Shown: positions 1 to 59,200, counted from the stretch's first letter. The stretch: 59,200 nucleotides of DNA from Patescibacteria group bacterium (GCA_034678605.1 JAXDBQ010000020.1:1-59200); one strand, 5' to 3'. A program made the numbers and translations. The notes: generated by a model not told the origin, from the sequence alone.

Positions 1-639
1 AAATTTTGCAAAATTTACGAGAATGATGCTTGTTTGCATTGGTCAACAACGATTTCTTGCCCCGCGGGCCAATCCTGCGCGAACGGCGTTTGTTTTCTTT
101 GTGTGCCTCAAACGATCTCGGGATGTAAAGTATGCAATCTTAACGGCGACGCGGGGGTTGATGATAATTCCAAGTGCGCCGCCAATCAAAAATGCTCGAA
201 CGGCGCTTGCACGAACACGACGCCCGCCTGCGCCAACGAATGCTCATCAACCGGCGCCAAGCAGTGTTCGGGCAACGGCATCCAAACCTGCGGCAACTAC
301 GATACCGATGTTTGCTTGGAATGGTCAACGGCCGTGGCTTGCGGCGCCAATCAAACCTGCCAAAATGGAAGTTGCGCCAACACCTGCAACGCAAATTCCT
401 ATAAAAGCTGTTATAACGGCGATGTCTACTGGTATGATTCCTGCGGCGCGCGCGGCGCGCTCTATGACGATTGCACCAGCCAAGAATCCTGCACCGCCCA
501 AGGAACCTGCTCGTCGGCAATCGTGACCAAAAAATCAAACGGCAGCGCCTGCACCTATAACTGGGAATGCGCCTCGGGGAATTGCGAACTGGATCCCTAT
601 CAATGGTGCTCCACAGATTGCTCGCGGCATTGCCGTTGA
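1..639 (+). CDS. Cys-rich repeat (surface/secreted) protein, 5'-truncated by window edge
   Basis: Frame is open from base 1 (KFCKIYENDACLHWSTTISCP...) to TGA at 637-639. Repeated modules (CVPQTISGCKVC...DDNSKCAANQKCSNGAC, CYNGDVYWYDSCG) match those in the ORFs at 30705-40533 and 58664-59200. Confidence 0.8.
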   Translation, partial: KFCKIYENDACLHWSTTISCPAGQSCANGVCFLCVPQTISGCKVCNLNGDAGVDDNSKCAANQKCSNGACTNTTPACANECSSTGAKQCSGNGIQTCGNYDTDVCLEWSTAVACGANQTCQNGSCANTCNANSYKSCYNGDVYWYDSCGARGALYDDCTSQESCTAQGTCSSAIVTKKSNGSACTYNWECASGNCELDPYQWCSTDCSRHCR

Positions 640-663
640 TCTATCCACAACTTTAAAGTCATG

Positions 664-695
664 AACAAACCCCGATTCGGGGGTTTTGTTTTTTT
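664..695 (+). terminator. Intrinsic terminator-like hairpin
   Basis: Imperfect GC stem (AACCCCGA-T-TCGGGGGTT) followed by a T-run, just after the Cys-rich gene. Confidence 0.65.
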
Positions 696-816
696 GCAAC
701 CGGACCGATTTCGTGTTTAAATGATTAAGCGATCGAACAATTGCGTTTTTTAATGTTTTCATTTTTTCGTGTTTATATGATTTAATGATTCGATGATTAT
801 ATGATTAAATGTTTAT

Positions 817-2121
817 ATGACTTATTTCCTTCAGGTTTTCGGATGCCAGATGAACCGGTCGGACAGCGAACGGATTGCCGCGTTGTTTGAATCGCTCGGC
901 CTGTCGCCGGCCGATAAAATGGAAAATGCCGATATCGCGGCAGTGGTGATGTGCTCGGTGCGCCAAATGGCCGCCGACCGGGTTTTTGGCTTGGAGCAAA
1001 AATTCAAGCAAATCAAAAAAAAGGGCTCAAAATTCAAAACAATTTTAACCGGATGCGTGGTGGAAAGCGACAAACCTCGCTTTACCAAGATTTTTGATCA
1101 TGTCCTTGATATAAAAACCTTAAACGATTGGCCGCGAATTTTAAATCTCGGCGCAAGTTTGCGGGGGTTAAACCCCCGCGACATTGCGAATAATGATTAT
1201 TTTCACATTTTACCAAAACAAAGTTCAAAATTCAGCGCGCTGGTGCCGATTTCCAAAGGTTGCGACAATTATTGCGCCTATTGCGTGGTTCCCTATACCC
1301 GCGGGCCGCTGGTTTCCCGGCCGGCAAAAGATATTTTGAATGAAGTTGAAACCGCGGTTAAAAACGGCGCTAAGGAAATCTGGCTGCTGGGGCAAAACGT
1401 GAACAATTACCACCACGGCAAAAACGATTTTGCCAAACTCTTGGCCGCTGTTAACGATATCGAAGGCGATTTTTGGATCCGCTTCACCTCGCCGCACCCA
1501 AAGGACTTTGACGATAAAACCGTTGAAACCATGGCCAAATGCGCAAAAGTCACGCCGTACCTCAATTTGCCCGTCCAAAGCGGCGATAATGCCGTTTTAA
1601 AGGCAATGAAGAGGCCGTACACCGTGGCCGCGTATAAAAAATTGGTAAAAAAAATCCGCCAAACATTTAAAAAATACCGCACGGGTTTGGAAAAACAAGT
1701 GGCCATCTCCACCGACGTGATCGTGGGTTTCCCGGGCGAAACCAAAGCGCAATTCCAAAACACCGCCAAAATATTCAAACTGGCAAAATACGACATGGCC
1801 TATATCGCTCAATATTCAAAACGCAGCGGCACGGCCGCGGCCAAATTGGACGATAATGTACCATCAACCGAAAAAAAACGCCGCGAAAACGCAATCAATG
1901 ATATTGTGAAAATCACGGCGATGAGCCATAATAAAAAATATGTCGGCAAAACCGCCGCGGTTTTGGTTGACATTGTTAAAGGTAAATTCGCTTTTGGAAA
2001 AACCCGAAGCTATAAAACCGTAAAATTCCCGATCGGCCGCGCCGCCATCAAGCCCGGCAATATTGTCAACGCCAAGATCATCACAGCAATGCCATTTGGC
2101 CTTGAAGGAGAGATGATTTAA
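817..2121 (+). CDS. miaB: tRNA-2-methylthio-N6-dimethylallyladenosine synthase (radical SAM methylthiotransferase)
   Basis: N-terminal FGCQMN and MCSVRQ motifs, CDNYCAYC radical-SAM motif, TDVIVGFPGET, C-terminal TRAM-like domain; adjacent to miaA. Confidence 0.92.
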   Translation: MTYFLQVFGCQMNRSDSERIAALFESLGLSPADKMENADIAAVVMCSVRQMAADRVFGLEQKFKQIKKKGSKFKTILTGCVVESDKPRFTKIFDHVLDIKTLNDWPRILNLGASLRGLNPRDIANNDYFHILPKQSSKFSALVPISKGCDNYCAYCVVPYTRGPLVSRPAKDILNEVETAVKNGAKEIWLLGQNVNNYHHGKNDFAKLLAAVNDIEGDFWIRFTSPHPKDFDDKTVETMAKCAKVTPYLNLPVQSGDNAVLKAMKRPYTVAAYKKLVKKIRQTFKKYRTGLEKQVAISTDVIVGFPGETKAQFQNTAKIFKLAKYDMAYIAQYSKRSGTAAAKLDDNVPSTEKKRRENAINDIVKITAMSHNKKYVGKTAAVLVDIVKGKFAFGKTRSYKTVKFPIGRAAIKPGNIVNAKIITAMPFGLEGEMI

Positions 2122-2196
2122 GATTTAAGATTTAAGATTTAAGATTTAAGATTTAAGATTTAAGATCATAAATCATATATCCTAAATCTTAAATCA
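2115..2196. repeat. Heptamer array (GATTTAA)x7 followed by a degenerate reverse-complement arm
   Basis: Seven perfect GATTTAA copies at 2115-2163, then AAATCAT/AAATCCT/AAATCTT-like units. The first copy supplies the miaB stop. Confidence 0.9.
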
Positions 2197-2220
2197 TGGC
2201 CAACAAAAAAAATCAAGTAA

Positions 2221-3135
2221 ATGGACAATAAACAAAAAAAGCAAAACGCTGACAAACTAATCGTGATCGTGGGCCCCAACGCTTCCGGCAAATCCGCGCT
2301 GGCGGTGGCCATTGCCAAAAAATTTCATGGCCAGGTGGTTTCGGCCGATTCGCGCCAGGTCTATAAAGGCATGAACATCGGCTCGGGCAAGATCACCAAA
2401 AAAGAAATGGCCGGCATTCCCCACTATCTTTTGGACGTGGCCAGCCCGCGCTCGGTGTTCACGGTCACGCGCTACCGCAAGCTGGCGCTGGCCGCGGTCA
2501 AAAAGATCCAGGGATCCGGCGGCGTGCCGATCATTTGCGGCGGCACCGGCTTTTACATCCAATCGGTGGTTGACGGCACCATCATTCCCGAAGTGAAGCC
2601 CGACTGGAAGCTGCGCCGCCAGCTGGAAAAGATTCCCGCCGGCAAACTTTTTGCCATGCTCAAAAAACTCGACCCGGACCGCGCCAAAACCATCGAAGCG
2701 CAAAATCCGCGCCGCCTCATCCGCGCCATCGAGATCGTCAAAACCACCAAAAAGCCGGTGCCGGAGCTAAAAAAACAACCCCTGCCCTACAAGATCCTGA
2801 TGATCGGCGTCAAAAAAAGCGACAAGGAATTAAAAAAACTCATCAAGATCCGCACCCAAAAACGGCTGGCCGCCGGCATGGTAAAAGAAATCCAAAAATT
2901 AAAAAATTCCGGATTATCCTGGAAAAAAATTGAAGATTTTGGCTTGGAATATCGCGCCGGCGCCCAATTTTTGCAAAAAAAGATCACCCGCCAACAGATG
3001 GTGGAAACCATCGAAAAAGAGGACTGGCAATACGCCAAGCGCCAAACCACCTGGTTTAACCGCGACAAACGCGTCCGCTGGATCAAAACTCCCGCCCAAG
3101 CCCTGAAACTAGCCAAAGATTACCTCTCTTCTTGA
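2221..3135 (+). CDS. miaA: tRNA dimethylallyltransferase
   Basis: IVGPNASGKS P-loop, SADSRQVYKGMNIGSGK, GGTGFY, YAKRQTTWF. Confidence 0.96.
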   Translation: MDNKQKKQNADKLIVIVGPNASGKSALAVAIAKKFHGQVVSADSRQVYKGMNIGSGKITKKEMAGIPHYLLDVASPRSVFTVTRYRKLALAAVKKIQGSGGVPIICGGTGFYIQSVVDGTIIPEVKPDWKLRRQLEKIPAGKLFAMLKKLDPDRAKTIEAQNPRRLIRAIEIVKTTKKPVPELKKQPLPYKILMIGVKKSDKELKKLIKIRTQKRLAAGMVKEIQKLKNSGLSWKKIEDFGLEYRAGAQFLQKKITRQQMVETIEKEDWQYAKRQTTWFNRDKRVRWIKTPAQALKLAKDYLSS

Positions 3136-3149
3136 TCTTTATACAAAAA

Positions 3150-3345
3150 AACCGCCACATTTGCCGGAAAAAAGAATTGGGTGAGGTGGTCGCACAATAG
3201 ATGTATGGAGTGCAACTATGAGCACGACCACCCCGCATTAAATAATCATAAAGAACTATAACTAAGAATAGAGAGCGACGTGTTAAAGGGGAAGGGGGTA
3301 TAAAGGGAGTAGCTCTTCAAAAGAGTACTCTTTCGTCGCTCTCAT
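3150..3345 (-). ncRNA. Candidate structured small RNA convergent with miaA
   Basis: Minus-strand TTGACA (3379-3374), 16 nt, TATCAT (3357-3352); 10-bp stem 3271-3280/3334-3343; 8-bp stem 3185-3192/3225-3232; U-run afterwards. No convincing ORF. Confidence 0.35.
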
Positions 3346-3433
3346 AAGTTTATGATACACGTTTCTATAATTTTGTCAAGACCTTGACAAAACCAAAAAA
3401 CCGGCCGATCAAAACCGCCGGTTTTTGCATTTC

Positions 3434-3472
3434 GGGGTCTATCCCCCGCGTACTCGCGGGCGGTTAGACCCC
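3434..3472. repeat. REP-like palindrome (GGGGTCTA...TAGACCCC family)
   Basis: GGGGTCTATCCCCCGCG-TACT-CGCGGGCGGTTAGACCCC; related copies at 27441, 46132, 46048 and 11922. Confidence 0.75.
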
Positions 3473-3511
3473 TTCAACAGCATTTGAATTTTGAATTTAA
3501 TTTCAGCAGGA

Positions 3512-5017
3512 TTACCCCAACTTGTCCAGCAAGATCTTTTTTAAAACGTCGGGGTTGGCCCGGCCTTGGGTGGCGGCCAGAGTTTGGCCCACCAAGAACT
3601 GGAACGCGTTTTGCTTGCCCGCGGCATAATCGGCCGCGGCTTTTGGGTTTTTGGCCAAAACCTCGTCGATGATCTTGCCGATCTTGCCTTCGTCATGGAT
3701 CTGGCTCAATCCCTTTTGTTCGATGATCTCGGTGGGGTCGCCGCCGTTTTGCACTAATTCCGGCAACACCGCCTTGGCGATCTTGGACGAGATTTCTTTT
3801 TTATAGATAAGGTTGATGAATTCGGCAAAATTTTCCGGCGTGGCCTTGAAATTGGCCTCGCAAAATTCCGCGCCTTTCAAGATCCCGGGCACGTCGGTAG
3901 TCAGATAATTGGCGCAAAGTCGCGCCATTGAATGGCATTGGTCATCGCTGTTGCTGCAATCGCCTTCTTCCACATTGGCCCATTCCTCCAATTCGCTCAT
4001 GACCTTCTCGTAAAAATTGCCCAACTCGCGGTTAGCCACAAAAATCTCCACCGTCGCCAAATCCAACCCATAGTCAAGGATAAACCGGTTTCTTTTTTTG
4101 GCCGGCAACTCGCCGATATGACGCCGCAACCGCTCGATCTCGTCTTTGGAAATAACCAACGGCGGAATGTCGGGCTCGGGAAAATAGCGGTAATCGAACG
4201 CCTCTTCTTTTTCGCGCTGGGAAAATGTTTGGTTTTGAAACTCGTTCCAACCGCGCGTTTCCTGAATCACCTTTTGGCCGCCTTTAAGCAATTCAATCTG
4301 GCGGCCGATCTCATAGGCAACGCTGCCTTCCACCGCTCGCAATGAATTTAAATTCTTAATTTCCACTTTGGTGCCAAGTTTCTTTTTTTTGTCGGCGCCC
4401 ATCGTGGCCATGCTGATGTTCACTTCCACGCGCAGTTTGCCTTTTTCCATGTCCGCATCCGAGGCGCCCAAATAACGCAAAATCAATTGCAATTCTTTCA
4501 CGAATTCCCGCGCTTGGCCGGCGTTTTCGATGTCGGGCTCGGTCACCAATTCCATCAGCGGCACGCCGCCGCGGTTGAAATCAACCAACGAACTGTCGCC
4601 GCCTTCCGGATGCGCCAGCCGGCCGGTGTCCTCTTCCAAATGGACCCGGGTAATGCCGATCAATTTTTTCCCGCCCTCGCTATCGGCGTCCTTCACCTGC
4701 ATGCCTCCGCCCAAGCACAGCGGCTGATCATATTGCGAAATTTGATAACCCTTGGGCAGATCGGGATAAAAATAATTTTTGCGGTCGAATTTGGAATGCT
4801 CCAACACTTTGGAACCCAGCGCCAAACCCACCAACCGCGTCAAACGGATGGCTTCGGCATTGGCCACGGGCAACGATCCCGGATGCCCCAAACACACCGG
4901 GCAAATATTGGTGTTCGGCTCTTTATCGTCGGGCCGGTTGGGACAGGCGCAAAACATTTTCGATTCGGTTTTCAATTCCGCGTGAATCTCGAGTCCAATC
5001 GTTGGTATATAGTTCAT
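3512..5017 (-). CDS. gatB: Asp-tRNA(Asn)/Glu-tRNA(Gln) amidotransferase subunit B
   Basis: IGLEIHAEL, FDRKNYFYPDLPKGYQISQ, RVHLEEDTG, DFNRGGVPLMELVTEPD, KVEIKNLNS, YRYFPEPD. Confidence 0.98.
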   Translation of the reverse strand: MNYIPTIGLEIHAELKTESKMFCACPNRPDDKEPNTNICPVCLGHPGSLPVANAEAIRLTRLVGLALGSKVLEHSKFDRKNYFYPDLPKGYQISQYDQPLCLGGGMQVKDADSEGGKKLIGITRVHLEEDTGRLAHPEGGDSSLVDFNRGGVPLMELVTEPDIENAGQAREFVKELQLILRYLGASDADMEKGKLRVEVNISMATMGADKKKKLGTKVEIKNLNSLRAVEGSVAYEIGRQIELLKGGQKVIQETRGWNEFQNQTFSQREKEEAFDYRYFPEPDIPPLVISKDEIERLRRHIGELPAKKRNRFILDYGLDLATVEIFVANRELGNFYEKVMSELEEWANVEEGDCSNSDDQCHSMARLCANYLTTDVPGILKGAEFCEANFKATPENFAEFINLIYKKEISSKIAKAVLPELVQNGGDPTEIIEQKGLSQIHDEGKIGKIIDEVLAKNPKAAADYAAGKQNAFQFLVGQTLAATQGRANPDVLKKILLDKLG

Positions 5018-5162
5018 AAATTAATGTAAAAACTAAGAACCCATAACCAAAAACTTTAACTAAAATCCCCAAACTGTCGCTCAAAATACCAGCTTGGTTT
5101 TTAGTATTTTTAGTTTTTAGATATTAGATGAAGTTTTGGGTTTTGAGATATTACATTTTACA

Positions 5163-5849
5163 TTACGCATTTTTGGCAATTAAAACGCCGTTGGACGTGC
5201 CGATGATGTCGGCGCCGGCGCGAACATAGGCGCGGGCTTCTTTGGCGGTCTTCACGTTGCCCGAGGCCTTGATGAGCAATCCGGGCGCGTTTTTGCGCAT
5301 GATTTCCAAATGCCAGGCCTTTTCCTTTATCTCGCGCTCTTCCAGCGGATCTTTGCTGGTGGCGGTTTTCACGCAAATCGCCCCGGCTTGCTTGACCAGG
5401 CGCGACACCATGGCAATTTCCTTGTCGGTGAGATAGCCCGACCCGATGATCGCTTTCACAGGCAAAATTTTGCAAATCTCAGCCAAGTCCTTGTAAACAT
5501 CCTCCCAGCGCTCGTGCTTGATGTCGCACAACGACGCCACCACGTCCAGCTCGTCGGCGCCATTGTTTTTGGCCGTGAGGCAGATCTGCATCCTTTCCTC
5601 GTGCGAGCTGTCGCCGATGGGCGCGTCCACCAGGCAAATCACTTTGGCCGGAAAATCCCTCAATTCATGCTTGGCCGCCTCCACCCACTGGGGATTCACG
5701 CAAATTCCCCGGAAACCGTATTGTTTGACTTCGGCGCAGGTTTTTTTGATATTCAGCAAATTGGCCTTGGGATCGATATTTGTCTGGTCGATTCGCAACG
5801 CGATCGGCAAACTTTTAACCGCGGTTTTTTTAGTTTGTTTGGTCGCCAT
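5163..5849 (-). CDS. deoC: Deoxyribose-phosphate aldolase
   Basis: IDQTN, GADELDVV, VKTAT Schiff-base Lys region, IKASGNVK and GADIIGTS match class I DERA. Confidence 0.85.
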   Translation of the reverse strand: MATKQTKKTAVKSLPIALRIDQTNIDPKANLLNIKKTCAEVKQYGFRGICVNPQWVEAAKHELRDFPAKVICLVDAPIGDSSHEERMQICLTAKNNGADELDVVASLCDIKHERWEDVYKDLAEICKILPVKAIIGSGYLTDKEIAMVSRLVKQAGAICVKTATSKDPLEEREIKEKAWHLEIMRKNAPGLLIKASGNVKTAKEARAYVRAGADIIGTSNGVLIAKNA

Positions 5850-5956
5850 AAAAAATGTAAAGTTTAAAAATCAAAATGGAAAATGACAATGCAAAATTGA
5901 AAAATGTCCGCATCGCGACACTTTACATTTTTAATTGTCATTTTTATTTTTGATTT

Positions 5957-6589
5957 TTACACTTTTAATTTTGAGAGAATATCCTCGAAAACCGCTTCTT
6001 TGTCTCGGTTGCCGTCGATCACCGCGATTTCCATCCGCTCCTTGGCCGCGGCAATGGCCTTTTGATAATTATGCGCCACTTTTCGCAAAATATCAACCTT
6101 TTCGAAAAGCTCGATGGATTTGCCGTTGGCCGCGATCCGGCGGGCGCAAACCTGCGGCGGCACATCAAGATAGATGGTGAGGTCCGGCGCCAAAAATCGC
6201 GCGTTCACTTCCGCGAGCCAATCCATATCGCAATCAACCGCGCCATAGGCCAACGACGATAAAAAATAGCGGTCGCCCACCACCATGATGCCGCTTTCAA
6301 GCGCCGGCAAAATTTCTTTTGCCAGATGGTCGGCGCGGTCCGCGGCAAACAGCAACTGCAACGCGTCCGGACCGCAGCCCCACTCGCCCGTCAATCTTTT
6401 CCGCAACAACTTGCCGATCGGAAACCCGCTGGGCTCGGAAACCGCCAGTGTTTTTTTACCGGTTTTTTCGAAATAATCCAATATCAGCGGCACCTGCGTT
6501 GACTTACCCGCGCCATCCAACCCCTCCAACACGATGAATTTCCCCGAATAGTTCATTTTAATTTTTTGAATCACGAATCGTTGCGGCAA
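5957..6589 (-). CDS. tmk: Thymidylate kinase
   Basis: FIVLEGLDGAGKSTQ, LLFAADRADH, DRYFLSSLAYG, PDLTIYLDV. Likely start at MNYSGKF. Confidence 0.95.
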   Translation of the reverse strand: MPQRFVIQKIKMNYSGKFIVLEGLDGAGKSTQVPLILDYFEKTGKKTLAVSEPSGFPIGKLLRKRLTGEWGCGPDALQLLFAADRADHLAKEILPALESGIMVVGDRYFLSSLAYGAVDCDMDWLAEVNARFLAPDLTIYLDVPPQVCARRIAANGKSIELFEKVDILRKVAHNYQKAIAAAKERMEIAVIDGNRDKEAVFEDILSKLKV

Positions 6590-6599
6590 ATTTTTTGTG

Positions 6600-6657
6600 A
6601 AGCATTGCGGCCGCGGCCGGCGGCCGCACCGAGCAAATTTTTAGCAAAAAATTTGCG
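6600..6657. repeat. GC-rich intergenic palindrome
   Basis: TGCGGCCGC-GGCCG-GCGGCCGCA followed by GCAAATTTTT-AGCA-AAAAATTTGC, between thyX and tmk. Confidence 0.55.
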
Positions 6658-6715
6658 TCTTCACAAAAACATTTGCCACATAAGATCCTACTGGCGCCAT
6701 AATTTTAATACCGCG

Positions 6716-8320
6716 CTAGTTGGCCAATGATTTCAAATTTTCTTGGAACTTGGCTTCCAAATCGGCATGAATATCCTTATGCTGTACGTCGTCATAATCT
6801 TTGTTCAGCGATTTGACCATGCCGCAAGTTTCTTTTTCCAAACAAAAGCCAACGCAATGGCACTTTGGGACAATGTGGCGTCCTAGCCAATCCAATCCCT
6901 TTTCCTGCAACAAATTTTTGATCGCGGTCACTTCTTTGATGCTGGAACGGCGCAATTCTTCTTCGGCCGTGGAGCAGATCCGCAATGGATAATAACCGGC
7001 GATCAAATTGTATAAATTGTAATCCTGCGCCATATCTAATTTTAAACCGCGCGGCACTACAAAGATCGCGTCTCGTTCTTTGATCCCCATTTCCACTAAT
7101 TTCGCGTAAGTTTCCAGCGAATCAAGTGCGCGCTCAAGATATTCATGCAAGAATTCCCGGTCCGCGGCGATCGCGGGCGGCACCGAGAAAACCGCATCGA
7201 TCTCGTCAACCGCCGCGTGATTTAATTTTTTCTCGGCAATCCGCTTCTTATGCCTTGCCAAAACTTCCCGCGCCCGCGCCGCGCTCCAATAAACCGAATC
7301 CACGACCATCGACACGGTGCGATGGCGCTTTTTATCGCCCCAAACGCGCCAGGCCGACGACGAAAATATCTTGATGTTGGCCGCGGTCAAGTAGTCGCGG
7401 GCGATCTGCTGGCGCGCTTCCAGCAATTTTGGCCATTTTTCTCGCAAATCCAATCCACTTTGAACCGCTTGACCGATCTTTTGCTCCAAATCGCGCAATC
7501 GCTTTTTTAATCCCTCTGTGACCAAAAAATCCGCGGAAATAATCTTGAAATTATCGCCCGATTTAACCGTGGGCGCCAATTCACGCGCCAAATTAGTTTG
7601 GCACGGATCCTTGAAAATATTGGGATAGGGGTAATTATTGCGGGGCGCCGCCAGGCGCGTGGCATAAAGCAGATCCACGCCGCAATCGCGCAAATTATTT
7701 TCGATAGTTGAGATCAGAATTCCCACATCCTCGGGCATCCATTCTTTTTGCGCCTCATATTCGCGTTTTAAAGTCACCAACGATTCAACCGAAAACTGAA
7801 TTATGCCGGTGCCATAGATTCCATATTGCAACACCTTGCTGGCCTCGTCCTTGCCCACGCCGTTGGCCAGCAAATGATTCAAGACCTCGATATTGCGTTC
7901 CGATGTTTTGCGGTAGAGCGCCAAAGAATCGGGCATGGCCGCGATCCCCTCGGGCGCCACAATGTCATCGGCGGTGGTGTCGGTGCGCCGGCCCGAAGCC
8001 ATGATCGCCGACGCGAACACGATTCCGGTGAGCGCCGAATCGATGAATTTGCTGGCCTCATAGGAAAACGAGAATGCCGGAGTGGTGGCCATCGACGCGT
8101 GGCCCTTGAGCGATGATTGGCGCAAGATCGCCGCCACTTTTTTATCCAAATCCTTGCCGCTGTCCCGCAGTTCGCGCAAAATCTCGTCCACCGATTTGCC
8201 GCTATAGGTGAGCAAACCCGAAAGCGCCACCAATTGCTGGGGCGAAATTGTGCCGGTGTCATCAACCCATTCCGGCGTGATTCCCAAAAATTTAACCTTA
8301 ATATCCTTGGTCGAAAACAT
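6716..8320 (-). CDS. thyX: FAD-dependent thymidylate synthase, tandem two-domain form
   Basis: GHAS motif, RHRT motif, LRICSTAEEELR (cf. LRxxxxAQxEIR). About twice the usual ThyX length; flanked by dcd and tmk. Confidence 0.8.
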   Translation of the reverse strand: MFSTKDIKVKFLGITPEWVDDTGTISPQQLVALSGLLTYSGKSVDEILRELRDSGKDLDKKVAAILRQSSLKGHASMATTPAFSFSYEASKFIDSALTGIVFASAIMASGRRTDTTADDIVAPEGIAAMPDSLALYRKTSERNIEVLNHLLANGVGKDEASKVLQYGIYGTGIIQFSVESLVTLKREYEAQKEWMPEDVGILISTIENNLRDCGVDLLYATRLAAPRNNYPYPNIFKDPCQTNLARELAPTVKSGDNFKIISADFLVTEGLKKRLRDLEQKIGQAVQSGLDLREKWPKLLEARQQIARDYLTAANIKIFSSSAWRVWGDKKRHRTVSMVVDSVYWSAARAREVLARHKKRIAEKKLNHAAVDEIDAVFSVPPAIAADREFLHEYLERALDSLETYAKLVEMGIKERDAIFVVPRGLKLDMAQDYNLYNLIAGYYPLRICSTAEEELRRSSIKEVTAIKNLLQEKGLDWLGRHIVPKCHCVGFCLEKETCGMVKSLNKDYDDVQHKDIHADLEAKFQENLKSLAN

Positions 8321-8439
8321 CTTCCAATTTAAAAACTGAAAATTAAAAAGTAAAAACGAAAATTAAAAATTGCAAATTTTAATTTTAATAATTTTTAATT
8401 TTAGATTGTCGTTTTTAATTCTTAAATTTTAATTTTTAA

Positions 8440-9009
8440 TTATTTGGGTTCTTCCGTAATTTTACTCGCCACCGCGCCCGACTGGCCGGCGTATTTGTGG
8501 TCTTTTTGCTGCAAATAAGGCACTCCCGCGGGCGACGACAGCGTTTCAAAGGTCATGGCCGCGATTCGCATTCCCGCGTAGAGAATTATCGGCCGGATTC
8601 CCAGATTGCCAAATTCCATCACCGCTTTGCCGGTCCAGCCCGGGTCAAACCGCGCGGCCGTGGAATGCACCACCAACCCCAAGCGCGCCAAAGACGACCG
8701 GCCGTCGAGCCGTCCCATCAAGTCCGGGGTGAGGGTGATGGTTTCCTTGGTCACCGCGATCACGAATTCCCGCGGTTGGATGATAAACGGCATGCCGTCG
8801 GCCACGGTGACTTCTTCCATCAACTCGCCGTTGTAATTGTTCTTCACATCAATGAAATTGTAGTTCGAGGGCCGAAACATCTTGAAATCATTGCCCAGCC
8901 GCAGATCCAAAGAACACGGCCCCAGCATGGTGCCAAAATCCGGCGCCGGCTCGATCTTAATTTTTCCCTCGGCCATGTAGCGCCGAATATCGGTATCGGA
9001 TAGAATCAT
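8440..9009 (-). CDS. dcd: dCTP deaminase
   Basis: MILSDTDI, PCSLDLRLG, GRSSLARLGLVVHSTAARFDPGWTG, EFGNLG. Confidence 0.95.
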   Translation of the reverse strand: MILSDTDIRRYMAEGKIKIEPAPDFGTMLGPCSLDLRLGNDFKMFRPSNYNFIDVKNNYNGELMEEVTVADGMPFIIQPREFVIAVTKETITLTPDLMGRLDGRSSLARLGLVVHSTAARFDPGWTGKAVMEFGNLGIRPIILYAGMRIAAMTFETLSSPAGVPYLQQKDHKYAGQSGAVASKITEEPK

Positions 9010-9245
9010 GAATTTATCTAAAATGTCAAATCCAATATCTCAAAACCATATGTTAAAACCCAATAACTAATTATCTTTAAAATACAATTTTAATTTTTCG
9101 ATTTTTCAGATAAGCAGATATATGGTTATAAGTTATAGTTTTGACATTTGGGATTTTAGTTTTGACATGTATTCTGATTATACCCTTTTCCCCCATCCCT
9201 TGCCACCCCTTGACAAATCCGCCAAAAATTTATATTAAATAACCG

Positions 9246-9497
9246 GTGATTGAATTGGCATCATTTCTTATTAGACAAGGCAACTTTAAAACCGATATGG
9301 ACTTAAATAGACAAGATTTAGAAACGTTATTCAGGGCATGCTTCCCCGATAAAAACCTGCCGCTCAACATAATAACAAAGCAAATGGATAAATGGAATTT
9401 TGCTTTCTTAGATATAACGACACAAATGGCGGTCGGAATTGTTACTTTGACGGATGAAGAAGCGGAAGCTTTCCAGCCTCCCACAACTAATCAATGA
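9246..9497 (+). CDS. Hypothetical 83-aa protein with its own promoter and terminator
   Basis: TTGACA at 9210 with an AT-rich -10 region, GTG start, and hairpin AAAGCCCCG...CGGGGCTTT at about 9522-9557. Confidence 0.55.
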   Translation: MIELASFLIRQGNFKTDMDLNRQDLETLFRACFPDKNLPLNIITKQMDKWNFAFLDITTQMAVGIVTLTDEEAEAFQPPTTNQ

Positions 9498-9561
9498 CCC
9501 CAAAATGGTCTTTTTTTATTCAAAAGCCCCGCGCGCCATTCGGCGCACGGGGCTTTAGGTT

Positions 9562-9930
9562 TCATTTCAATAATCTCTTTTGCCGGCCGGCGGCTCGATC
9601 TTTCATTATCAAATTGATCTTTTCTTTTAATTCGGGAATATCGCTTTTTGCAACAATCCAAACTTTTTTGACATCTATGCCAAAATATTCATGGATCAAA
9701 ACATTTCTCATCCCCGCAATCTTTTTCCAGGGAATTTCTTTGTGCGATTCCTTGAAATCTTGAGGTAATCTTTTTACCGCTTCGCCCATATTTTCAATCC
9801 GTTTAAAAACCGCGTCCTGCGTCTTTTTATCGGCAAAAAAATGTTTTTCGTCGAAACCTTTAACATATTCTTGAATCATCTCAATTGATTCAAAAATATC
9901 ATCGATCAAAATTTGCGGATCTTTTCTCAT
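9562..9930 (-). CDS. HepT-like HEPN RNase toxin (DUF86)
   Basis: IPWKKIAGMRNVLIHEYFGID (RxxxxH motif). Start reassigned to MRKDPQ, giving an ATGA overlap with the upstream MNT gene. Confidence 0.92.
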   Translation of the reverse strand: MRKDPQILIDDIFESIEMIQEYVKGFDEKHFFADKKTQDAVFKRIENMGEAVKRLPQDFKESHKEIPWKKIAGMRNVLIHEYFGIDVKKVWIVAKSDIPELKEKINLIMKDRAAGRQKRLLK

Positions 9931-10223
9931 AATATGGGCACTTGCTGGCTTAAAATTTGACTTTTCAATTTGGGATGGATGCATTCATATTCAACCAAGT
10001 CAACTCTTTTACCGAATAATTCCTCCAAGTCAACGCTCAACCCGCCCAAATCCATTAATGTGCGGCCATCTTCCAATTCAACCAAAAAATCAATATCGCT
10101 GTTCTTTTTGGCATCGCCCCGGGCGCGCGACCCAAAAACCGCGGCCCGCTTGACCCCGTATCGCTTGAAAATCTCATTCATCTTTTCCCGATTTTTATCA
10201 TTGATAAACCCCGCCTTTTTCAT
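9927..10223 (-). CDS. Minimal nucleotidyltransferase (MNT) antitoxin
   Basis: VFGSRARGDAKKNSDIDFLVE (GSx10DxD), GKRVDLV. Confidence 0.92.
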   Translation of the reverse strand: MKKAGFINDKNREKMNEIFKRYGVKRAAVFGSRARGDAKKNSDIDFLVELEDGRTLMDLGGLSVDLEELFGKRVDLVEYECIHPKLKSQILSQQVPIL

Positions 10224-10252
10224 GTTTTTATCTTACCACAGCCACAGGAACT

Positions 10253-10281
10253 AAAAAAGTCCGGTTGCCCGGACTCTTTTT
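10253..10281 (-). terminator. Intrinsic terminator after rplK
   Basis: Minus strand AGTCCGG-GCAA-CCGGACT followed by a T-run. Confidence 0.8.
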
Positions 10282-10317
10282 GGTCTTTGTTAACTATTAA
10301 CAATTAGCAATTAGCGA

Positions 10318-10740
10318 TTATTCGACTTCGATGCCCATGCCGCGGGCGGTGCCGGCGATGGTTTTCATCGCGCCCTCCACGGTGGCGGCGTTAAGGTCCG
10401 GCATTTTTTGCTCGGCGATCTGGCGCAATTGCGCCTGGGTGATCTTGCCCGCTTTTTTGGTATTGGGCTTGCCCGAGCCCTTTTCAACGCCGGCGGCTTT
10501 TTTCAAAAGCTCGCTGGCGGGCGGCTGTTTAAGGCGCAATGAAAAACTGCGGTCTTCGTAAACCGTGATCTCCACCGGCACCTTAAAGCCCATCATCGGC
10601 CGGCTCATGTCGTTGAATTGTTTCACGAATTCGGCCAAATTGATGCCGTGCGGCGCCAAACTGGGGCCGATCGGCGGCGCCGGCGTGGCCTTGCCGGCCT
10701 GAATTTGCAACACCAATATCTTTTTTACCTTTTTTGCCAT
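10318..10740 (-). CDS. rplK: 50S ribosomal protein L11
   Basis: [28 protein letters not shown]. Start at MAKKVKK. Confidence 0.98.
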
Positions 10741-10904
10741 ATAACTTGCTTCGCAAGAAATCCGAATATCGAATTTCGAAATCCGAAACAAATTCCAATT
10801 TTCAAAATTTAAATTGTTAAAACGGAATTCGTTTAGAACATTCGAATTTTGAACCTTCGATATTGTTTCGAATTTCGAGCTTCGAATTTCGATATTTCTG
10901 AAAT

Positions 10905-11450
10905 TTAGATTTTCTTGATTTGCAACGAGTCCAATTCCACCGGCGTGTCGCGGCCAAACATATTCACCAGCACCTTCACTTTGCCGCGTTCGCGGTCGAT
11001 TTCGCTCACCTTGCCTTCAAAATCTTTAAACGGCCCGTCCACCACCTTCACCAATTCGCCAATGCTCAATTCGATATTGAATTCCGGTTCGGACATTTCC
11101 ATCCGCCGCTTCAAATCGGCGATCTCTTCGGCCGATACCGGGATGGGCGTGGTGCCCGCGCCCACAAACCCCGTCACATTGGGCGTGTTGCGCACCACAT
11201 ACCACGAATCATCGGTCACGATCATTTCCACCAGAATATATCCCGGATAAATTTTTTCCTCGGTAGTCTTGCGTTTGCCCTCTTTGATCTTGATCTTTTT
11301 TTCCTTGGGCACGATCACATTAAAGATCTTGTCCTCCATTCCCAATGATTCGATCCGCTGTTTAAGGTTTTTGGCCACCGCTTCTTCATAACCCGAATAG
11401 GTATGGATCACATACCAGTTTTTTTCGGGCATTATTTGTTGTTTTGCCAT
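10905..11450 (-). CDS. nusG: Transcription termination/antitermination factor NusG
   Basis: [36 protein letters not shown] motif [21 protein letters not shown]. Confidence 0.98.
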
Positions 11451-11505
11451 ATTAAAAACTTAAAGTGTAAAACTTAAAGCGCAAAGCAAAAAATCCGGCA
11501 AACAC

Positions 11506-11703
11506 CTACTGGCCAATGACGAATTTTTGCAACAGCGCGCCCAACCCCCAATCAAGAGTGCCAAAAAACGCCGCCGTGGCCAAGATCGCGCCGATCACCA
11601 CCAATGTGTAGTTGGCCAATTGCCGCCGCGTGAGCCAGTTGACCTTTTTCATTTCCGCGCGCGTCTCCTTCAAAAATTTGATGATGAAATTAACAATATC
11701 CAT
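11506..11703 (-). CDS. secE: Preprotein translocase subunit SecE
   Basis: FLKETRAEMKKVNWLTR plus one TM helix; directly upstream of nusG. Confidence 0.93.
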   Translation of the reverse strand: MDIVNFIIKFLKETRAEMKKVNWLTRRQLANYTLVVIGAILATAAFFGTLDWGLGALLQKFVIGQ

Positions 11704-11921
11704 TGCTTTAATGAATCCGCATCCCAATGATTATACGATTCAATGATTATATGATTATACGTTTCTATGATTAGCGAAGCGTATGCTTAAATGTTTAAAT
11801 GATTATATGCCTTTCCCGTCTTAAAAAAGCCCCGCGGGCTCTGTACCCCCATAATACCAAACATTCCCCCAAATGTCAAAATATGTTGCGTAGCCCCGCT
11901 TGTTGGGAATTTGCATTTTAT

Positions 11922-11959
11922 AAGGTCGTTCCTCGCGGTAATCGGCGAGGTGCGACCTT
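11922..11959. repeat. REP-like hairpin variant
   Basis: AAGGTCGTTCCTCGC-GGTAATCG-GCGAGGTGCGACCTT; same GTCGTT...TGCGAC frame as 46048-46092. Confidence 0.6.
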
Positions 11960-11983
11960 GGCCAACTTGTATTTTATTTGAAT

Positions 11984-12460
11984 TTAACTATTTATTTTTC
12001 GCATCGCCTCCGATTGCTTCTTTTGCAATTTTTTTAATGATTTAAGAATATCATCTTGCAATTCAATATATTCCAATTCAAATCCCCATTCATTAAGGCA
12101 AGCCGCCATCCAATTGCTTGAATTTCGAAAATTAAAATAATCAAAAGCATCATGATCGCAGAACAACAACGCTTTTGTCAATTTTCTTTTTAATTTTTTT
12201 TCAAGAAATAAAAGCTTTGCGGCATCTTTCATTATTTTCGCCTTTTGCGCGGCCTTGGGCTTGCCAATATGCGCCCACGCTTCGCACGCTATACCGCTTT
12301 CTTCAGAATAGCCATCGACTTCAATTCTAATTTCATCAAAATTAAATGTTTTTTTATCGAGTTCTTTTATATTTTTCCTATTCGAATACGAAAAAACCAT
12401 TTTCCTCTCAGCATTAATTTGCGCGTTCGAACCGCTTTTTTTCTTTTTTCGATTTGCCAT
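11984..12460 (-). CDS. Hypothetical protein, possible PD-(D/E)xK nuclease fold
   Basis: AT-rich ORF 12 nt after the gyrB stop; IEVDGY...ACEAWAH...QKAKIMKD pattern resembles restriction-endonuclease-like folds. Confidence 0.55.
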   Translation of the reverse strand: MANRKKKKSGSNAQINAERKMVFSYSNRKNIKELDKKTFNFDEIRIEVDGYSEESGIACEAWAHIGKPKAAQKAKIMKDAAKLLFLEKKLKRKLTKALLFCDHDAFDYFNFRNSSNWMAACLNEWGFELEYIELQDDILKSLKKLQKKQSEAMRKINS

Positions 12461-12472
12461 CTTGTAATATAA

Positions 12473-14488
<2,016 letters not shown>

Positions 14489-14492
14489 GATT

Positions 14493-16523
14493 TTACTTTT
14501 TAACGCGCCAGTCCGGATTTTTTTCAATCGCCGCGATTGATTTTTCCTGCCAAGCGGCAATCTCTTTGGCGTCCAATGTTTTATTTTTCGCCCGCAAATG
14601 GAACCGGAACAAAATATTTTTTATTTTTTTGTCGGGATAAACATAGGGCGCGTCCGGAATTTCAAAATTTTCGATCAGCTTTAAATCATCGGCGCTTTTT
14701 ATCGCGCCGGCAACATCCGCCGCTAAGGTTTCAACCGGCATATCCACCGAAATATCGCGCCCGGCCTCGGGATGAAAAGACAATGGTTGATACTCGATTT
14801 TTTCACTGGCCAATTCGGCCATGGCATCAACGCTCAACTCGAAAACCATCAACGGCTCGATCATCAGATTTCTAGCGATCGCGGGACTAACCATTCCCAC
14901 CGCGCCGATCTCTTTTTTGCCGGCAACGATATTGGCGCTTTGTTTTCCGTCAAAATAATCGCGCGGTTCGGCCAACGGCAAAAATTCAACTTTGGCAATC
15001 CCCAATTTTTGAAAAACAAATTCCAGCGCGCCTTTAACTTGCCAAAAATCACCGGCCTTGGAAAATCCGGCCAGCATCACCGGCTCATCGCGCTTGTTTT
15101 GGGCAAACGCCCGACCGATCTCAAATTGATTCAACTGGCGATGATTGTGGTTTTTACAAATATTTTTCAAAAGATTAACCAATAGGGTCGGCCGCAAAAA
15201 CCGCAAATCCGCGTTCACCGGATTGGCCACCTCCAACAACATTTTACCGTCAATGGCGAAATTTTGACAATCATTATCGGAAATAAATGAATAATTGCGC
15301 GTTTCGGAATATCCCGCGCAGATCATAGCATCTTTAATCTTGTTTTTCCACTGCCAAAAATAATTCTTTTGGGGAGGGGTAATCGGCCCGCATGGAATTT
15401 GCGGCGCCACCAAGTCATAGCCCGCGATCCGGCCGATCTCTTCGACCAAATCCTCGGCAAAATTAATGTCCGATCGCCGCGCGGGAATCAAGACCTCGAT
15501 ATTGACCGCGCCAACTTTGCGCGCCGCCAAGCCAAGCGCTTCCAAATGCTTTTTAACTTGCGCGCTTTGAATCGGCCGGCCCAAAATTTTCTCGGCTTTT
15601 TCCAAATTCAAAATTATTTTTTTTGATTTTGGCAGATTGCCGCTTTTATCCGCCGCGCCGGCCAAAATTTGCCCGCCGGCAACTTTTTCCACGATTTGGC
15701 AAACCCGGCGGCAAACCTCCAAAGTTTGGCTTGGATCCAGATTGTGCTCAAACCGCGTCGACGCGTCCGTGGCCAAGCCCAAAGCGCGGCCGGCCCGGCG
15801 CACCGATTTGGGATTGAAATTAGCCGATTCAAGCACGATGGCCGCGGTTTGAGAATCGATTTCGGCCCGTTTGCCGCCTTTGATGCCCGCAACCGCCAAC
15901 GGTCCGGTCTCATCGGCGATCAGCAAAATTTCGGGCGTTAAATTATAGATTTTTCCGTCCAATGACTCCAATTTCTCGCCTTTTTTGGCCAACCGCACGA
16001 TAATCTTTTTGACTTTGGTTTTCGAGGCCGCGTTTTGCAATTTATCCCAATCAAACGCGTGCAATGGCTGGCCGGTTTCCAACATCACATAATTGGTGGC
16101 ATCCACCACATTGTTGATCGACCGCAGGCCGCAGGCCTCCAAGCGGCGCGCCAGCCAATCCGGCGATTTTGCCACTTTGATCCCAACCATCACCATGGCC
16201 GTGTAGCGCGGGCAAATCTCGGGATTTTTCACCTCCACCGCCACCATTGATTTGGCCGCCCCCGCTTTTTTGGCCGCCACCGGTTTTATCTTATAAAAAT
16301 TCGGTTTGTGGCCCAAAATCGCGCCGATTTCCCGCGCCAAGCCGACGTGCGACCGGCAATCCGGCCGGTTGGAAAGAATATTCACGTCGATTACCCAATC
16401 GTTTTTCTTTTTTTCCAAGCCCTCAACCTCAAAACCGTGCTTGAGGATCAAGCGCGCCAGCTCCGCGGCCGGGGGCAGTTTTTTATTGAAAAATGATTGA
16501 AGCCATTCGTAACTAAACTTCAT
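14493..16523 (-). CDS. pheT: Phenylalanine--tRNA ligase beta subunit (short, apparently lacking the B2 OB-fold)
   Basis: NRPDCRSHVGLAREI, INNVVDATNYVMLETGQPLHAFD, LESANF, ASTRFE, DLVEEIGRI. Confidence 0.95.
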   Translation of the reverse strand: MKFSYEWLQSFFNKKLPPAAELARLILKHGFEVEGLEKKKNDWVIDVNILSNRPDCRSHVGLAREIGAILGHKPNFYKIKPVAAKKAGAAKSMVAVEVKNPEICPRYTAMVMVGIKVAKSPDWLARRLEACGLRSINNVVDATNYVMLETGQPLHAFDWDKLQNAASKTKVKKIIVRLAKKGEKLESLDGKIYNLTPEILLIADETGPLAVAGIKGGKRAEIDSQTAAIVLESANFNPKSVRRAGRALGLATDASTRFEHNLDPSQTLEVCRRVCQIVEKVAGGQILAGAADKSGNLPKSKKIILNLEKAEKILGRPIQSAQVKKHLEALGLAARKVGAVNIEVLIPARRSDINFAEDLVEEIGRIAGYDLVAPQIPCGPITPPQKNYFWQWKNKIKDAMICAGYSETRNYSFISDNDCQNFAIDGKMLLEVANPVNADLRFLRPTLLVNLLKNICKNHNHRQLNQFEIGRAFAQNKRDEPVMLAGFSKAGDFWQVKGALEFVFQKLGIAKVEFLPLAEPRDYFDGKQSANIVAGKKEIGAVGMVSPAIARNLMIEPLMVFELSVDAMAELASEKIEYQPLSFHPEAGRDISVDMPVETLAADVAGAIKSADDLKLIENFEIPDAPYVYPDKKIKNILFRFHLRAKNKTLDAKEIAAWQEKSIAAIEKNPDWRVKK

Positions 16524-16635
16524 AAATTCGTGATTTAAGATTTATGATTTAAGATTTAAGAATAAATTCGAATTTAAAATCATAAATCCTAAATCTTAAA
16601 TCCGCATTTTTCCGCTTTTTAAACCAATTTTGTAA

Positions 16636-17718
16636 TCAAAATTGGTTTAAAAATCTTTGGTTGCCGTCATAGAACAGCCGGATATCATTGATCTTGTATT
16701 TTATCATCGCCAAGCGGTCCATGCCGATGCCGAACGCGAACCCCTGCCACAGGTCGGGATCAACCCCGGAATTTTTCAACACGTTGGGATGCACCATGCC
16801 CGCGCCCATCACCTCCATCCAGCCGGTGCCTTTGCATGCCGGACAGCCGCGTCCGGCGCAATTCACGCATTTCAAGTCAACCTCGAACGACGGCTCGGTG
16901 AACGGAAAAAACGACGGCCGCAAGCGAATATTCTCCTTATCGGCGGCAGAGCTGCCTTTTCCCTTGGCATTATTTTGGCCGCATTCGGTTTCGGAATCGC
17001 AAAAAAATTGCTTGAAAAACTCATCGATCACCGCCTTGAAATTAGCCACCGAAATGTCTTTATCCACCATCAAACCCTCGATTTGGTAAAAATTGGGCAT
17101 ATGGGAAGCGTCCACCGCATCGCGCCGAAAAACCCGGCCCGGCACGATAATCCGCAAGGGCGGTTGATGGCTTTCCATGTAGCGCACCTGGCCCGGACTG
17201 GTGTGCGGCCGCAGGCACAGCCCGCCGCCCAAAAACAGCGCGTCAAATACGTCGCGCGCCGGATGCTCGGCCGGAATATTAAGGGCGTCGAAATTATACC
17301 ATTCGGTTTCGCACTCGCGGCTTTCCACCACTTCAAATCCCATACCATGAAAAATTTCCGCGATCTGGCGTTCCACTAAAGTGAACGGGTGCAAATGTCC
17401 GATATTGGGCAAAATTCCGGGCAAGGTTGGGTCAAAAAATTCATCGCCCCCAATCGATGTCCCATCATTTTTCTTCAATTCGGCCATTTTCTGTTCATAA
17501 ACCGCGGCAATCTCTTTTTTGACCTCGTTGGCCTTCACCCCGGCCGCCACCCGCTCTTCTTTTGACAATTGCCCCAATGATTTAAAAAAGTTGCCCAAAA
17601 CCCCCTCCTTGTCAAGGTATTTTTTGCCAACCAAAACCAGCCCATTTTCATCATGAGCCACGTTGATCTCATCTATCGCTTCCATTTTAATTTTTTCCAA
17701 ATCCAAACCCGCCATCAT
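16636..17718 (-). CDS. pheS: Phenylalanine--tRNA ligase alpha subunit
   Basis: GHLHP, NFDALNIPAEHPARD, LRPHTSPGQ, GRVFRRD, FPFTEPS, GAGMVHP, FAFGIGMDRLAM. Confidence 0.98.
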   Translation of the reverse strand: MMAGLDLEKIKMEAIDEINVAHDENGLVLVGKKYLDKEGVLGNFFKSLGQLSKEERVAAGVKANEVKKEIAAVYEQKMAELKKNDGTSIGGDEFFDPTLPGILPNIGHLHPFTLVERQIAEIFHGMGFEVVESRECETEWYNFDALNIPAEHPARDVFDALFLGGGLCLRPHTSPGQVRYMESHQPPLRIIVPGRVFRRDAVDASHMPNFYQIEGLMVDKDISVANFKAVIDEFFKQFFCDSETECGQNNAKGKGSSAADKENIRLRPSFFPFTEPSFEVDLKCVNCAGRGCPACKGTGWMEVMGAGMVHPNVLKNSGVDPDLWQGFAFGIGMDRLAMIKYKINDIRLFYDGNQRFLNQF

Positions 17719-17822
17719 TTTCTTGATTCGTTTTTTTATCTATTTTCTTTCTCCCCAATAGCCCATTTTACCCCATTTCCCATAAAAAAACAACACTAAC
17801 CCTGGTTAAGAATAAGTGTTAA

Positions 17823-18353
17823 TTATAAAACATCTGCCATTCCCTCACACTCATGGCATAAGTGCAAAACATGCGCACCCGTTGTCGTTTTGCGGCGAAT
17901 CCGTTTATAATCGTCCGTAATTTTACCGCAATAATTGCATTTGACTTTCACCGCTACTTCGCTGTGATTGCAACCTGGACAAACAAGTGCTTTTAATTGC
18001 TTACAACACGCAATCCCTTTTAATTTTTTCTTGTAATAAAACATCCTATCGCCGCATTCCGGGCAAATACAATACGATTCGAGCATCGATCGTCGCGACT
18101 CAAAACTTTTATGATTTCGATAATTTAAACAAATTTTTAAAGTTCTTTTCCTGTTCCATATCAACGGCTCTGCACATTCCGGACATTTATCAAATTTTAA
18201 ATCTATGCGATGTTTTCTAAAAAATAGATAACAAATTTGACAAATTGATTTTCCATTTTCCAACCTATGCAATTTCCGTTTCATGAGCAGATTATTGCAA
18301 TCCTCAACTGCGCAAACACTTAGTTCGTCTCTCATGTGGCTCCAATCCTCCAT
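17823..18353 (-). CDS. Hypothetical multi-zinc-ribbon protein
   Basis: AT-rich 176-aa ORF with several CxxC-type pairs (CQIC, CPEC, CPEC, CPGC, CNYC, CHEC). Confidence 0.65.
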   Translation of the reverse strand: MEDWSHMRDELSVCAVEDCNNLLMKRKLHRLENGKSICQICYLFFRKHRIDLKFDKCPECAEPLIWNRKRTLKICLNYRNHKSFESRRSMLESYCICPECGDRMFYYKKKLKGIACCKQLKALVCPGCNHSEVAVKVKCNYCGKITDDYKRIRRKTTTGAHVLHLCHECEGMADVL

Positions 18354-18510
18354 GATTTCTAAAATTCTCTTTTGAAATGCAACTTAATCGCTTGCTGTTT
18401 TCATAACACCAAATCACGCTTTTGTCAAATTAACCACCTAATTTGACGGAACCAAAATCAATTGAAACCAAATTTCAACAATCCGAAAGAACGAGGTTTA
18501 TATTTTGATG

Positions 18511-18582
18511 AGCCGACGAAGGGATTCGAACCCCCGGCCTACTGTTTACAAAACAGTTGCTCTGCCACTGAGCTACGTCGGC
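18511..18582 (-). tRNA. tRNA-Thr(UGU), CCA not encoded
   Basis: GCCGACGTAGCTCAGTGGCAGAGCAACTGTTTTGTAAACAGTAGGCCGGGGGTTCGAATCCCTTCGTCGGC folds as a cloverleaf; anticodon loop TTTGTAA. Confidence 0.97.
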
Positions 18583-18594
18583 GGTAAATAGTTG

Positions 18595-18629
18595 ATGAGT
18601 AATGAGTAATGAGTAATGAGTAATGAGTA
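18595..18629. repeat. Heptamer array (ATGAGTA)x5
   Basis: Five perfect copies just 5' of the tRNA; a degenerate ATGAG-type patch also occurs at about 19462-19495. Confidence 0.85.
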
Positions 18630-18696
18630 AATGCAAATACAAAAATCGGGAACGGGCACGGGATACGCAAAAATTTAGAAAAACAAGATAAGAGGC

Positions 18697-18720
18697 AAAA
18701 ATAGCCGCGCGGCTATTTTT
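18697..18720. terminator. Perfect 24-bp palindrome, bidirectional terminator-like
   Basis: AAAAATAGCCGC|GCGGCTATTTTT. Confidence 0.6.
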
Positions 18721-18739
18721 TTAAAAATATATTTAGATC

Positions 18740-18829
18740 GTTGAATAATCGCCGAATTTTGCCATTTCCACGGATTCGCCAAGTTTAAAATAGTCCGCGA
18801 AATCAATTATTCAACCCTCTCATATTATT
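18740..18829 (-). repeat. Structured repeat, copy 1
   Basis: 18770-18829 matches 20844-20903 at 56/60 nt; closed by a GTTGAATAAT...ATTATTCAAC stem. Confidence 0.85.
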
Positions 18830-19451
18830 ACCAGCGGAAGGGGTCGCCAAAGCGCTTTTTTTTGGCCGGTTGTTTTTTGCGGCCGGCTTGGCGGTTTTGC
18901 CGCGAGGCGGATTGATCATTGGACGCCGCGCGGCCAACTTCAAGCGGCGCGGGCTCCGCGGCCGGCTCCACCCGGCGGAAATAATTTTCAAACGGCGCCT
19001 TGGCGGAATTTTGGCTTTCGCCGCCGATTTTGGTTTCCGCCGGCTTTTGACCGGAATTTTTTTGATCGAAGCGCGGTTTTTTCGCGCGAATGATCGTTTT
19101 TAAATCGCGCCAATACTCGTCAATTTGAGAATCTTTGGTTTTTTGCTGCTGTTCAGCGCGGCTTTTGAGCTTTTGGGTGTAGTCGTTAATCTTGTTTTCG
19201 GTTTTCATCACCACCACTTTCACTTTGAGCAACTGCTTTTGCGCAAAATCAATCCAATTGAAATCCTTGAACCGCGGATGGCGCTTGATTCTCTCCAGCA
19301 GCCAAACTTTGCAACCGCCCAAAAAACCCGCCGCGGGGGTATCGCCGGCAATTTCCAACGACTGGCGCGCCTGAGGCATCTTTTTACTCAAAAGCATCCC
19401 CATTCCGGCAACGCTTCCAAAAAAAACGGCGGCGGCAATAATTTCAACCAT
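18828..19451 (-). CDS. Hypothetical membrane-anchored protein
   Basis: N-terminal hydrophobic helix, helical core, Lys/Arg-rich tail; follows tsf. Confidence 0.7.
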   Translation of the reverse strand: MVEIIAAAVFFGSVAGMGMLLSKKMPQARQSLEIAGDTPAAGFLGGCKVWLLERIKRHPRFKDFNWIDFAQKQLLKVKVVVMKTENKINDYTQKLKSRAEQQQKTKDSQIDEYWRDLKTIIRAKKPRFDQKNSGQKPAETKIGGESQNSAKAPFENYFRRVEPAAEPAPLEVGRAASNDQSASRQNRQAGRKKQPAKKKRFGDPFRW

Positions 19452-19540
19452 AAGAATAGTTAATGAGAGATGAGTTGATGAGTAATGAGAAATACAAATA
19501 CAAATGCGAATGCGAATGCAAACACAAATGCAGAGGCAAA

Positions 19541-19984
19541 TTAGATGGCCAAGCGCACCGCTTTTTTGAGCACGATATTTTCACCCACCTTGGCCACGGT
19601 TTCTTCGATAAGATTTTTCACGGTCTTGGACGAATCCTTGACCCAAGGCAACGCCATCAATATTTCAAGATCGTCGCCGGTGGCGGCCACTTGCAAACAA
19701 AGCTCGTGCGCCAAATTTTTGAAATCATCGGAATTGGCCACAAAATCGGTTTCACAGCGCAACTCCACCAACACTCCCACTTTGCCATTGCCATGAATAT
19801 AGGCCTCCACCTTGCCTTGACCGGTGGCGCGATCGCCTTTTTTGGACGCCATATCCTTGCCCCACTTTTTCAAGATCTCTTTGGCTTTTTCGATCGAACC
19901 GCCCTCTTCCAATGCCTTTTTGCATTCGCCGATCGAAATTCCGGTTTCGTCGCGAAGCTGCTTGATAAGTTCAATATTAACCAT
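19541..19984 (-). CDS. tsf: Elongation factor Ts (short form)
   Basis: IKQLRDETG...ECKKAL, AYIHGNGKVGVLVELRCETDFVA, VGENIV. Confidence 0.95.
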   Translation of the reverse strand: MVNIELIKQLRDETGISIGECKKALEEGGSIEKAKEILKKWGKDMASKKGDRATGQGKVEAYIHGNGKVGVLVELRCETDFVANSDDFKNLAHELCLQVAATGDDLEILMALPWVKDSSKTVKNLIEETVAKVGENIVLKKAVRLAI

Positions 19985-20071
19985 TTTAAAAGATTTATGA
20001 TTTATGATTTAGGATTTAAGAATAAACGCATTTAAAATCATAAATCTTAATTCTTAAATCTTAAATCTGTT

Positions 20072-20785
20072 TTACTTAGTTCCAAGTATTTTGCTGTCGG
20101 AAATTTGTTTGCCGGCCAAAACCGCTTCCTTTATCTTGTTCAAGATATAGGTTGCCGACGACATCGAATCGTCATTGGCGATGATCGGATAATCGGCGAT
20201 GTCCGGATCGATATTCACATCGGCCACGCCGATAACTTTAATGCCGTTTTCGCGCGCTTCCTTGACCGCCAATTTGTCTTTTTCCATATCAAGCACAAAA
20301 ACCGCGTCGGGCATTTTATCCATGGTTTTGATGCCGCCCAGCTTTTTTTCCAATGTCTTGATTTCTTTTTGGATGCCGGCCTGTTCTTTTTTGGTGTATT
20401 TTTCAAACTCGCCGGCCACGGTCTTGCGCTCCAATTCCTTGAAATAATCAATCCGTTTTTTGATGATCTTGAAATTGGTAAACGCGCCGCCAAGCCATCT
20501 TTCGTTCACATACGGCATGCCCATGGCGATGGCGTTTTCCTTAACGATCCGCTTAAACTGGGTTTTGGTTCCCACGATCAAGATCGTCTTGCCTTCGGCG
20601 GCAAGATCGCGCATAAAATCCAACGCCGCTTCGAATTTATCCTTGGTTTTTTCCAAATCGATCACGAAAATCGTATTGCGCACCCCCGCCAAAAACGGCT
20701 TCATTTTTGGATGAATCTTGGCCTTCCGATGTCCGAATTGCAAACCGGCCCGGCTCATTTCTTCAACTGATAAATTTGCTTCCAT
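20072..20785 (-). CDS. rpsB: 30S ribosomal protein S2
   Basis: AGLQFGH, ILIVGTK, YVNERWLGGAFTNF, ANDDS. Confidence 0.98.
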   Translation of the reverse strand: MEANLSVEEMSRAGLQFGHRKAKIHPKMKPFLAGVRNTIFVIDLEKTKDKFEAALDFMRDLAAEGKTILIVGTKTQFKRIVKENAIAMGMPYVNERWLGGAFTNFKIIKKRIDYFKELERKTVAGEFEKYTKKEQAGIQKEIKTLEKKLGGIKTMDKMPDAVFVLDMEKDKLAVKEARENGIKVIGVADVNIDPDIADYPIIANDDSMSSATYILNKIKEAVLAGKQISDSKILGTK

Positions 20786-20809
20786 ATGATTTTTCTCTGT
20801 TTATTTTTA

Positions 20810-20903
20810 GAGTGTCGAATAATTGCCTAATTTTATTGTTTTTACGGATTCGCCAAGTTTAAAATATCCCGCGAAATCAATTATTCAACGCTCTCATGTT
20901 ATT
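20810..20903 (-). repeat. Structured repeat, copy 2, in the rpsB 5' leader
   Basis: Minus strand GAGCGUUGAAUAAUUG...CAAUUAUUCGACACUC forms a 16-position stem with one mismatch and one G-U pair, ending 25 nt before the rpsB ATG. Confidence 0.8.
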
Positions 20904-21019
20904 TTTTATCAAATTTTTGACCACATCGTAATTAATAACATAATTTACGGCTTCTTGCAAATTTTGGCGCCATGATATATACTGGTTTTGTCGCCAAAGA
21001 TGGAATTTACCCAAAAACT

Positions 21020-21247
21020 ATGAAAAAAGACATTCATCCCAAATATTACCCCGAGGCGCAAGTAAAGTGCTCGTGCGGCAAAAGCTATCGCATGGGATCG
21101 CCCAAAGAATACGCCGAAACCGAAACTTGTTCGGCTTGCCATCCGTTCTACACCGGCAAAGCCCGCTTGGTGACCGCGATGGGCCGGGTTGATAAATTCT
21201 TGAAAAAGGTGGCCAAAAAAGAAACCTTGCGCAAAAAAGCCAAGTAG
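21020..21247 (+). CDS. rpmE: 50S ribosomal protein L31 (Zn-binding form)
   Basis: MKKDIHPKY, CSCG, CSACHPFYTGK. Confidence 0.96.
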   Translation: MKKDIHPKYYPEAQVKCSCGKSYRMGSPKEYAETETCSACHPFYTGKARLVTAMGRVDKFLKKVAKKETLRKKAK

Positions 21248-21260
21248 CCAACCACCAACC

Positions 21261-22319
21261 ATGGCCAAAACACTCTCTCTGCAAGAGGAATACGACCAAA
21301 TAATCGATCAACTCGGCGACCCCGGGTTGATTTCGGATTGGGAAAAATTCGAGATTCTCAACAAAAAAAAATCTTATCTGGAAAAATTGATCGAAAGGGA
21401 AACCGAGATCCGCGACATCAAAAACAAAATCGAAGAAAACAAGCTGATCGCGCTCTCCGAAGAAGATCCGGAACTGATATCGTTGGCCGAAGTGGAGGTC
21501 GAGCAATTGAAAGCCCGCCAAGAAAATCTGGAAAACGAACTGCGAGAAACCATTAAAGCCGAAGCCAAACCGGCCGGCCCGGGAGCGATCGTGGTGGAAA
21601 TCCGCGCCGGCGCCGGCGGCCAGGAATCGGCGCTGTTTGCCGCCGACCTTTATCGCATGTATTCGCGCTTCGCCCAAAACCGCGGCTGGAAACAAAAAAC
21701 GCTGGACCAAAACCAAACCGAGATCGGCGGCTTCAAAGAAATAATTTTTGAATTAAAAGGCAAAGATGTTTGGAACGCCATGAAGCATGAAGGCGGCGTG
21801 CACCGCATCCAACGCATTCCCGAAACCGAAAAAAACGGTCGCGTGCACACTTCCACGGCCACGGTGGCGGTTTTGCCCAAGCCCCAAAAAAGCGAAATTT
21901 CCATCCGCCCCGACGAAATCGACGTCCAGTTTTGCCGGTCATCGGGGCCGGGCGGGCAATTCGTGAATAAACGGGAATCGGCGGTGCGCATCACCCACAA
22001 ACCCACGGGGTTGTCGGTATTTTCCCAAACCGAGCGCAACCAATTACAAAACCGCGAAAACGCCATGGCGCTTTTGGAATACCGCCTGCAAGAAAAAAAG
22101 ACCGCCGATGAAAACGCCGCTTTCGGCGGCGCCCGCAAAGAGCAAATCGGCTCGGCCGAACGATGCGAGAAAATCCGCACTTACAATGTGCCGCAAGACC
22201 GCGTCACCGACCATCGCGTCAAAAAAAACTGGCACGATCTTGAAAGCATCTTCAACGGCAACCTCGACGCCATCTCCCAAACCCTCCAAAACGAACTGGA
22301 ACCCCAAAGCCCGCAATAA
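21261..22319 (+). CDS. prfA: Peptide chain release factor 1
   Basis: EIRAGAGGQESALFA, EGGVHRIQRIPETE (PxT motif), GRVHTSTATVAV, GPGGQ, KIRTYN. Confidence 0.96.
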   Translation: MAKTLSLQEEYDQIIDQLGDPGLISDWEKFEILNKKKSYLEKLIERETEIRDIKNKIEENKLIALSEEDPELISLAEVEVEQLKARQENLENELRETIKAEAKPAGPGAIVVEIRAGAGGQESALFAADLYRMYSRFAQNRGWKQKTLDQNQTEIGGFKEIIFELKGKDVWNAMKHEGGVHRIQRIPETEKNGRVHTSTATVAVLPKPQKSEISIRPDEIDVQFCRSSGPGGQFVNKRESAVRITHKPTGLSVFSQTERNQLQNRENAMALLEYRLQEKKTADENAAFGGARKEQIGSAERCEKIRTYNVPQDRVTDHRVKKNWHDLESIFNGNLDAISQTLQNELEPQSPQ

Positions 22320-22333
22320 GCGGGCTTTTAAAA

Positions 22334-22999
22334 TTACTCAATCCCATTTAAAAAACTAATAAGAGGAGCGAGTTTTAACGAATTAAAATCAACGATATTA
22401 AGCAAATTCTGAATATAATTATCTGGATCCGGGGTTGCCCCGATTATTCTTACTCTTGACTTATCGACATTATTAATAGTCATCCCATTATCAATACCAT
22501 TTCTTGACAAACAGCCAATATATTGATCAATACATTCCCTTTTATTAGCAAATTGCGCTCTCGCACAACTCAAAATCAAACTTTCCAAAGATCCTTTATT
22601 TTTATTATCCGGAAACAAATATACTCCAAAATTTATTTTATTTTTAACCTTTTCGATTTTCCCCAATTTCGAAGGCAACGCAAAAATATCACCATTTCTG
22701 ATTATTTTTTGAATTTCTTTAAAACGTTTGCTCGCGCTTTCGTCAGCATCAATTATTAACAATAAGTTTTTTAACTTGCCCGTAGTTATAACTTCATCTT
22801 TCCCCGCAGACAAATATTTTAAATTATCCAAAACGCCTTCAACCGAACATTGTTTGTCATTTAAATCTTGCGTTCTTATTTCAAAGTTATTTCCTAGCAA
22901 CAACCCTCTTTCTGCGATTAATTTATCCAAAAATCTTTTATCTGCTCCGTGTTGTTTACTCTCAACAAGAATACAAGTTTCGGCATTTATTCCCGTCAT
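22334..22999 (-). CDS. DUF3226/TOPRIM-like partner of an ABC-type ATPase
   Basis: ILVESKQ (TOPRIM-like Glu), IIDAD (DxD), YLFPDNKNKGSLESLIL. 2 nt downstream of the ATPase gene; AT-rich. Confidence 0.65.
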   Translation of the reverse strand: MTGINAETCILVESKQHGADKRFLDKLIAERGLLLGNNFEIRTQDLNDKQCSVEGVLDNLKYLSAGKDEVITTGKLKNLLLIIDADESASKRFKEIQKIIRNGDIFALPSKLGKIEKVKNKINFGVYLFPDNKNKGSLESLILSCARAQFANKRECIDQYIGCLSRNGIDNGMTINNVDKSRVRIIGATPDPDNYIQNLLNIVDFNSLKLAPLISFLNGIE

Positions 23000-23001
23000 A
23001 A

Positions 23002-24102
23002 TTATCTTACTTCAATGTTACCAGACAAAACATAATCAAGCTCTTCGCTATTGTAAGAGACCACTGCAATTGTTTCATCTCTTCTTTCAACTCTAAAGAG
23101 GTTGATTTTATCAATAAAATTACCTTCTTTGGCAACTTTATATAAATTTTTTAACATTTCCAAAGAATGAGTGGTGGCAAAAATTTGTTGCCCTTTTTCG
23201 CTGGCGATTTTATTTATCGCGCGCCATAAAACTTGTTGCTTTGTTCGATAAAGACCATTTTCAATTTCATCAATCAACGCAATTCCATCCTCCGCGGATA
23301 GCGCGCTTAAAAAAATATTAAAGCTGTGCAAAATTCCATTGCCATATGTATTTAAACTCACTCTTCGCTCAAACCTGTCATCCCGAACAAATAATCTTTT
23401 TGAAGAATTTAATTCAATATCATTTATGAAAACGCCCATGTCTTTCAGGAAATCAATGATTTGTTTTTTGCCGTATTTTTCATTTACCTTATCAAATTTT
23501 AACCCAATCTCACTGTTATTGCCCGCAGTGGCGCTGTTAAAATAATTTCCAATCATTTTTTCATTATATTGCTTATCCGGTATAGATTTCACCTGCAACA
23601 TGGCAGGAGTCATATTTAACAATAATTCCGCGTCTCCTTGTCTTACGGCAGGCATTGAGAATTGCAACGATAATTCAATGCTTGTTGAATATTTTTCTTT
23701 ATTAACTTCAAAATCGACATTAAGCCCATTCATATTTCGCTCAATTTCACTGCTTGATTGAACATTTGTTTTATCATCTACCCGCTTTTCATTTGAAAAA
23801 ATCGGCGTGATAACCACCCTTTTGGATGTTTCATTTTTGGCCTCCAATTCAATTTTTTTATCAACATCAAAATTATTAAAATAAGACCGCCAAAAATTGG
23901 AATCTATCCTGTCTATATTTCTGAATAAATTAGATGCCACTATTAGTTGAGCGTTATTTGGATTCAGCAAAATATACAGCGCGTCCAATATCGTTGTTTT
24001 GCAAGATCCATTGTCACCGACAAAAATATTGATTTCTTTCAAATTATCAACTTTTATTTCTGATACCCCTCTAAAATTTTTAATTTTAAAACTTTTAAAC
24101 AT
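23002..24102 (-). CDS. ABC-type (AAA_15/AAA_21-like) ATPase
   Basis: KIKNFRG, FVGDNGSCKTT Walker A, YGNG signature, IALIDEIENGL Walker B/D-loop, FATTHS. Confidence 0.88.
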   Translation of the reverse strand: MFKSFKIKNFRGVSEIKVDNLKEINIFVGDNGSCKTTILDALYILLNPNNAQLIVASNLFRNIDRIDSNFWRSYFNNFDVDKKIELEAKNETSKRVVITPIFSNEKRVDDKTNVQSSSEIERNMNGLNVDFEVNKEKYSTSIELSLQFSMPAVRQGDAELLLNMTPAMLQVKSIPDKQYNEKMIGNYFNSATAGNNSEIGLKFDKVNEKYGKKQIIDFLKDMGVFINDIELNSSKRLFVRDDRFERRVSLNTYGNGILHSFNIFLSALSAEDGIALIDEIENGLYRTKQQVLWRAINKIASEKGQQIFATTHSLEMLKNLYKVAKEGNFIDKINLFRVERRDETIAVVSYNSEELDYVLSGNIEVR

Positions 24103-24161
24103 ATTATTGCGCGATAATCCTCCTATTTATTATCTACCATAAAACTAAAATAAATCAAAAA

Positions 24162-24191
24162 TTATTTGCCCTCTATGGCCACGATGTCGTC
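24162..24191 (-). pseudogene. Orphan duplicate of the transglycosylase gene 3' end (DDIVAIEGK*)
   Basis: 24/30 nt identical to 25150-25179 (DDIAAIEGR*). Confidence 0.7.
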
Positions 24192-24203
24192 TTTCCTTAA
24201 AAT

Positions 24204-24809
24204 TTAATTAGCAATATCGGGCAAATCTCTTAACTTTTTGCCTTTGTATTTGAAATAATCCGCCCCCGCATAAGCTCCGCTCGGATTCAATCCACCTCGC
24301 TGTTCATAAAGCTTGTATGTAAGCGGCGCCAATTTCCAAATTTGACCTTCATATTCCACTTCACGCTCACCAATAACTTTTACAGTTATTTTTTCATCAT
24401 CTTTAAAAAGAACCACATCGCCATTTTTCAATCCCTTTTTATAAAAACTAAACAACTCACCTCGCTTTCTAATTTTTGACACCTTATCAAATTCTTTTTC
24501 TTTATTTAGATTTTCCGGATAAATAACCTTACCCTCAAACGACAAAAGTAACTGTTTAACCAACCCATAGTCCAGCGCGAATAACTCGCTATCGCCCACT
24601 TGGTGTTTGTTAAAAATTTCTTTCAAAAGATTTTCCTTGTCTTCGTAATCTTCAATTTCAATCGCGAAGAATTTTCTTAACCCGGCCACATTATAGTAGC
24701 CGTTCGCTTCCAAATTTCGCATTCGTTCCTGGTAATTGTTTGTACCGGTTTTTCCTATTTTTATCAAACCCGAAACAGTAGTTGTCATTACATAAATAAC
24801 TCCTTTCAT
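24204..24809 (-). CDS. GIY-YIG (T5orf172-like) nuclease with C-terminal RAMA/DUF4357-like domain
   Basis: GVIYVM...LIKIGKT...RMRNL and a conserved E (EDKE). C-terminal WKLAPLT...GAYAGADYFKYKGKKL resembles RAMA. Confidence 0.75.
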   Translation of the reverse strand: MKGVIYVMTTTVSGLIKIGKTGTNNYQERMRNLEANGYYNVAGLRKFFAIEIEDYEDKENLLKEIFNKHQVGDSELFALDYGLVKQLLLSFEGKVIYPENLNKEKEFDKVSKIRKRGELFSFYKKGLKNGDVVLFKDDEKITVKVIGEREVEYEGQIWKLAPLTYKLYEQRGGLNPSGAYAGADYFKYKGKKLRDLPDIAN

Positions 24810-25149
24810 ATTTGTTTTAAATAATTGAATAAAATCTAATTCGAATTAATTTTAATTTTCAGCAGACTTTGGTGGTTTTGCGCCGCTCCATCGTTTCAAA
24901 ATTAACGTCGATTTGCTTTCTTTGATTTGAAAAATGGTTTTCCGATTTTAACAATTATTATTGACAATAAAATATATTTTGATAAAATTGATCTATTAAG
25001 ACGAAAAAGTCCCTGCGGTCTTCTGGCCAATGGTCCTTTTTTTATTTTAGCTCGATCAAATTCTTAACATTCAATTCAAATCGTATTTTACTATTTTTTA
25101 ATCTCTGTTTTTGTGCTAATGGCGCATCCGTCCTTTGGCGAACTGCTTT

Positions 25150-26613
25150 CTATCTCCCCTCTATCGCCGCGATATCGTCGGCATAGCCCTGGGCGATCTT
25201 GACCACATTGTCGCCGTAGAAGCGGTATTTGGTGTTCACGGTGCCGGCAAAATAGATCATGGCCGCCTTCCATTCGCCGGCGGTGGTTTGCGAGGTGGCG
25301 CCATAATCGGAAACATAAAGCGCCGTGGCCATAAACGCGTCATTGATATTCCAAGGATTGCCCGGCCGGCCCAAAATTGCTTGCAAGCGGCCGGCATAAA
25401 GTTTCCATGTGGACGGAATGAATTGCCCCGGCCCCATAGCGCCGCCATAGCCAAAGCTCATCGGGCAGGACACCCGCGTTTGGTGCGGATCTTTGCCTAG
25501 TGCGGCGGTAATCTCCAAGAACGGCCCCACGTCGCGCGTGGGTTTCATCACCCGGGACGTCGCCGCGCCGGTGCGGATATTGATCCCCGCGCCCGTGGTG
25601 TCGTTGGTCATGTAGCATTGCCCCACGTTTTTGCCCAAATTCGATTCCTGGGTCAAGATCGCCAGCAAAAATGCCGGCCGCACGCCCGTAGCCCCGCCCG
25701 CGGTCTTGGCGATTTGATAGGCCTGTTCAAAATTGGGGGCGTCGGAATCGGCCACGCCGGCCAACGAAAACAGCCGCTCTCTGATCTTTTGGATCACTTG
25801 CGCGGTTAATTTTTTGGCTTGGGTGGTTTGCGCCAATTCGGCGTCTTTCACTTTCAATGTCTTGTTATATTCGGCTTTGGCCTGTTCGTGTTCCTGCTTT
25901 TGCAGTTCTTTCATTTTGGTGGTTTTTTCCAAATCGCCCTTTTCATTTTCCAAGCCGATCTTTTGATCTTCCAATGATTGCTTGAGCCCTCTTATCTGGC
26001 GCAATATCTGGCCGGTCTTTTTGTTTAATTTTTTCAAATAAGCGGCGTTATCAAAAAAATTCGACAATTTCTTTTCTCCGGCCAATGTCTCGATCAGCGG
26101 CGTCTGGTCGGCGCGATCGATCGAGCGCAAAATCGCCGCCAAATATTGCTGTTCCTGGGCGATCTTGCTCGCGGTGGTTTCCACCGAGTCCTCGGTGTCG
26201 GAAATTTGCAATTTCAAATCGCCGATCATGGCATTGCTCTGTTTGATCTGCACCGACAACGAATCGGTTTTTTTCTTCAACGCCGCGATTTGATTTTGCA
26301 AAGATTTTTTTTCGGTCGAGGTCTTGGCGATATCGCTGTCATACGTCTTTAACAACGCCTCGTATTTGTCCAAAAGCGCCTGACAAGTCTCCTTGGTGAC
26401 GCACTCGCCGGTTTCGCCGTTTCCGTTGGCATCTTGCGCCAAAACCAAGCCGTCGCTTCCGGCTGCCAACGCCAAACCCAAAAATAAACTGCCGCATACC
26501 CAAGACATCGCGGCATTCCTGCGGAAAAGCTTGTTTCCCCGCCGCTCATCCCCGCGGCAAGCCGACGGGGTATCGCGACGGTTAAACAAAACAAAAATAA
26601 TTTTGATTTTCAT
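25150..26613 (-). CDS. Secreted coiled-coil (CwlO-like) plus lytic transglycosylase (SLT_2-like) peptidoglycan hydrolase
   Basis: Signal/TM segment, long heptad region, LLAILTQESNLG (catalytic Glu), GGAMGPGQFIPSTW, YAG...Y. Start uncertain (26613 or 26508). Confidence 0.85.
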   Translation of the reverse strand: MKIKIIFVLFNRRDTPSACRGDERRGNKLFRRNAAMSWVCGSLFLGLALAAGSDGLVLAQDANGNGETGECVTKETCQALLDKYEALLKTYDSDIAKTSTEKKSLQNQIAALKKKTDSLSVQIKQSNAMIGDLKLQISDTEDSVETTASKIAQEQQYLAAILRSIDRADQTPLIETLAGEKKLSNFFDNAAYLKKLNKKTGQILRQIRGLKQSLEDQKIGLENEKGDLEKTTKMKELQKQEHEQAKAEYNKTLKVKDAELAQTTQAKKLTAQVIQKIRERLFSLAGVADSDAPNFEQAYQIAKTAGGATGVRPAFLLAILTQESNLGKNVGQCYMTNDTTGAGINIRTGAATSRVMKPTRDVGPFLEITAALGKDPHQTRVSCPMSFGYGGAMGPGQFIPSTWKLYAGRLQAILGRPGNPWNINDAFMATALYVSDYGATSQTTAGEWKAAMIYFAGTVNTKYRFYGDNVVKIAQGYADDIAAIEGR

Positions 26614-26627
26614 AATTCCATTATACA

Positions 26628-26663
26628 AAACGCCCGCGGTTTGGCAACCGCGGGCGTTTTTGG
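26628..26663 (-). terminator. Intrinsic terminator after rplY
   Basis: AAAACGCCCGCGGTT-TGGC-AACCGCGGGCGTTTT. Confidence 0.8.
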
Positions 26664-26686
26664 AAAGACAAAACAAAAACAGAAAT

Positions 26687-27355
26687 CTATTTTTTGGCGG
26701 GCGCGGCTTCCTCCTCGGTTACCACGTCTTTTTCTTTTTTCTCCACTTGGGCCACTTCCTCAACGTTTTCTTCAATACTCTTGGCCAATTCCTCGACCAC
26801 ATTTTCGGCCGGAGAAACCAAAGCCACGATCTCTTCGGGATCCTTGAGCAATTCAACCTTATCGCTGATCGCCAAATCCTTCACCAAAATCGTATCGTCA
26901 AAAGTTTTCAATTTGGAAATATCAACTTTAATCTCGCGCGGCAAATCCGCGGGCAGGGCCTTGACGGTAATCTCGGAAAAATTTTTCACCAAAGTACCGC
27001 CCAGATCTTTCACCGCCGGCGATTCGCCCTCGAAAACCAGCGGAACTTCGGCCTCGATCTCCTTGTCCAGATCGGGCTGGTAAAAATCAATATGAATCAC
27101 TTTTCCATTCACCGGATCAACCGCGTAGTCATTAACCAAAACCTTGAAATCGGATTTTTGCCCCTCCACCTTGAGTGAAACCAGCGTGCTTTTGCCGGCA
27201 TCTTTGAACAATTTCACGAATTCTTTGGCGTCAACCGCCAAATTTTTGTTTTCGATTCCCGGGCCGTACAAAACCGCTGGAATCATTCCATCGTCGCGCA
27301 ATTCCTCAACTTCGCGGCCGATTTGCTCTCTTGACTTTGCCGAAAAATTCAACAT
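26687..27355 (-). CDS. rplY: 50S ribosomal protein L25/general stress protein Ctc
   Basis: IPAVLYGPG, IHIDFY, VPLVFEGESPAVK, LPREIKVDIS, acidic tail. Confidence 0.96.
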   Translation of the reverse strand: MLNFSAKSREQIGREVEELRDDGMIPAVLYGPGIENKNLAVDAKEFVKLFKDAGKSTLVSLKVEGQKSDFKVLVNDYAVDPVNGKVIHIDFYQPDLDKEIEAEVPLVFEGESPAVKDLGGTLVKNFSEITVKALPADLPREIKVDISKLKTFDDTILVKDLAISDKVELLKDPEEIVALVSPAENVVEELAKSIEENVEEVAQVEKKEKDVVTEEEAAPAKK

Positions 27356-27440
27356 AAATTTATTCCTTCTCCGCAGAAAGATTTTTAATTACAAAATATT
27401 AATTTCTTTGAATTACGAAACGCTTTGTATTTTGCATTTT

Positions 27441-27492
27441 GGGGTCTAACCCCGCGCTTATTCTCAATGAATAGGCGCGGCGGTTAGACCCC
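27441..27492. repeat. REP-like palindrome
   Basis: GGGGTCTAACCCCGCGC...GCGCGGCGGTTAGACCCC followed by GACAAAAGCAT. Confidence 0.78.
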
Positions 27493-27553
27493 GACAAAAG
27501 CATTTTAATTTATAGTTTCGTAATTCAAGATAATTTAAATTTTGGCCAACGAT

Positions 27554-27982
27554 CTACTTGACCTCGAAAACATTTGAATAAATGACCGATTCGGCCAAAA
27601 ACGGATCACCCGCCGCGCAATCGAAACAAATGTTTAGCTTCAAGCGATTCAACCCAACCTCCGCCTCATCCAGCGGCAAACGAAACTTTTTTATCCCGCC
27701 CGCCGGCACGCAATCGGAGGCCACTTCCGGATAAGGGCAATCGTCATATTCGAATTGCGCCCAATCGCCAGCGCCGTCGCGGCGTTCGACCAAATAAGGA
27801 TAGCACGAAGAAAAACAAACCGCCTTGCCGGTACCGTTTTTAACATTGATCGTTAACGGATCGCCCGGCATATAATTGTCGCGATCGGTGACGCCCTCCA
27901 CCGGCTTGGCGGAAAGCCAAAACCACAACAATGCCGCGCTCACGGCCAATAAAACCCCAACCAAAACTTTTTGTATTTTCAT
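27554..27982 (-). CDS. Hypothetical exported protein (beta-rich, Cys-containing)
   Basis: N-terminal signal/TM segment, six Cys, beta-strand-like pattern. Confidence 0.7.
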   Translation of the reverse strand: MKIQKVLVGVLLAVSAALLWFWLSAKPVEGVTDRDNYMPGDPLTINVKNGTGKAVCFSSCYPYLVERRDGAGDWAQFEYDDCPYPEVASDCVPAGGIKKFRLPLDEAEVGLNRLKLNICFDCAAGDPFLAESVIYSNVFEVK

Positions 27983-28021
27983 CAGGTTTTTATTTATATT
28001 ATATTTACAAATATTTAAGTG

Positions 28022-29122
28022 CTATGAATTGATTATAAATCTTTTTTCCAAATCTTTCAAGGTTTGCTCCAAATCGGTATATTTTAATTCGCCCATGCCC
28101 AGCATCGCCGGCCCAAAAAACCCCTGGCGCCGGATATCCTGCGCTTTTTGCGCGATTTGCGTCCGAATCAGATCCCAATAGGGTTGATCGAAGCAATCAA
28201 CCGCTTCGGTCAATTTGCCGCGATGAACGCTATAGGCCGCGGCGCTCACGATGGGCGGCCCGTCAAAAAACGATACTCCCGTGCCAAGTTTCACCGGCAG
28301 AAGCGGTCCATGGTGCGAGCCGCGCATAAAACCCGCCACCAAATGGCCGATCGAATACGGCGACAAAATTTCGCCCGACCCGGGAAATTCCTTTTGCGTG
28401 CGCGCGATCAGCACCGGATCATCCTTGCCCACATATTTTCCCGCGATATTGTGCAAGCGTGTAGTGCTGGCCGCCGCCGCTTGCTCACCAGTCGCCCGCG
28501 ACCAAATTCCGGCCACGCCAAACCGCTCCTGGTCGCGCAACAACACGGCCAGATCATAGATTTCTTCGGGCGATTTTAGATCGATCGTCTTTTCGCCGTC
28601 AACGCAATCCATGTCCATAATTCGAAACACATAACCTTGCCGGATCTTAGACGAGATCACCAAGCCCGAATTGTGCATCGGGTCGCAAAACGAAAGATAC
28701 AGCGGCAGATTGAACGCTCCCGGATCGGTTTTGTCGGCGGCGATCATTAAAAATGATTCGTTTTCCCGTTCTTCGAATTCCATTTCGGCCACCGCCGGCC
28801 CAAGACCCTTGCAAGTTCCCTTGAATTCAAGATTAAGCAGATCTTGCCCCGCGCCATACAACCCCTGGTCCTTGGCAACCTTCATCCCCGCGATAAACGC
28901 GTCCCAGCACAACCGATGCACCTTTTCATTGCCCGCGCCCAAGGCGTGCGTCATTAAAATCGCAATATCGTCGCCGGTAAAACTTATCCGCCAATCGATC
29001 AAAACGCCTTTGCTTTTAGACTTAACATGATCAGACACCGCTTCCAAAAGAGCCGCCGACGGCTTGATGTGCCCGCCGATCGCTCCCAGATCGGCCTTGA
29101 TCACGCTGATGGTAATTTTCAT
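28022..29122 (-). CDS. fbp: Bifunctional fructose-1,6-bisphosphate aldolase/phosphatase (class V, archaeal type)
   Basis: ISVIKADLGAIGGH, GDDIAILMTH, GLYGAGQDLL, ADKTDPGAFN, YVGKDDP (Schiff-base Lys), MRGSHHGPL. Confidence 0.93.
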   Translation of the reverse strand: MKITISVIKADLGAIGGHIKPSAALLEAVSDHVKSKSKGVLIDWRISFTGDDIAILMTHALGAGNEKVHRLCWDAFIAGMKVAKDQGLYGAGQDLLNLEFKGTCKGLGPAVAEMEFEERENESFLMIAADKTDPGAFNLPLYLSFCDPMHNSGLVISSKIRQGYVFRIMDMDCVDGEKTIDLKSPEEIYDLAVLLRDQERFGVAGIWSRATGEQAAAASTTRLHNIAGKYVGKDDPVLIARTQKEFPGSGEILSPYSIGHLVAGFMRGSHHGPLLPVKLGTGVSFFDGPPIVSAAAYSVHRGKLTEAVDCFDQPYWDLIRTQIAQKAQDIRRQGFFGPAMLGMGELKYTDLEQTLKDLEKRFIINS

Positions 29123-29189
29123 AAAGGTTTAAAATTAAACTTATAACTCCATCATACCAAATATACCAAAATTTTTCCATCTTGCCCCC

Positions 29190-29240
29190 TTATTTAATCG
29201 CCGCCAGCTGTTTTTGCAGTTCAAAAGTGAGCTGGATCAA
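29190..29240 (-). pseudogene. Orphan surface-protein C-terminal tail A (LIQLTFELQKQLAAIK*)
   Basis: Shares GAACTGCAAAAACAGCTGGCGGC (23 nt) with the end of 30705-33125; overlaps the AbiEii stop codon. Confidence 0.85.
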
Positions 29241-30013
29241 AATTGGAATGATTCGATATACGCTCTAAACATCGTGATTTTCTTGGCGTCCGCGCCGTTA
29301 ATAATAAACGGCGCCGCGTCTTTGGCCAATTCGTTAAAATTTAAATTTTTGGTTTTTGAAAGCAAGGTGTCTTTCAATTGTTTGCCGTTTTCAATCCCCA
29401 ATTTGGCGGATAAATATTGGTAGTTTGGCGGCGTGAGCGGTAAAAGGAAAACGATATCAAAAAAATCCCGCCCTTTGGCTCGTTTCCGGTTCAGCGCCGC
29501 GTAAATTTTTTGCGCCAGCGACAAGTCAATCGGCGCGACATTTACTTGGGTAAAAACATCAAATTTGTTAATGATCTTTAAGTCCTTTTTATAATCAAAA
29601 GCGTGCGGAACCGTGTCAACCTGGATCATAATTTTTTCCTCGCGCAAATCCGATAAATTATTATCAAATAAAATTTCGGGCATTTTGATGTAAGAACGAT
29701 ACGCTCCTTTGAAAACATTTTTGATTTCCACTTTGCAACCCTGGGCCTCCAACCCTCGCTTTATGCAATCCGCCAGCAAGGAAAAATCTTTTTCGTTGAT
29801 GCCGAAATCATCAAAATCCAAATCTTCGGAAAACCGGCTGTTGCCGTAAATCAGGCGCAAGGCCGTGCCGCCCAAAAACGCAAGCTTTTTGCCTTGCGGC
29901 GAATCAAAAACGATCTCCAATATTTTACATTGCAGATATTCCCTCAAAATGTTACGCTTGAAAACTCTTTCCGGCGGGGAATAATATTTTTCGATGTTAG
30001 ACAAACCAAGCAT
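29237..30013 (-). CDS. AbiEii-like nucleotidyltransferase toxin (type IV TA)
   Basis: LAFLGGTALRLIYGNSRFSEDLDF, KGRDFFDI. Confidence 0.92.
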   Translation of the reverse strand: MLGLSNIEKYYSPPERVFKRNILREYLQCKILEIVFDSPQGKKLAFLGGTALRLIYGNSRFSEDLDFDDFGINEKDFSLLADCIKRGLEAQGCKVEIKNVFKGAYRSYIKMPEILFDNNLSDLREEKIMIQVDTVPHAFDYKKDLKIINKFDVFTQVNVAPIDLSLAQKIYAALNRKRAKGRDFFDIVFLLPLTPPNYQYLSAKLGIENGKQLKDTLLSKTKNLNFNELAKDAAPFIINGADAKKITMFRAYIESFQF

Positions 30014-30620
30014 TGGTGTATTTCATTAAATTGCCGACCCGCTTGTTCAAAGATTTATTTTTGAAAGCCGCCAAAAATTTTTCCAATTTTTTTGTATCGG
30101 CTTTTTCTTTAAATCCAAGCGCGTTAAACCGCATACCGTCAAAATCAACGGCGTCTTTTATACCGGGATTTAAATAAAGATAATCAAGCGCCGCCTTTTC
30201 CATTTGCGCGATGGCATAATTTTGGCCGCGACACTCGCCCAAACCATAACCGAACATCAATTCCGGCTTGATATGCTTATAGATAAAATTTCCCACCGGC
30301 GTTTGAAAATTAGCGGTTTTGCGCGAAGTAACGCAAGTAATTCCATAAACCGCTTCGGGAATTAGATTATGCCAAGACAACGACATTTCCAGGGAAACAT
30401 ATGATGGCGCATAGATTTTATTGGCAATCAAAAACAAAGTTTTTTCATCAATCTGCAAATCGGAAAAAACATAATACCCTTGCCGTATTTTTTTGATATA
30501 TCCTTTTTTTTGCCATTCGCTCAATCTTTGATTGTGAAAAGACGGATCGATTTTTTCAATACCATTGATTGAAAAAACAATAAAATCCTTTAATTCGGTT
30601 TTAAGGTCAATATATTGCAT
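29997..30620 (-). CDS. AbiEi-like antitoxin / wHTH transcriptional regulator
   Basis: IKKIRQGYY, IYAPSYVSLEMSLSWHNLIPE, EKAALDYLY; overlaps the toxin start. Confidence 0.88.
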   Translation of the reverse strand: MQYIDLKTELKDFIVFSINGIEKIDPSFHNQRLSEWQKKGYIKKIRQGYYVFSDLQIDEKTLFLIANKIYAPSYVSLEMSLSWHNLIPEAVYGITCVTSRKTANFQTPVGNFIYKHIKPELMFGYGLGECRGQNYAIAQMEKAALDYLYLNPGIKDAVDFDGMRFNALGFKEKADTKKLEKFLAAFKNKSLNKRVGNLMKYTNAWFV

Positions 30621-30704
30621 TTTATTCTAATTTATTCCGTTTTTTAGGAATCCTTAAGAATATTATCCCAATTTTGCAACAATTTTGCAAGCCAAATTGT
30701 TATT

Positions 30705-33125
30705 TTAATTGATTTTTTGCATTGCCGCCAGCTGTTTTTGCAGTTCGGTAATTAGCTGGATAATTAATTGGATAAGCAGTTTTTTAATTTCGGCAATCTT
30801 AGCCAAAATCTCGGCCCGGGTGAGTTTATGCGGCTGTGGTTCGATCGTACCGCCACCCCCTCCTCCACCGCCCCCGCCAGAAGACACACAGGCATTGTCG
30901 CGACAGGTCTTGTTTTCCGCGGCGCAATTTTGCGCCAAGCTTTCTTTGGCGTTGCAGGAATTGTACCAATACAAATTGTTGCTGTCGCATTTCTTGGACG
31001 CATGAGATGTACAACTTGATGTACATTGGCCGGCAGAGCAAGTTTTGCCGCCGGCGCAACTGCCGCAATTAATCGTGGCACCGCAACCATCGCTCCAGTC
31101 CCCGCAATGGTAATTGCCCAAGGTAGCGCAGGTTTTGGCCGCGCAAACCGGGTTATTGACGCAACTTCCATTCTGGCAAGTTTGGTTTGCGCCGCATTTG
31201 GAATTGTCATCCTGCCAACCGGTGCCGTCATCAAGGCAAACCTTACACCCGGAAACTTGGTTAGGCGCGCAGATAATTTTTTGCAATTGCGAAGCCAATT
31301 GGATCTCAGCATTAGCTTTTCCGCCGCCGGAACTGATAAATTTAGAAAGACCGACAAGGCAATGTCCTTTCTCCAATACAATATTAGGAAAAGATTTGTT
31401 GATCGGAACTTGGACGGCGGTCTGCCCATGTCCTTGGAATTGCGCGGAATAAATTTTAACGGCATCGGAAGGTATCAACGCGTAATAATTCTTAACAACC
31501 GCATCTTCTCCTTGCCCGCCTTGATAGCCATTTTGGAATGCGGAACAATTTTTGAATATGTATCCATCGGCAAACGCGGTCCAATCGCTTTCAATGTCAG
31601 TATAGGCGGCAATGCTTATATTACCGTTCATCCCAAATAAACGGACACTATTTTGGGTTTGACTTGGGCCAACATACATTACCGACTGATCATTCCTGCT
31701 AGCCAAAGGAAAAATATACTCATAACCAAAACCTTCGATAAACGGCGAATTAGCCGCATCATTAATCAGATTGCTTTCATATATTAGCGAAACCCGGCTT
31801 TCCAAAATGGCTTCTGATGAACCAAATCCGCCATCTAAAAGAAGATAAATACATTGACTCTTGGTGTCGAACGGAATTTTTTTGTCAAAACGAAAATCAA
31901 CCGGCGCGCTGACGGTTCCTGCGACAAATGTTTTTAGAATATAATTCGCTAAATTTTTCATTTGAGGATATGCGGCGGCAAGGGACGGCCAGTCAGGATA
32001 AATTTTATTTTGAGGGCAAGGCCCGGGAATAATACCGATACTATTAAGCGACATATCAAGCTGCGGCTTGTTCTTCGCGGTAAAAAACAGCGACCCGGAA
32101 AAACCCAAAATATTGATATTTTTTTCATTTGCCGGAAAAGGAAAAAAATACATTCTCTTTTCGTAATGAGACTTATCCGCAATCGCAACAGCGCTAATGC
32201 TTAATCTTTTTTCCGTAATATTGGCGGAAACACATTTGCCTTTTTCGCAAACTTGGCCGGAGGTGCAATTGATAACAGCCGACAATTCAAAACATCCATC
32301 CCCATCGTTGTCACTACAATTTTGATAACTCTTATCATCAAAACATTGGGAGACTTGGGAAGCGCATTCGCTTTGGCAACCGGGGTAGCGATATTCCATT
32401 TTTTTTGACCCAATCAGTATTTTTCCTCCAAAAGGAAAATTGCCGGCATAAGCGTAAACAGTATGGGCAGCGCCATCGTTAAATTGATCGGGTAACTCCC
32501 AATTAAACCCATGCCAAGCATGCCCGCCACAAACATTTCCCACGCCGGGATCTGTTCGTAGGCTATTCGCAACCACGCTCCCCATTGATCTTTGGTTCTC
32601 AATCGGACCGTCGTAAAAATATATAGTCAAAGGTTTTGAATAATCGTCGGCATCGCAGGCCCAGCCAAAGGCAAAATAATTATTAATGCTATCGAAATAA
32701 CCAATTGGAGATTGGCTGCCGGCACATTGCATTGTTTTTTGGCCATTACTTAACAACGGATTCGATCCTGCGGGCGTATTGATCGCGTAAGCGTAGATAT
32801 TGTGGCTTTGGCCGTCTTTTAAAAAATCCGGGGTAGGCATGGCAAACCCGTGCGCCGGTTTGCCGCCGCACAAATCACCTACCGCAGTTTCGCGGGCGAT
32901 GTTGGCAACCGCTGAACCGGCCCATCTGCCAACACCAGCCTCGCCGTCGTAATAAAAATGCACTTCCAGCGATTTTGAATAATCGTCGGCGTCGCATGTC
33001 CAGCCGTAGATAGAATCGCAGCCGGCATAATCAAGATAACCGACCGGCACTTCATTGGCAGAAGAAACTCCCGGCAACGCCAACACGCAAGCAAATAATG
33101 ATAACAAAATAATTGACTTTTTCAT
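30705..33125 (-). CDS. Secreted modular Cys-rich surface protein 1 (806 aa)
   Basis: Signal peptide, two GYxDx...GWxCDADD Ig-like repeats, AT-rich central domain, Cys-rich repeats, poly-Gly, C-terminal TRAEILAKIAEIKKLLIQLIIQLITELQKQLAAM helix. Confidence 0.9.
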   Translation of the reverse strand: MKKSIILLSLFACVLALPGVSSANEVPVGYLDYAGCDSIYGWTCDADDYSKSLEVHFYYDGEAGVGRWAGSAVANIARETAVGDLCGGKPAHGFAMPTPDFLKDGQSHNIYAYAINTPAGSNPLLSNGQKTMQCAGSQSPIGYFDSINNYFAFGWACDADDYSKPLTIYFYDGPIENQRSMGSVVANSLRTDPGVGNVCGGHAWHGFNWELPDQFNDGAAHTVYAYAGNFPFGGKILIGSKKMEYRYPGCQSECASQVSQCFDDKSYQNCSDNDGDGCFELSAVINCTSGQVCEKGKCVSANITEKRLSISAVAIADKSHYEKRMYFFPFPANEKNINILGFSGSLFFTAKNKPQLDMSLNSIGIIPGPCPQNKIYPDWPSLAAAYPQMKNLANYILKTFVAGTVSAPVDFRFDKKIPFDTKSQCIYLLLDGGFGSSEAILESRVSLIYESNLINDAANSPFIEGFGYEYIFPLASRNDQSVMYVGPSQTQNSVRLFGMNGNISIAAYTDIESDWTAFADGYIFKNCSAFQNGYQGGQGEDAVVKNYYALIPSDAVKIYSAQFQGHGQTAVQVPINKSFPNIVLEKGHCLVGLSKFISSGGGKANAEIQLASQLQKIICAPNQVSGCKVCLDDGTGWQDDNSKCGANQTCQNGSCVNNPVCAAKTCATLGNYHCGDWSDGCGATINCGSCAGGKTCSAGQCTSSCTSHASKKCDSNNLYWYNSCNAKESLAQNCAAENKTCRDNACVSSGGGGGGGGGGTIEPQPHKLTRAEILAKIAEIKKLLIQLIIQLITELQKQLAAMQKIN

Positions 33126-33196
33126 TTTTGAAAATTATTGATTATTGTATTTTAGCACAAAATCCGGCATACGCACGCCGGATTTTGCACCTTTGA

Positions 33197-36100
33197 TTAT
33201 TTCGGCATTGCCGCAAGCTGCTTTTGCAGCTCGGCGATGAGCTGAATGATGAGCTGGACCAATAATTGCTTGATCTGGGCGATCTTAGCCAAAATTTCAC
33301 CGCGGTTGATCTTTCCTTGACTCGCCGAAGCTTCACGCGAAGGCGGCTGCGGCTCGATCATTCCGCCACCGCCGCCTCCTCCACCACCTCCGCCGGATTG
33401 CGCAATACACTGGCCATTGGAACAGGTTTTGCCCGCGGCGCAGCTGCCGCAGTTGATGGTTTTGCCGCAGCCGTCATTGGCATCGCCGCACTGAAAGCCG
33501 ATATTGGCGCAGGTGTTGGGCTGGCAGGTTGCGGCGCAAACGCCGTTGGCGCAGATCTTGTTGCTGTTAGCACAGTTGGTCGTGTTGTCCCATTGCGAGG
33601 TTTCAAAGCAGGCATTGTTGGCGCAGCCCTTCTTTAAAGTTTTTCGCTGGATCCAGGTTGACGAGCATTGGTAATTATCGGTGGTTTGGTCAATACCGCA
33701 GTTTTGCGCCAGTTCTTCTTTGGTGTTGCAAGAATTGTACCAGTAGAGATTGCCATTGTCGCATTTCTTTGACGCGTGGCTTGAGCAATTGGAAACGCAT
33801 TTGCCCGTCGAGCAAGTTTGGTTTGGAGGGCACGCGCCACAATTAATTGTTTTGCCGCAACCGTCAGGCCAATCCCCGCACTGGTAGTTGCCCAACCCGG
33901 CGCAGGTTTTGGCAACGCAGTTTGTTTGGCATTGGCCGGAAACGCAAGTTTGGCCGGTAGAGCAAGATCCGCAGCTCAATGTTTTGCCGCAACCGTCGGA
34001 AACGCTGCCGCATTTATAGCCCTGGGAATCACAGGTTTTGGCAACGCAAGTTGCCACGCAATTACCGCTGTTGCAAGCCGTGCCGGCAGCGCACGCGGTT
34101 GTTGCGCCCCATTTTAAACAGCCGCCGGACAACGCGCAGGTTTGGTAACCGTTGCCGCTACACTGCTTGGCGCCGACCAAACTGCAGGTGGACGCGCAAG
34201 TTGCCACGCATTGGCCGGCCGAGCAAGTTTGATTGCTGCCGCACGTGCCGCAATTAATGGTCTTGCCGCAACCGTCGCTCCAATCGCCGCACTGGTAATT
34301 GCCCAAGGTAGTACAGGTTTTGGCAACGCAAGCCGGGTTATTGACGCAAGTCCCATTCTGGCAAGTTTGATTTGCGCCGCATTTGGAATTGTCATCTTGC
34401 CAGGCGCTGCCGTCTGCCTTGCAAAATTTGCAACCGGAAACAACACCGGGAACACAAACAGTTCTCAATATTGATAACGAGCCGGTAACTTTGCCGCCTC
34501 CGGAAACTTCGGTTCTTTCCATTGAGGTGGTAAAAGAATTGGCGAAATTGATTTGGGCGCCGCTGCCGATGGAACTGTACATATACTTGCCCGGGGCCGG
34601 TTCCAGAACGCAATTTGTGCAATTAACTTTTGAATTTTGGGCAACCAGAGAATTATTGGCGGATTTGAGGCGGGTGCCATTAATGGTGACATTGGAATTC
34701 ACGGCATTAACCGCGATATAATCAGAAATGCTGCCGCCGTTAAATGTAACCCGGGGCGTACTGTTTTTAATATATACGCCGCCCGGAAAAATTGAGTTGG
34801 AAGATGAGTTGCCGGTGATTGAATTTATGTTTATTGTGATCGGTTTTGGGTTTTGCACCAATAACGGCAATTTAACTTCATTGGCGATAGCAAAAAGTAT
34901 GCAATGCGAAGACGCGCCATTCTGATTATTTCTGTCGGCGGCATTTATCGTCAAATCGTTGATGGTTATCCCGCCGCCACCCCGATGAGTGCCCCAGCTG
35001 GACGTAAGATGGCCGTTTTTAATGGTCAAACCATCAATAATAATGTCCAAATCATGGTCGCCGACATTTATAATGGTCATCCCCGTCCCGCAAAAATCTT
35101 CATTCAAAGAATCGTATTCTGATTTTAAATCGCTTGCCCGTATTTTTTGCACATTGTCAAAAGTTATCGCTTCCCAAAAATTATTGCGGTTTTGAAGATT
35201 ATGCATATAACCATACGCCTCCCAATTGCCGGCGTAATCGCCGTGAGCGCCGCCGGCACCATTGCCCCAATAAATTCCTTGGTCCGCTGAGTTTATCAAT
35301 TCCAAATTGAAAAATTTTCCCCCGCTTCTCCTGCCGCCGGTAAGCACCAATCCCGCGCCGTCAACAAATAAATCGGTTTGGTTATTTCTATTGCCGTCAA
35401 AAGTCATGTTGGCCAAGGTTAACGCTGAATAGCTTGCCCCGTAATATTCATAGCCGGTGGCATAAAAAATCAATGCCGGATGCCCGTAATAGTGTTGATT
35501 ATTGCCAAGCTTTAAAATAGTTTTCCCCATGCCGGCGCCATAAATATGCATATTTTTCCCTTCAAGCGAGAACACCGTATAAAAATTAGCAATTTTTTGA
35601 CCCGCGACTAACCCGTCATAAATTCCGGGGCCAATATAAAGCGAGCCGTCGTCAGGCGTGGCCGCGATCGCGGCGCGGATAACCTGGGTGTAATTGGACC
35701 CGGAAGAGATAACTCCGCCGTTTTTGTTTTTTGCCGTGGCGATGTTGCCGCTTTTTGAAACGGTGACATCAAAGGTAGCGGGAATCGGCGGCGTGCCCGT
35801 GATACAACCGCCATCAACGCAAACTTGGCCTTTGCCGCATTGGGTTGAGTCATCGGCCCACTTCATGGTCAACGGCCGGCAGATTTTGCAGCCTTGCGTC
35901 TGGCCGGCGATGTCGCAATCGTATTTGTCTTTTTTCCCGGTGAAAGGATTTGGATTGGCTTTCCCGTTATATACCGCCTTTATATCGTTTTCCGTTAACG
36001 CGCGGGAATAGACGCGGACATCGTCAATTAAGCCATTGGCCAGCCAATCGTGATTCATTCCAATTTCGCTGCAAATGCCGATACTTAGCGGTAAATTTTC

Positions 36101-37276
36101 GTGATTTCTTGGGTTTCCCTCATAAGTCGTTTTCCCTTGCAAAACGCCGTCAACATAAAACGCGGCGGTTTTCGCGTTTGTATCAACCGTAGCCGCCAAA
36201 TGATGCCATTGGCCGACGTCATAGGTGGCTAAAGAAGAAACTCCGAAAAATCGGTCATCGGCAGTGTATGATCCAAAATGAAACCGGCGATCGCTGGCAA
36301 AATTAATATTAGTATGAAAACCCGGCTTGCAAATTATTGCCTGTCGGCTGTGGTATTCGTTTTGATCATATACCGGGATACTGGCCGGGTTATACCATGC
36401 CGACCAAGTATAGCTATGTTCAGTAATATCTTTCAATGTCGGTGAAACCACCGCTTCCAGAGAATTATTGCCGGTAAATTTTAACGCCTTGCCGAATTTT
36501 CCCGCCGCAAGTGTCGGGCAAGGATCCGACAAATTGCAAATCTGATGGTTCCCAAATCCGGACCAATCCTTGAACAAGAGCGATGATTCGCCGTTTTCGC
36601 CGTCAAACTTCCACCAGCCGACCAAGCCATCGTTATAATTCCCCGAAGATAAAACGCAAGATCCATCCAAGCAAATTTTTCCGCCGGCGCATTTTGAATC
36701 ATCATCTTGCCACACAGAACCGTCGGAGTTGCAAACCTTGCAACCCAAAACCGCGCCCGGAACACAAGTTGCGTAATTGGCGCATTTTTCAATTTTCACC
36801 GAATTGCTCGATCCCTTCACGACGCGGTATAAACTTCCGCCGATAGCGGCTTGATTGGGCATATTCCCCGAGAAATAAGTGGAGCCGGTATTTTGCCACT
36901 CGGTCCAATTTTTAGAAGATTGGTATATTCTTTTCCAAAGCATATCATCGCCGCCAATGCCCGAGGCCGTTATCTTGCCATCCGCGCCTAATACCAGATT
37001 TGGGCCGGTGATCAAAACACCGCCCAACGAATACCATTCGTTTTTGCCGGTTTGAGGGTTGTATTCGTTGATCCATAATGCGTCATCCGTACCCACGGCC
37101 GCGATGACTAATTTCGTATCACTATCCGCATAGATCGCCGGCTTATATTTGATGATGCCCCCGATATCGGCAAAGCTTGACCAATTTTGGCAATCGGCGG
37201 CTAACGCCTGGATTGCAATACATTGAAAAAACAATGTGGAAACAAACAATGAAAATAGAATGATTCGTTTTTTCAT
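33197..37276 (-). CDS. Secreted modular Cys-rich surface protein 2 (1359 aa): propeller-like repeat, LamG, beta-helix
   Basis: Signal peptide; AAVGTDDALW/WYSLGG repeat; GLVGWWKFD...VGQWHHLAAT...GLIDDVRVYSRAL (LamG/ConA); pectin-lyase-like beta-helix; many CVAKTC...CG modules; same C-terminal helix. Confidence 0.92.
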   Translation of the reverse strand: MKKRIILFSLFVSTLFFQCIAIQALAADCQNWSSFADIGGIIKYKPAIYADSDTKLVIAAVGTDDALWINEYNPQTGKNEWYSLGGVLITGPNLVLGADGKITASGIGGDDMLWKRIYQSSKNWTEWQNTGSTYFSGNMPNQAAIGGSLYRVVKGSSNSVKIEKCANYATCVPGAVLGCKVCNSDGSVWQDDDSKCAGGKICLDGSCVLSSGNYNDGLVGWWKFDGENGESSLLFKDWSGFGNHQICNLSDPCPTLAAGKFGKALKFTGNNSLEAVVSPTLKDITEHSYTWSAWYNPASIPVYDQNEYHSRQAIICKPGFHTNINFASDRRFHFGSYTADDRFFGVSSLATYDVGQWHHLAATVDTNAKTAAFYVDGVLQGKTTYEGNPRNHENLPLSIGICSEIGMNHDWLANGLIDDVRVYSRALTENDIKAVYNGKANPNPFTGKKDKYDCDIAGQTQGCKICRPLTMKWADDSTQCGKGQVCVDGGCITGTPPIPATFDVTVSKSGNIATAKNKNGGVISSGSNYTQVIRAAIAATPDDGSLYIGPGIYDGLVAGQKIANFYTVFSLEGKNMHIYGAGMGKTILKLGNNQHYYGHPALIFYATGYEYYGASYSALTLANMTFDGNRNNQTDLFVDGAGLVLTGGRRSGGKFFNLELINSADQGIYWGNGAGGAHGDYAGNWEAYGYMHNLQNRNNFWEAITFDNVQKIRASDLKSEYDSLNEDFCGTGMTIINVGDHDLDIIIDGLTIKNGHLTSSWGTHRGGGGITINDLTINAADRNNQNGASSHCILFAIANEVKLPLLVQNPKPITININSITGNSSSNSIFPGGVYIKNSTPRVTFNGGSISDYIAVNAVNSNVTINGTRLKSANNSLVAQNSKVNCTNCVLEPAPGKYMYSSIGSGAQINFANSFTTSMERTEVSGGGKVTGSLSILRTVCVPGVVSGCKFCKADGSAWQDDNSKCGANQTCQNGTCVNNPACVAKTCTTLGNYQCGDWSDGCGKTINCGTCGSNQTCSAGQCVATCASTCSLVGAKQCSGNGYQTCALSGGCLKWGATTACAAGTACNSGNCVATCVAKTCDSQGYKCGSVSDGCGKTLSCGSCSTGQTCVSGQCQTNCVAKTCAGLGNYQCGDWPDGCGKTINCGACPPNQTCSTGKCVSNCSSHASKKCDNGNLYWYNSCNTKEELAQNCGIDQTTDNYQCSSTWIQRKTLKKGCANNACFETSQWDNTTNCANSNKICANGVCAATCQPNTCANIGFQCGDANDGCGKTINCGSCAAGKTCSNGQCIAQSGGGGGGGGGGGMIEPQPPSREASASQGKINRGEILAKIAQIKQLLVQLIIQLIAELQKQLAAMPK

Positions 37277-37347
37277 TTTAAAAAATTATTGATTGTTTTA
37301 TTTTAACACAAAATCCGGCAAATCAATGCCAGGCTTGGCGTTTGCGA

Positions 37348-37395
37348 TTATTTTGGCAGAGCTACAAGCTGCTTTTGCAGCTCGGCGATAAGCTG
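37348..37395 (-). pseudogene. Orphan surface-protein C-terminal tail B (QLIAELQKQLVALPK*)
   Basis: Shares ATCGCCGAGCTGCAAAAGCAGCTTG (25 nt) with the end of 33197-37276; 23 nt after the TA toxin stop. Confidence 0.88.
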
Positions 37396-37418
37396 GGCGG
37401 TCAAAAAATCGGCAACCG

Positions 37419-38078
37419 TCATATAAAAATCCGGTTTTTCAATTTTCGCGCCTCATCAACAAAATAGTTCTGCCAATCGCGCCGATTAATCTTTATTTTC
37501 ATCCTCGGAAAATCTTTAACTTCTTTTGCCTGCGTAAATTGGCTGCCGAGCTGCAAAAGGTCAATATGGGTATCAAATTTGATCCTTGCTTTTTTGATCA
37601 AATCATCAATTTTAAACCCAAATTTTTGACGCAAGCAAAAAATATCGATAAAATCGCGGCTTCGGGGTTTTTGATAAATGGTAAAAACTTTATTGACGGC
37701 AATGTCCAGCGCGCTGTCAATCCGCAAATCGCCAATCTCTAAATATTCGCCAACCGCCGAAAACGGGAAATAAGTGAATTCGGTTTTCACGATATCGGCG
37801 CCAAAATCAACAAAAAACAAATTACGGTTAAAACTTTGTTGAAAATCAATTTTTGCAAAACCAAGATTATTTTTGTTTTTTGCCAAAAAAGCGCTGATCA
37901 CCTGCGGATCAACCTCGTTTTCCGAGAAAAAATCAAGATCCTCGGATATCCGATGATGCAAATAAAATTCGGCCAAAGCCGTGCCGCCGCCAAGATAAAA
38001 CGCGCGGCAAATTTCTTTGTCGCCGCAAATCGCGTTCAATAAATTTGTTTGGTTTTGCGTCAATATCGTTTTGGCCAT
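37419..38078 (-). CDS. AbiEii-like nucleotidyltransferase (DUF1814-type) toxin
   Basis: FYLGGGTALAEFYLHHRISEDLDFF, DIAVNK, RSRDFIDI. Confidence 0.9.
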   Translation of the reverse strand: MAKTILTQNQTNLLNAICGDKEICRAFYLGGGTALAEFYLHHRISEDLDFFSENEVDPQVISAFLAKNKNNLGFAKIDFQQSFNRNLFFVDFGADIVKTEFTYFPFSAVGEYLEIGDLRIDSALDIAVNKVFTIYQKPRSRDFIDIFCLRQKFGFKIDDLIKKARIKFDTHIDLLQLGSQFTQAKEVKDFPRMKIKINRRDWQNYFVDEARKLKNRIFI

Positions 38079-38263
38079 AACAACTTTGCGAGAAACTTTT
38101 TCTTTTTCGGATCAAGGTAAAGCTTGCGCCAGTATTTCTTTAAATCACGGGAATTTATTTTTTTTCCGTCCAAACCGAAATTAACCATCTGCTCCAAACG
38201 CCAAATGGCATATTTTTCTTTGTCTTTTTTTAATTCTGCCGTATCAACCGACCAATTTTTCAT
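38060..38263 (-). CDS. Small partner/antitoxin of the adjacent nucleotidyltransferase (DUF6922-like)
   Basis: 67 aa, NWSVD...WRLEQMVNFG...LDPKKKKFL; overlaps the toxin start; TGgTACAAT promoter-like sequence upstream. Confidence 0.75.
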   Translation of the reverse strand: MKNWSVDTAELKKDKEKYAIWRLEQMVNFGLDGKKINSRDLKKYWRKLYLDPKKKKFLAKLLWPKRY

Positions 38264-38322
38264 AAGTTAATTGTACCATTTTTCCCGCCAAAAATCCAGC
38301 TGATTTTGCGGCATTTTGCAAT

Positions 38323-40533
38323 TTACTTGTTCTGGATGCCTGCCAGCTGCTTTTGCAGCTCGGTAATGAGCTGGATGATCAATTGGATCAATAATTGCTT
38401 GATTTCGGCGATCTTTTGCAGGATCTCCTCGCGGGTCATAGGTTGTTGGGGTTCGGTGGTGCCGCCACCGCCGCCGCCGGAGCCGCCGCCGGAACCGGAT
38501 GAAACACATTGGCCGCTGGAATTGCATTTTTTGCCGGATTCGCACGCGCCGCAATTGATCGTGGCGCCGCAGCCATCGTTCCAATCACCGCATTGATAAT
38601 TGCCCAGCGTAGCGCAGGTTTTGGGAGTACAAATATCAGCAATGCATTTTTTAATTTCGGCACTACCGTCATTTTTTTTAATCGCTTTATAGGTTATCCC
38701 GTTAATTACGCCAGCATCAGAACCGCCAACGCTTATGTTTGCCGATGGCAAACCGATGGCTTTCCATTTAGTCCAATTTTTAGATGACATAAAAATGAGG
38801 GTCCACCCACCGCCATCATCTCCCGAGGCCGAAAGGCTTATTTTTTTATCAATTGTTTTGGCCAAACTCGGCCGTGATAACAACACTCCGCCCAGCGAAT
38901 ACCATTCGCCTTTTTTATTTCCCGGATCGTATTCATTAATCCATAAAGCATTATCGGTGCCCACGGCCGCGATAATCAATTTACCATTTGATTCCATTAA
39001 CGAAGGTTCGAATTTTGAAAATCCGCCGATATTATCCCAAAGTTCTGAATTGAGGCATAGATCAACACACCGGCCGGATGAGCAAGTTTTTCCGCTCGCG
39101 CACACGCCGCAGTTGATCGTCGAGCCGCAACCATTATCGGTATTCCCGCACTCATAATTCAAAAATGAGCATGTTTTGGCGTTGCAACCAGCTACGCAAC
39201 TGTTTTCGCAAAATGGAGCAATCGCCGCCTCAACTTTTTCAAACGGCAAATCAAGCCAACCGTCGGCTTGCTTCATTATATGATTATCAATATCAAAATA
39301 TATCAACGCATCACCTTTGCCTTTGTAAAAAGACGCGGCCGCCGGTTCATTCGTCCAAATATATACTTTTGCCGATGGAAATTTGCCGACAACTTGGGTG
39401 GCAAAATCTTCATATGAAAAATTAATCGTATCGCCATTTTTGTCTTTATATTGCTCCCATCCGATAAAATCCGGATCTGCGCCTTCGTTGCGAAACTCAA
39501 CATAATATTTCACCAACGATTCAACAATTCCAACCGCAACCGAAGGATTTGCCTGTTTTATATATTCTTTTAATTGGTTAAATTCCGCTCCGGATAATCC
39601 GGTACTTTCTGGTTGGCCCGCGGCAAAACGAGCCTTGAATTCATCTAACGCGATAACATCGACTCCGCGCCGCAACAACTCTTTACACTCTTCAACCCAA
39701 CCGCAATGCCCCATCACTTTAAATCCCTTTTTATGCGCGCTATTTATATTTGCGGTTGTCTGTCCCCCTGGCATGCTGCCTGAAATTCCAGTAAAATTAT
39801 CAGACATTTTATTAATATAATCCAAAAATTCTTGCTCAACTGCCCTATAGTCCAAATTATACGGAAAAAATCCCGCAAATATTTCAAGTTTCCTGCTACT
39901 ATCTTTACATACGCCATTATCGCAAACCTGGGTTTTGGCGCATTTTAAACTATAATCGCGCCATGCATCGCCGGTTATATCGCAAATTTTACAACCCAAA
40001 AATGACCCCGGAACGCAAAGTTGCGGCACGCATTTTTGAATTAATAATGAATTGCCGGAACTTTTTACGATTCTATATAATAATCCATTTGAGGTTGCTT
40101 CTTTGGGCCCGATGCCGGCAAAACCGCTTGTCCCCGCGACCTGCCATTCGGTCCAGCTTTTTGCTGCTGAATAATTTCTTTGCCAAATTGTAAAATTATC
40201 GCCGCCGATGCCCGAAAATCTGATTTTGCCGTCCGCGCCTTTGACCAAATTCGGGCCGGATGTTAGAACGCCGCCAAGAGAATACCATTCATTTTGATTG
40301 GTTTGCGGATTAAATTCGTTGATCCACAAGGAATCATCCGTGCCCACGGCCGCAATAATCAGTTTGTCATCCGCGCTTGCCGCAATTGCCGGATCATATT
40401 TAATTACGCCGCCGATATTGGCAACCGCCGTCCAATTTTGGCAATCCGCGGCAAAGACATTGTCCGCGCCAACCACAAAAAACATACCGCAAATTAGTAT
40501 CGCCAGAAATAACGGAACATTGATTTCCCTCAT
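38323..40533 (-). CDS. Secreted modular Cys-rich surface protein 3 (about 736 aa)
   Basis: Start at MREINV; two copies of the AAVGTD..LW/WYSLGG module; AT-rich central domain resembling a glycoside-hydrolase barrel (VDVIALDE, PDFIGWEQY); poly-Gly; same C-terminal helix. Confidence 0.88.
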   Translation of the reverse strand: MREINVPLFLAILICGMFFVVGADNVFAADCQNWTAVANIGGVIKYDPAIAASADDKLIIAAVGTDDSLWINEFNPQTNQNEWYSLGGVLTSGPNLVKGADGKIRFSGIGGDNFTIWQRNYSAAKSWTEWQVAGTSGFAGIGPKEATSNGLLYRIVKSSGNSLLIQKCVPQLCVPGSFLGCKICDITGDAWRDYSLKCAKTQVCDNGVCKDSSRKLEIFAGFFPYNLDYRAVEQEFLDYINKMSDNFTGISGSMPGGQTTANINSAHKKGFKVMGHCGWVEECKELLRRGVDVIALDEFKARFAAGQPESTGLSGAEFNQLKEYIKQANPSVAVGIVESLVKYYVEFRNEGADPDFIGWEQYKDKNGDTINFSYEDFATQVVGKFPSAKVYIWTNEPAAASFYKGKGDALIYFDIDNHIMKQADGWLDLPFEKVEAAIAPFCENSCVAGCNAKTCSFLNYECGNTDNGCGSTINCGVCASGKTCSSGRCVDLCLNSELWDNIGGFSKFEPSLMESNGKLIIAAVGTDNALWINEYDPGNKKGEWYSLGGVLLSRPSLAKTIDKKISLSASGDDGGGWTLIFMSSKNWTKWKAIGLPSANISVGGSDAGVINGITYKAIKKNDGSAEIKKCIADICTPKTCATLGNYQCGDWNDGCGATINCGACESGKKCNSSGQCVSSGSGGGSGGGGGGTTEPQQPMTREEILQKIAEIKQLLIQLIIQLITELQKQLAGIQNK

Positions 40534-40550
40534 AAATTTTCCGATACGAA

Positions 40551-41012
40551 TTATTCGCAAGCAATGCCCACCGGCCAGATTTCGTGCACCATTTAGCCTT
40601 CCAATTCAAAATCGGCCAGCTTGCCGTAAATCACGACTTTTTTACCGGCGTAATATGACAAATCGTCTTTGGGGGCGTAAATATTGCGGCCGTTTAAGCT
40701 GTAAAGCGACGATCTCATCAGAGTGTCCGCGACGCCCGCATTCACGGCGTTTTTATTTAATATTCCCAAAAATTGAGTTTCGGCGGTATTTAAGGAGTTG
40801 TAGCTGTCGATAAAGCCTTTGTCGTTATTCAAGGTTTTTTTGTTCTTGTCGGCGCAAGCGGTTTGACTGCAATCTTTCGGACAACTAATACTATTTTCAC
40901 CGGAATTTTTATTGCAAACGCCATCGCCGCATTTTGCGCATCCAGAACATTATCACCGTCAAAAAACAACAACACCGCAAGAAAAATTACCAAAAATATC
41001 TTTCTGATTTTT
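40551..41012 (-). pseudogene. Degraded secreted Cys-rich protein gene
   Basis: Leader like that of the 1359-aa gene but no ATG; signal peptide KIRKIFLVIFLAVLLFF out of frame with CGDGVCNKNSGENSISCPKDC; in-frame TAA at 40593-40595 followed by MVHEIWPVGIACE*. Confidence 0.65.
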
Positions 41013-41035
41013 AAAAAACTATTGATTGTTTTATT

Positions 41036-41083
41036 TTAATTGGTTTTGGGCATTGCCGCCAGCTGCTTTTGCAGTTCGGCGAT
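41036..41083 (-). pseudogene. Orphan surface-protein C-terminal tail C (IAELQKQLAAMPKTN*)
   Basis: Matches the ends of proteins 1 and 2; starts 9 nt after the pfkB stop. Confidence 0.88.
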
Positions 41084-41092
41084 TCAACGATT

Positions 41093-42088
41093 CTACAATT
41101 CAACGTTTCTAATTTTAATTTTGATGTTTTCTTGGCCCACAAGATAGTTGTCTTCTTTGGCCAAAAGTTTGTCGGAACCGCGGATCGATAGGCAATGCTT
41201 GGCGTTCACCAGCGCCAATTTCATCGAATATTCGATATCGTTGTTCGAAGAAAGCATCCCGCTCATAAAGCCCGAAGCGAACGCGTCGCCCGCGCCGGTA
41301 ACGTCGATTATTTTAAAGGCCTTGGCCTTGCCTTCATAAACCTTGCCCTCGGCAATGATCAGCGCGCCCTCTTTTCCCTTGGTGATCACATTGATGCCCG
41401 GGTGCATATACACGATCTTTTTAATGATCGCTTTTTCATCTTTGTAATCAATGCCAGTTAATGTCGCGGCTTCTTCCAAATTCAAGATCAACACGTCGAT
41501 GCGCGCCAGCAAGCCCTTGATACACGCCCGGCCCATGGCTAATTGGGAATTGCCCAAATTGGCCGCCACCATCACATTGTTCTTACGGGCGAATGCCGTG
41601 ATTTGCTCGGTCAAACGGCACAACCGGCCCGAAAGCGGCGCCAGATAGAACAATTTGGCATTCATTTTGTCCCATTGCACGCACTCATGGCCAAAAAGCT
41701 CGGATGCGCCCCGATAAACCAAGATCACCCGGTCTTCGCCGGCGGCATTGAGCACCACGGAATTATTCGTCGCCCGCTCTTTGGTTTTGCAGATCAATTC
41801 CGTGCCAACGCCCAGCCGCTTCAAATGCTCGGCCACTTCGCGGCCGGGAATATCGTCGCCCACCATGCCGCAATAGGCAGTTTTAAAACCTTGCCGCGCG
41901 AAAGTTGTGGCCGTGTTGACCCCCCCGCCGCCAAACGCAAACCGCATCTGCGGCACATCGATCTTGGAGCCCATGTTGAATTCAAACCCCCGCCCCGAGA
42001 TCATCTTGGCGTCTTTTTTCACAAATTTTGGCGGCATGTCCATAAACGCGTCCCACGCCGCGCTCCCGAAAGTGATTACATCGTACAT
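41093..42088 (-). CDS. PfkB/ribokinase-family carbohydrate kinase
   Basis: FGGGGVNTA, GMVGDDIPG, ITKGKEGA, DVTGAGDAFASG. Confidence 0.92.
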   Translation of the reverse strand: MYDVITFGSAAWDAFMDMPPKFVKKDAKMISGRGFEFNMGSKIDVPQMRFAFGGGGVNTATTFARQGFKTAYCGMVGDDIPGREVAEHLKRLGVGTELICKTKERATNNSVVLNAAGEDRVILVYRGASELFGHECVQWDKMNAKLFYLAPLSGRLCRLTEQITAFARKNNVMVAANLGNSQLAMGRACIKGLLARIDVLILNLEEAATLTGIDYKDEKAIIKKIVYMHPGINVITKGKEGALIIAEGKVYEGKAKAFKIIDVTGAGDAFASGFMSGMLSSNNDIEYSMKLALVNAKHCLSIRGSDKLLAKEDNYLVGQENIKIKIRNVEL

Positions 42089-42124
42089 ATTGACAAATTT
42101 ATTATTTTATGCTAAAATGTTTAT

Positions 42125-42364
42125 ATGACTTGGAAAGAAGCCTTGTATTGGGGAGTGGTGGTAGGTTTACTCATCGCCACTGGGTTATTGCTTTACGATT
42201 TTTACGATTGCAGTAGCGGTGTGGAGAGTCACCCAGGGCAATATCAAGCCCCTTCATCGGGCAACAACGAAAAAATTGATTTCGAACCACTAGCCTCCCC
42301 GGCCGGAGCGAGGAAAGAGTGGGCAACAAAAGGAATAACAGGTCGAGGGATATATTTTCCTTGA
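42125..42364 (+). CDS. Small membrane-anchored hypothetical protein
   Basis: TTGACA (42090), 17 nt, TAAAAT with TGn extension; N-terminal TM helix. Confidence 0.6.
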   Translation: MTWKEALYWGVVVGLLIATGLLLYDFYDCSSGVESHPGQYQAPSSGNNEKIDFEPLASPAGARKEWATKGITGRGIYFP

Positions 42365-42454
42365 CGCTTTTTTTTATTCATTCCTCATAATACTTCGGGG
42401 CTATACCTGATGTAGTTTATTATAAAATTGTTTTCAATCTTTTTTTAGTAATTT

Positions 42455-42583
42455 TTATTTCCGCAGACCGCCGAGCTTGATGATGGTTTTCATAACGCTG
42501 TCGGGGTTAAGCGACATGGTTTCGATGCCTTCGCGCATGATGAATTCGGCAAATTCGGGATAATCGCTGGGCGCTTGGCCGCA
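42455..42583 (-). pseudogene. Orphan duplicate of the last 42 codons plus stop of ppsA
   Basis: 120/129 nt identical to 43460-43588; 8 of 9 differences are synonymous. Confidence 0.95.
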
Positions 42584-42590
42584 AGTTCCC

Positions 42591-42660
42591 TTGACATTAT
42601 TCTATTGCTTGCTATTATTGATTTAGTGACTTCACCCCGAATTAATCTTCGGGGCTTTTG
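42591..42660 (+). promoter_or_regulatory. Antisense promoter plus short hairpin/U-tract facing the NYN gene
   Basis: TTGACA (42591), 16 nt, TATTAT (42613), then CCCCGA-N8-TCGGGG-CTTTTG. Confidence 0.55.
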
Positions 42661-43218
42661 TTATTTGCTTTCCAATTTCAAATATTCGATCTCGCTTCTG
42701 ATGTCTTCAAAAAAGATATGATGCGATTTATGGATTTCCCATGCGACATTCCTTTCGAAACAAGCGAAAATCAACCGCTTTCCGTTGAGAATAACATCTT
42801 TTTTCAATCCAATAAAGTCGCTATCGCTGCTCACAAGCAGCACCGCGTCAATTTTATCCAAACTTCTTATCGCGGCGCAAGTAATTTCCACATCAAAATT
42901 GCATTTATATTTGAATTTAGATTTGGCGCTGTCCAAATAAATCTTTTTAAGCAGCTTTTCGATAATTTCAAAACCCGATTTTTCAATTCTGTCTTTGATC
43001 AATACATTTTTATCATAAGCGGCTTTCTCCAGCGGCATTCCCAAATAATACTTTGCGAATTTTACATTAAAATGCTTCTGGCAAAATATTAAGAACTTGC
43101 CCCAATCGATCCGCCAACCCGCGCTTTTCTGCGAATAAAACAAATTCGCCTCGTCAACAAAAATCCCAACACATTTCCCTTTATATTCGTCTAAAATTTT
43201 GTTAGCTTTGAAATTCAT
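42661..43218 (-). CDS. NYN (LabA/DUF88, PIN-like) domain RNase
   Basis: IFVDEANLFY, KCNFDVEI, LVSSDSDF, FFEDI. Confidence 0.9.
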   Translation of the reverse strand: MNFKANKILDEYKGKCVGIFVDEANLFYSQKSAGWRIDWGKFLIFCQKHFNVKFAKYYLGMPLEKAAYDKNVLIKDRIEKSGFEIIEKLLKKIYLDSAKSKFKYKCNFDVEITCAAIRSLDKIDAVLLVSSDSDFIGLKKDVILNGKRLIFACFERNVAWEIHKSHHIFFEDIRSEIEYLKLESK

Positions 43219-43294
43219 ATTTCAACTTTCAAAATACGTGCCGCAAAATCCTTGACAAAATCGGATTTTGGTATAATTTAAAATCGGTGATTTT

Positions 43295-43441
43295 ATGAGT
43301 TGCGGCGATTGCCCGGATCCGGTAAAATACAAACCATTTACGCGCAAAGATATCAAACCGCTCGCTCTTTATTTTGCAATAATAGTTATAGTGGTACTAC
43401 TTGCGTTATGGTTGGTGACTTTTTTCCAAAGAATTTTATAA
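43295..43441 (+). CDS. 48-aa single-TM peptide (not in the ORF track)
   Basis: MSCGDCPDPVKYKPFTRKDIKPLALYFAIIVIVVLLALWLVTFFQRIL*; extended -10 TGGTATAAT at 43269-43277. Confidence 0.65.
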   Translation: MSCGDCPDPVKYKPFTRKDIKPLALYFAIIVIVVLLALWLVTFFQRIL

Positions 43442-43459
43442 ATCAATAAAATTCTTTTT

Positions 43460-45853
43460 TTATTTCTGCAAGCCGCCCAACTTGATGATGGTTTTCATGA
43501 CGCTGTCGGGGTTCAATGACATGGTTTCGATGCCTTCGCGCATGATGAATTCGGCAAATTCGGGATAATCGCTGGGCGCTTGGCCGCAGATGCCGATGTA
43601 CTTGCCCCGGACCTTGCAGGCCGCGATCGCCTGTTTGACCAAAATTTTCACCGCCTCGTTGTTCTCACTGGCAATATGAGTCAATTGGCCGGCATCGCGA
43701 TCCAAACCAAGCGTTAATTGCGTGAGGTCGTTGGAACCGATCGACATGCCGTCAAAAATATCCAAGAATTGATCGGCCAAGATCACATTTGAGGGAATTT
43801 CGCACATCACCATAATCTTTAACCCATTCTGACCCGATTCGAGGCCGTTTTTTTTCATCACTTCAATCACTTTTTTGCCTTCCTCCACGGTGCGGCAAAA
43901 CGGAATCATCACCCACACATTATCCAGCCCCATCTGTTCTCTCACTTTTTTGATCGCCGCGCATTCCAGCGCGAATGCCGGCGCAAAGCGCGGGTCATAA
44001 TAGCGCGACGCGCCGCGCCAACCGATCATGGGATTTGATTCTTCGGGCTCGTATTCGCTCCCTCCCAGCAACGCGCGGTATTCATTGGTTTTGAAATCCG
44101 AAAACCGCACGATGATGTGCTTGGGATAAAACGCCGCCGCGATCGTGGCAATGCCCTCGGCAAGCTTGTCCACGAAAAATTCTTTTTTATCTTTGTATCC
44201 GAAAGTGATCTGCTCAATTTGCGCTTTCAGTTTTTTGTCTTTCAACTTGCCAAAATTTATCAGCGCCAGCGGATGCACCTTAACTTGATCGGCAAAAATA
44301 AATTCCACCCGCGCCAAACCCACGCCATCATTGGGCAAAAACGAGGCCTTAAACGCCGCTTCGGGCGTGCCCACGTTGAGCATAATCTTTGTCGGCAACT
44401 CCGGAATCATACCTAAATCATATTCCTTTTTTTCATAAGGAATCTTGCCCGCGTAAACCCGGCCTTCCAGCCCTTGGGTGCAATCCGCCGTGGCCATCAC
44501 GCCGTTTTTTAAAACTTTACTGCCATCACGCGTGCCCACAATGCAGGGCGTGCCCAATTCGCGCGACACGATCGCCGCATGGCAGGTTTTGGTGCCCTCA
44601 TCGGTCACGATCGCCGACGCGATGCGCATAATCGGCACCCAATCCGGGTCAGTCATGGTGGTTACTAAAATTTCACCGGCCTTGAACTGATTGATCTGTT
44701 TGACATTGGGAATAATGTGAATTTTCCCCTGGCCAATCTTGTGGCCCACGGCAATGCCGGCAACCAACGGCTTGGCGCTGGTTTTGACTTCGTATTCTTC
44801 GTAAGTATTTTGAGCAACCTTACCGGCATAGATGGTTTCCGGCCGCGCCTGCACAATAAACAATTCGCCGGTTTTGCCATCTTTGGCCCATTCGATATCC
44901 TGCGGCCCATGGTAGTGCTCCTCGATGATCACCCCCCACTTAGCCAATTGTTCGGCTTCTTTATCGGTCAACGAAAACCGTGCCCGGTCTTTGGGCAAAA
45001 CCTTCACTTCCTTCAAACCGACCTTCTTGTCAAAAATGTATTTGATATCCTTGTTGCCCAATGTTTTGGAAATGATCGCAGTTTTACCTGATTTTAAGGA
45101 AGGTTTAAAAACATAGAACTGGTCGGCCACCACATGGCCTTTCACGATCATTTCACCCGCGCCAAAAATCGAATTGATCAAAACCGCGTTGCGAAATCCG
45201 GTTTCCGTGTCCAAAGTGAACATGATGCCCGCCGAGGCCAGATCCGAGCGCACCATTTTCATCACTCCCACCGACAGCGCCACTTTGAGCGTGTCAAAGC
45301 CCTTTTCGACCCGATAAACGATGGCTCGCTCCAAAAACAGCGACGAAATGCATTTTTTCACCGCGTCCAGCAATTCCAAAGGCGTATCGATATTCAAATA
45401 GGTTTCATGCGCCCCGGCAAACGACGCGCCGGCCAAATCCTCGGCCGTGGCCGACGACCGAACCGCCACATTCACATTCTTGGTTTTGTAATAGGCCGAC
45501 AATTCCTTGTAGGCCGCCAAAATTTCTTTTTTGAAATCCGGCGGAAACTCGCCCTTCAAAACCAAATTGCGCGCCAAAGTGCTGGCTTTTTTGAGTTTAG
45601 CTAAATTGGAAGCATCCAAATCTTTGAAGATCGGTTCCAATTTTTTATCAATGCCGTTGTGCCGCAAATAGCGCCAATAGGCCGTGCTGGTGGTAATAAA
45701 CCCGTTGGGGATCGGCACGCCCTTTTCGCCCAATTGCGAAAACATCTCGCCCAGCGATCCGTTTTTTCCCCCGACCAGCTCCACGTCCTTTTTGGTCACT
45801 TCCTTGAACCACGCCACATTCCTCTCGTTTATGTTTTGATTTTCTGTTTCCAT
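43460..45853 (-). CDS. ppsA: Phosphoenolpyruvate synthase (pyruvate, water dikinase)
   Basis: VGGKNGSLGEM, VAVRSSATAEDLAGASFAG, QARPET, TCHAAIVSRELG (phospho-His), GVGLARVEF, SIGSNDLTQL, GICGQAPSD. Start taken at METENQ. Confidence 0.96.
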   Translation of the reverse strand: METENQNINERNVAWFKEVTKKDVELVGGKNGSLGEMFSQLGEKGVPIPNGFITTSTAYWRYLRHNGIDKKLEPIFKDLDASNLAKLKKASTLARNLVLKGEFPPDFKKEILAAYKELSAYYKTKNVNVAVRSSATAEDLAGASFAGAHETYLNIDTPLELLDAVKKCISSLFLERAIVYRVEKGFDTLKVALSVGVMKMVRSDLASAGIMFTLDTETGFRNAVLINSIFGAGEMIVKGHVVADQFYVFKPSLKSGKTAIISKTLGNKDIKYIFDKKVGLKEVKVLPKDRARFSLTDKEAEQLAKWGVIIEEHYHGPQDIEWAKDGKTGELFIVQARPETIYAGKVAQNTYEEYEVKTSAKPLVAGIAVGHKIGQGKIHIIPNVKQINQFKAGEILVTTMTDPDWVPIMRIASAIVTDEGTKTCHAAIVSRELGTPCIVGTRDGSKVLKNGVMATADCTQGLEGRVYAGKIPYEKKEYDLGMIPELPTKIMLNVGTPEAAFKASFLPNDGVGLARVEFIFADQVKVHPLALINFGKLKDKKLKAQIEQITFGYKDKKEFFVDKLAEGIATIAAAFYPKHIIVRFSDFKTNEYRALLGGSEYEPEESNPMIGWRGASRYYDPRFAPAFALECAAIKKVREQMGLDNVWVMIPFCRTVEEGKKVIEVMKKNGLESGQNGLKIMVMCEIPSNVILADQFLDIFDGMSIGSNDLTQLTLGLDRDAGQLTHIASENNEAVKILVKQAIAACKVRGKYIGICGQAPSDYPEFAEFIMREGIETMSLNPDSVMKTIIKLGGLQK

Positions 45854-45977
45854 AATATTGACAATATTATTATTTTTTAACCTAATCAACAATCAAATTT
45901 TTCACCCGGCGGTTACAAAACCAGATAATTGATTTTACCACACCAAAACCCCAAATCAAAATTCCGGCCTTGGTAAA

Positions 45978-46011
45978 ACATTCTCACATTCTTGAGAATG
46001 TGAGAATGTCG
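45978..46011. repeat. Dyad repeat copy 1 (ACATTCTCACATTCT-TG-AGAATGTGAGAATGT)
   Basis: Perfect 15-bp inverted repeat; 45981-46011 is identical to 47947-47977 (31 nt). Confidence 0.9.
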
Positions 46012-46047
46012 TTCGCTCGCCCAGCGCAACGCAGAATTAGCATTTTC

Positions 46048-46170
46048 GGGGTCGTTCCCCCGTAAAGCGGAGCGCCACGGGGGTGCGACCCCTTCAATAG
46101 CATCTGGATTTAAATTATCAATGCTGTTGTCGGGGTCTAACCACCCGCAATTACGCGGGGGTTAGACCCC
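46048..46170. repeat. Pair of REP-like palindromes in inverted (BIME-like) arrangement
   Basis: 46048-46092 GGGGTCGTT...TGCGACCCC with tail TTCAATAGCAT; 46132-46170 GGGGTCTAACC...GGTTAGACCCC preceded by ATGCTGTTGTC. Confidence 0.75.
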
Positions 46171-46216
46171 AAAATACAAAATACGCGATTCAAATTAACG
46201 ATTATTTTCAAAACAG

Positions 46217-46744
46217 CTATTTCCAGAGCCGCGGCATGATGTTCCAACAAGCATCAAAGATTTCTTTGGAAACAAGATCTTTGTGATTCTTCATAATGTA
46301 GGGCAAATTGCGGATGGCCGCGCCCGGATAAATACCCACGATTTGGGCGTTTTTATCGGCAATGGTGATGATTTTTTGCTTATCAATATCCACTCCCGCG
46401 TCGCGCAATCCGTAATCGGCCACATCGCCGATGTCTTTATATCCGGAGATCCATCCGCCAAGGCATTCAACGAAATACGCCCCCATGCCGCAATCCGCGC
46501 GGATGCACATTGTTTCGTCTCCCAGCGAATAAACATAAAAATCCGATTCGGGCACCGTATCATATGGCGGCGCCCAACCAATGCGATCATTTGCTTTTTC
46601 CGCCGCCGCCATGCCAATTTTAATCGTTTTGTACTCTTTCACGCCAAAAGAATACTTTTGCAAAAACCAAACGCCAATCGCAACCAAAATTACTGATAAA
46701 ATCACTCCCTCAACAATCAAATTACAAAATTTTGGCAACCGCAT
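46217..46744 (-). CDS. Hypothetical membrane-anchored exported protein
   Basis: N-terminal TM helix; C-terminal ITIADKNAQIVGIYPG resembles a thioredoxin-fold C-terminal strand pair; no CxxC. Confidence 0.7.
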   Translation of the reverse strand: MRLPKFCNLIVEGVILSVILVAIGVWFLQKYSFGVKEYKTIKIGMAAAEKANDRIGWAPPYDTVPESDFYVYSLGDETMCIRADCGMGAYFVECLGGWISGYKDIGDVADYGLRDAGVDIDKQKIITIADKNAQIVGIYPGAAIRNLPYIMKNHKDLVSKEIFDACWNIMPRLWK

Positions 46745-46766
46745 AAATATATTTCCAAAAATAATT

Positions 46767-46880
46767 TTAATCCGCGATCAAATTTTTGATGATTTTTATC
46801 ATGGTTTCCTTTTCCTTGGGATCGCTTTGGGCCGTAAACATCGGCGGTTAGTTCCAAAATGGAACTATCTGGATTTTATT
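46767..46880 (-). pseudogene. Possible degraded C-terminus of a Fic/DOC-type gene
   Basis: Frameshifted pieces DSSILELT / MFTAQSDPKEKETMIKIIKNLIAD* resemble RhuM-Fic/DOC C-termini (recalled pattern, unverified). Confidence 0.35.
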
Positions 46881-47005
46881 AAGATATTGCCTATTTTTGC
46901 GATAACTAATTTTTATTCGCAATGTGCATTTTTTGCACATTGCTTTGGCGGAAGTATGCGCAAAATTTACACAAACTGGTTTTGCGTAAGCCAAACCAAC
47001 TTATC

Positions 47006-47707
47006 CTATTTTAATTCCATTAACTTTTTCATTATTCGCGGCACTTCATTCACGAAATATTTTTTGACTTCCAACCAATCAGCTTTAAAATTTATTTCCG
47101 GGCCAGAATCCACCTCCGCGTCTTCAAAATACTCCATGCTTAGCAAAATATGATGATAGTCGTGCGCAACGCTGGGGTATTGTTTTTTTAATCGCTTGAT
47201 CGTATTTTCCAGCGGCTCCACATTTTTCGCGCACCAATAAAGATCGAAAAAATCACGCTTACGGCCGCGTTGCGAAATGGCGATGATTTTCATTACTGCA
47301 ATGTCCCGCGCGGATAAAATATTGATTACGCCATGCTTAATGAAATCTTCTGCCGGTATAAAAAACGGATAAGCGATAAAACTCACTTTCGCGCCAAACA
47401 ATTCGCCATAAATTGTGTTTTCTTCATCAAGATTTGTTTTCCAATCCGGAATATCATAAAATTTATCCAAAATTTTTTTTGTGTCGAATTTTCGTTCCAC
47501 CGTAAAAAAATCCAAGTCATATGATTGGCGATGGCCAGCCTGCAACGCCAAAGCCGTGCCACCCGCCAAATACCAGCCGTTATCTTTTAACCAATCTTGA
47601 GACGACAAAAATTCAAACGCTTTTTTTGTTTGCGCGGGCATTATGTCAAAATTCAATAATTTTCCAGAAGCAGTTTCCATGCGTTTTTTGTGCGCGGACG
47701 AAGGCAC
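47006..47707 (-). CDS. AbiEii-like nucleotidyltransferase toxin (true start probably 47680 or 47641)
   Basis: WYLAGGTALALQAGHRQSYDLDFF, DIAVMK, RGRKRDFFDLY. Confidence 0.9.
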   Translation of the reverse strand: MPSSAHKKRMETASGKLLNFDIMPAQTKKAFEFLSSQDWLKDNGWYLAGGTALALQAGHRQSYDLDFFTVERKFDTKKILDKFYDIPDWKTNLDEENTIYGELFGAKVSFIAYPFFIPAEDFIKHGVINILSARDIAVMKIIAISQRGRKRDFFDLYWCAKNVEPLENTIKRLKKQYPSVAHDYHHILLSMEYFEDAEVDSGPEINFKADWLEVKKYFVNEVPRIMKKLMELK

Positions 47708-47889
47708 CGCGATTTATCAACGATCTTTTTGATCAGCGCTTTATCGTAATAATCCCACATCCATTTCACTTCCAAATCATTGCCAAAATCCAAAATCCGC
47801 TCGATCACGTATTGGGCGTTTTTTTGGGGATCGATATTTTTGGGATTCACGTCCCAAAACAAGCTTTGCCGGAATTCCATCGTTTCCAT
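47653..47889 (-). CDS. DUF6922-like small partner/antitoxin
   Basis: LFWDVNPKNIDPQKNAQYVIERILDFG...W; overlaps the toxin start. Confidence 0.8.
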   Translation of the reverse strand: METMEFRQSLFWDVNPKNIDPQKNAQYVIERILDFGNDLEVKWMWDYYDKALIKKIVDKSRCLRPRTKNAWKLLLENY

Positions 47890-47946
47890 AACAACATTTT
47901 ACCATATTCAAGCCCTCGATAAAAGGCCGATCTATCAACAAAACCT

Positions 47947-47977
47947 TCTCACATTCTTGAGAATGTGAGAATGTCGA
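47947..47977. repeat. Dyad repeat copy 2
   Basis: Identical to 45981-46011; about 60 nt upstream of the antitoxin start. Confidence 0.9.
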
Positions 47978-48043
47978 TAAATATCGAAAGTTATATTTAA
48001 ATATAATTTGAATATAACTTTTTTCCATTTCAAGAATAGCAAT

Positions 48044-48085
48044 ATCTTAAATCTTAAATCTTAAATCTTAAATCTTAAATCTTAA
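48044..48085. repeat. Heptamer array (ATCTTAA)x6, reverse complement of the miaB array unit
   Basis: Six perfect copies; contains the acs stop codon. Confidence 0.9.
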
Positions 48086-50001
48086 ATCGGATTCACCGCA
48101 TTCTTGATGCTTTCGACGCTTTCGGGATTGGCCAGGGTGGATAGGTCGCCCAATTCCTCCTTGGTGAACGCTTTGCGCAAAATACGGCGCATTATCTTGC
48201 CCGAACGGGTTTTGGGCAGGTCGCTCACGATAAAAACCTCGTGCGGCGTGGCGATCGGCCCGATGCCGGACCTAATCGCGGCGATTACTTTCTCCTTCAA
48301 TCCGGCGGTATCGGCCGGGTTTTTGGCCACCACGAACGCCACCGGCACTTCGCCCTTGATCTCGTCCACCACGCCCACCACCGCGCATTCGGCCACGGCC
48401 GGTTCATGACAAGCCGCGCTTTCCAACTCACCCGTGGTCAACCGATGGCCGGCCACTTTGATCATGTCATCGGCCCGACCCACCACGCGCAACAAGCCAT
48501 GCTTGTCGCGCACGCCCAAATCACCGGAAAAATAATATTTGTTTTGGTATTGGCTCCAATAAGTATCAACAAATTTTTGCTCATTGCCCCAAACCCCGTG
48601 CAGCAAACTAGGGCAAAACGGCGGCACCAGCACCACGCTGCCTTCCTGGCCGGCTTTGCAAACTTTGCCGGCCTCGTCAACAACTCTTATCCGGATTCCC
48701 GGCAACGGCAAGCCCGTATGCGCCGGTTTGAACGGCCCGATGCCCGGCAAAGACGTCGCAATTATCCCCCCGGTTTCGGTCTGCCACCAGGTATCAAGGA
48801 TGGGGCACCGCTTTTTGCCCACTTCGGCAAAATACCAATTCCAGGCCTTTTCGCTGATCGGCTCGCCCACTGAGCCCAAAACCTCCAGCGTCTTCATCGA
48901 ATAGGGCTTCAAGATCTCCGTGCCGTTCTTCATGAACATCCGGATGGCCGTGGGCGCGGTATAGAACACGGTTACCCCGTATTTGTCGATCACATTGGCC
49001 CAGCGGTCCGGATTGGGATAATCCGGCAAGCCCTCAAACATAATAAACGTCGCGCCATTCAAAAGCGGCCCATAACAAGAATAAGTGTGCCCGGTGACCC
49101 AGCCGATATCAGCCGTGGACCAGAAGATATCATCGTCGGTGAGATCGAATATCCATTTATCGCTGGCATAGGCCGATACCATATAACCGCCGCATGTATG
49201 CAAGGCACCCTTGGGCTTGCCCGTGGATCCGCTGGTGTACAGAATGAACATCGGGTCCTCGGCATCCATGGTTACGGCCGCGCATTCGTCGGATTCGCCG
49301 CGAATTATCTGATCATACCAAATATCGCGCGCTTCGGTCCAGGCAACCTCGTTTCCGGCATGCTTAATGACCACGGTTTTTTGCACCCCGGTATCAATCA
49401 AACCCTCATCGGCCTGTTTTTTCAAATCCACGACTTTGCCCCGCCGGAAATACCCGTCGCAAGTAATCAACACCTTGGCGCCGGCATCCTGCAAACGCAC
49501 TTGCAGCGCCTGGGCGGAAAATGCCGAAAACACCACCGAATGCACCGCGCCGATGCGCGCGCAAGCAAGCATCGAAACTACCACTTCGGGAATCATCGGC
49601 AAGTACACTCCCACCCGATCGCCTTTCTTGACCCCTAATTTTTTGAGCGCGTTGGCGAATTTGTTCACGCGGCGATAAAGATCATAATAAGTGATCATTT
49701 GCGCCGGCTGAGCCGAATCATCGGCCTCCCAAATGATGGCCACCTTGTTTTTGCGTGTGCTTAAATGCCGATCCAAGCAATTCTCGGTGATGTTTAATTT
49801 TCCGCCCGCAAACCATTTGATATGCGGCGGATTATCAACATAGGCCTTGTTCCATTTTTTACGCCAAAGTAATTCCTTGGCCGCCGCCTCCCAAAACTTC
49901 ACCGGATTTTTCTCGGCAACCGTGTAAACGCTTTTCGCCTTCAACCACGCGCGCTTTTTTGCCACCGCGTCCGGCCAATAAAGTTCCCCTTTTTTTATCA
50001 T
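48082..50001 (-). CDS. acs: Acetate--CoA ligase (AMP-forming)
   Basis: GGKLNITENCLDRH, FILYTSGSTGKPKG, WSTADIGWVTGHTY, GSVGEPI, DTWWQTETG, LPKTRSGKIMRR. Confidence 0.96.
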   Translation of the reverse strand: MIKKGELYWPDAVAKKRAWLKAKSVYTVAEKNPVKFWEAAAKELLWRKKWNKAYVDNPPHIKWFAGGKLNITENCLDRHLSTRKNKVAIIWEADDSAQPAQMITYYDLYRRVNKFANALKKLGVKKGDRVGVYLPMIPEVVVSMLACARIGAVHSVVFSAFSAQALQVRLQDAGAKVLITCDGYFRRGKVVDLKKQADEGLIDTGVQKTVVIKHAGNEVAWTEARDIWYDQIIRGESDECAAVTMDAEDPMFILYTSGSTGKPKGALHTCGGYMVSAYASDKWIFDLTDDDIFWSTADIGWVTGHTYSCYGPLLNGATFIMFEGLPDYPNPDRWANVIDKYGVTVFYTAPTAIRMFMKNGTEILKPYSMKTLEVLGSVGEPISEKAWNWYFAEVGKKRCPILDTWWQTETGGIIATSLPGIGPFKPAHTGLPLPGIRIRVVDEAGKVCKAGQEGSVVLVPPFCPSLLHGVWGNEQKFVDTYWSQYQNKYYFSGDLGVRDKHGLLRVVGRADDMIKVAGHRLTTGELESAACHEPAVAECAVVGVVDEIKGEVPVAFVVAKNPADTAGLKEKVIAAIRSGIGPIATPHEVFIVSDLPKTRSGKIMRRILRKAFTKEELGDLSTLANPESVESIKNAVNPI

Positions 50002-50222
50002 AGTTTTTTATTTTTTTAATAATGATTTCCCTCAAAAATTATTCAATTATTCCAAATAAGGCACACATCCCCATTGACCCGGCCGCATTGTGCGCCCCTC
50101 GGAGCAAAAAATCTCGCCTCTTTGATCAATAAAAATAATATAAACCGCGAATATAACAAAAACAACCATTAAATAAATCAATATATTTTTCGTGCTTATT
50201 TTTTTCCATTTTTAAATTATTT

Positions 50223-51227
50223 TTAATTCCCGGATTCCAAATAATTTCGCACCGCGCGGTCAAAATCGGAAACAAATTTTTTGTCCGCGGCGGCTTTGAA
50301 TTTTGAAAACTCGGTATCCGCTTTTATCTGCGCCTCTTCCATGCTCACATTGCCCGCGTTTTTCAAAACCCCTTTGCCCAAAATCTTTAAATACTCATCC
50401 AATTTAACGATCCAATCAGCCATTTTCATCGGATTTTGGCTCTGCGCCTGGATTTCCGCGAAAGAAAGATACGCGTCAACAATGCGATTAAGATTTTGAA
50501 GTTCGTTTTCCTTTAAATAATTTTTAGCGATATAAATGTCGCGTTTGATGAAATTGTCTCCGGGAAAATTCGTCAATCCCATATTTTGCTTTCCGCCATC
50601 CGCTCTAAACGCGATAATTTCGGACGCGGTTTTGCCGGTTACCGCGTAATGCATTTTATTCTGCACGGTTTTAAAAAAAAGATCGGTGATTTCGGCATCA
50701 TTGCGATAGTCAATGCTGGTGGCGTAAATATCGGTTACTTTTTGATATAACATCCGCTCGCTGGAACGAATATCGCGGATTCTTTGCAACAACTCCTCAA
50801 AATACCTTGACCTATGCCCGCCTTGCTTCAACCGCGCGTCGTCGAGCGCAAACCCTTTTATCATGTATTCTTTCAACCGCTCGATCGCCCATTGGCGGAA
50901 TATCAACCCACGCTCGGAATTAACCCGATAGCCCACCGCGATAATCGCATCCAGACTGTAAAATTCGATTTCGCGCCCAACATCTCTGCTACCTTCTCTC
51001 TGAACTATTCGGAATTTCCGAATAGTTGAATTTTGCTCTAATTCTCCTGTTTTAAATATATTTGACAAATGTTCATTAATGGTCGGCACATTAACATCAA
51101 AAAGCTGGGCCATCAATTTTTGCGACAGCCAAATATTTTCATCCTCAAGCCGCACTTCGACGCGCCTGGCGCCATCCGGCGTTTTATATATAATTATTTG
51201 ATTTTTCCCCTCTCTTTCTTCTGCCAT
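50223..51227 (-). CDS. RhuM-family (virulence RhuM) protein
   Basis: IIIYKT, NIWLSQKLMAQLF, INEHLSNIF, YSLDAIIAVGYRVNS, FRQWA, GFALDDARLK, RIRDIRSSER. Confidence 0.92.
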   Translation of the reverse strand: MAEEREGKNQIIIYKTPDGARRVEVRLEDENIWLSQKLMAQLFDVNVPTINEHLSNIFKTGELEQNSTIRKFRIVQREGSRDVGREIEFYSLDAIIAVGYRVNSERGLIFRQWAIERLKEYMIKGFALDDARLKQGGHRSRYFEELLQRIRDIRSSERMLYQKVTDIYATSIDYRNDAEITDLFFKTVQNKMHYAVTGKTASEIIAFRADGGKQNMGLTNFPGDNFIKRDIYIAKNYLKENELQNLNRIVDAYLSFAEIQAQSQNPMKMADWIVKLDEYLKILGKGVLKNAGNVSMEEAQIKADTEFSKFKAAADKKFVSDFDRAVRNYLESGN

Positions 51228-51265
51228 GTATTAATTACAAAATAATTTCAAATAAATATTTTTAA

Positions 51266-51328
51266 TTCAACCACGCTCGTTTTTTTTGCCGCCGCGTCCG
51301 GCCAATAAAGTTCCCCTTTTTTTATCAT
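51266..51328 (-). pseudogene. Orphan duplicate of the first ~20 codons of acs (frameshifted)
   Basis: Matches 49940-50001 with 3 substitutions and one extra A; lies 14 nt after the gapA stop. Confidence 0.93.
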
Positions 51329-51342
51329 AAATTTAATTTAAA

Positions 51343-52365
51343 TTAAATTTTATTGCCGACAAATTCGGCGAATTCGGCCAGACGGGTGGAATAACCCCAT
51401 TCGTTGTCATACCAGGCACCCACTTTCACCAAATTGCCGTTGGCCATGGTCAAGCCCGAGTCCACAACCGACGAATAGCCGCTGCCGATGTAGTCGCTGG
51501 AAACCAGCGGCGCGGTTTCGAACGCCATGATGCCTTTGAGCGGCTTTTTTTGGCTGGCCTTTTCCAAGGCCGCGTTCACTTCCTCGACGGTTGTTTCCCG
51601 CTCCAGCTCGCACACCAAATCCACGATCGAGCCGGTGGGCACGGGCACGCGCAAGGCGATGCCGTCCAATTTGCCTTTTAACTCGGGAATGACCTTGCCG
51701 ATAGTCTTGGCCGCGCCGGTGCTTGTCGGGATGATGTTCAATCCGGCCGCCCGGGAACGGCGCAAATCCTTGTGCGGCAAATCAAGGATTTTTTGATCGT
51801 TGGTATAGGCGTGCACCGTGATCATAAAACCTTTGACAATACCGAAATTTTCATTCAAAACCTTGGCCACCGGCGCCAAGCAATTGGTGGTGCAGGAGCC
51901 CATGTCCACAATATTATCCTTGGCCGAGTCATAATTGTCGGCGTTGATGCCCGGCAAATAGGACGGAATTCTATCGGCATCTTTTGCCGGTGCCGAGATC
52001 ACCACTTTTTTGCCGCCCGCGATCAAATGCTTGGCCGCGTCGTCATATTTGGTGAACCTGCCGGTACATTCCAAAACCACATCCACGCCATATTTTTTCC
52101 ACGGCAAATCATGCGGTTCGGCAAGCGCGGCCACCGCGACTCGCGTCATGGATTTCTTGCCGCGAATTACAATTTCTTTTTCCGCCGCCTCGATTTCCTT
52201 GTCCCAACGGCCATAAATCGAATCATATTTCAATAAATGTGCCAGCACTTTGGGTTCGGTAAGATCGTTTACCGCCACCATATCCAATTCCGGATGCTTG
52301 TCAATGATTATTTTCAAAACATGCCGGCCGATCCGGCCAAGGCCATTGATCGCGATTTTAACCAT
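51343..52365 (-). CDS. gapA: Glyceraldehyde-3-phosphate dehydrogenase, type I
   Basis: IAINGLGRIGR, VLECTG, SCTTNCLAP, TVHAYT, NIIPTSTGAAK, RVPVPTGS, WYDNEWGY. Confidence 0.98.
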   Translation of the reverse strand: MVKIAINGLGRIGRHVLKIIIDKHPELDMVAVNDLTEPKVLAHLLKYDSIYGRWDKEIEAAEKEIVIRGKKSMTRVAVAALAEPHDLPWKKYGVDVVLECTGRFTKYDDAAKHLIAGGKKVVISAPAKDADRIPSYLPGINADNYDSAKDNIVDMGSCTTNCLAPVAKVLNENFGIVKGFMITVHAYTNDQKILDLPHKDLRRSRAAGLNIIPTSTGAAKTIGKVIPELKGKLDGIALRVPVPTGSIVDLVCELERETTVEEVNAALEKASQKKPLKGIMAFETAPLVSSDYIGSGYSSVVDSGLTMANGNLVKVGAWYDNEWGYSTRLAEFAEFVGNKI

Positions 52366-52520
52366 AAAAATTAAATTCGAATATCGAATATCGAAATCCG
52401 AAACAATATCAAATTTCGAATTTTCAAAAACAAAAAATAAACCAAAATTCCGTTTTGAAAATTTAAATTTTGAAAATTCGTGCTTGTTTTGGATTTCGAT
52501 ATTCGTGCTTCGAATTTTTT
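52366..52520. repeat. Palindromic TTCGAAT/TTCGATA-type heptamer element
   Basis: AAATTCGAATATCGAATATCGAAATCCGAAAC...GGATTTCGATATTCGTGCTTCGAATTT; a related element lies at about 10745-10905. Confidence 0.75.
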
Positions 52521-52573
52521 AACACTTAGCAAAACTGGCGCGATTAAACGCGTCAGTTTGGTGTTGCAAAACC

Positions 52574-52804
52574 CTACTTTATCCCCAGTGTTTGATCGAT
52601 TTCGGCTTTGTCGAATCCCACGATGATCTTGCCGTCGATATTGGCCACCGGCACGCCCATCTGGCCGGACAATTCGATCATTTCGTCGCGCTCGGTTTCG
52701 TTTTCCGAAACATCGACATCGACAAATTCGATCTTTTTGCTTTTCAAATAGTCCTTAAGCGTCACGCAATAAGGGCAATAAGGCGTGGAATAAATTTTTA
52801 TCAT
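52574..52804 (-). CDS. Glutaredoxin (NrdH-like)
   Basis: YSTPYCPYC, SGQMGVP, IIVGFD. Confidence 0.92.
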   Translation of the reverse strand: MIKIYSTPYCPYCVTLKDYLKSKKIEFVDVDVSENETERDEMIELSGQMGVPVANIDGKIIVGFDKAEIDQTLGIK

Positions 52805-52889
52805 AATTTATGATTTACCCGGCTTCTTTTTTTAGATTCTGAATTTTAACTTCCAGTTTCTAACTTCTAAATTCTATATTCTGCCCGGA

Positions 52890-53954
52890 CTATCCGCCGC
52901 ACGACGCGCTGTCCGCGCCCGACGCGGCCGCGGCGGCGCCAAATCCCGTGGACGGCTGGTCGCCGGAAAGTTCGGTTTTGCATTCTTCAGGCTCGGTGTT
53001 AAACGCCGCGCAAATCAACTTTTTGAACGCTTCGGGCGAACGAGCCGAGAGCAAATCCGACGCGTCGCTGTCGTTGATCACCACCGTGGGCGAGCCCTGC
53101 ACTCCGTATTTTGTGTTTAAATCGTCATTGACCGCGAATTTCGGAAATTGGCCGCTCACCCAAGTGTTTTTGTCGTTAAAATCGGCAGTAATCTTGAATT
53201 CTTTGTCCGTGGCCGCCACGCAGGCCTTGAGTTTGGCTTGATCAATCTGCGCGCCGGTCAAACATTTGGCATATTCGGCCGTGCCATCACTGCCGGTTTC
53301 GGCTATCGTGAAGCATTTCAGATAATCAGCCAGTTTGTCGCCCTGCTCTTTTTGAATGCAATATTGCCGCAAATTTTCATCGATCTCAACCTTGCCATGC
53401 ATCGCGTAATTAACAAAGTAAATTCCCATCGTGGCTTTGTCCTTCAACAGATCATAGACCGGCAAATACATCTTTTGCGCCTGCAAGCCATAGGGGCAAT
53501 AACTCATCACGAAGACCTTGACATCGGGCTTGTCGGATTTCACCACTTCGGCGGCGGCTTTCTCTTCCTCCAATTTTTTGTCCAAAACGATTGCTTGCGG
53601 AATGCCTTCGGCAAAAAACAACGCGCCGTCTTTGGTCACATAAGCGGAATAATCATTGCCCTGCACCGTCAATTTGAACGCATACAACCCGTTTTCGCTT
53701 TTAACATCTTTCCATGAGGCGGTGATCCCCTCCGAAAGCATATTTTCGTTGACATATTTGATCGCTTTTTCGGCCGCGGCTTCGGCTTTGATTATTTTTG
53801 ATCCCAAATATTTTTCGGGAATTATTTTGCCCGGATTGAAATAAACCACTGCCGCCAATGCCGCGAACAACGCCAGCCCCGCAACCGGGATCAAAATATT
53901 CTTGGACGCCTTCATTTTTTGCACCGCGCTCTTCACTTTCTCGTTTACCGCCAT
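52890..53954 (-). CDS. Membrane-anchored thioredoxin-fold (DsbA-like) protein
   Basis: N-terminal TM helix, FVMSYCPYG, GVQGSPTVVIN cis-Pro motif. Confidence 0.75.
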   Translation of the reverse strand: MAVNEKVKSAVQKMKASKNILIPVAGLALFAALAAVVYFNPGKIIPEKYLGSKIIKAEAAAEKAIKYVNENMLSEGITASWKDVKSENGLYAFKLTVQGNDYSAYVTKDGALFFAEGIPQAIVLDKKLEEEKAAAEVVKSDKPDVKVFVMSYCPYGLQAQKMYLPVYDLLKDKATMGIYFVNYAMHGKVEIDENLRQYCIQKEQGDKLADYLKCFTIAETGSDGTAEYAKCLTGAQIDQAKLKACVAATDKEFKITADFNDKNTWVSGQFPKFAVNDDLNTKYGVQGSPTVVINDSDASDLLSARSPEAFKKLICAAFNTEPEECKTELSGDQPSTGFGAAAAASGADSASCGG

Positions 53955-54034
53955 ATTTTTTTATTATTTATTTTTTTCAAACAAATTAAATATACCACAA
54001 ACTTTTTGGGTTGCAATGTTGACAAAACCGGCAA

Positions 54035-54256
54035 TCACATGGCCAAATCGCGGGTGGCCAAATTCAAATCGATCAATAAATTTTTCAAATCGATGCGGTA
54101 ATTGGCGCAAATATCTTTCAACGTCAAGCCGGTCATCTCCATCTTGGCCATCGGGCAACCCAAACACGGCACCCGGTATTTGAGCAAAATCTTTTCGGCT
54201 TCGGAAAACTCCAAAACCTCCTGCAACGTCGAATCCTCGGTGAATTCCATCTTCAA
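54035..54256 (-). CDS. DUF1858-type small redox/disulfide protein
   Basis: TLQEVLE...ILLKYRVPCLGCP...TLKDIC...LLIDLN. Confidence 0.8.
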   Translation of the reverse strand: MKMEFTEDSTLQEVLEFSEAEKILLKYRVPCLGCPMAKMEMTGLTLKDICANYRIDLKNLLIDLNLATRDLAM

Positions 54257-54353
54257 TAATTCGTGATTTAAGATTTAGGATTTATGATTTATGATTTTGG
54301 AATTCATTCTTAAATCATAAATCTTTATTCTTAAATCAGGACGATTGCTTAAA

Positions 54354-54851
54354 CTAATTATTTTTTCTAATCAATGCAAACGCAAGAATACTGCCAAAGA
54401 TTGCCGTAACCAATTGGGGCCAGCCCATCATTGAGGCCAACGCCAAAGTTATTTTTCCATGAGTGAGCGCTGCCAGAACAACATTGGCGCTCAAAACCAA
54501 AATCCCGAATTTGGCCAGCGCCGCGATTCCGGCGGCCAACGCGTAATTTTGGTTTTTCAACAGCGAAAACACGCCCGCCAGCGCGATATTTCCCGCCATG
54601 ATAAACGGCACCATTGGCGCCATGGCCGCCGGCAAAGTTCCCGCCGCCAGCGCGATCAAACTCGGCACCACGGCCACAACCGCCGCCGCCCGGAATCCAA
54701 CCAGCATCACCGCGCTGAACAACGCCGCGTTCACGATCGTTCCCGTCACCAACTGCTGATGGAACAACGGCGCAACCACCGCCGCGCCCGCCAACGCCAG
54801 CGTCAAAACCGCCTCTTTATTTAAAACCAATGCCTTGATATTGTTTTTCAT
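54354..54851 (-). CDS. Polytopic membrane protein, ECF transporter S-component-like
   Basis: Five to six hydrophobic helices, QQLVTGTIVNA, PFIMAGN, PQLVTA. Confidence 0.65.
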   Translation of the reverse strand: MKNNIKALVLNKEAVLTLALAGAAVVAPLFHQQLVTGTIVNAALFSAVMLVGFRAAAVVAVVPSLIALAAGTLPAAMAPMVPFIMAGNIALAGVFSLLKNQNYALAAGIAALAKFGILVLSANVVLAALTHGKITLALASMMGWPQLVTAIFGSILAFALIRKNN

Positions 54852-54864
54852 ATGTTTATATTGT

Positions 54865-55212
54865 TTAAATTATAGACGCCGTAACCAACAACAATAGCAG
54901 TAAATAGATTATAAAACCAACAATTGATAAAAACAAACCGACGATGGCTGGAATTTTGAATTTAGAAAAAATCCCGACAACACCGATAACCGCTCCAATT
55001 ACTGGAATAATCCAACCATGTCTGCCATAAGCAAGAATAACAAATCCGACGCCGATAGCACCAGGTCCGCAATCAATCGCTTCGCAATTTTTATAATCTA
55101 AAATCATCCAGGCAACGATTATTAAATTTATTACTCCAATAAATAAAGAGACAAATGCCGAACTATTTTTTGTCCAACGCCAAACTTTCATTAACGTTCG
55201 GTTTGTTTCCAT
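54865..55212 (-). CDS. Hypothetical membrane protein
   Basis: Four hydrophobic segments, AT-rich; starts 1 nt after the hydA stop (METNRT). Confidence 0.65.
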   Translation of the reverse strand: METNRTLMKVWRWTKNSSAFVSLFIGVINLIIVAWMILDYKNCEAIDCGPGAIGVGFVILAYGRHGWIIPVIGAVIGVVGIFSKFKIPAIVGLFLSIVGFIIYLLLLLLVTASII

Positions 55213-55213
55213 G

Positions 55214-56959
55214 TTATTTTTCAATTTTACTTTTTGGTTTTTGGGTATAGCGCGTGTGCAGGGTGGCGTGGAGCGCGTGCTCGTCGCCGCTAAAATGGTC
55301 ATAGACCTCTTTCACCGCCGGGCTTTCGTGGGCAAAGCGGATTTTTTGCTCGCAATCGTCTTGATACAACCCCGCGGCCCGTTTTTTGCGGATTTCGTCG
55401 TCCACGGGCAAAGGATTGCCGCCGCCGCCGATGCAGCCGCCCGGGCAGGCCATAATCTCGATATAATCGTAGGCGCGCGGATCTTTGGCCAGATCGTCAA
55501 GAATTATTTTAGCATTTTCCATACCATTGGCAATTCCCACTTTCAATTTTATACCGTTGATCTCCACCACTGCTTTTTTAAAACCGATAATTCCCCTCAC
55601 ATTCTCGCACTCCACTTTTTCCAAATTTTTGCCGGTGATCAGCCAAACCGCGGTGCGCGTGGCCGCTTCGGTCACGCCGCCGGTGGCGCCAAAGATCGTA
55701 CCCGCGCCGGTATAGACGCCGAACGGATCGTCGGCCGCGCCTTCGGCCATATTTTTCAAATCAATTTTATTCTTTTGCAACAACCGCGCCAACTCGCGCG
55801 TCGTTAGGACATAATCAATCGGATTCAAGCCATTAACTTTTTCCTCAGGCTTGGAAACATCATATTTTTTAGCCGTGCAGGGCATCACCGACACCACGAT
55901 GATATCTTCGGGCTTGACATTGTTTTTTTGCGCCCAATAGGTCTTGATCAGCGCGCCCAGCATATTTTGCGGCGATTTGGCCGTGGTGATATTCGGGATC
56001 AGATCGGGCCGGAAAAACTCGATATAGCGCATCCACGCCGGACAGCAAGAAGTGAACATCGGCAGAGGCAGATTATTTTTAACTCTATCCACCAATTCCT
56101 TGGCTTCTTCCACCGTGGTCAAGTCCGCGGCCATATTCACGTCAAACACTTTGTCAAATCCCAACTGCTTCAACGCGGCCGCCAGTTTGCCGGTGACATT
56201 GGCGCCATATTCCATGCCGAACAACTCCCCGATGGTCACGCGGATCGACGGCGCGAATTGAACGATCAAAGTTTTTTCTTTTCTATCCTTTAAAAGCGCG
56301 TCGATCTCCTCTGCCGGACTTTCCGAATCCAGCGCGCCCACCGGGCAATGCACAACGCACTGGCCGCAATAGATGCAATCTTTTTTTGGATCGGCCGACG
56401 GCTCGATATGAATATCCTTGCCTTGGTCGGAAATTTCCAAAAATCCATCGCTTTTCATTTCCGTGTCCGTGCCCCGCCGCGACCCCGTCTGGCGCGCGCA
56501 CATATCCACGCAATTGCGGCACTCGACGCATTTCGACCGGTCCAAAACGATCGGCCCGAACTTGGTGATATCCGGTTCGGGCTTGCGCAATTTAACGCCG
56601 GCCAGATCGGCCTTGAATTGCGCCGAATATTTTAACAACGCGCATTTTCCCTGCCAAATGCACTGCGGGCAGTTGCGGCGGTGTTCGCCCAAAATCAACT
56701 CCAAATTGGTTTTGCGCAACGCGGCCAAATTGTCGCTTTGCGTTTTCACGACCATGCCGTCTTTGGCCTTGGTCGAACATGCCGTAACCGGCGCGGCAAT
56801 CCCCTCGACTTCAACCAAGCATAACCGGCAATTGGCCTTCACGCACAGGTCCGGATGATAGCAAAGCGCCGGAATTTCAATTTCATTTTCCCGCGCCGCC
56901 TCCAGCACCGTCTGCCCTTCCTTTACCTGAATTTCCCTCCCGTCAATTGTTATTTTCAT
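55214..56959 (-). CDS. hydA: [FeFe]-hydrogenase catalytic subunit, group A (NADH-dependent type)
   Basis: N-terminal 2Fe-2S motif (C-YHPDL-CxxxxxCRLC), HxxxCxxCxxxxxC, two 4Fe-4S motifs (CVECRNC, CIYCGQC); H-cluster motifs FTSCCPAW, MPCTAKKYD, EIMACPGGCIGGGG. Confidence 0.93.
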   Translation of the reverse strand: MKITIDGREIQVKEGQTVLEAARENEIEIPALCYHPDLCVKANCRLCLVEVEGIAAPVTACSTKAKDGMVVKTQSDNLAALRKTNLELILGEHRRNCPQCIWQGKCALLKYSAQFKADLAGVKLRKPEPDITKFGPIVLDRSKCVECRNCVDMCARQTGSRRGTDTEMKSDGFLEISDQGKDIHIEPSADPKKDCIYCGQCVVHCPVGALDSESPAEEIDALLKDRKEKTLIVQFAPSIRVTIGELFGMEYGANVTGKLAAALKQLGFDKVFDVNMAADLTTVEEAKELVDRVKNNLPLPMFTSCCPAWMRYIEFFRPDLIPNITTAKSPQNMLGALIKTYWAQKNNVKPEDIIVVSVMPCTAKKYDVSKPEEKVNGLNPIDYVLTTRELARLLQKNKIDLKNMAEGAADDPFGVYTGAGTIFGATGGVTEAATRTAVWLITGKNLEKVECENVRGIIGFKKAVVEINGIKLKVGIANGMENAKIILDDLAKDPRAYDYIEIMACPGGCIGGGGNPLPVDDEIRKKRAAGLYQDDCEQKIRFAHESPAVKEVYDHFSGDEHALHATLHTRYTQKPKSKIEK

Positions 56960-57034
56960 AATTTTTCTTACTTACTTGACAAAATAGATTGATAAGATAA
57001 ACTTATAATACAATCACGAGCGGAAAAAACAACC

Positions 57035-57562
57035 CTATGAGGTTTCGTCCTTATGGGGCTTTTTCTTTTTTGGAATATACGCCAACTTCTTTTTCAAATC
57101 ATTCATAAATCTCAAAAAAATCCGGCAAATTTTAAATTTTAAAAGTGCGGAAAATTGGAATTTATTTGGAATCATTATTGCCAAAAGTTTTTCATTTTCT
57201 ATTAAATATTTAATCAAACAATAGAAATCGCCATCGCCGGTAACAATAAGCGCTTTGTCATAATTTCGATATTCAATCATTGACCATAATACCAATTCGG
57301 CGTCGCAATTTCCTTTGGTTGACCCATCATTATGTTTTAATGTCGGCTTAAAGATACAGACAAAACCGGCATTCTGTAAAAAAGCATACAAATCATTGTT
57401 CCCCTCAACATATCCAATAAATAAAAATGCTTTCGATACTCCATATTTTTCTTTTAAATAAACTCTAAATTTCGCGAAATCCAAACGCCATCCAAGCGAT
57501 TGCACGCTCAAATTTACATTTTGGCTGTCAATAAACGCATAATTGTTTTCCTTGGATCTCAT
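57035..57562 (-). CDS. NYN (LabA/DUF88) domain RNase
   Basis: AFIDSQNVN, KGNCDAELV, IVTGDGDF. ATGA overlap with the upstream flavoprotein gene. Confidence 0.92.
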   Translation of the reverse strand: MRSKENNYAFIDSQNVNLSVQSLGWRLDFAKFRVYLKEKYGVSKAFLFIGYVEGNNDLYAFLQNAGFVCIFKPTLKHNDGSTKGNCDAELVLWSMIEYRNYDKALIVTGDGDFYCLIKYLIENEKLLAIMIPNKFQFSALLKFKICRIFLRFMNDLKKKLAYIPKKKKPHKDETS

Positions 57563-58542
57563 AAATCAAATTTCTCCATCAAACTGCCGAGGGAGTTGGC
57601 CACGCCTTTGCCAAAGGGGCAAAAGCTGGCAGTGGCCAATAGTTTGACAATATCGCGCGCGCGGGCGTTGTCAAGCGGCTCAAAAGTTTCTTGGGAAAAA
57701 ATTTCGCGCAAGCGATAAACGCCTTCGCGGCAGGGAACACACTTGCCGCAATTTTCGGCGATGAAAAAATTCAGCCACAATAACGCCAATTGACGCGGAT
57801 CAGTTTTTTGCAAATCATAAACCACGATCGATCCCGCGCCGCTCACCGACGCTTCCAGTTCGTTTTGCAACAAAATCGTGCCGCTGGCGCCGCCGCCCAC
57901 TTGGACAAAAAATTCAAAATCCGGCCAATTGCCGGTTTTTTCCAAAACTTCTTTAACGGTCAAATTTTCGCCGCGTTCAAAAACGCCCGGATTGGCCAAC
58001 GTGCCGGAAACCGAATAAAACCGAGTATTTTTATATTCCCCCTTCGCGATTTTTGCCGCGAAAAAAAGCGTCTCCAAATTATTGATCAGGGTAGGACATC
58101 TCCAAAGTCCCATCTGGGGTGGGAACGGCGGTTTAATTCGCGGTTCACACCGTTTTCCCTCGATTGAATCCAAAAGCGCGGTTTCTTCGCCGCCCAAATA
58201 ACCTCCCGGCTCGCGGATTATTTCTATTTTTTTATCACCGATAATTTTAGTTAATTTATCCTTGAATTGGTCAAAATAATCCTTGCGCAAATATAAATAT
58301 CCCTTTGACGCGCCCACGGCCTCCATCGCCAAAACAATGCCATCGATCACAACTTCCGGCCATTTTTCCAAAATATAGCCATCCTTAAAAACCGCCGGCT
58401 CGCCTTCGGAAACATTACAGACAACAAACTTTTTATCGCCCGCGCCATCTTTTACCATTTGCCATTTTTGCCACGCGGGAAATCCGGCGCCGCCCCGGCC
58501 CCGCAAATCCGCTTGTTTAATCTTTTCGATGATATTATCCAT
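57559..58542 (-). CDS. Short NuoF/HydB-like FMN/NADH-binding subunit
   Basis: LRGRGGAGFPAWQKW, NVSEGEPAVFKD, YLGGEETALLDSIEGKR..PR.KPPFP, INNLET, CGKCVPCREG, SFCPFG. Only 327 aa. Confidence 0.9.
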   Translation of the reverse strand: MDNIIEKIKQADLRGRGGAGFPAWQKWQMVKDGAGDKKFVVCNVSEGEPAVFKDGYILEKWPEVVIDGIVLAMEAVGASKGYLYLRKDYFDQFKDKLTKIIGDKKIEIIREPGGYLGGEETALLDSIEGKRCEPRIKPPFPPQMGLWRCPTLINNLETLFFAAKIAKGEYKNTRFYSVSGTLANPGVFERGENLTVKEVLEKTGNWPDFEFFVQVGGGASGTILLQNELEASVSGAGSIVVYDLQKTDPRQLALLWLNFFIAENCGKCVPCREGVYRLREIFSQETFEPLDNARARDIVKLLATASFCPFGKGVANSLGSLMEKFDL

Positions 58543-58618
58543 GGTTGTTTGATCGGCAATCCACCGTTATTAAATTCCTTTACCAATGCTGGATTATAAC
58601 AAATTTTTTCAAAAACAA

Positions 58619-58650
58619 AAAACCGGCCCGTTTACCGGCCGGTTTTTAAA
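58619..58650. terminator. Hairpin terminator
   Basis: AAAAACCGGCC-CGTTTACC-GGCCGGTTTTT after the last gene. Confidence 0.7.
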
Positions 58651-58663
58651 AAATATTTTTCAA

Positions 58664-59200
58664 TTAATTAGCCGCCATCAATTGGTTTATTTTCGCCCGC
58701 GTGTCGTTGCCCACGTTTCCCGAACCGGCCGTCAATCCATAGGGCGTCAAAATTTGGGCGGCATACTTCAATTGCAATTGGGACACGGCCGCTTTGGTGG
58801 CCTGATCGTAAAATCCGTTCGAAACCACCGCGTAACCCTGCGTCTTCAAAAAGTCCTGCAAACAATAAACCTCCGGATCGCTGATTCCAAAATACAAATA
58901 TTTTGTGAGTCGATTACAAATAGTTCCGGGAAAGCTTCCCGTTCCGCCCGCCGTATTGGTCAAGGCCGCCAATTGTTGTTGCAGTTCCGCGATCTTTTGT
59001 TTCAGCAAATTGATCTGGGCCAAAAGATCGGTTGAATCGACATTGGCCGACCCTGATCCGGATCCTGATCCTGATCCCGATCCGCAAGCGGCATTCGAGC
59101 AGGATTCGTTGACGGCGCAAGCCTCGTAAACCTCGCCGCGGTTGCCGCAGGAATCATACCAATAGACATCGCCGTTATAGCATTGCTTGCGGTTTTTAGC
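58664..59200 (-). CDS. Cys-rich surface protein with (GS)n linker, coiled coil and C-terminal peptidoglycan-binding domain; 5'-truncated by window edge
   Basis: Frame is open from 59200: CYNGDVYWYDSCG, GSGSGSGSGSGS, KIAELQQQLAAL, then LYFGISDPEVYCLQDFLK...GFYDQATKAAVSQLQ...GNVGNDTRAKIN (PG_binding_1-like). Confidence 0.88.
   Translation of the reverse strand, partial: AKNRKQCYNGDVYWYDSCGNRGEVYEACAVNESCSNAACGSGSGSGSGSGSANVDSTDLLAQINLLKQKIAELQQQLAALTNTAGGTGSFPGTICNRLTKYLYFGISDPEVYCLQDFLKTQGYAVVSNGFYDQATKAAVSQLQLKYAAQILTPYGLTAGSGNVGNDTRAKINQLMAAN

Follow-up and report, generated by a model that had tools for sequence, protein, structure and literature searches.

The 59,200-nucleotide stretch of a Patescibacteria group genome analyzed here (GCA_034678605.1, JAXDBQ010000020.1:1-59200; hereafter the window) carries, between the essential metabolic gene ppsA and pfkB, a gene for an NYN-domain protein that is bounded by two direct copies of the 3' end of ppsA. 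We consider it somewhat more probable than all other readings together that an accessory defense- or toxin-antitoxin-like NYN cassette, devoid of a recombinase, entered the ppsA–pfkB spacer on imported DNA and was then subject to gene conversion and allele exchange. The locus looks like a scar of recombination with the DNA of relatives, reached by a known route of entry, and not like a new kind of mobile element. Its features, from ppsA to pfkB, are the following.

43460–45892, minus strand: ppsA, intact, encoding a PEP synthase-like protein of 810 aa (Pfam PPDK_N, 1.8e-110; PEP-utilizers; PEP-utilizers_C)
43457–43588, minus strand: live repeat copy, comprising the final 129 nt of ppsA and 3 nt more, its tail ending LGGLQK-stop; its last 15 nt are those of the L006 allele
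43518–43588, minus strand: 71-nt block identical to 42513–42583, a candidate for the most recent tract of conversion or crossover; forms a Logan unitig of its own (71 nt)
43428–43457: perfect 12-bp hairpin between the 48-aa open reading frame (ORF) and ppsA
43295–43441, plus strand: 48-aa ORF (ORF call), predicted to have one membrane helix and running convergently to ppsA
43231–43258, minus strand: promoter-like site for the NYN gene, TTGTCA-16-TATTTT (ATTTTGTCAA), a motif kept upstream of NYN in L050 and L051
42661–43218, minus strand: NYN-domain protein (LabA/DUF88-like, PIN-fold), 185 aa (PF01936, 1e-13; PADLOC NYN, 1e-6)
42590–42662, plus strand: convergent promoter–hairpin element at the NYN 3' end, conserved across the aligned loci
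42584–42589, no strand: 6-nt junction separating the -35 box/pfkB-start remnant from the orphan tail, whose first base follows it
42455–42583, minus strand: orphan ppsA tail, ending LGGLRK-stop, non-coding in context (no in-frame start; in-frame stop upstream)
42090–42375, plus strand: self-contained mini-gene with promoter TTGACA-17-TAAAAT, a 79-aa ORF (42125–42364) and a terminator (42342–42365)
41093–42088, minus strand: pfkB-family sugar kinase (PF00294, 8e-40)

The two repeat copies, 42455–42583 and 43460–43588 (the last 129 nt of ppsA), are identical at 120 of 129 positions, the same figure as in a preliminary description of this DNA; a repeat finder reports 132 nt at 93% identity (42452–42583 and 43457–43588), the 3 additional bases being part of the T run that follows the stop codon. 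Read on the minus strand, both encode the same peptide except at the penultimate residue, (R/Q)K-stop. As had also been reported, the gene-internal 71 nt (42513–42583 and 43518–43588) are free of mismatches and all nine differences lie within the 58 nt nearest the stop codon, a distribution with a chance probability, given nine differences, of P = 0.001 for an identical terminal run of at least 71 nt and 0.005 for such a run anywhere. Constraint does not explain the identical block, since the ppsA tails of other members of the genus differ from that of the window at 4–13 positions in those 71 nt. The tail is nonetheless the best-conserved DNA of the gene, with 4–13 differences per 71 nt versus 28–37 in the preceding 150 nt.

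The nine differences (A>G, T>C, G>T, C>T, T>C, G>C, C>T, T>C and A>G; seven transitions and two transversions) fall in seven codons, of which six are synonymous (TCA/TCG, TTG/CTT, GTC/GTT, TTG/CTC, GGC/GGT and TTG/CTG) and one, CAG/CGG, exchanges Q for R; the earlier count of eight synonymous changes in nine is correct when made by nucleotide. Seven transitions and two transversions placed at random would yield one amino-acid change or fewer with P = 0.0002–0.0003. Moreover, the last 15 nt of the orphan (GGTCTGCGGAAATAA, LRK-stop) are those of the functional ppsA allele of L005 and L009, and the last 15 nt of the live tail (GGCTTGCAGAAATAA, LQK-stop) are those of the functional allele of L006. 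The distal variants of both copies are thus alleles present in functional ppsA genes of the genus, and the tail alleles of the window are common to non-sister species. The synonymous excess and the match of both ends to functional alleles bear out the earlier contention that the differences are not the decay of a dead duplicate. Because both distal variants are functional alleles of other genus members, one of the two segments was acquired, by recombination, from a functional allele that had diverged, again as had been proposed; differences that are synonymous only would seem to need such an exchange at a later time. The live tail joins the body of ppsA seamlessly, with no breakpoint visible upstream, and sliding-window identity along ppsA disclosed no recombinant tract upstream of the tail. 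In a conspecific MAG, by contrast, a recombination tract can be seen directly: the approximately 110 mismatches are confined to 44650–45821, a 9.5%-diverged tract that ends inside ppsA.

Two circumstances were recognized at the outset that would have made the structure illusory: that the orphan belongs to a second intact ppsA, or that the NYN gene is not linked to both copies. Neither is borne out. The genome contains one full ppsA, the 42455–42583 fragment and no further copy, and assembled contigs cross both junctions. The structure is present in two independent MAG assemblies, identical base for base (the second being GCA_964551425.1, L033/L040), and in contigs from at least eight studies. 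Five contigs assembled at k 119–127 (L034=L046, L035=L048, L044, L045 and L047) span the live tail, with the ppsA body on one side and the cassette on the other, and the junction between the small-RNA promoter and the orphan is crossed by the two MAG contigs, by ENA contigs L034, L035, L038 and L039, and by Logan unitigs L036 and L037. A chimera of two co-occurring strains (one with ppsA–NYN, the other with ppsA–79-aa ORF–pfkB) joined via the shared 71-nt block might be imagined, as k=31 unitigs break at the block and short contigs of several assemblies stop in or near it. The spanning contigs and the agreement between MAGs argue against a chimera, as do the analogous structure that another species shows in two long, independently assembled contigs and the depth of the block, which forms its own k=31 unitig at nearly the sum of its two neighbors. 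We judge a chimera to be exceedingly improbable and effectively refuted.

The gene pfkB is the conserved right-hand neighbor of ppsA in the genus, and the spacer between them is a cassette hot spot. Three relatives (L004, L008 and L011) have a single ppsA tail followed by pfkB at 10–60 nt, that is, an empty site, and other spacers in the genus contain a small ORF, HicAB, or a RelBE-like pair accompanied by either a short 77-aa ORF or a membrane ORF; the HicAB and RelBE-like cassettes are unaccompanied by a tail duplication. NYN is absent from 12 same-genus GTDB representatives, and its comparison therefore rests on metagenome contigs, in which homologs with 84% and 73% identity occupy the ppsA–pfkB spacer as well. 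In a second species, represented by L050 (and by L079, an independent assembly), we found the same NYN module together with an orphan tail that abuts pfkB. This orphan begins at the same ppsA nucleotide as that of the window and with the same junction spacing (GTCAAG-GGAACT-TGCGGCC in the window, GTCAAG-ATTGAT-TCGGCC in L050). A ppsA tree places the window and L033 as sister to L004 and L050 (support 89/90; L004 with L050, 100/100), and L004, the sister of L050, has an empty site. Identity between the window and L050 at third codon positions is 67% for NYN, 62% for ppsA and 51% for pfkB; since L050 shares both module and breakpoint, and its NYN gene is as diverged as ppsA, the duplication is not a fresh insertion scar.

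A different arrangement is found in what we call type I loci, in which the NYN module sits between ppsA and pfkB without any repeat. In donor-type loci (L051, L086, L010, L013 and L074–77) the hairpin/promoter element is flush with the pfkB ATG. The -35 box of the window element, CTTGACAT (42590–42597), is the reverse complement of ATGTCAAG, the start of pfkB in type I loci. The junction in the window joins a type I pfkB-start/-35 remnant to ppsA at position -129, with at most 1–2 nt of shared sequence.

The 873 nt between the repeats contain only two genes, NYN and the 48-aa ORF. The preliminary description of a repeat-bounded NYN cassette is accurate in that both tails bound the gene, but the unit also includes the 48-aa ORF and a convergent promoter and hairpin, and in the other clade (L051 and L086) NYN occupies the spacer without duplication. 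Residues D22, N25, D109, E111, D132, S133 and D134 of the NYN protein are invariant in 21 homologs, and its putative acidic catalytic set is intact. The convergent element consists of a promoter (TTGACA-16-TATTAT, 42591–42618) and a hairpin with a U-run (42635–42662), from which an RNA of about 40 nt, antisense to the NYN 3' end, is predicted. An alignment of ten loci showed both promoter boxes to be conserved and the spacer to be variable (an eleventh match, L075, is a bare hairpin outside this set), and the element accompanies NYN homologs in unrelated contexts too. The hairpin matched no Rfam family, and neither NYN nor the other cassette genes tested matched NCBIfam. Among 5.8 billion proteins there were no homologs of the 48-aa or the 79-aa ORF, and so the donor or pre-insertion arrangement was not found. 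L050 retains a degenerate remnant of the 5' end of the 48-aa ORF with its promoter and is missing the 79-aa mini-gene. The orphan itself holds an open frame of 48 aa with a TAG, and a consensus scan for a promoter within it, a possible reason for its retention upstream of pfkB, detected none.

Comparison of both tails with relatives, as had been suggested earlier, was informative as to age. Each orphan groups with the live tail of its own species, the tails of the window and L050 displaying 11 species-specific and 0 copy-specific site patterns; polarization of the nine differences with 12 relatives was ambiguous and gave no clear native copy, and either distal segment may be the foreign one. 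The duplication looks old and homogenized by gene conversion, which we infer solely from site patterns in 129 nt. Given the 11:0 pattern, the 71-nt identity is better read as the latest tract of conversion or crossover. The earlier equation of the identical block with a crossover zone accordingly survives in part: a breakpoint lies at the edge of the block, but the block is less likely to mark the original integration crossover. The orphan of L050 exhibits decay, with 10 differences, six of them amino-acid changing.

These observations bear on a model close to that of the preliminary description, a mobile, recombinase-free "Campbell cassette" that RecA would excise as a 1,005-bp circle and that would re-enter by a single crossover in the ppsA tail, recently and separately in each species. 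We regard this as possible but rather unlikely. The direct repeats with their perfect 71-nt block, the conservation of the ppsA tail, the resemblance of both tails to functional alleles, and an element-side junction that is the same in two species when a sister species is empty are all in its favor. However, the element-derived half of the orphans is no closer between species than are the live tails (the proximal 71 nt differ at 14 positions between the orphans and at 10 between the live tails), the L050 orphan agrees from end to end with the live tail of L050, as a hybrid att product would not, and NYN has diverged between species as deeply as core genes. Unitig depth is divided: that of the cassette is 0.72–0.87 of its flanks in one study, as excision would have it, but equals the flanks in a second (overall range, 0.72–1.1), corresponding to a cassette-less fraction of at most 13–28% in the one and none in the other. 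No junction of a circle or an empty site was visible in the k=31 Logan unitigs, in which a repeat of 71 nt hides the distinction between the integrated, the circular and the empty form.

A related and more elaborate proposal, that NYN and the ~40-nt hairpin RNA constitute a toxin-antitoxin-like pair with addictive properties and, with the ppsA tails, a self-sufficient mobile cassette that loops out by RecA, enters via the ppsA tail and blocks its own loss by addiction, is in our opinion unlikely; if true, it would offer CPR defense genes a general means of travelling attached to the ends of core genes.

A site-specific process has also to be considered. Islands that target tRNA genes or guaA carry a replacement gene end, and a CIME- or satellite-like element lacking its own integrase might likewise depend on an att site within the 3' end of ppsA and on a tyrosine or serine recombinase acting in trans. 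A conserved gene that is targeted at its 3' end and restored in the process, direct repeats bounded by the stop codon, the shared breakpoint and the empty sites of relatives would all fit. Against this, there is no integrase or transposase in the cassette or between ppsA and pfkB, nor any recombinase in the 1-kb unit and its neighbors; the one PF00589 tyrosine recombinase of the 99%-complete genome is encoded on contig C7 and is plausibly Xer; HicAB and RelBE-like cassettes occupy the same spot, and type I loci hold the NYN module, without repeats; and the orphans track the tails of their own species. We hold such an element to be decidedly improbable. A transposon or insertion sequence was rejected, there being no transposase and no convincing inverted repeats (only chance-level inverted matches of 10–11 nt) and the 129-nt duplication not being short. 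A diversity-generating retroelement at the locus was rejected as well, as the differences are not confined to adenines and the locus has no reverse transcriptase gene.

The copies might, alternatively, have been identical at first and have arisen in situ as a long target duplication, for instance by widely staggered breaks and fill-in, possibly provoked by the nuclease of the cassette. The target–insert–target geometry, with repeats of 30–420 bp and no mobility gene, is that reported for restriction-modification genes (PMC2853133), several cassettes in the window with duplicated ends encode nuclease- or defense-like proteins, and the simple layout of L050 would fit. But later changes in a dead copy would be mostly non-synonymous, as they are in L050, whereas in the window one of nine is (P ~3e-4) and the changes are clustered; the right end bears a pfkB-start remnant of another clade, pointing to import with flanking DNA; and NYN domains are predicted to cleave RNA and not DNA. 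We consider this origin improbable.

The favored reading, import from a relative followed by conversion and allele exchange, can be set out in three steps. In the first, DNA would have been taken up from an organism related to the type I clade, with NYN between ppsA and pfkB and an antisense promoter overlapping the pfkB start codon. Its left end would have recombined via the highly conserved ppsA tail, and its right end, with the first 8–14 nt of donor pfkB, would have joined illegitimately 129 nt before the recipient ppsA stop codon, leaving ppsA complete and the resident tail displaced downstream as an orphan. In the second, to judge from the site patterns, the junction either is older than the two species or spread between them, and the live tail would repeatedly have overwritten the orphan by gene conversion within each, the 71-nt block being the latest tract. 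In the third, suggested by the synonymous-only differences, exchange with a diverged functional ppsA allele would have replaced the distal 58 nt of one copy, with a crossover at the block edge and adjacent small-ORF DNA probably swapped along. Recombination between the repeats would remove the cassette and yield an empty site like that of the sister species. The order and number of these steps we infer from the two orphan-bearing species only, and the lack of clear microhomology at the illegitimate junction counts against this best explanation. So does the expectation that direct repeats sharing 71 identical nt would lose the cassette easily, for which reason it would take selection or addiction to keep it, and the breakpoint common to two species may instead reflect a site-specific process.

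A self-BLAST of the whole genome for the same pattern identified a single true analog, also in the window: at 49940–51363 the 5' end of acs is duplicated around a RhuM/PDC-S05 gene. The best-looking 3'-end duplications elsewhere (C1 5462/5874 and C32 150220/150610) proved to be VR/TR pairs of diversity-generating retroelements with Avd and reverse transcriptase genes, and these true retroelements look unlike the ppsA-tail repeat; repeats on C25 and C22 were paralog N-termini, and those on C3 and C20 (18715/20789) were intergenic. We also note that several cassettes in the window with duplicated gene ends encode nuclease- or defense-like proteins (NYN, GIY-YIG/PDC-S57 and RhuM/PDC-S05).

Integrase islands target gene 3' ends and supply a replacement end (tRNA-, ssrA- and guaA-type att sites). 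The NYN locus resembles them in that the repeats derive from a gene 3' end, the gene is intact and relatives are empty; it differs in having no recombinase in or beside the unit, a repeat of uncommon length for an insert of 1 kb, and repeat-free occurrences of its module at this very locus. The minimal mobile elements of Neisseria are cassette sites between conserved genes that are exchanged by transformation. They too have a fixed intergenic site with varied or no small cassettes, homologous flanks as the vehicle and no mobility genes; to our knowledge duplication of a flanking gene end has not been described for them, unlike the ppsA tail here, and taxon and cargo differ. Integrase-mediated islands are discussed in PMC2853133, and the Neisseria elements are mentioned in PMC3082526.

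Closer in form is insertion with long target duplication, described by Nobusato et al. 2000 as recounted by Furuta, Abe and Kobayashi 2010 (PMC2853133), which is reported mostly in naturally competent species; the published cases are restriction-modification systems, and some of the repeats overlap the 3' end of a neighboring gene (PMC2853133). The NYN locus shares with these a short accessory unit (<20 kb, without integrase, transposase or other mobile-element genes), a direct duplication of >30 bp (here 129–132 bp, 93% identical over 132 nt), a target that is single-copy in insert-free relatives (L004, L008 and L011), and a host with competence genes, ComEC (PF03772) and DprA (PF02481), known from gene presence alone. 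Its cargo, however, is a PF01936 NYN nuclease-like gene with an antisense promoter–hairpin and no methyltransferase, the duplication is common to two species and evolves in concert, and the copies differ by an allelic synonymous segment and not by random decay. For rhs, CDI and T6SS effector-immunity loci, displacement of C-termini into orphan 3' regions has been ascribed to homology-facilitated illegitimate recombination (Kirchberger et al. 2017, PMC5361080, which cites Jackson et al. 2009). Here, likewise, incoming DNA may have been anchored in the conserved part of a gene, bringing a 3' end and cargo and pushing the resident end downstream across a non-homologous second junction, and arrays once formed would pass between strains by ordinary homologous recombination; the presence of ComEC and DprA genes suggests that uptake and RecA-type recombination are available. 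In contrast to those loci, the gene encodes a housekeeping enzyme with a tail that is not a variable toxin tip; old and new tails specify one and the same peptide, the cargo under selection is external to the gene, and a single displacement can be seen instead of a string of orphans.

Finally, ultra-small CPR genomes have few classical mobile elements and strong variation in accessory and defense genes, and the locus is a clean multi-genome example of how such variation can arise through host recombination alone: a conserved gene tail would serve as the landing pad, the displaced tail would be kept alike by conversion, and alleles would be swapped between species. Orphan gene ends of this kind confuse annotation and short-k assemblies, and they mark cassette hot spots that can be mined for defense genes such as the NYN and antisense-RNA module.

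The source genome (1.0 Mb, 99% complete, of the CPR/Patescibacteria type) contributes the window as one entire 59.2-kb contig, in which the region between ppsA and pfkB is laid out as follows:

41093-42088, minus strand: pfkB
42125-42364, plus strand: self-contained 79-aa mini-gene
42455-42583, minus strand: orphan ppsA tail, duplicating the final 129 nt of that gene
42590-42662: 73-nt promoter-plus-hairpin element, convergent with the NYN gene
42661-43218, minus strand: NYN-domain gene
43295-43441, plus strand: 48-aa ORF (ORF prediction), convergent with ppsA
43460-45892, minus strand: ppsA, 810 aa, with all three PEP-synthase domains

The orphan and the tail of intact ppsA (the live tail, 43460-43588) are identical at 120 of 129 nt; a repeat finder reports the pair as 132 nt at 93%. 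The preliminary description had held that the differences cluster near the stop codon and are nearly all synonymous, and both points were borne out. The gene-internal 71 nt (the block) show no difference; the nine differences are all within the stop-proximal 58 nt (the distal segment), where eight are synonymous and one changes the peptide (CAG/CGG, Q/R). Random placement of the differences would leave 71 or more identical nt at a terminus with P = 0.001, and mutations striking at random (7 transitions and 2 transversions, as observed) would cause one amino-acid change or fewer with P = 0.0002-0.0003. We reject constraint as the cause of the identical block, since ppsA of other species of the genus differs from the window by 4-13 nt there.

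An assembly artefact could be rejected on several grounds. The genome contains one full ppsA and the orphan fragment, with no other copy, and a second, conspecific MAG (GCA_964551425.1) has the same structure, matching base for base from pfkB to mid-ppsA. Five contigs assembled at k = 119-127 read through from the ppsA body into the live tail and the cassette, and the junction between promoter and orphan is spanned in the contigs of both MAGs, in four more ENA contigs and in two Logan unitigs. In k=31 unitigs the block forms a separate node, whose depth is about the sum of its two neighbors (for example, 95.5 versus 51.8 + 44.1). At least eight studies, on digesters, sludge or wastewater, recovered the cassette-bearing organism. 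The ratio of cassette depth to flank depth was 0.72-0.87 in one study (P1) and about 1.0 in another (P2), as measured in k=31 unitigs, which are blind across the 71-nt repeat; such ratios would leave room for excision in a minority of cells at most.

In the genus, ppsA and pfkB lie side by side as conserved neighbors, and the content of the spacer between them is variable. The site is empty (10-60 nt) in L004, L008 and L011 and is 144 nt long in L006; it holds a small membrane ORF in L005 and L009, HicA/HicB in L010, a short 77-aa ORF with a RelBE-like pair in L007 and L013, and a membrane ORF with a RelBE-like pair in L012. The ppsA-pfkB spacer is a cassette hot spot. Adjoining spacers in the window also carry accessory genes (AbiE pairs and a RhuM/Fic-like gene).

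The closest NYN homologs (84% and 73% identity) are likewise encoded between ppsA and pfkB. At two such loci (L051 and L086, here called type I) the hairpin element lies 3' of the NYN gene, its -35 box CTTGACAT and the pfkB start ATGTCAAG being reverse complements, and neither locus has an orphan ppsA tail. A second orphan-bearing species is represented by L050 and, on an independent 67-kb contig at 99.99% identity, by L079. In L050 an orphan tail comes after the NYN gene and the element; it abuts the pfkB start codon and has its first nucleotide at the same ppsA position as the window's orphan. The element/orphan junctions read ...GTCAAG GGAACT/TGCGGCC in the window and ...GTCAAG ATTGAT/TCGGCC in L050, where about 14 nt resembling a type I pfkB start are retained. 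The common breakpoint and the remnant of a pfkB start argue that the junction is homologous in the two species, and would reveal a type I locus as the origin of the module, a few donor pfkB bases having come with it. A shifted-frame ORF of 35 codons runs across the orphan tail (42478-42597, minus strand), starting at the ATG of the pfkB-start remnant ATGTCAAG; as this ATG is changed to AAG in L050, the ORF is probably meaningless.

How old is the arrangement? The NYN proteins of the window and L050 are 83% identical, and third-position identity is 67% for NYN, against 62% for ppsA and 51% for pfkB, so that the module appears to be about as old as the species split. In a tree of the ppsA body, the window and the conspecific MAG (L033) are sister to L004 and L050 (support 89/90; 100/100 for L004 with L050). 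L004, the sister of L050, has an empty site; either it lost the cassette, which recombination between the repeats would remove precisely, or the lineages of the window and L050 gained it separately. The orphan differs from the live tail of its own species at 9 (window) or 10 (L050) positions and from the other species' copies at 19-26. Among site patterns in the tails, 11 are species-specific (live and orphan alike within a species) and none is copy-specific, which excludes a single old duplication left alone. The two tails would instead have been homogenized by gene conversion, or else formed anew, with identical breakpoints, in each lineage.

A dead orphan can mutate at all sites and a live tail only at silent ones, so differences arising after homogenization should be mostly orphan-borne and non-synonymous. 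L050 conforms: six of its ten differences alter amino acids (C>F, P>L, P>A, E>K, S>P and V>A), and its orphan behaves like DNA that has been dead since the last homogenization. The window does not follow the L050 pattern. Both distal segments code for intact peptides and match alleles of functional genes: the last 15 nt of the orphan are those of L005 and L009 (LRK*), the last 15 nt of the live tail are those of L006 (LQK*), and the live distal segment has 5 differences to L006 versus 9 to its own orphan. The earlier views that the differences are not random decay, and that two functional alleles were joined by recombination, thus stand. Judging from these matches, one distal segment must derive from homologous recombination with a diverged functional ppsA, the crossover lying at the block edge, and the adjacent small-ORF DNA, absent in L050, was probably imported with it. 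Recombinant tracts of the needed kind are present in this population. The conspecific MAG (L033/L040) is 100% identical to the window from pfkB to about 44600, and some 110 mismatches are confined to 44650-45821 (the 5' 1.15 kb of ppsA) between flanks of 100% identity, a recombination import from a diverged lineage with its end inside ppsA. Upstream of ppsA, before the 175-aa gene, this MAG also has an additional ORF of 182 aa, and the whole difference from the window is bounded by 44650-45926.

Across the genus, ppsA DNA has 4-20 differences in its last 129 nt (4-13 in the 71 nt of the block) versus 28-37 in the preceding 150 nt (43589-43738). The tail is the best-conserved DNA of the gene, and as such a natural homologous anchor between species. 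Tail alleles are common to non-sister species, which, together with this conservation, hints that cassette exchange carries them from species to species.

The cassette unit contains no integrase, transposase or terminal inverted repeats; the only tyrosine recombinase of the genome is on another contig, and ComEC and DprA are encoded. Insertion with long target duplication has been described for restriction-modification genes (PMC2853133), and the locus resembles it in its target-cargo-target order, long and variable duplication, lack of mobility genes and competent hosts. The geometry equally matches that proposed for rhs/T6SS loci (PMC5361080), in which 3' ends would be displaced by homology-facilitated illegitimate recombination. 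Given the junction common to L050 and the age of the module, we read the event not as a freshly integrated mobile cassette but as an old scar, shared between species, of an insertion with long target duplication; gene conversion would have kept its copies alike, and allelic exchange would later have re-sorted them.

Similar layouts occur elsewhere in the window. The first approximately 63 nt of acs (48082-50001, minus strand), with some upstream sequence, are duplicated upstream of the RhuM/Fic-like gene (50223-51227; PADLOC PDC-S05 at 1e-138), between it and gapA. The repeat pair lies at 49940-50036 and 51266-51363, the orphan copy having slipped by 1 nt in an A-run, and here too a duplicated gene end encloses a cassette, the second in the window. 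Beyond a GIY-YIG gene (24204-24809; PADLOC PDC-S57 at 4.5e-53), the 30-nt tail of a 508-aa gene (24162-24191) recurs at 25150-25179 (24/30), a weaker instance.

We also noted repeats of other kinds. A 115-nt non-coding repeat (81%; 18715-18829 and 20789-20903) has one copy upstream of rpsB and the other past the end of the rpsB-tsf-ORF cluster. In two diversity-generating retroelements on other contigs of the genome (C1, 4416-7502; C32, 148673-152233), the 3' end of the target gene (VR) recurs some 400 nt downstream in the form of an AAC-rich template repeat (TR), and Avd-like and reverse-transcriptase ORFs come next; such VR/TR pairs look like 3'-end duplications in a repeat scan. On contig C19 (5900-16000) at least 12 copies of a repeat of about 95 nt (78-98% identity) lie 0.45-2 kb apart, with a second family of about 105-120 nt; the copies may represent an array of cassettes or else conserved gene termini.

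Finally, we consider the cargo. The NYN protein retains the acidic set of PIN/NYN nucleases, seven residues (D22, N25, D109, E111, D132, S133 and D134) that are invariant in 21 homologs. Overlapping the 3' end of the gene is a convergent, sigma-70-type promoter-like site (TG-extended TTGACA-16-TATTAT); about 7 nt beyond it come a 7-bp GC hairpin and a U-run. In the ten loci with the element, which include NYN homologs of only 60% identity in unrelated neighborhoods, the two promoter boxes and the hairpin are conserved and the spacer is variable. A second NYN gene in the window (57035-57562) has a similar element at 56976-57066, the consensus at the two genes being TTGACA-16/17-TAnnnT plus a hairpin-terminator at the NYN 3' end. 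Rfam has no family for the element. In some relatives it persists beside pfkB, although NYN has been swapped for HicAB or RelBE-like pairs. The element is predicted to encode an antisense RNA of about 40 nt, and its conservation suggests that NYN is a regulated, possibly toxin-antitoxin-like nuclease. Such a role would be in keeping with the HicAB and RelBE-like pairs that otherwise take this site, and could be a reason for the survival of the cassette between direct repeats. Of the leads to come from this locus, the conserved NYN-antisense module looks the most promising.

Follow-up and report, generated by a model that had tools for sequence, protein, structure and literature searches.

Genes of R-M and other defence systems have been described as entering genomes by insertion with long target duplication (Nobusato et al. 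2000, Gene 259:99; Furuta, Abe and Kobayashi 2010, NAR 38:2428, PMC2853133). In such events, long target duplications of variable length lie on either side of defence genes unaccompanied by mobility genes; they often take in a start or stop codon and are found mostly in naturally competent species (PMC2853133). In experiments with circular molecules, integration by a single crossover gave a duplication of 109–950 bp of the homologous locus (Amarir-Bouhram et al. 2011, PMC3240628). Here, a 59,200-nucleotide stretch of DNA from a Patescibacteria (CPR) genome, referred to below as the window, was analysed. Within it, two housekeeping genes of an ultra-small CPR bacterium are separated by a lone RhuM gene that has been inserted. 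The event is of this known, already described kind, and acs, the gene downstream of the insert, survives intact as its first 64 bases were copied.

Layout of the locus and its direct repeat

All features of the locus lie on the minus strand. gapA (51343–52365; PF00044 and PF02800) encodes a type I glyceraldehyde-3-phosphate dehydrogenase, scores 418 bits against the TIGR01534 equivalog cut-off of 367, and ends in a TAA stop at 51345–51343. Fourteen nucleotides past this stop opens an orphan copy of the acs start (51266–51329), which covers positions −1 to +64 of acs with one extra A. Its ATG at 51328 opens MIKKGELYWPDAAAKK, after which a run of eight A residues, in place of the AAAAAAG of the real acs, shifts the frame; the orphan copy is dead because of this +1 frameshift. 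The resulting 26-codon ORF (51248–51328; translation MIKKGELYWPDAAAKKTSVVELKIFI, then a stop) ends at 51248, and the ATG of the RhuM-family gene (50223–51227, 334 aa) follows 20 nt further on. Between RhuM and acs lies an AT-rich spacer of 221 nt (50002–50222, 29% GC), which contains a 44-codon ORF of membrane/Cys type (50047–50181), open also in a variant strain, and ends as an A-rich leader ahead of the acs ATG. The intact acs (48082–50001) encodes a 639-aa acetate–CoA ligase (PF16177, PF00501 and PF13193; 857 bits with TIGR02188, equivalog cut-off 725), and its start forms the second copy of the repeat (49940–50002). The layout proposed in the initial annotation, in which RhuM and about 220 nt of spacer part an orphan acs start from the intact gene, is therefore confirmed.

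The two copies, delineated by repeat search, alignment and BLAST, are identical at 60 of 64 positions with one 1-nt indel (E = 3.6e-20). Positions −1 to +37 form an identical core of 38 nt. As had been noted from the first reading of the sequence, the 37 nt from the ATG carry no difference; the four that exist fall in the last 27 nt and consist of GTG/GCG (Val/Ala), AAG/AAA and CGC/CGA (both synonymous) and the extra A. With two synonymous changes and one conservative change, the copies have the look of a pair of working alleles, not of a gene and its decayed duplicate, although with three substitutions and one indel only, neither the clustering nor the synonymous bias is significant alone. 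Against an nhmmer profile of acs 5′ ends, the orphan matches positions 1–70 (E = 8e-14) and is the sole extra match in the genome; genome-wide BLAST and nhmmer revealed no third copy in the 1.0 Mb. Many dispersed intergenic repeats are present in this genome, and the acs repeat is not among them because it has no other genome copy.

An assembly artefact, in which a shared repeat in a mixed population led to a chimeric join, is practically negligible as an explanation of this structure. The source genome is a 50-contig metagenome bin, contigs built with k=31 break at the repeat, and one contig from sequencing run X5 links acs straight to gapA. However, the contig ends of the bin overlap by 127 nt, pointing to a k=127 assembly, and the repeat is only 64 nt long. 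Independent ENA assemblies from other projects (k119 and k127) span both junctions of the insert. Of the contigs recovered, L082 crosses from the end of RhuM through the spacer into acs and is identical throughout, spacer included, and L084–L086 run from grx through gapA and the orphan acs into RhuM at 98% identity. At least seven studies dated between 2016 and 2025 have runs that yield k-mer contigs of the insert without a single difference, and in run X1 the insert is covered to the same depth as the flanks (20 versus 22–24). The acs–gapA joint of X5 contains no word absent from the occupied form and is uninformative: the identical core of 38 nt exceeds the k=31 words, so an empty site would yield no new words.

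The ancestral junction and its cargo

In relatives, gapA lies upstream of acs and adjoins it. Among the 12 other genomes of the genus, 11 keep grx–gapA–acs in this order and on one strand, and in the twelfth a contig end cuts the locus. The same sequence of genes is seen in the two genomes of the sister genus and across several further families of the order. Two genomes of the genus (G008 and G009) have a gap of 48 nt between gapA and acs and a single acs start each, which represents the empty site at the level of the genus; in two more distant relatives the gap is about 20–30 nt. Because grx–gapA–acs is conserved with gaps down to about 20–48 nt, the ancestral junction was interrupted in the present genome. 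The interruption proposed in the initial annotation is thus borne out by synteny in the genus, in the family and over much of the order, and acs closely follows gapA in relatives such as G008 and G009. At strain level, no empty site was found: all recovered conspecific contigs carry the insert, and two metagenome scans gave 0 matches. Neither a donor nor a circular form of the insert was seen in these data.

The junction is a genus-wide hot spot whose content turns over fast. Across the genus, the distance from gapA to acs ranges from 48 nt to 2.6 kb, and the cargo differs by genome (NYN, membrane proteins or RhuM). In a relative of ∼95% identity (L083), homology ends precisely at the gapA stop and other genes occupy the junction. 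At least two further lineages have RhuM immediately ahead of acs. In L057, a metagenome relative belonging to another species, a remnant of the acs start is found just upstream of RhuM (profile positions 1–63, E = 3e-8), where it forms a parallel ORF of 34 codons that ends 8 nt ahead of RhuM. In this way the gene-end copy accompanies the cargo or arises again with it, which speaks for the preferred explanation given below. The hot spot, the recurrence of RhuM at acs, the remnant in L057 and the published pattern of insertion were all absent from the initial annotation.

The RhuM gene is assigned by PF13310 (E = 2e-106; 355 bits against a cut-off of 33.7; profile positions 1–248 of 252) and by the PADLOC candidate family PDC-S05 (E = 1e-138). 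RhuM is a frequent companion of R-M loci, and a toxin or defence role has been proposed solely from gene neighbourhoods (PMC3710099); it is regarded here as a putative toxin or defence gene. Sequence searches found no relative of the protein in the PDB, and its AlphaFold model is poor (pLDDT 51).

Judged by its sequence, the insert is shown to be foreign in character. Its GC content is 39.5% (43% for RhuM alone) compared with 52%–54% in the flanks. The RhuM copies found in other lineages are homologous only from 51252 to about 50193–50208, and the 221-nt spacer has no homologue in the gapA–acs spacer of any relative. The distribution of RhuM on the acs tree is patchy: in the basal G005 and L056 it lies directly (6–7 nt) ahead of acs, ten genomes between these and the present one have no RhuM at the junction, and the present genome is nested beside G003, which lacks it there. 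At synonymous sites, RhuM has diverged about half as much as the genes on either side (dS 0.68 versus 1.44 for acs, and 0.95 versus 2.07 for gapA).

It is very improbable that RhuM is old at this locus, having descended vertically with many losses by recombination between the repeats, and that the orphan acs start has been kept similar by gene conversion or as an upstream ORF for RhuM translation. Its presence ahead of acs in both the basal lineages and the nested one would fit such a history, direct repeats permit clean loss of an insert, and the orphan ORF is open in both the present genome and L057. Yet at least five independent losses would be required on the acs tree, the low dS of RhuM is at odds with shared descent with its neighbours, the ∼95%-identical relative already has other cargo at the junction, G005 and L056 have no orphan copy, and the frameshift in the orphan argues against selection on the peptide.

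Proposed route of insertion, and sister events

No mobility gene is present in the 1.26-kb insert, which holds RhuM and the 44-codon ORF only, and a search of the window with two recombinase families gave no match. Competence genes (ComEC, DprA and type IV pilus genes) are found in the genome, as are one tyrosine and two large serine recombinases, all three of which lie on other contigs (C7, C8 and C9).

The best explanation, held with evenly balanced confidence, is an insertion with long target duplication, in which imported DNA was probably integrated by homology-anchored recombination, without the help of a dedicated integrase or transposase. Foreign DNA with one RhuM gene and a small membrane-protein ORF would have entered the tight gapA–acs junction. 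The donor was probably a related bacterium that already had RhuM immediately upstream of its acs gene, and the piece would then have carried the first bases of acs with it. This incoming copy may have paired with the resident acs start, and general (RecA-type) recombination would have integrated the piece, either as a circularised fragment through one crossover (Campbell-type) or with one homologous and one illegitimate end (homology-facilitated illegitimate recombination). The segment of homology would thereby be present twice, one copy stranded by gapA and the other heading the intact acs behind RhuM and the spacer. With intergenic gaps of 14–50 nt, the only survivors would be insertions that regenerate the damaged gene end, and therefore the repeat would run inward from the start codon.

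According to the initial annotation, the start and leader that acs uses at present came in with the insertion. This stands in part. The 221 nt ahead of acs are insert DNA without counterpart in the relatives, but the last ∼12 nt (ATAAAAAACT-ATG) match the acs leader of several relatives, and the first 37 nt are identical in both copies, so that the native start is not distinguishable. The proximal identity also weighs against a simple single crossover unless a tract of conversion, or a donor with an identical segment, is assumed, and a sliding-window comparison of acs gave no clear imported tract.

Similar events are present elsewhere in the same genome, at the 3′ end of ppsA and the 5′ end of pilD. 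The suggestion that the acs case belongs to the same class as that of ppsA is supported, and pilD adds a second case at a 5′ end. In the ppsA repeat, 71 identical nt are followed by nine changes, eight of them synonymous, and a 3′ repeat of gapA in G001 is synonymous in five of six changed codons; like the acs copies, these pairs resemble alleles more than decayed duplicates. Orphan copies of pilD are closest to the pilD gene of their own genome (89% in the present genome, 81% in G004 and 96% in G006), while their breakpoints and filler sequences vary and the end codons differ in four genomes. Such orphans weigh against the preferred explanation, as they fit duplication in situ as well as near-conspecific donors.

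Duplication of the target in situ is possible but on the whole unlikely. According to this alternative, foreign DNA was joined illegitimately, either at its two ends or at a staggered break, with joints just before the acs ATG and 64 nt inside acs, and the intervening 64 nt were copied; the differences would have arisen later, through decay of the orphan and homologous import of a diverged acs allele ending inside the repeat. In addition to the pilD copies, the identity of the proximal 38 nt fits this course, as does the position of one repeat edge in a tiny intergenic gap, which is expected if only gene-preserving outcomes survive. Recombination tracts do end beside the insert: the strain in runs X5 and X6 shows no difference across RhuM and the orphan acs but 8.6% divergence in gapA from 51370 onward, a recombination mosaic at the gapA–acs locus that speaks for the preferred explanation as well. 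The class is likewise described by Furuta et al. without a homology arm (PMC2853133). However, a second recombination event would be needed at several loci to produce divergence that is almost only synonymous, as at ppsA and at gapA in G001, and the position of RhuM right before acs in three lineages, together with the acs remnant in L057, would be left unexplained.

Site-specific integration, with the repeats as attL and attR, an attP that mimics the acs 5′ end and an integrase lost or acting in trans, is improbable. An identical core (38 nt at acs, 71 nt at ppsA) followed by a diverged, coding-equivalent arm has the classic appearance of such sites, RhuM recurs as cargo at the same site in three lineages, and recombinases are encoded in the genome. 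Against this, no cognate recombinase lies in the insert, the three known ones being on other contigs; the acs, ppsA and pilD repeats share no motif that could serve as a fixed crossover core; repeat lengths and breakpoints vary among loci and genomes; and more distant RhuM genes on other CPR contigs have no flanking repeats.

Homology-anchored insertion, the preferred reading, could have a further consequence, which is speculative and rather doubtful. Gene ends in this CPR genus (acs 5′, pilD 5′, ppsA 3′ and gapA 3′) may act as portable addresses for a whole population of recombinase-free cassettes, each bearing a single conflict gene such as RhuM, an NYN nuclease, an AAA-ATPase or AbiE. The gene-end copy on a cassette may home to the same gene after DNA uptake and regenerate the orphan each time, and the orphan acs start may have been co-opted as an upstream ORF (26 codons here, 34 in L057) placed 8–20 nt before RhuM. 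If true, RhuM would borrow a housekeeping gene's translation start through the co-opted ORF, and the cassettes would amount to a self-perpetuating, integrase-independent mobility system, the principal channel for the flux of accessory genes in such tiny genomes.

Comparison with known systems

SXT/R391 integrative conjugative elements reportedly insert at the 5′ end of prfC. SXT is ∼100 kb long and has its own tyrosine integrase and a short, defined recombination core. As at acs, the 5′ end of a housekeeping gene is hit, an orphan 5′ fragment is left, and the functional gene lies behind upstream sequence derived from the element; unlike SXT, the present insert measures 1.26 kb and contains no recombinase. 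The prophages e14 and phage 21 of E. coli insert in the 3′ end of icd by means of an integrase and supply an alternative icd end with mainly synonymous differences, the original end becoming a downstream pseudogene. They parallel the sister events at ppsA and at gapA in G001, whereas the acs event is at a 5′ end and differs from these integrase-mediated 3′ insertions. Integron gene cassettes, like the inserts described here, are small, mostly single-gene, promoter-poor units that gather at one site before a fixed point; here, however, there is no attC, attI or IntI, and the target gene itself supplies the repeats on either side.

Homology-facilitated illegitimate recombination and single-crossover import (de Vries and Wackernagel 2002; Prudhomme et al. 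2002; Amarir-Bouhram et al. 2011, PMC3240628) have been applied to T6SS effector/immunity arrays (PMC5361080). There too, a conserved gene segment anchors non-homologous cargo and orphan gene ends pile up at hot spots. Those results come from laboratory model bacteria, while the route proposed here is read from sequence footprints in an uncultured lineage.

The closest likeness is to the class of Furuta et al. In both, the insert is a few kb or less (below 20 kb), with no integrase, transposase or prophage gene in or beside it, and is flanked by a direct repeat of more than 30 bp, here 64 nt. The repeat is unique in the genome and occurs once in relatives, here at the level of the genus, and it spans the start or stop codon of a neighbour, which stays intact. 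[quoted passage not shown] In contrast to the published cases, the host is a member of the CPR/Patescibacteria, one junction is reused by different cargo across the genus, the repeat copies differ synonymously in an allele-like manner, and the empty site is seen at the level of the genus rather than in a conspecific. The cargo, moreover, is a lone RhuM-family gene rather than an R-M pair, and therefore the class applies by mechanism, not by cargo.

Duplication of the acs start between gapA and RhuM

The window is one contig (C20) in the 50-contig, 1.0 Mb genome of a CPR bacterium of ultra-small size. Public records label close homologues of its proteins as Minisyncoccales or Patescibacteria, and anaerobic digesters, wastewater, and sludge are the sources of the public sequencing runs in which the stretch is present. 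Every gene around the locus lies on the minus strand. Glutaredoxin (grx, 52804..52574) is followed by gapA (52365..51343), a 14 nt spacer, an orphan copy of the acs start (ATG at 51328), RhuM (51227..50223), an AT-rich spacer of 221 nt, the intact acs (50001..48082), and a DUF6922/AbiEii pair beyond it. [quoted passage not shown]

The orphan copy reads MIKKGELYWPDAAAKK and then enters a run of eight A's, at a point where the real acs has AAAAAAG. This run shifts the frame and gives a 26-codon ORF with its stop 20 nt before the RhuM start codon; the distal part of the copy contains GGCGGCAAAAAAAACGAGC. The direct repeat (49940-50002 and 51266-51329) is identical at 60 of 64 positions, with one 1 nt indel (BLAST, E = 3.6e-20). 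The repeat starts 1 nt upstream of the ATG, and the first coding nucleotides are identical between the copies (37/37), the remaining differences being GTG/GCG (Val/Ala), two synonymous changes, and the extra A. The gap after gapA, the identical stretch, and the slip in the A-run had all been described in the initial annotation and are confirmed here. Both BLAST and a profile of acs 5′ ends found exactly two copies of the repeat genome-wide, unlike the dispersed intergenic repeats that are abundant in this genome. The duplicated acs start at the gapA-RhuM junction is real and beyond chance.

Two further elements lie close to these genes. Upstream of gapA, an imperfect inverted repeat (52373-52517) with 56 nt arms is made of short words; its k-mer depth in metagenomes is 10–30 times that of the neighboring genes, indicating that it belongs to a widespread repeat family. 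The spacer between RhuM and acs contains a 44-codon ORF (50047-50181, minus strand) with a hydrophobic helix followed by a Cys-containing tail. The ORF is retained in a variant strain, with the changes I>V, I>L, S>P, and TAA>TGA, and is similar to small Cys-rich membrane ORFs of the gapA-acs island in relatives.

By position, all sequence upstream of the ATG of the intact acs is insert DNA, and acs therefore now lies behind RhuM and the small ORF. To this extent the proposal that acs uses an incoming leader is supported in part. The initial annotation, which was right about the split ancestral junction and the duplicated 5′ gene end, overreached in assigning an incoming start codon: with no difference between the copies over the first 37 nt, either start could be the native one. 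The last ∼12 nt before the ATG resemble the A-rich acs leader of several relatives. No similarity was detected between the spacer and the native gapA-acs spacers of relatives or the gapA 3′ end, a promoter and terminator scan of the locus performed no better than on shuffled sequence, and there was no RNA run among the public runs holding the stretch.

Contig ends in the bin overlap by 127 nt, which indicates an assembly k of 127, longer than the 64 nt repeat. Independent ENA assemblies (k119 and k127, from two projects) are 98% identical to the window across grx, gapA, the orphan copy, and RhuM, and the stretch from the end of RhuM through the spacer to acs is 100% identical in an independent ENA assembly, so that both junctions are crossed by independent k119/k127 assemblies. 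The insert is covered by zero-difference k-mer contigs in runs of at least seven studies, dating from 2016 to 2025, and in the deepest run its depth equals that of the flanks. The word length, the spanning assemblies, and the even depth rule out an assembly artifact.

The empty site was not found among conspecific contigs in public assemblies, collected with the exact proteins of the window and members of their 90% clusters; all carried the insert. JGI metagenome contigs were scanned twice, for the empty-site pattern and for the 37 nt core, with 0 hits each. A k = 31 contig in the sequencing run X5 joins 49964 to 51292 and was rejected as evidence of an empty site. The words are shorter than the identical core (38 nt), leaving the joined path without unique words; the gapA side of the contig belongs to a diverged allele; and in a second run, X6, that allele breaks off at the repeat. 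The strain co-occurring in X5 and X6 shows no difference from the window through RhuM and the orphan copy, and its gapA is about 8.6% diverged from 51370 (window 51370-51709), 27 nt inside the gene. This strain is a homologous-recombination mosaic with an end point adjoining the insert.

An ancestral gapA-acs junction with changing cargo

The ancestral state was surveyed by searching for acs in 40 relatives and reading its surroundings. Of the 12 other genomes of the genus, 11 have grx, gapA, and acs in this order on a single strand, and in the remaining one (G005) the region is truncated by the contig start; the same arrangement is found in both sister-genus genomes and several further families of the order. 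Between gapA and acs lie 48 nt in two members of the genus (G008 and G009) and 142 nt in G003, the sister species; in two distant relatives the distance is about 20–30 nt. Relatives thus do have acs directly after gapA, and given the conserved order and the short gaps, the suggestion that RhuM interrupted an ancestral junction stands.

Within the genus, the gap between gapA and acs ranges from 48 nt to 2.6 kb, and its gene content varies. It holds an NYN-nuclease gene in G004 and G012, a membrane Cys-rich protein together with NYN in G007 and G011, a 543-aa Cys-rich protein in G010, two membrane proteins in G001, where the gapA 3′ end is duplicated alongside, and RhuM in the genome of the window (G000) and in G005. 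The NYN gene of G006 (L026) is cut to its first ∼55 nt and last ∼42 nt; this remnant is an internal-deletion scar, and cargo is therefore lost as well as gained at the junction. An NCBI MAG contig from a relative at roughly 95% identity (L083) is 94.8% identical over 2.9 kb (window 54200-51343), and the similarity ends exactly at the gapA stop codon, indicating fast turnover. Beyond the stop, a 94-aa Cys-rich membrane ORF starting ATGATTAAA and then a 157-aa membrane ORF occupy the place of the orphan copy and RhuM, so that this contig has other cargo, not an empty site. The gapA-acs junction is an insertion hot spot across the genus.

RhuM has a full-length match to PF13310 and also to the PADLOC phage-defence candidate PDC-S05. 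The family was proposed to be a protein-modifying toxin from its occurrence in R-M/PrrC loci and its Doc-domain fusions (PMC3710099). A PDB sequence search with RhuM gave no match. The AlphaFold model (54 homologues; mean pLDDT 51) reaches fair confidence for residues 30–110 only and was rejected as a basis for fold assignment owing to its poor quality; by eye, the predicted secondary structure of these residues looks like a winged helix. Proteins with 65%–70% identity are encoded by solitary genes in unrelated contexts in many CPR groups, and the more distant RhuM genes in other CPR contigs had no flanking repeats.

RhuM was found at the same junction in two other species. In one, it is frameshifted in G005 and intact, with 87% identity, in a metagenome contig (L056); in both it ends 6–7 nt before the acs ATG, and the orphan copy upstream of RhuM is absent. 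In contigs of the third species (L057-L060), two small ORFs with NYN between them follow gapA; next come an acs-start remnant, RhuM at 86% identity, and a gene for a secreted protein. The acs profile aligns to the remnant over positions 1–63 (E = 3e-8), and the remnant forms a 34-codon ORF that ends 8 nt before RhuM. L057 also has a perfect direct repeat of 25 nt (1885-1909 and 3297-3321), covering −1 to +24 relative to the start codon (MRINKKII), at the head of two ORFs for secreted proteins, of 87 aa and 306 aa; its copies enclose the shorter of the two, the acs-start remnant, and RhuM.

DNA similarity among the RhuM copies is limited to the gene, about 25 nt upstream, and 15–30 nt downstream. 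The acs tree pairs G000 with G003 as sisters within a clade otherwise devoid of RhuM at the junction, and places G005/L056 at the base of the genus. At synonymous sites, RhuM has diverged about half as much as the flanking housekeeping genes (0.68 versus 1.44 and 0.95 versus 2.07), with both flank values near saturation. This patchy placement and lower divergence, together with the low GC of the insert and the narrow extent of RhuM similarity, favor movement of RhuM from one lineage to another, to the same site, over vertical inheritance and many losses.

Orphan ends of other genes

A genome-wide screen of G000 for unique local direct repeats returned twelve pairs, several with the same anatomy. 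At ppsA, the pair is 132 nt long (42452-42583 and 43457-43588) and consists of the final 129 nt of the gene with 3 nt more, which recur beyond an NYN gene (43218..42661). Its first 71 nt are identical, and eight of the nine differences in the other 61 nt are synonymous, including three Leu TTG/CTN switches. The initial annotation had called the acs event a 5′-end version of the one at ppsA, and the shared anatomy bears this out. In G001 (L022, contig C14), the 49 nt at the end of gapA, stop codon included, recur about 700 nt downstream, after an inserted gene for a 223-aa membrane protein; the first 22 nt are identical, and five of the six changed codons thereafter are synonymous.

At pilD (prepilin peptidase, contig C8 of G000), the start (−9 to +72) is repeated over 81 nt (7842-7922 and 9427-9506), with the orphan copy upstream of an inserted 449-aa gene predicted to be of ATPase type. 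Orphan pilD starts upstream of pilD are also present in G004; in G005, where the ATPase cargo is the same; and in G006, where the cargo is an NYN pseudogene. Their breakpoints vary from genome to genome. Compared in G000, G004, and G006, the orphan copies are 81%–96% identical to their own pilD versus 64%–76% between genomes. Passage of an orphan copy unchanged between species with its cassette was rejected, as each copy is closest to the gene of its own genome.

Three other repeat pairs in G000 bracket genes whose functions are predicted from sequence: a putative C5-methyltransferase-like gene and partner (41 nt; C46, 3409-6412), a transporter-like membrane-protein gene (32 nt; C2, 9498-10847), and a four-ORF block that includes a candidate NYN-like gene (49 nt; C28, 3139-6389). 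For annotation, a short ORF that mimics the start or end of an adjacent housekeeping gene is to be read as the scar of an insertion and not as a gene or a sequencing error.

Route of insertion and relation to known systems

No recombinase or transposase was found in or near the RhuM insert; the one tyrosine and two large serine recombinases of G000 are all on other contigs. The repeats at acs, ppsA, and pilD (64, 132, and 81 nt) have no common motif, and their breakpoints vary. Without a shared motif, and with such variable lengths and breakpoints, a dedicated site-specific system is unlikely to be behind the insertion.

An incoming fragment might instead carry a piece of the neighboring conserved gene from its former host, and this piece would serve as the anchor for integration at the same gene in the new host. 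The synonymous, allele-like differences between repeat copies, the acs remnant found alongside RhuM in two species, and the recurrent use of the same gene ends in different species point to this route, to which we give an even chance. A sliding-window comparison of acs with 11 relatives gave no clear mosaic indicative of an imported 5′ tract. Alternatively, the duplication may have arisen purely in situ, followed by ordinary allelic recombination ending inside the repeat. Recombination mosaics are known at the locus, the X5/X6 strain being identical through RhuM and 8.6% diverged in gapA from 51370, and this account, while it has some probability, is judged unlikely. With only three substitutions in the acs repeat, and neither a donor nor an empty-site strain, the two routes are not separable at this locus. 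The single junction with at least six different cargo states supplies natural replicates, and the genus provides orphan gene ends of different ages with allele-like differences between repeat copies; with so many replicates, the recombination route can be put to the test.

The entry of accessory and defence genes into the extremely compact, transposon-poor genomes of CPR bacteria is poorly understood, and the mechanism of insertion with long target duplication has been an open question since 2000. The acs locus is a clean 5′-end example with non-R-M cargo. Events of this kind have been described before; the novelty is in the lineage, in the cargo, and in how densely parallel events occur. Two routes documented in the laboratory leave such traces. 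In E. coli, a circular molecule carrying part of its target produces duplications of 109–950 bp by a single crossover (PMC3240628); the other route, homology-facilitated illegitimate recombination in transformation, has been used to explain orphan gene ends of toxin/immunity arrays (PMC5361080). Insertion with long target duplication is known for restriction-modification and other defence genes; the repeats are long, variable, and unique, mobility genes are absent, and the repeats often cover the start or stop codon, which leaves the target gene intact, mostly in naturally competent species (PMC2853133). G000 encodes ComEC, DprA, and type IV pilus components. With a unique repeat across the start codon, no mobility genes, and competence genes in the host, the RhuM insert between gapA and acs fits this pattern.
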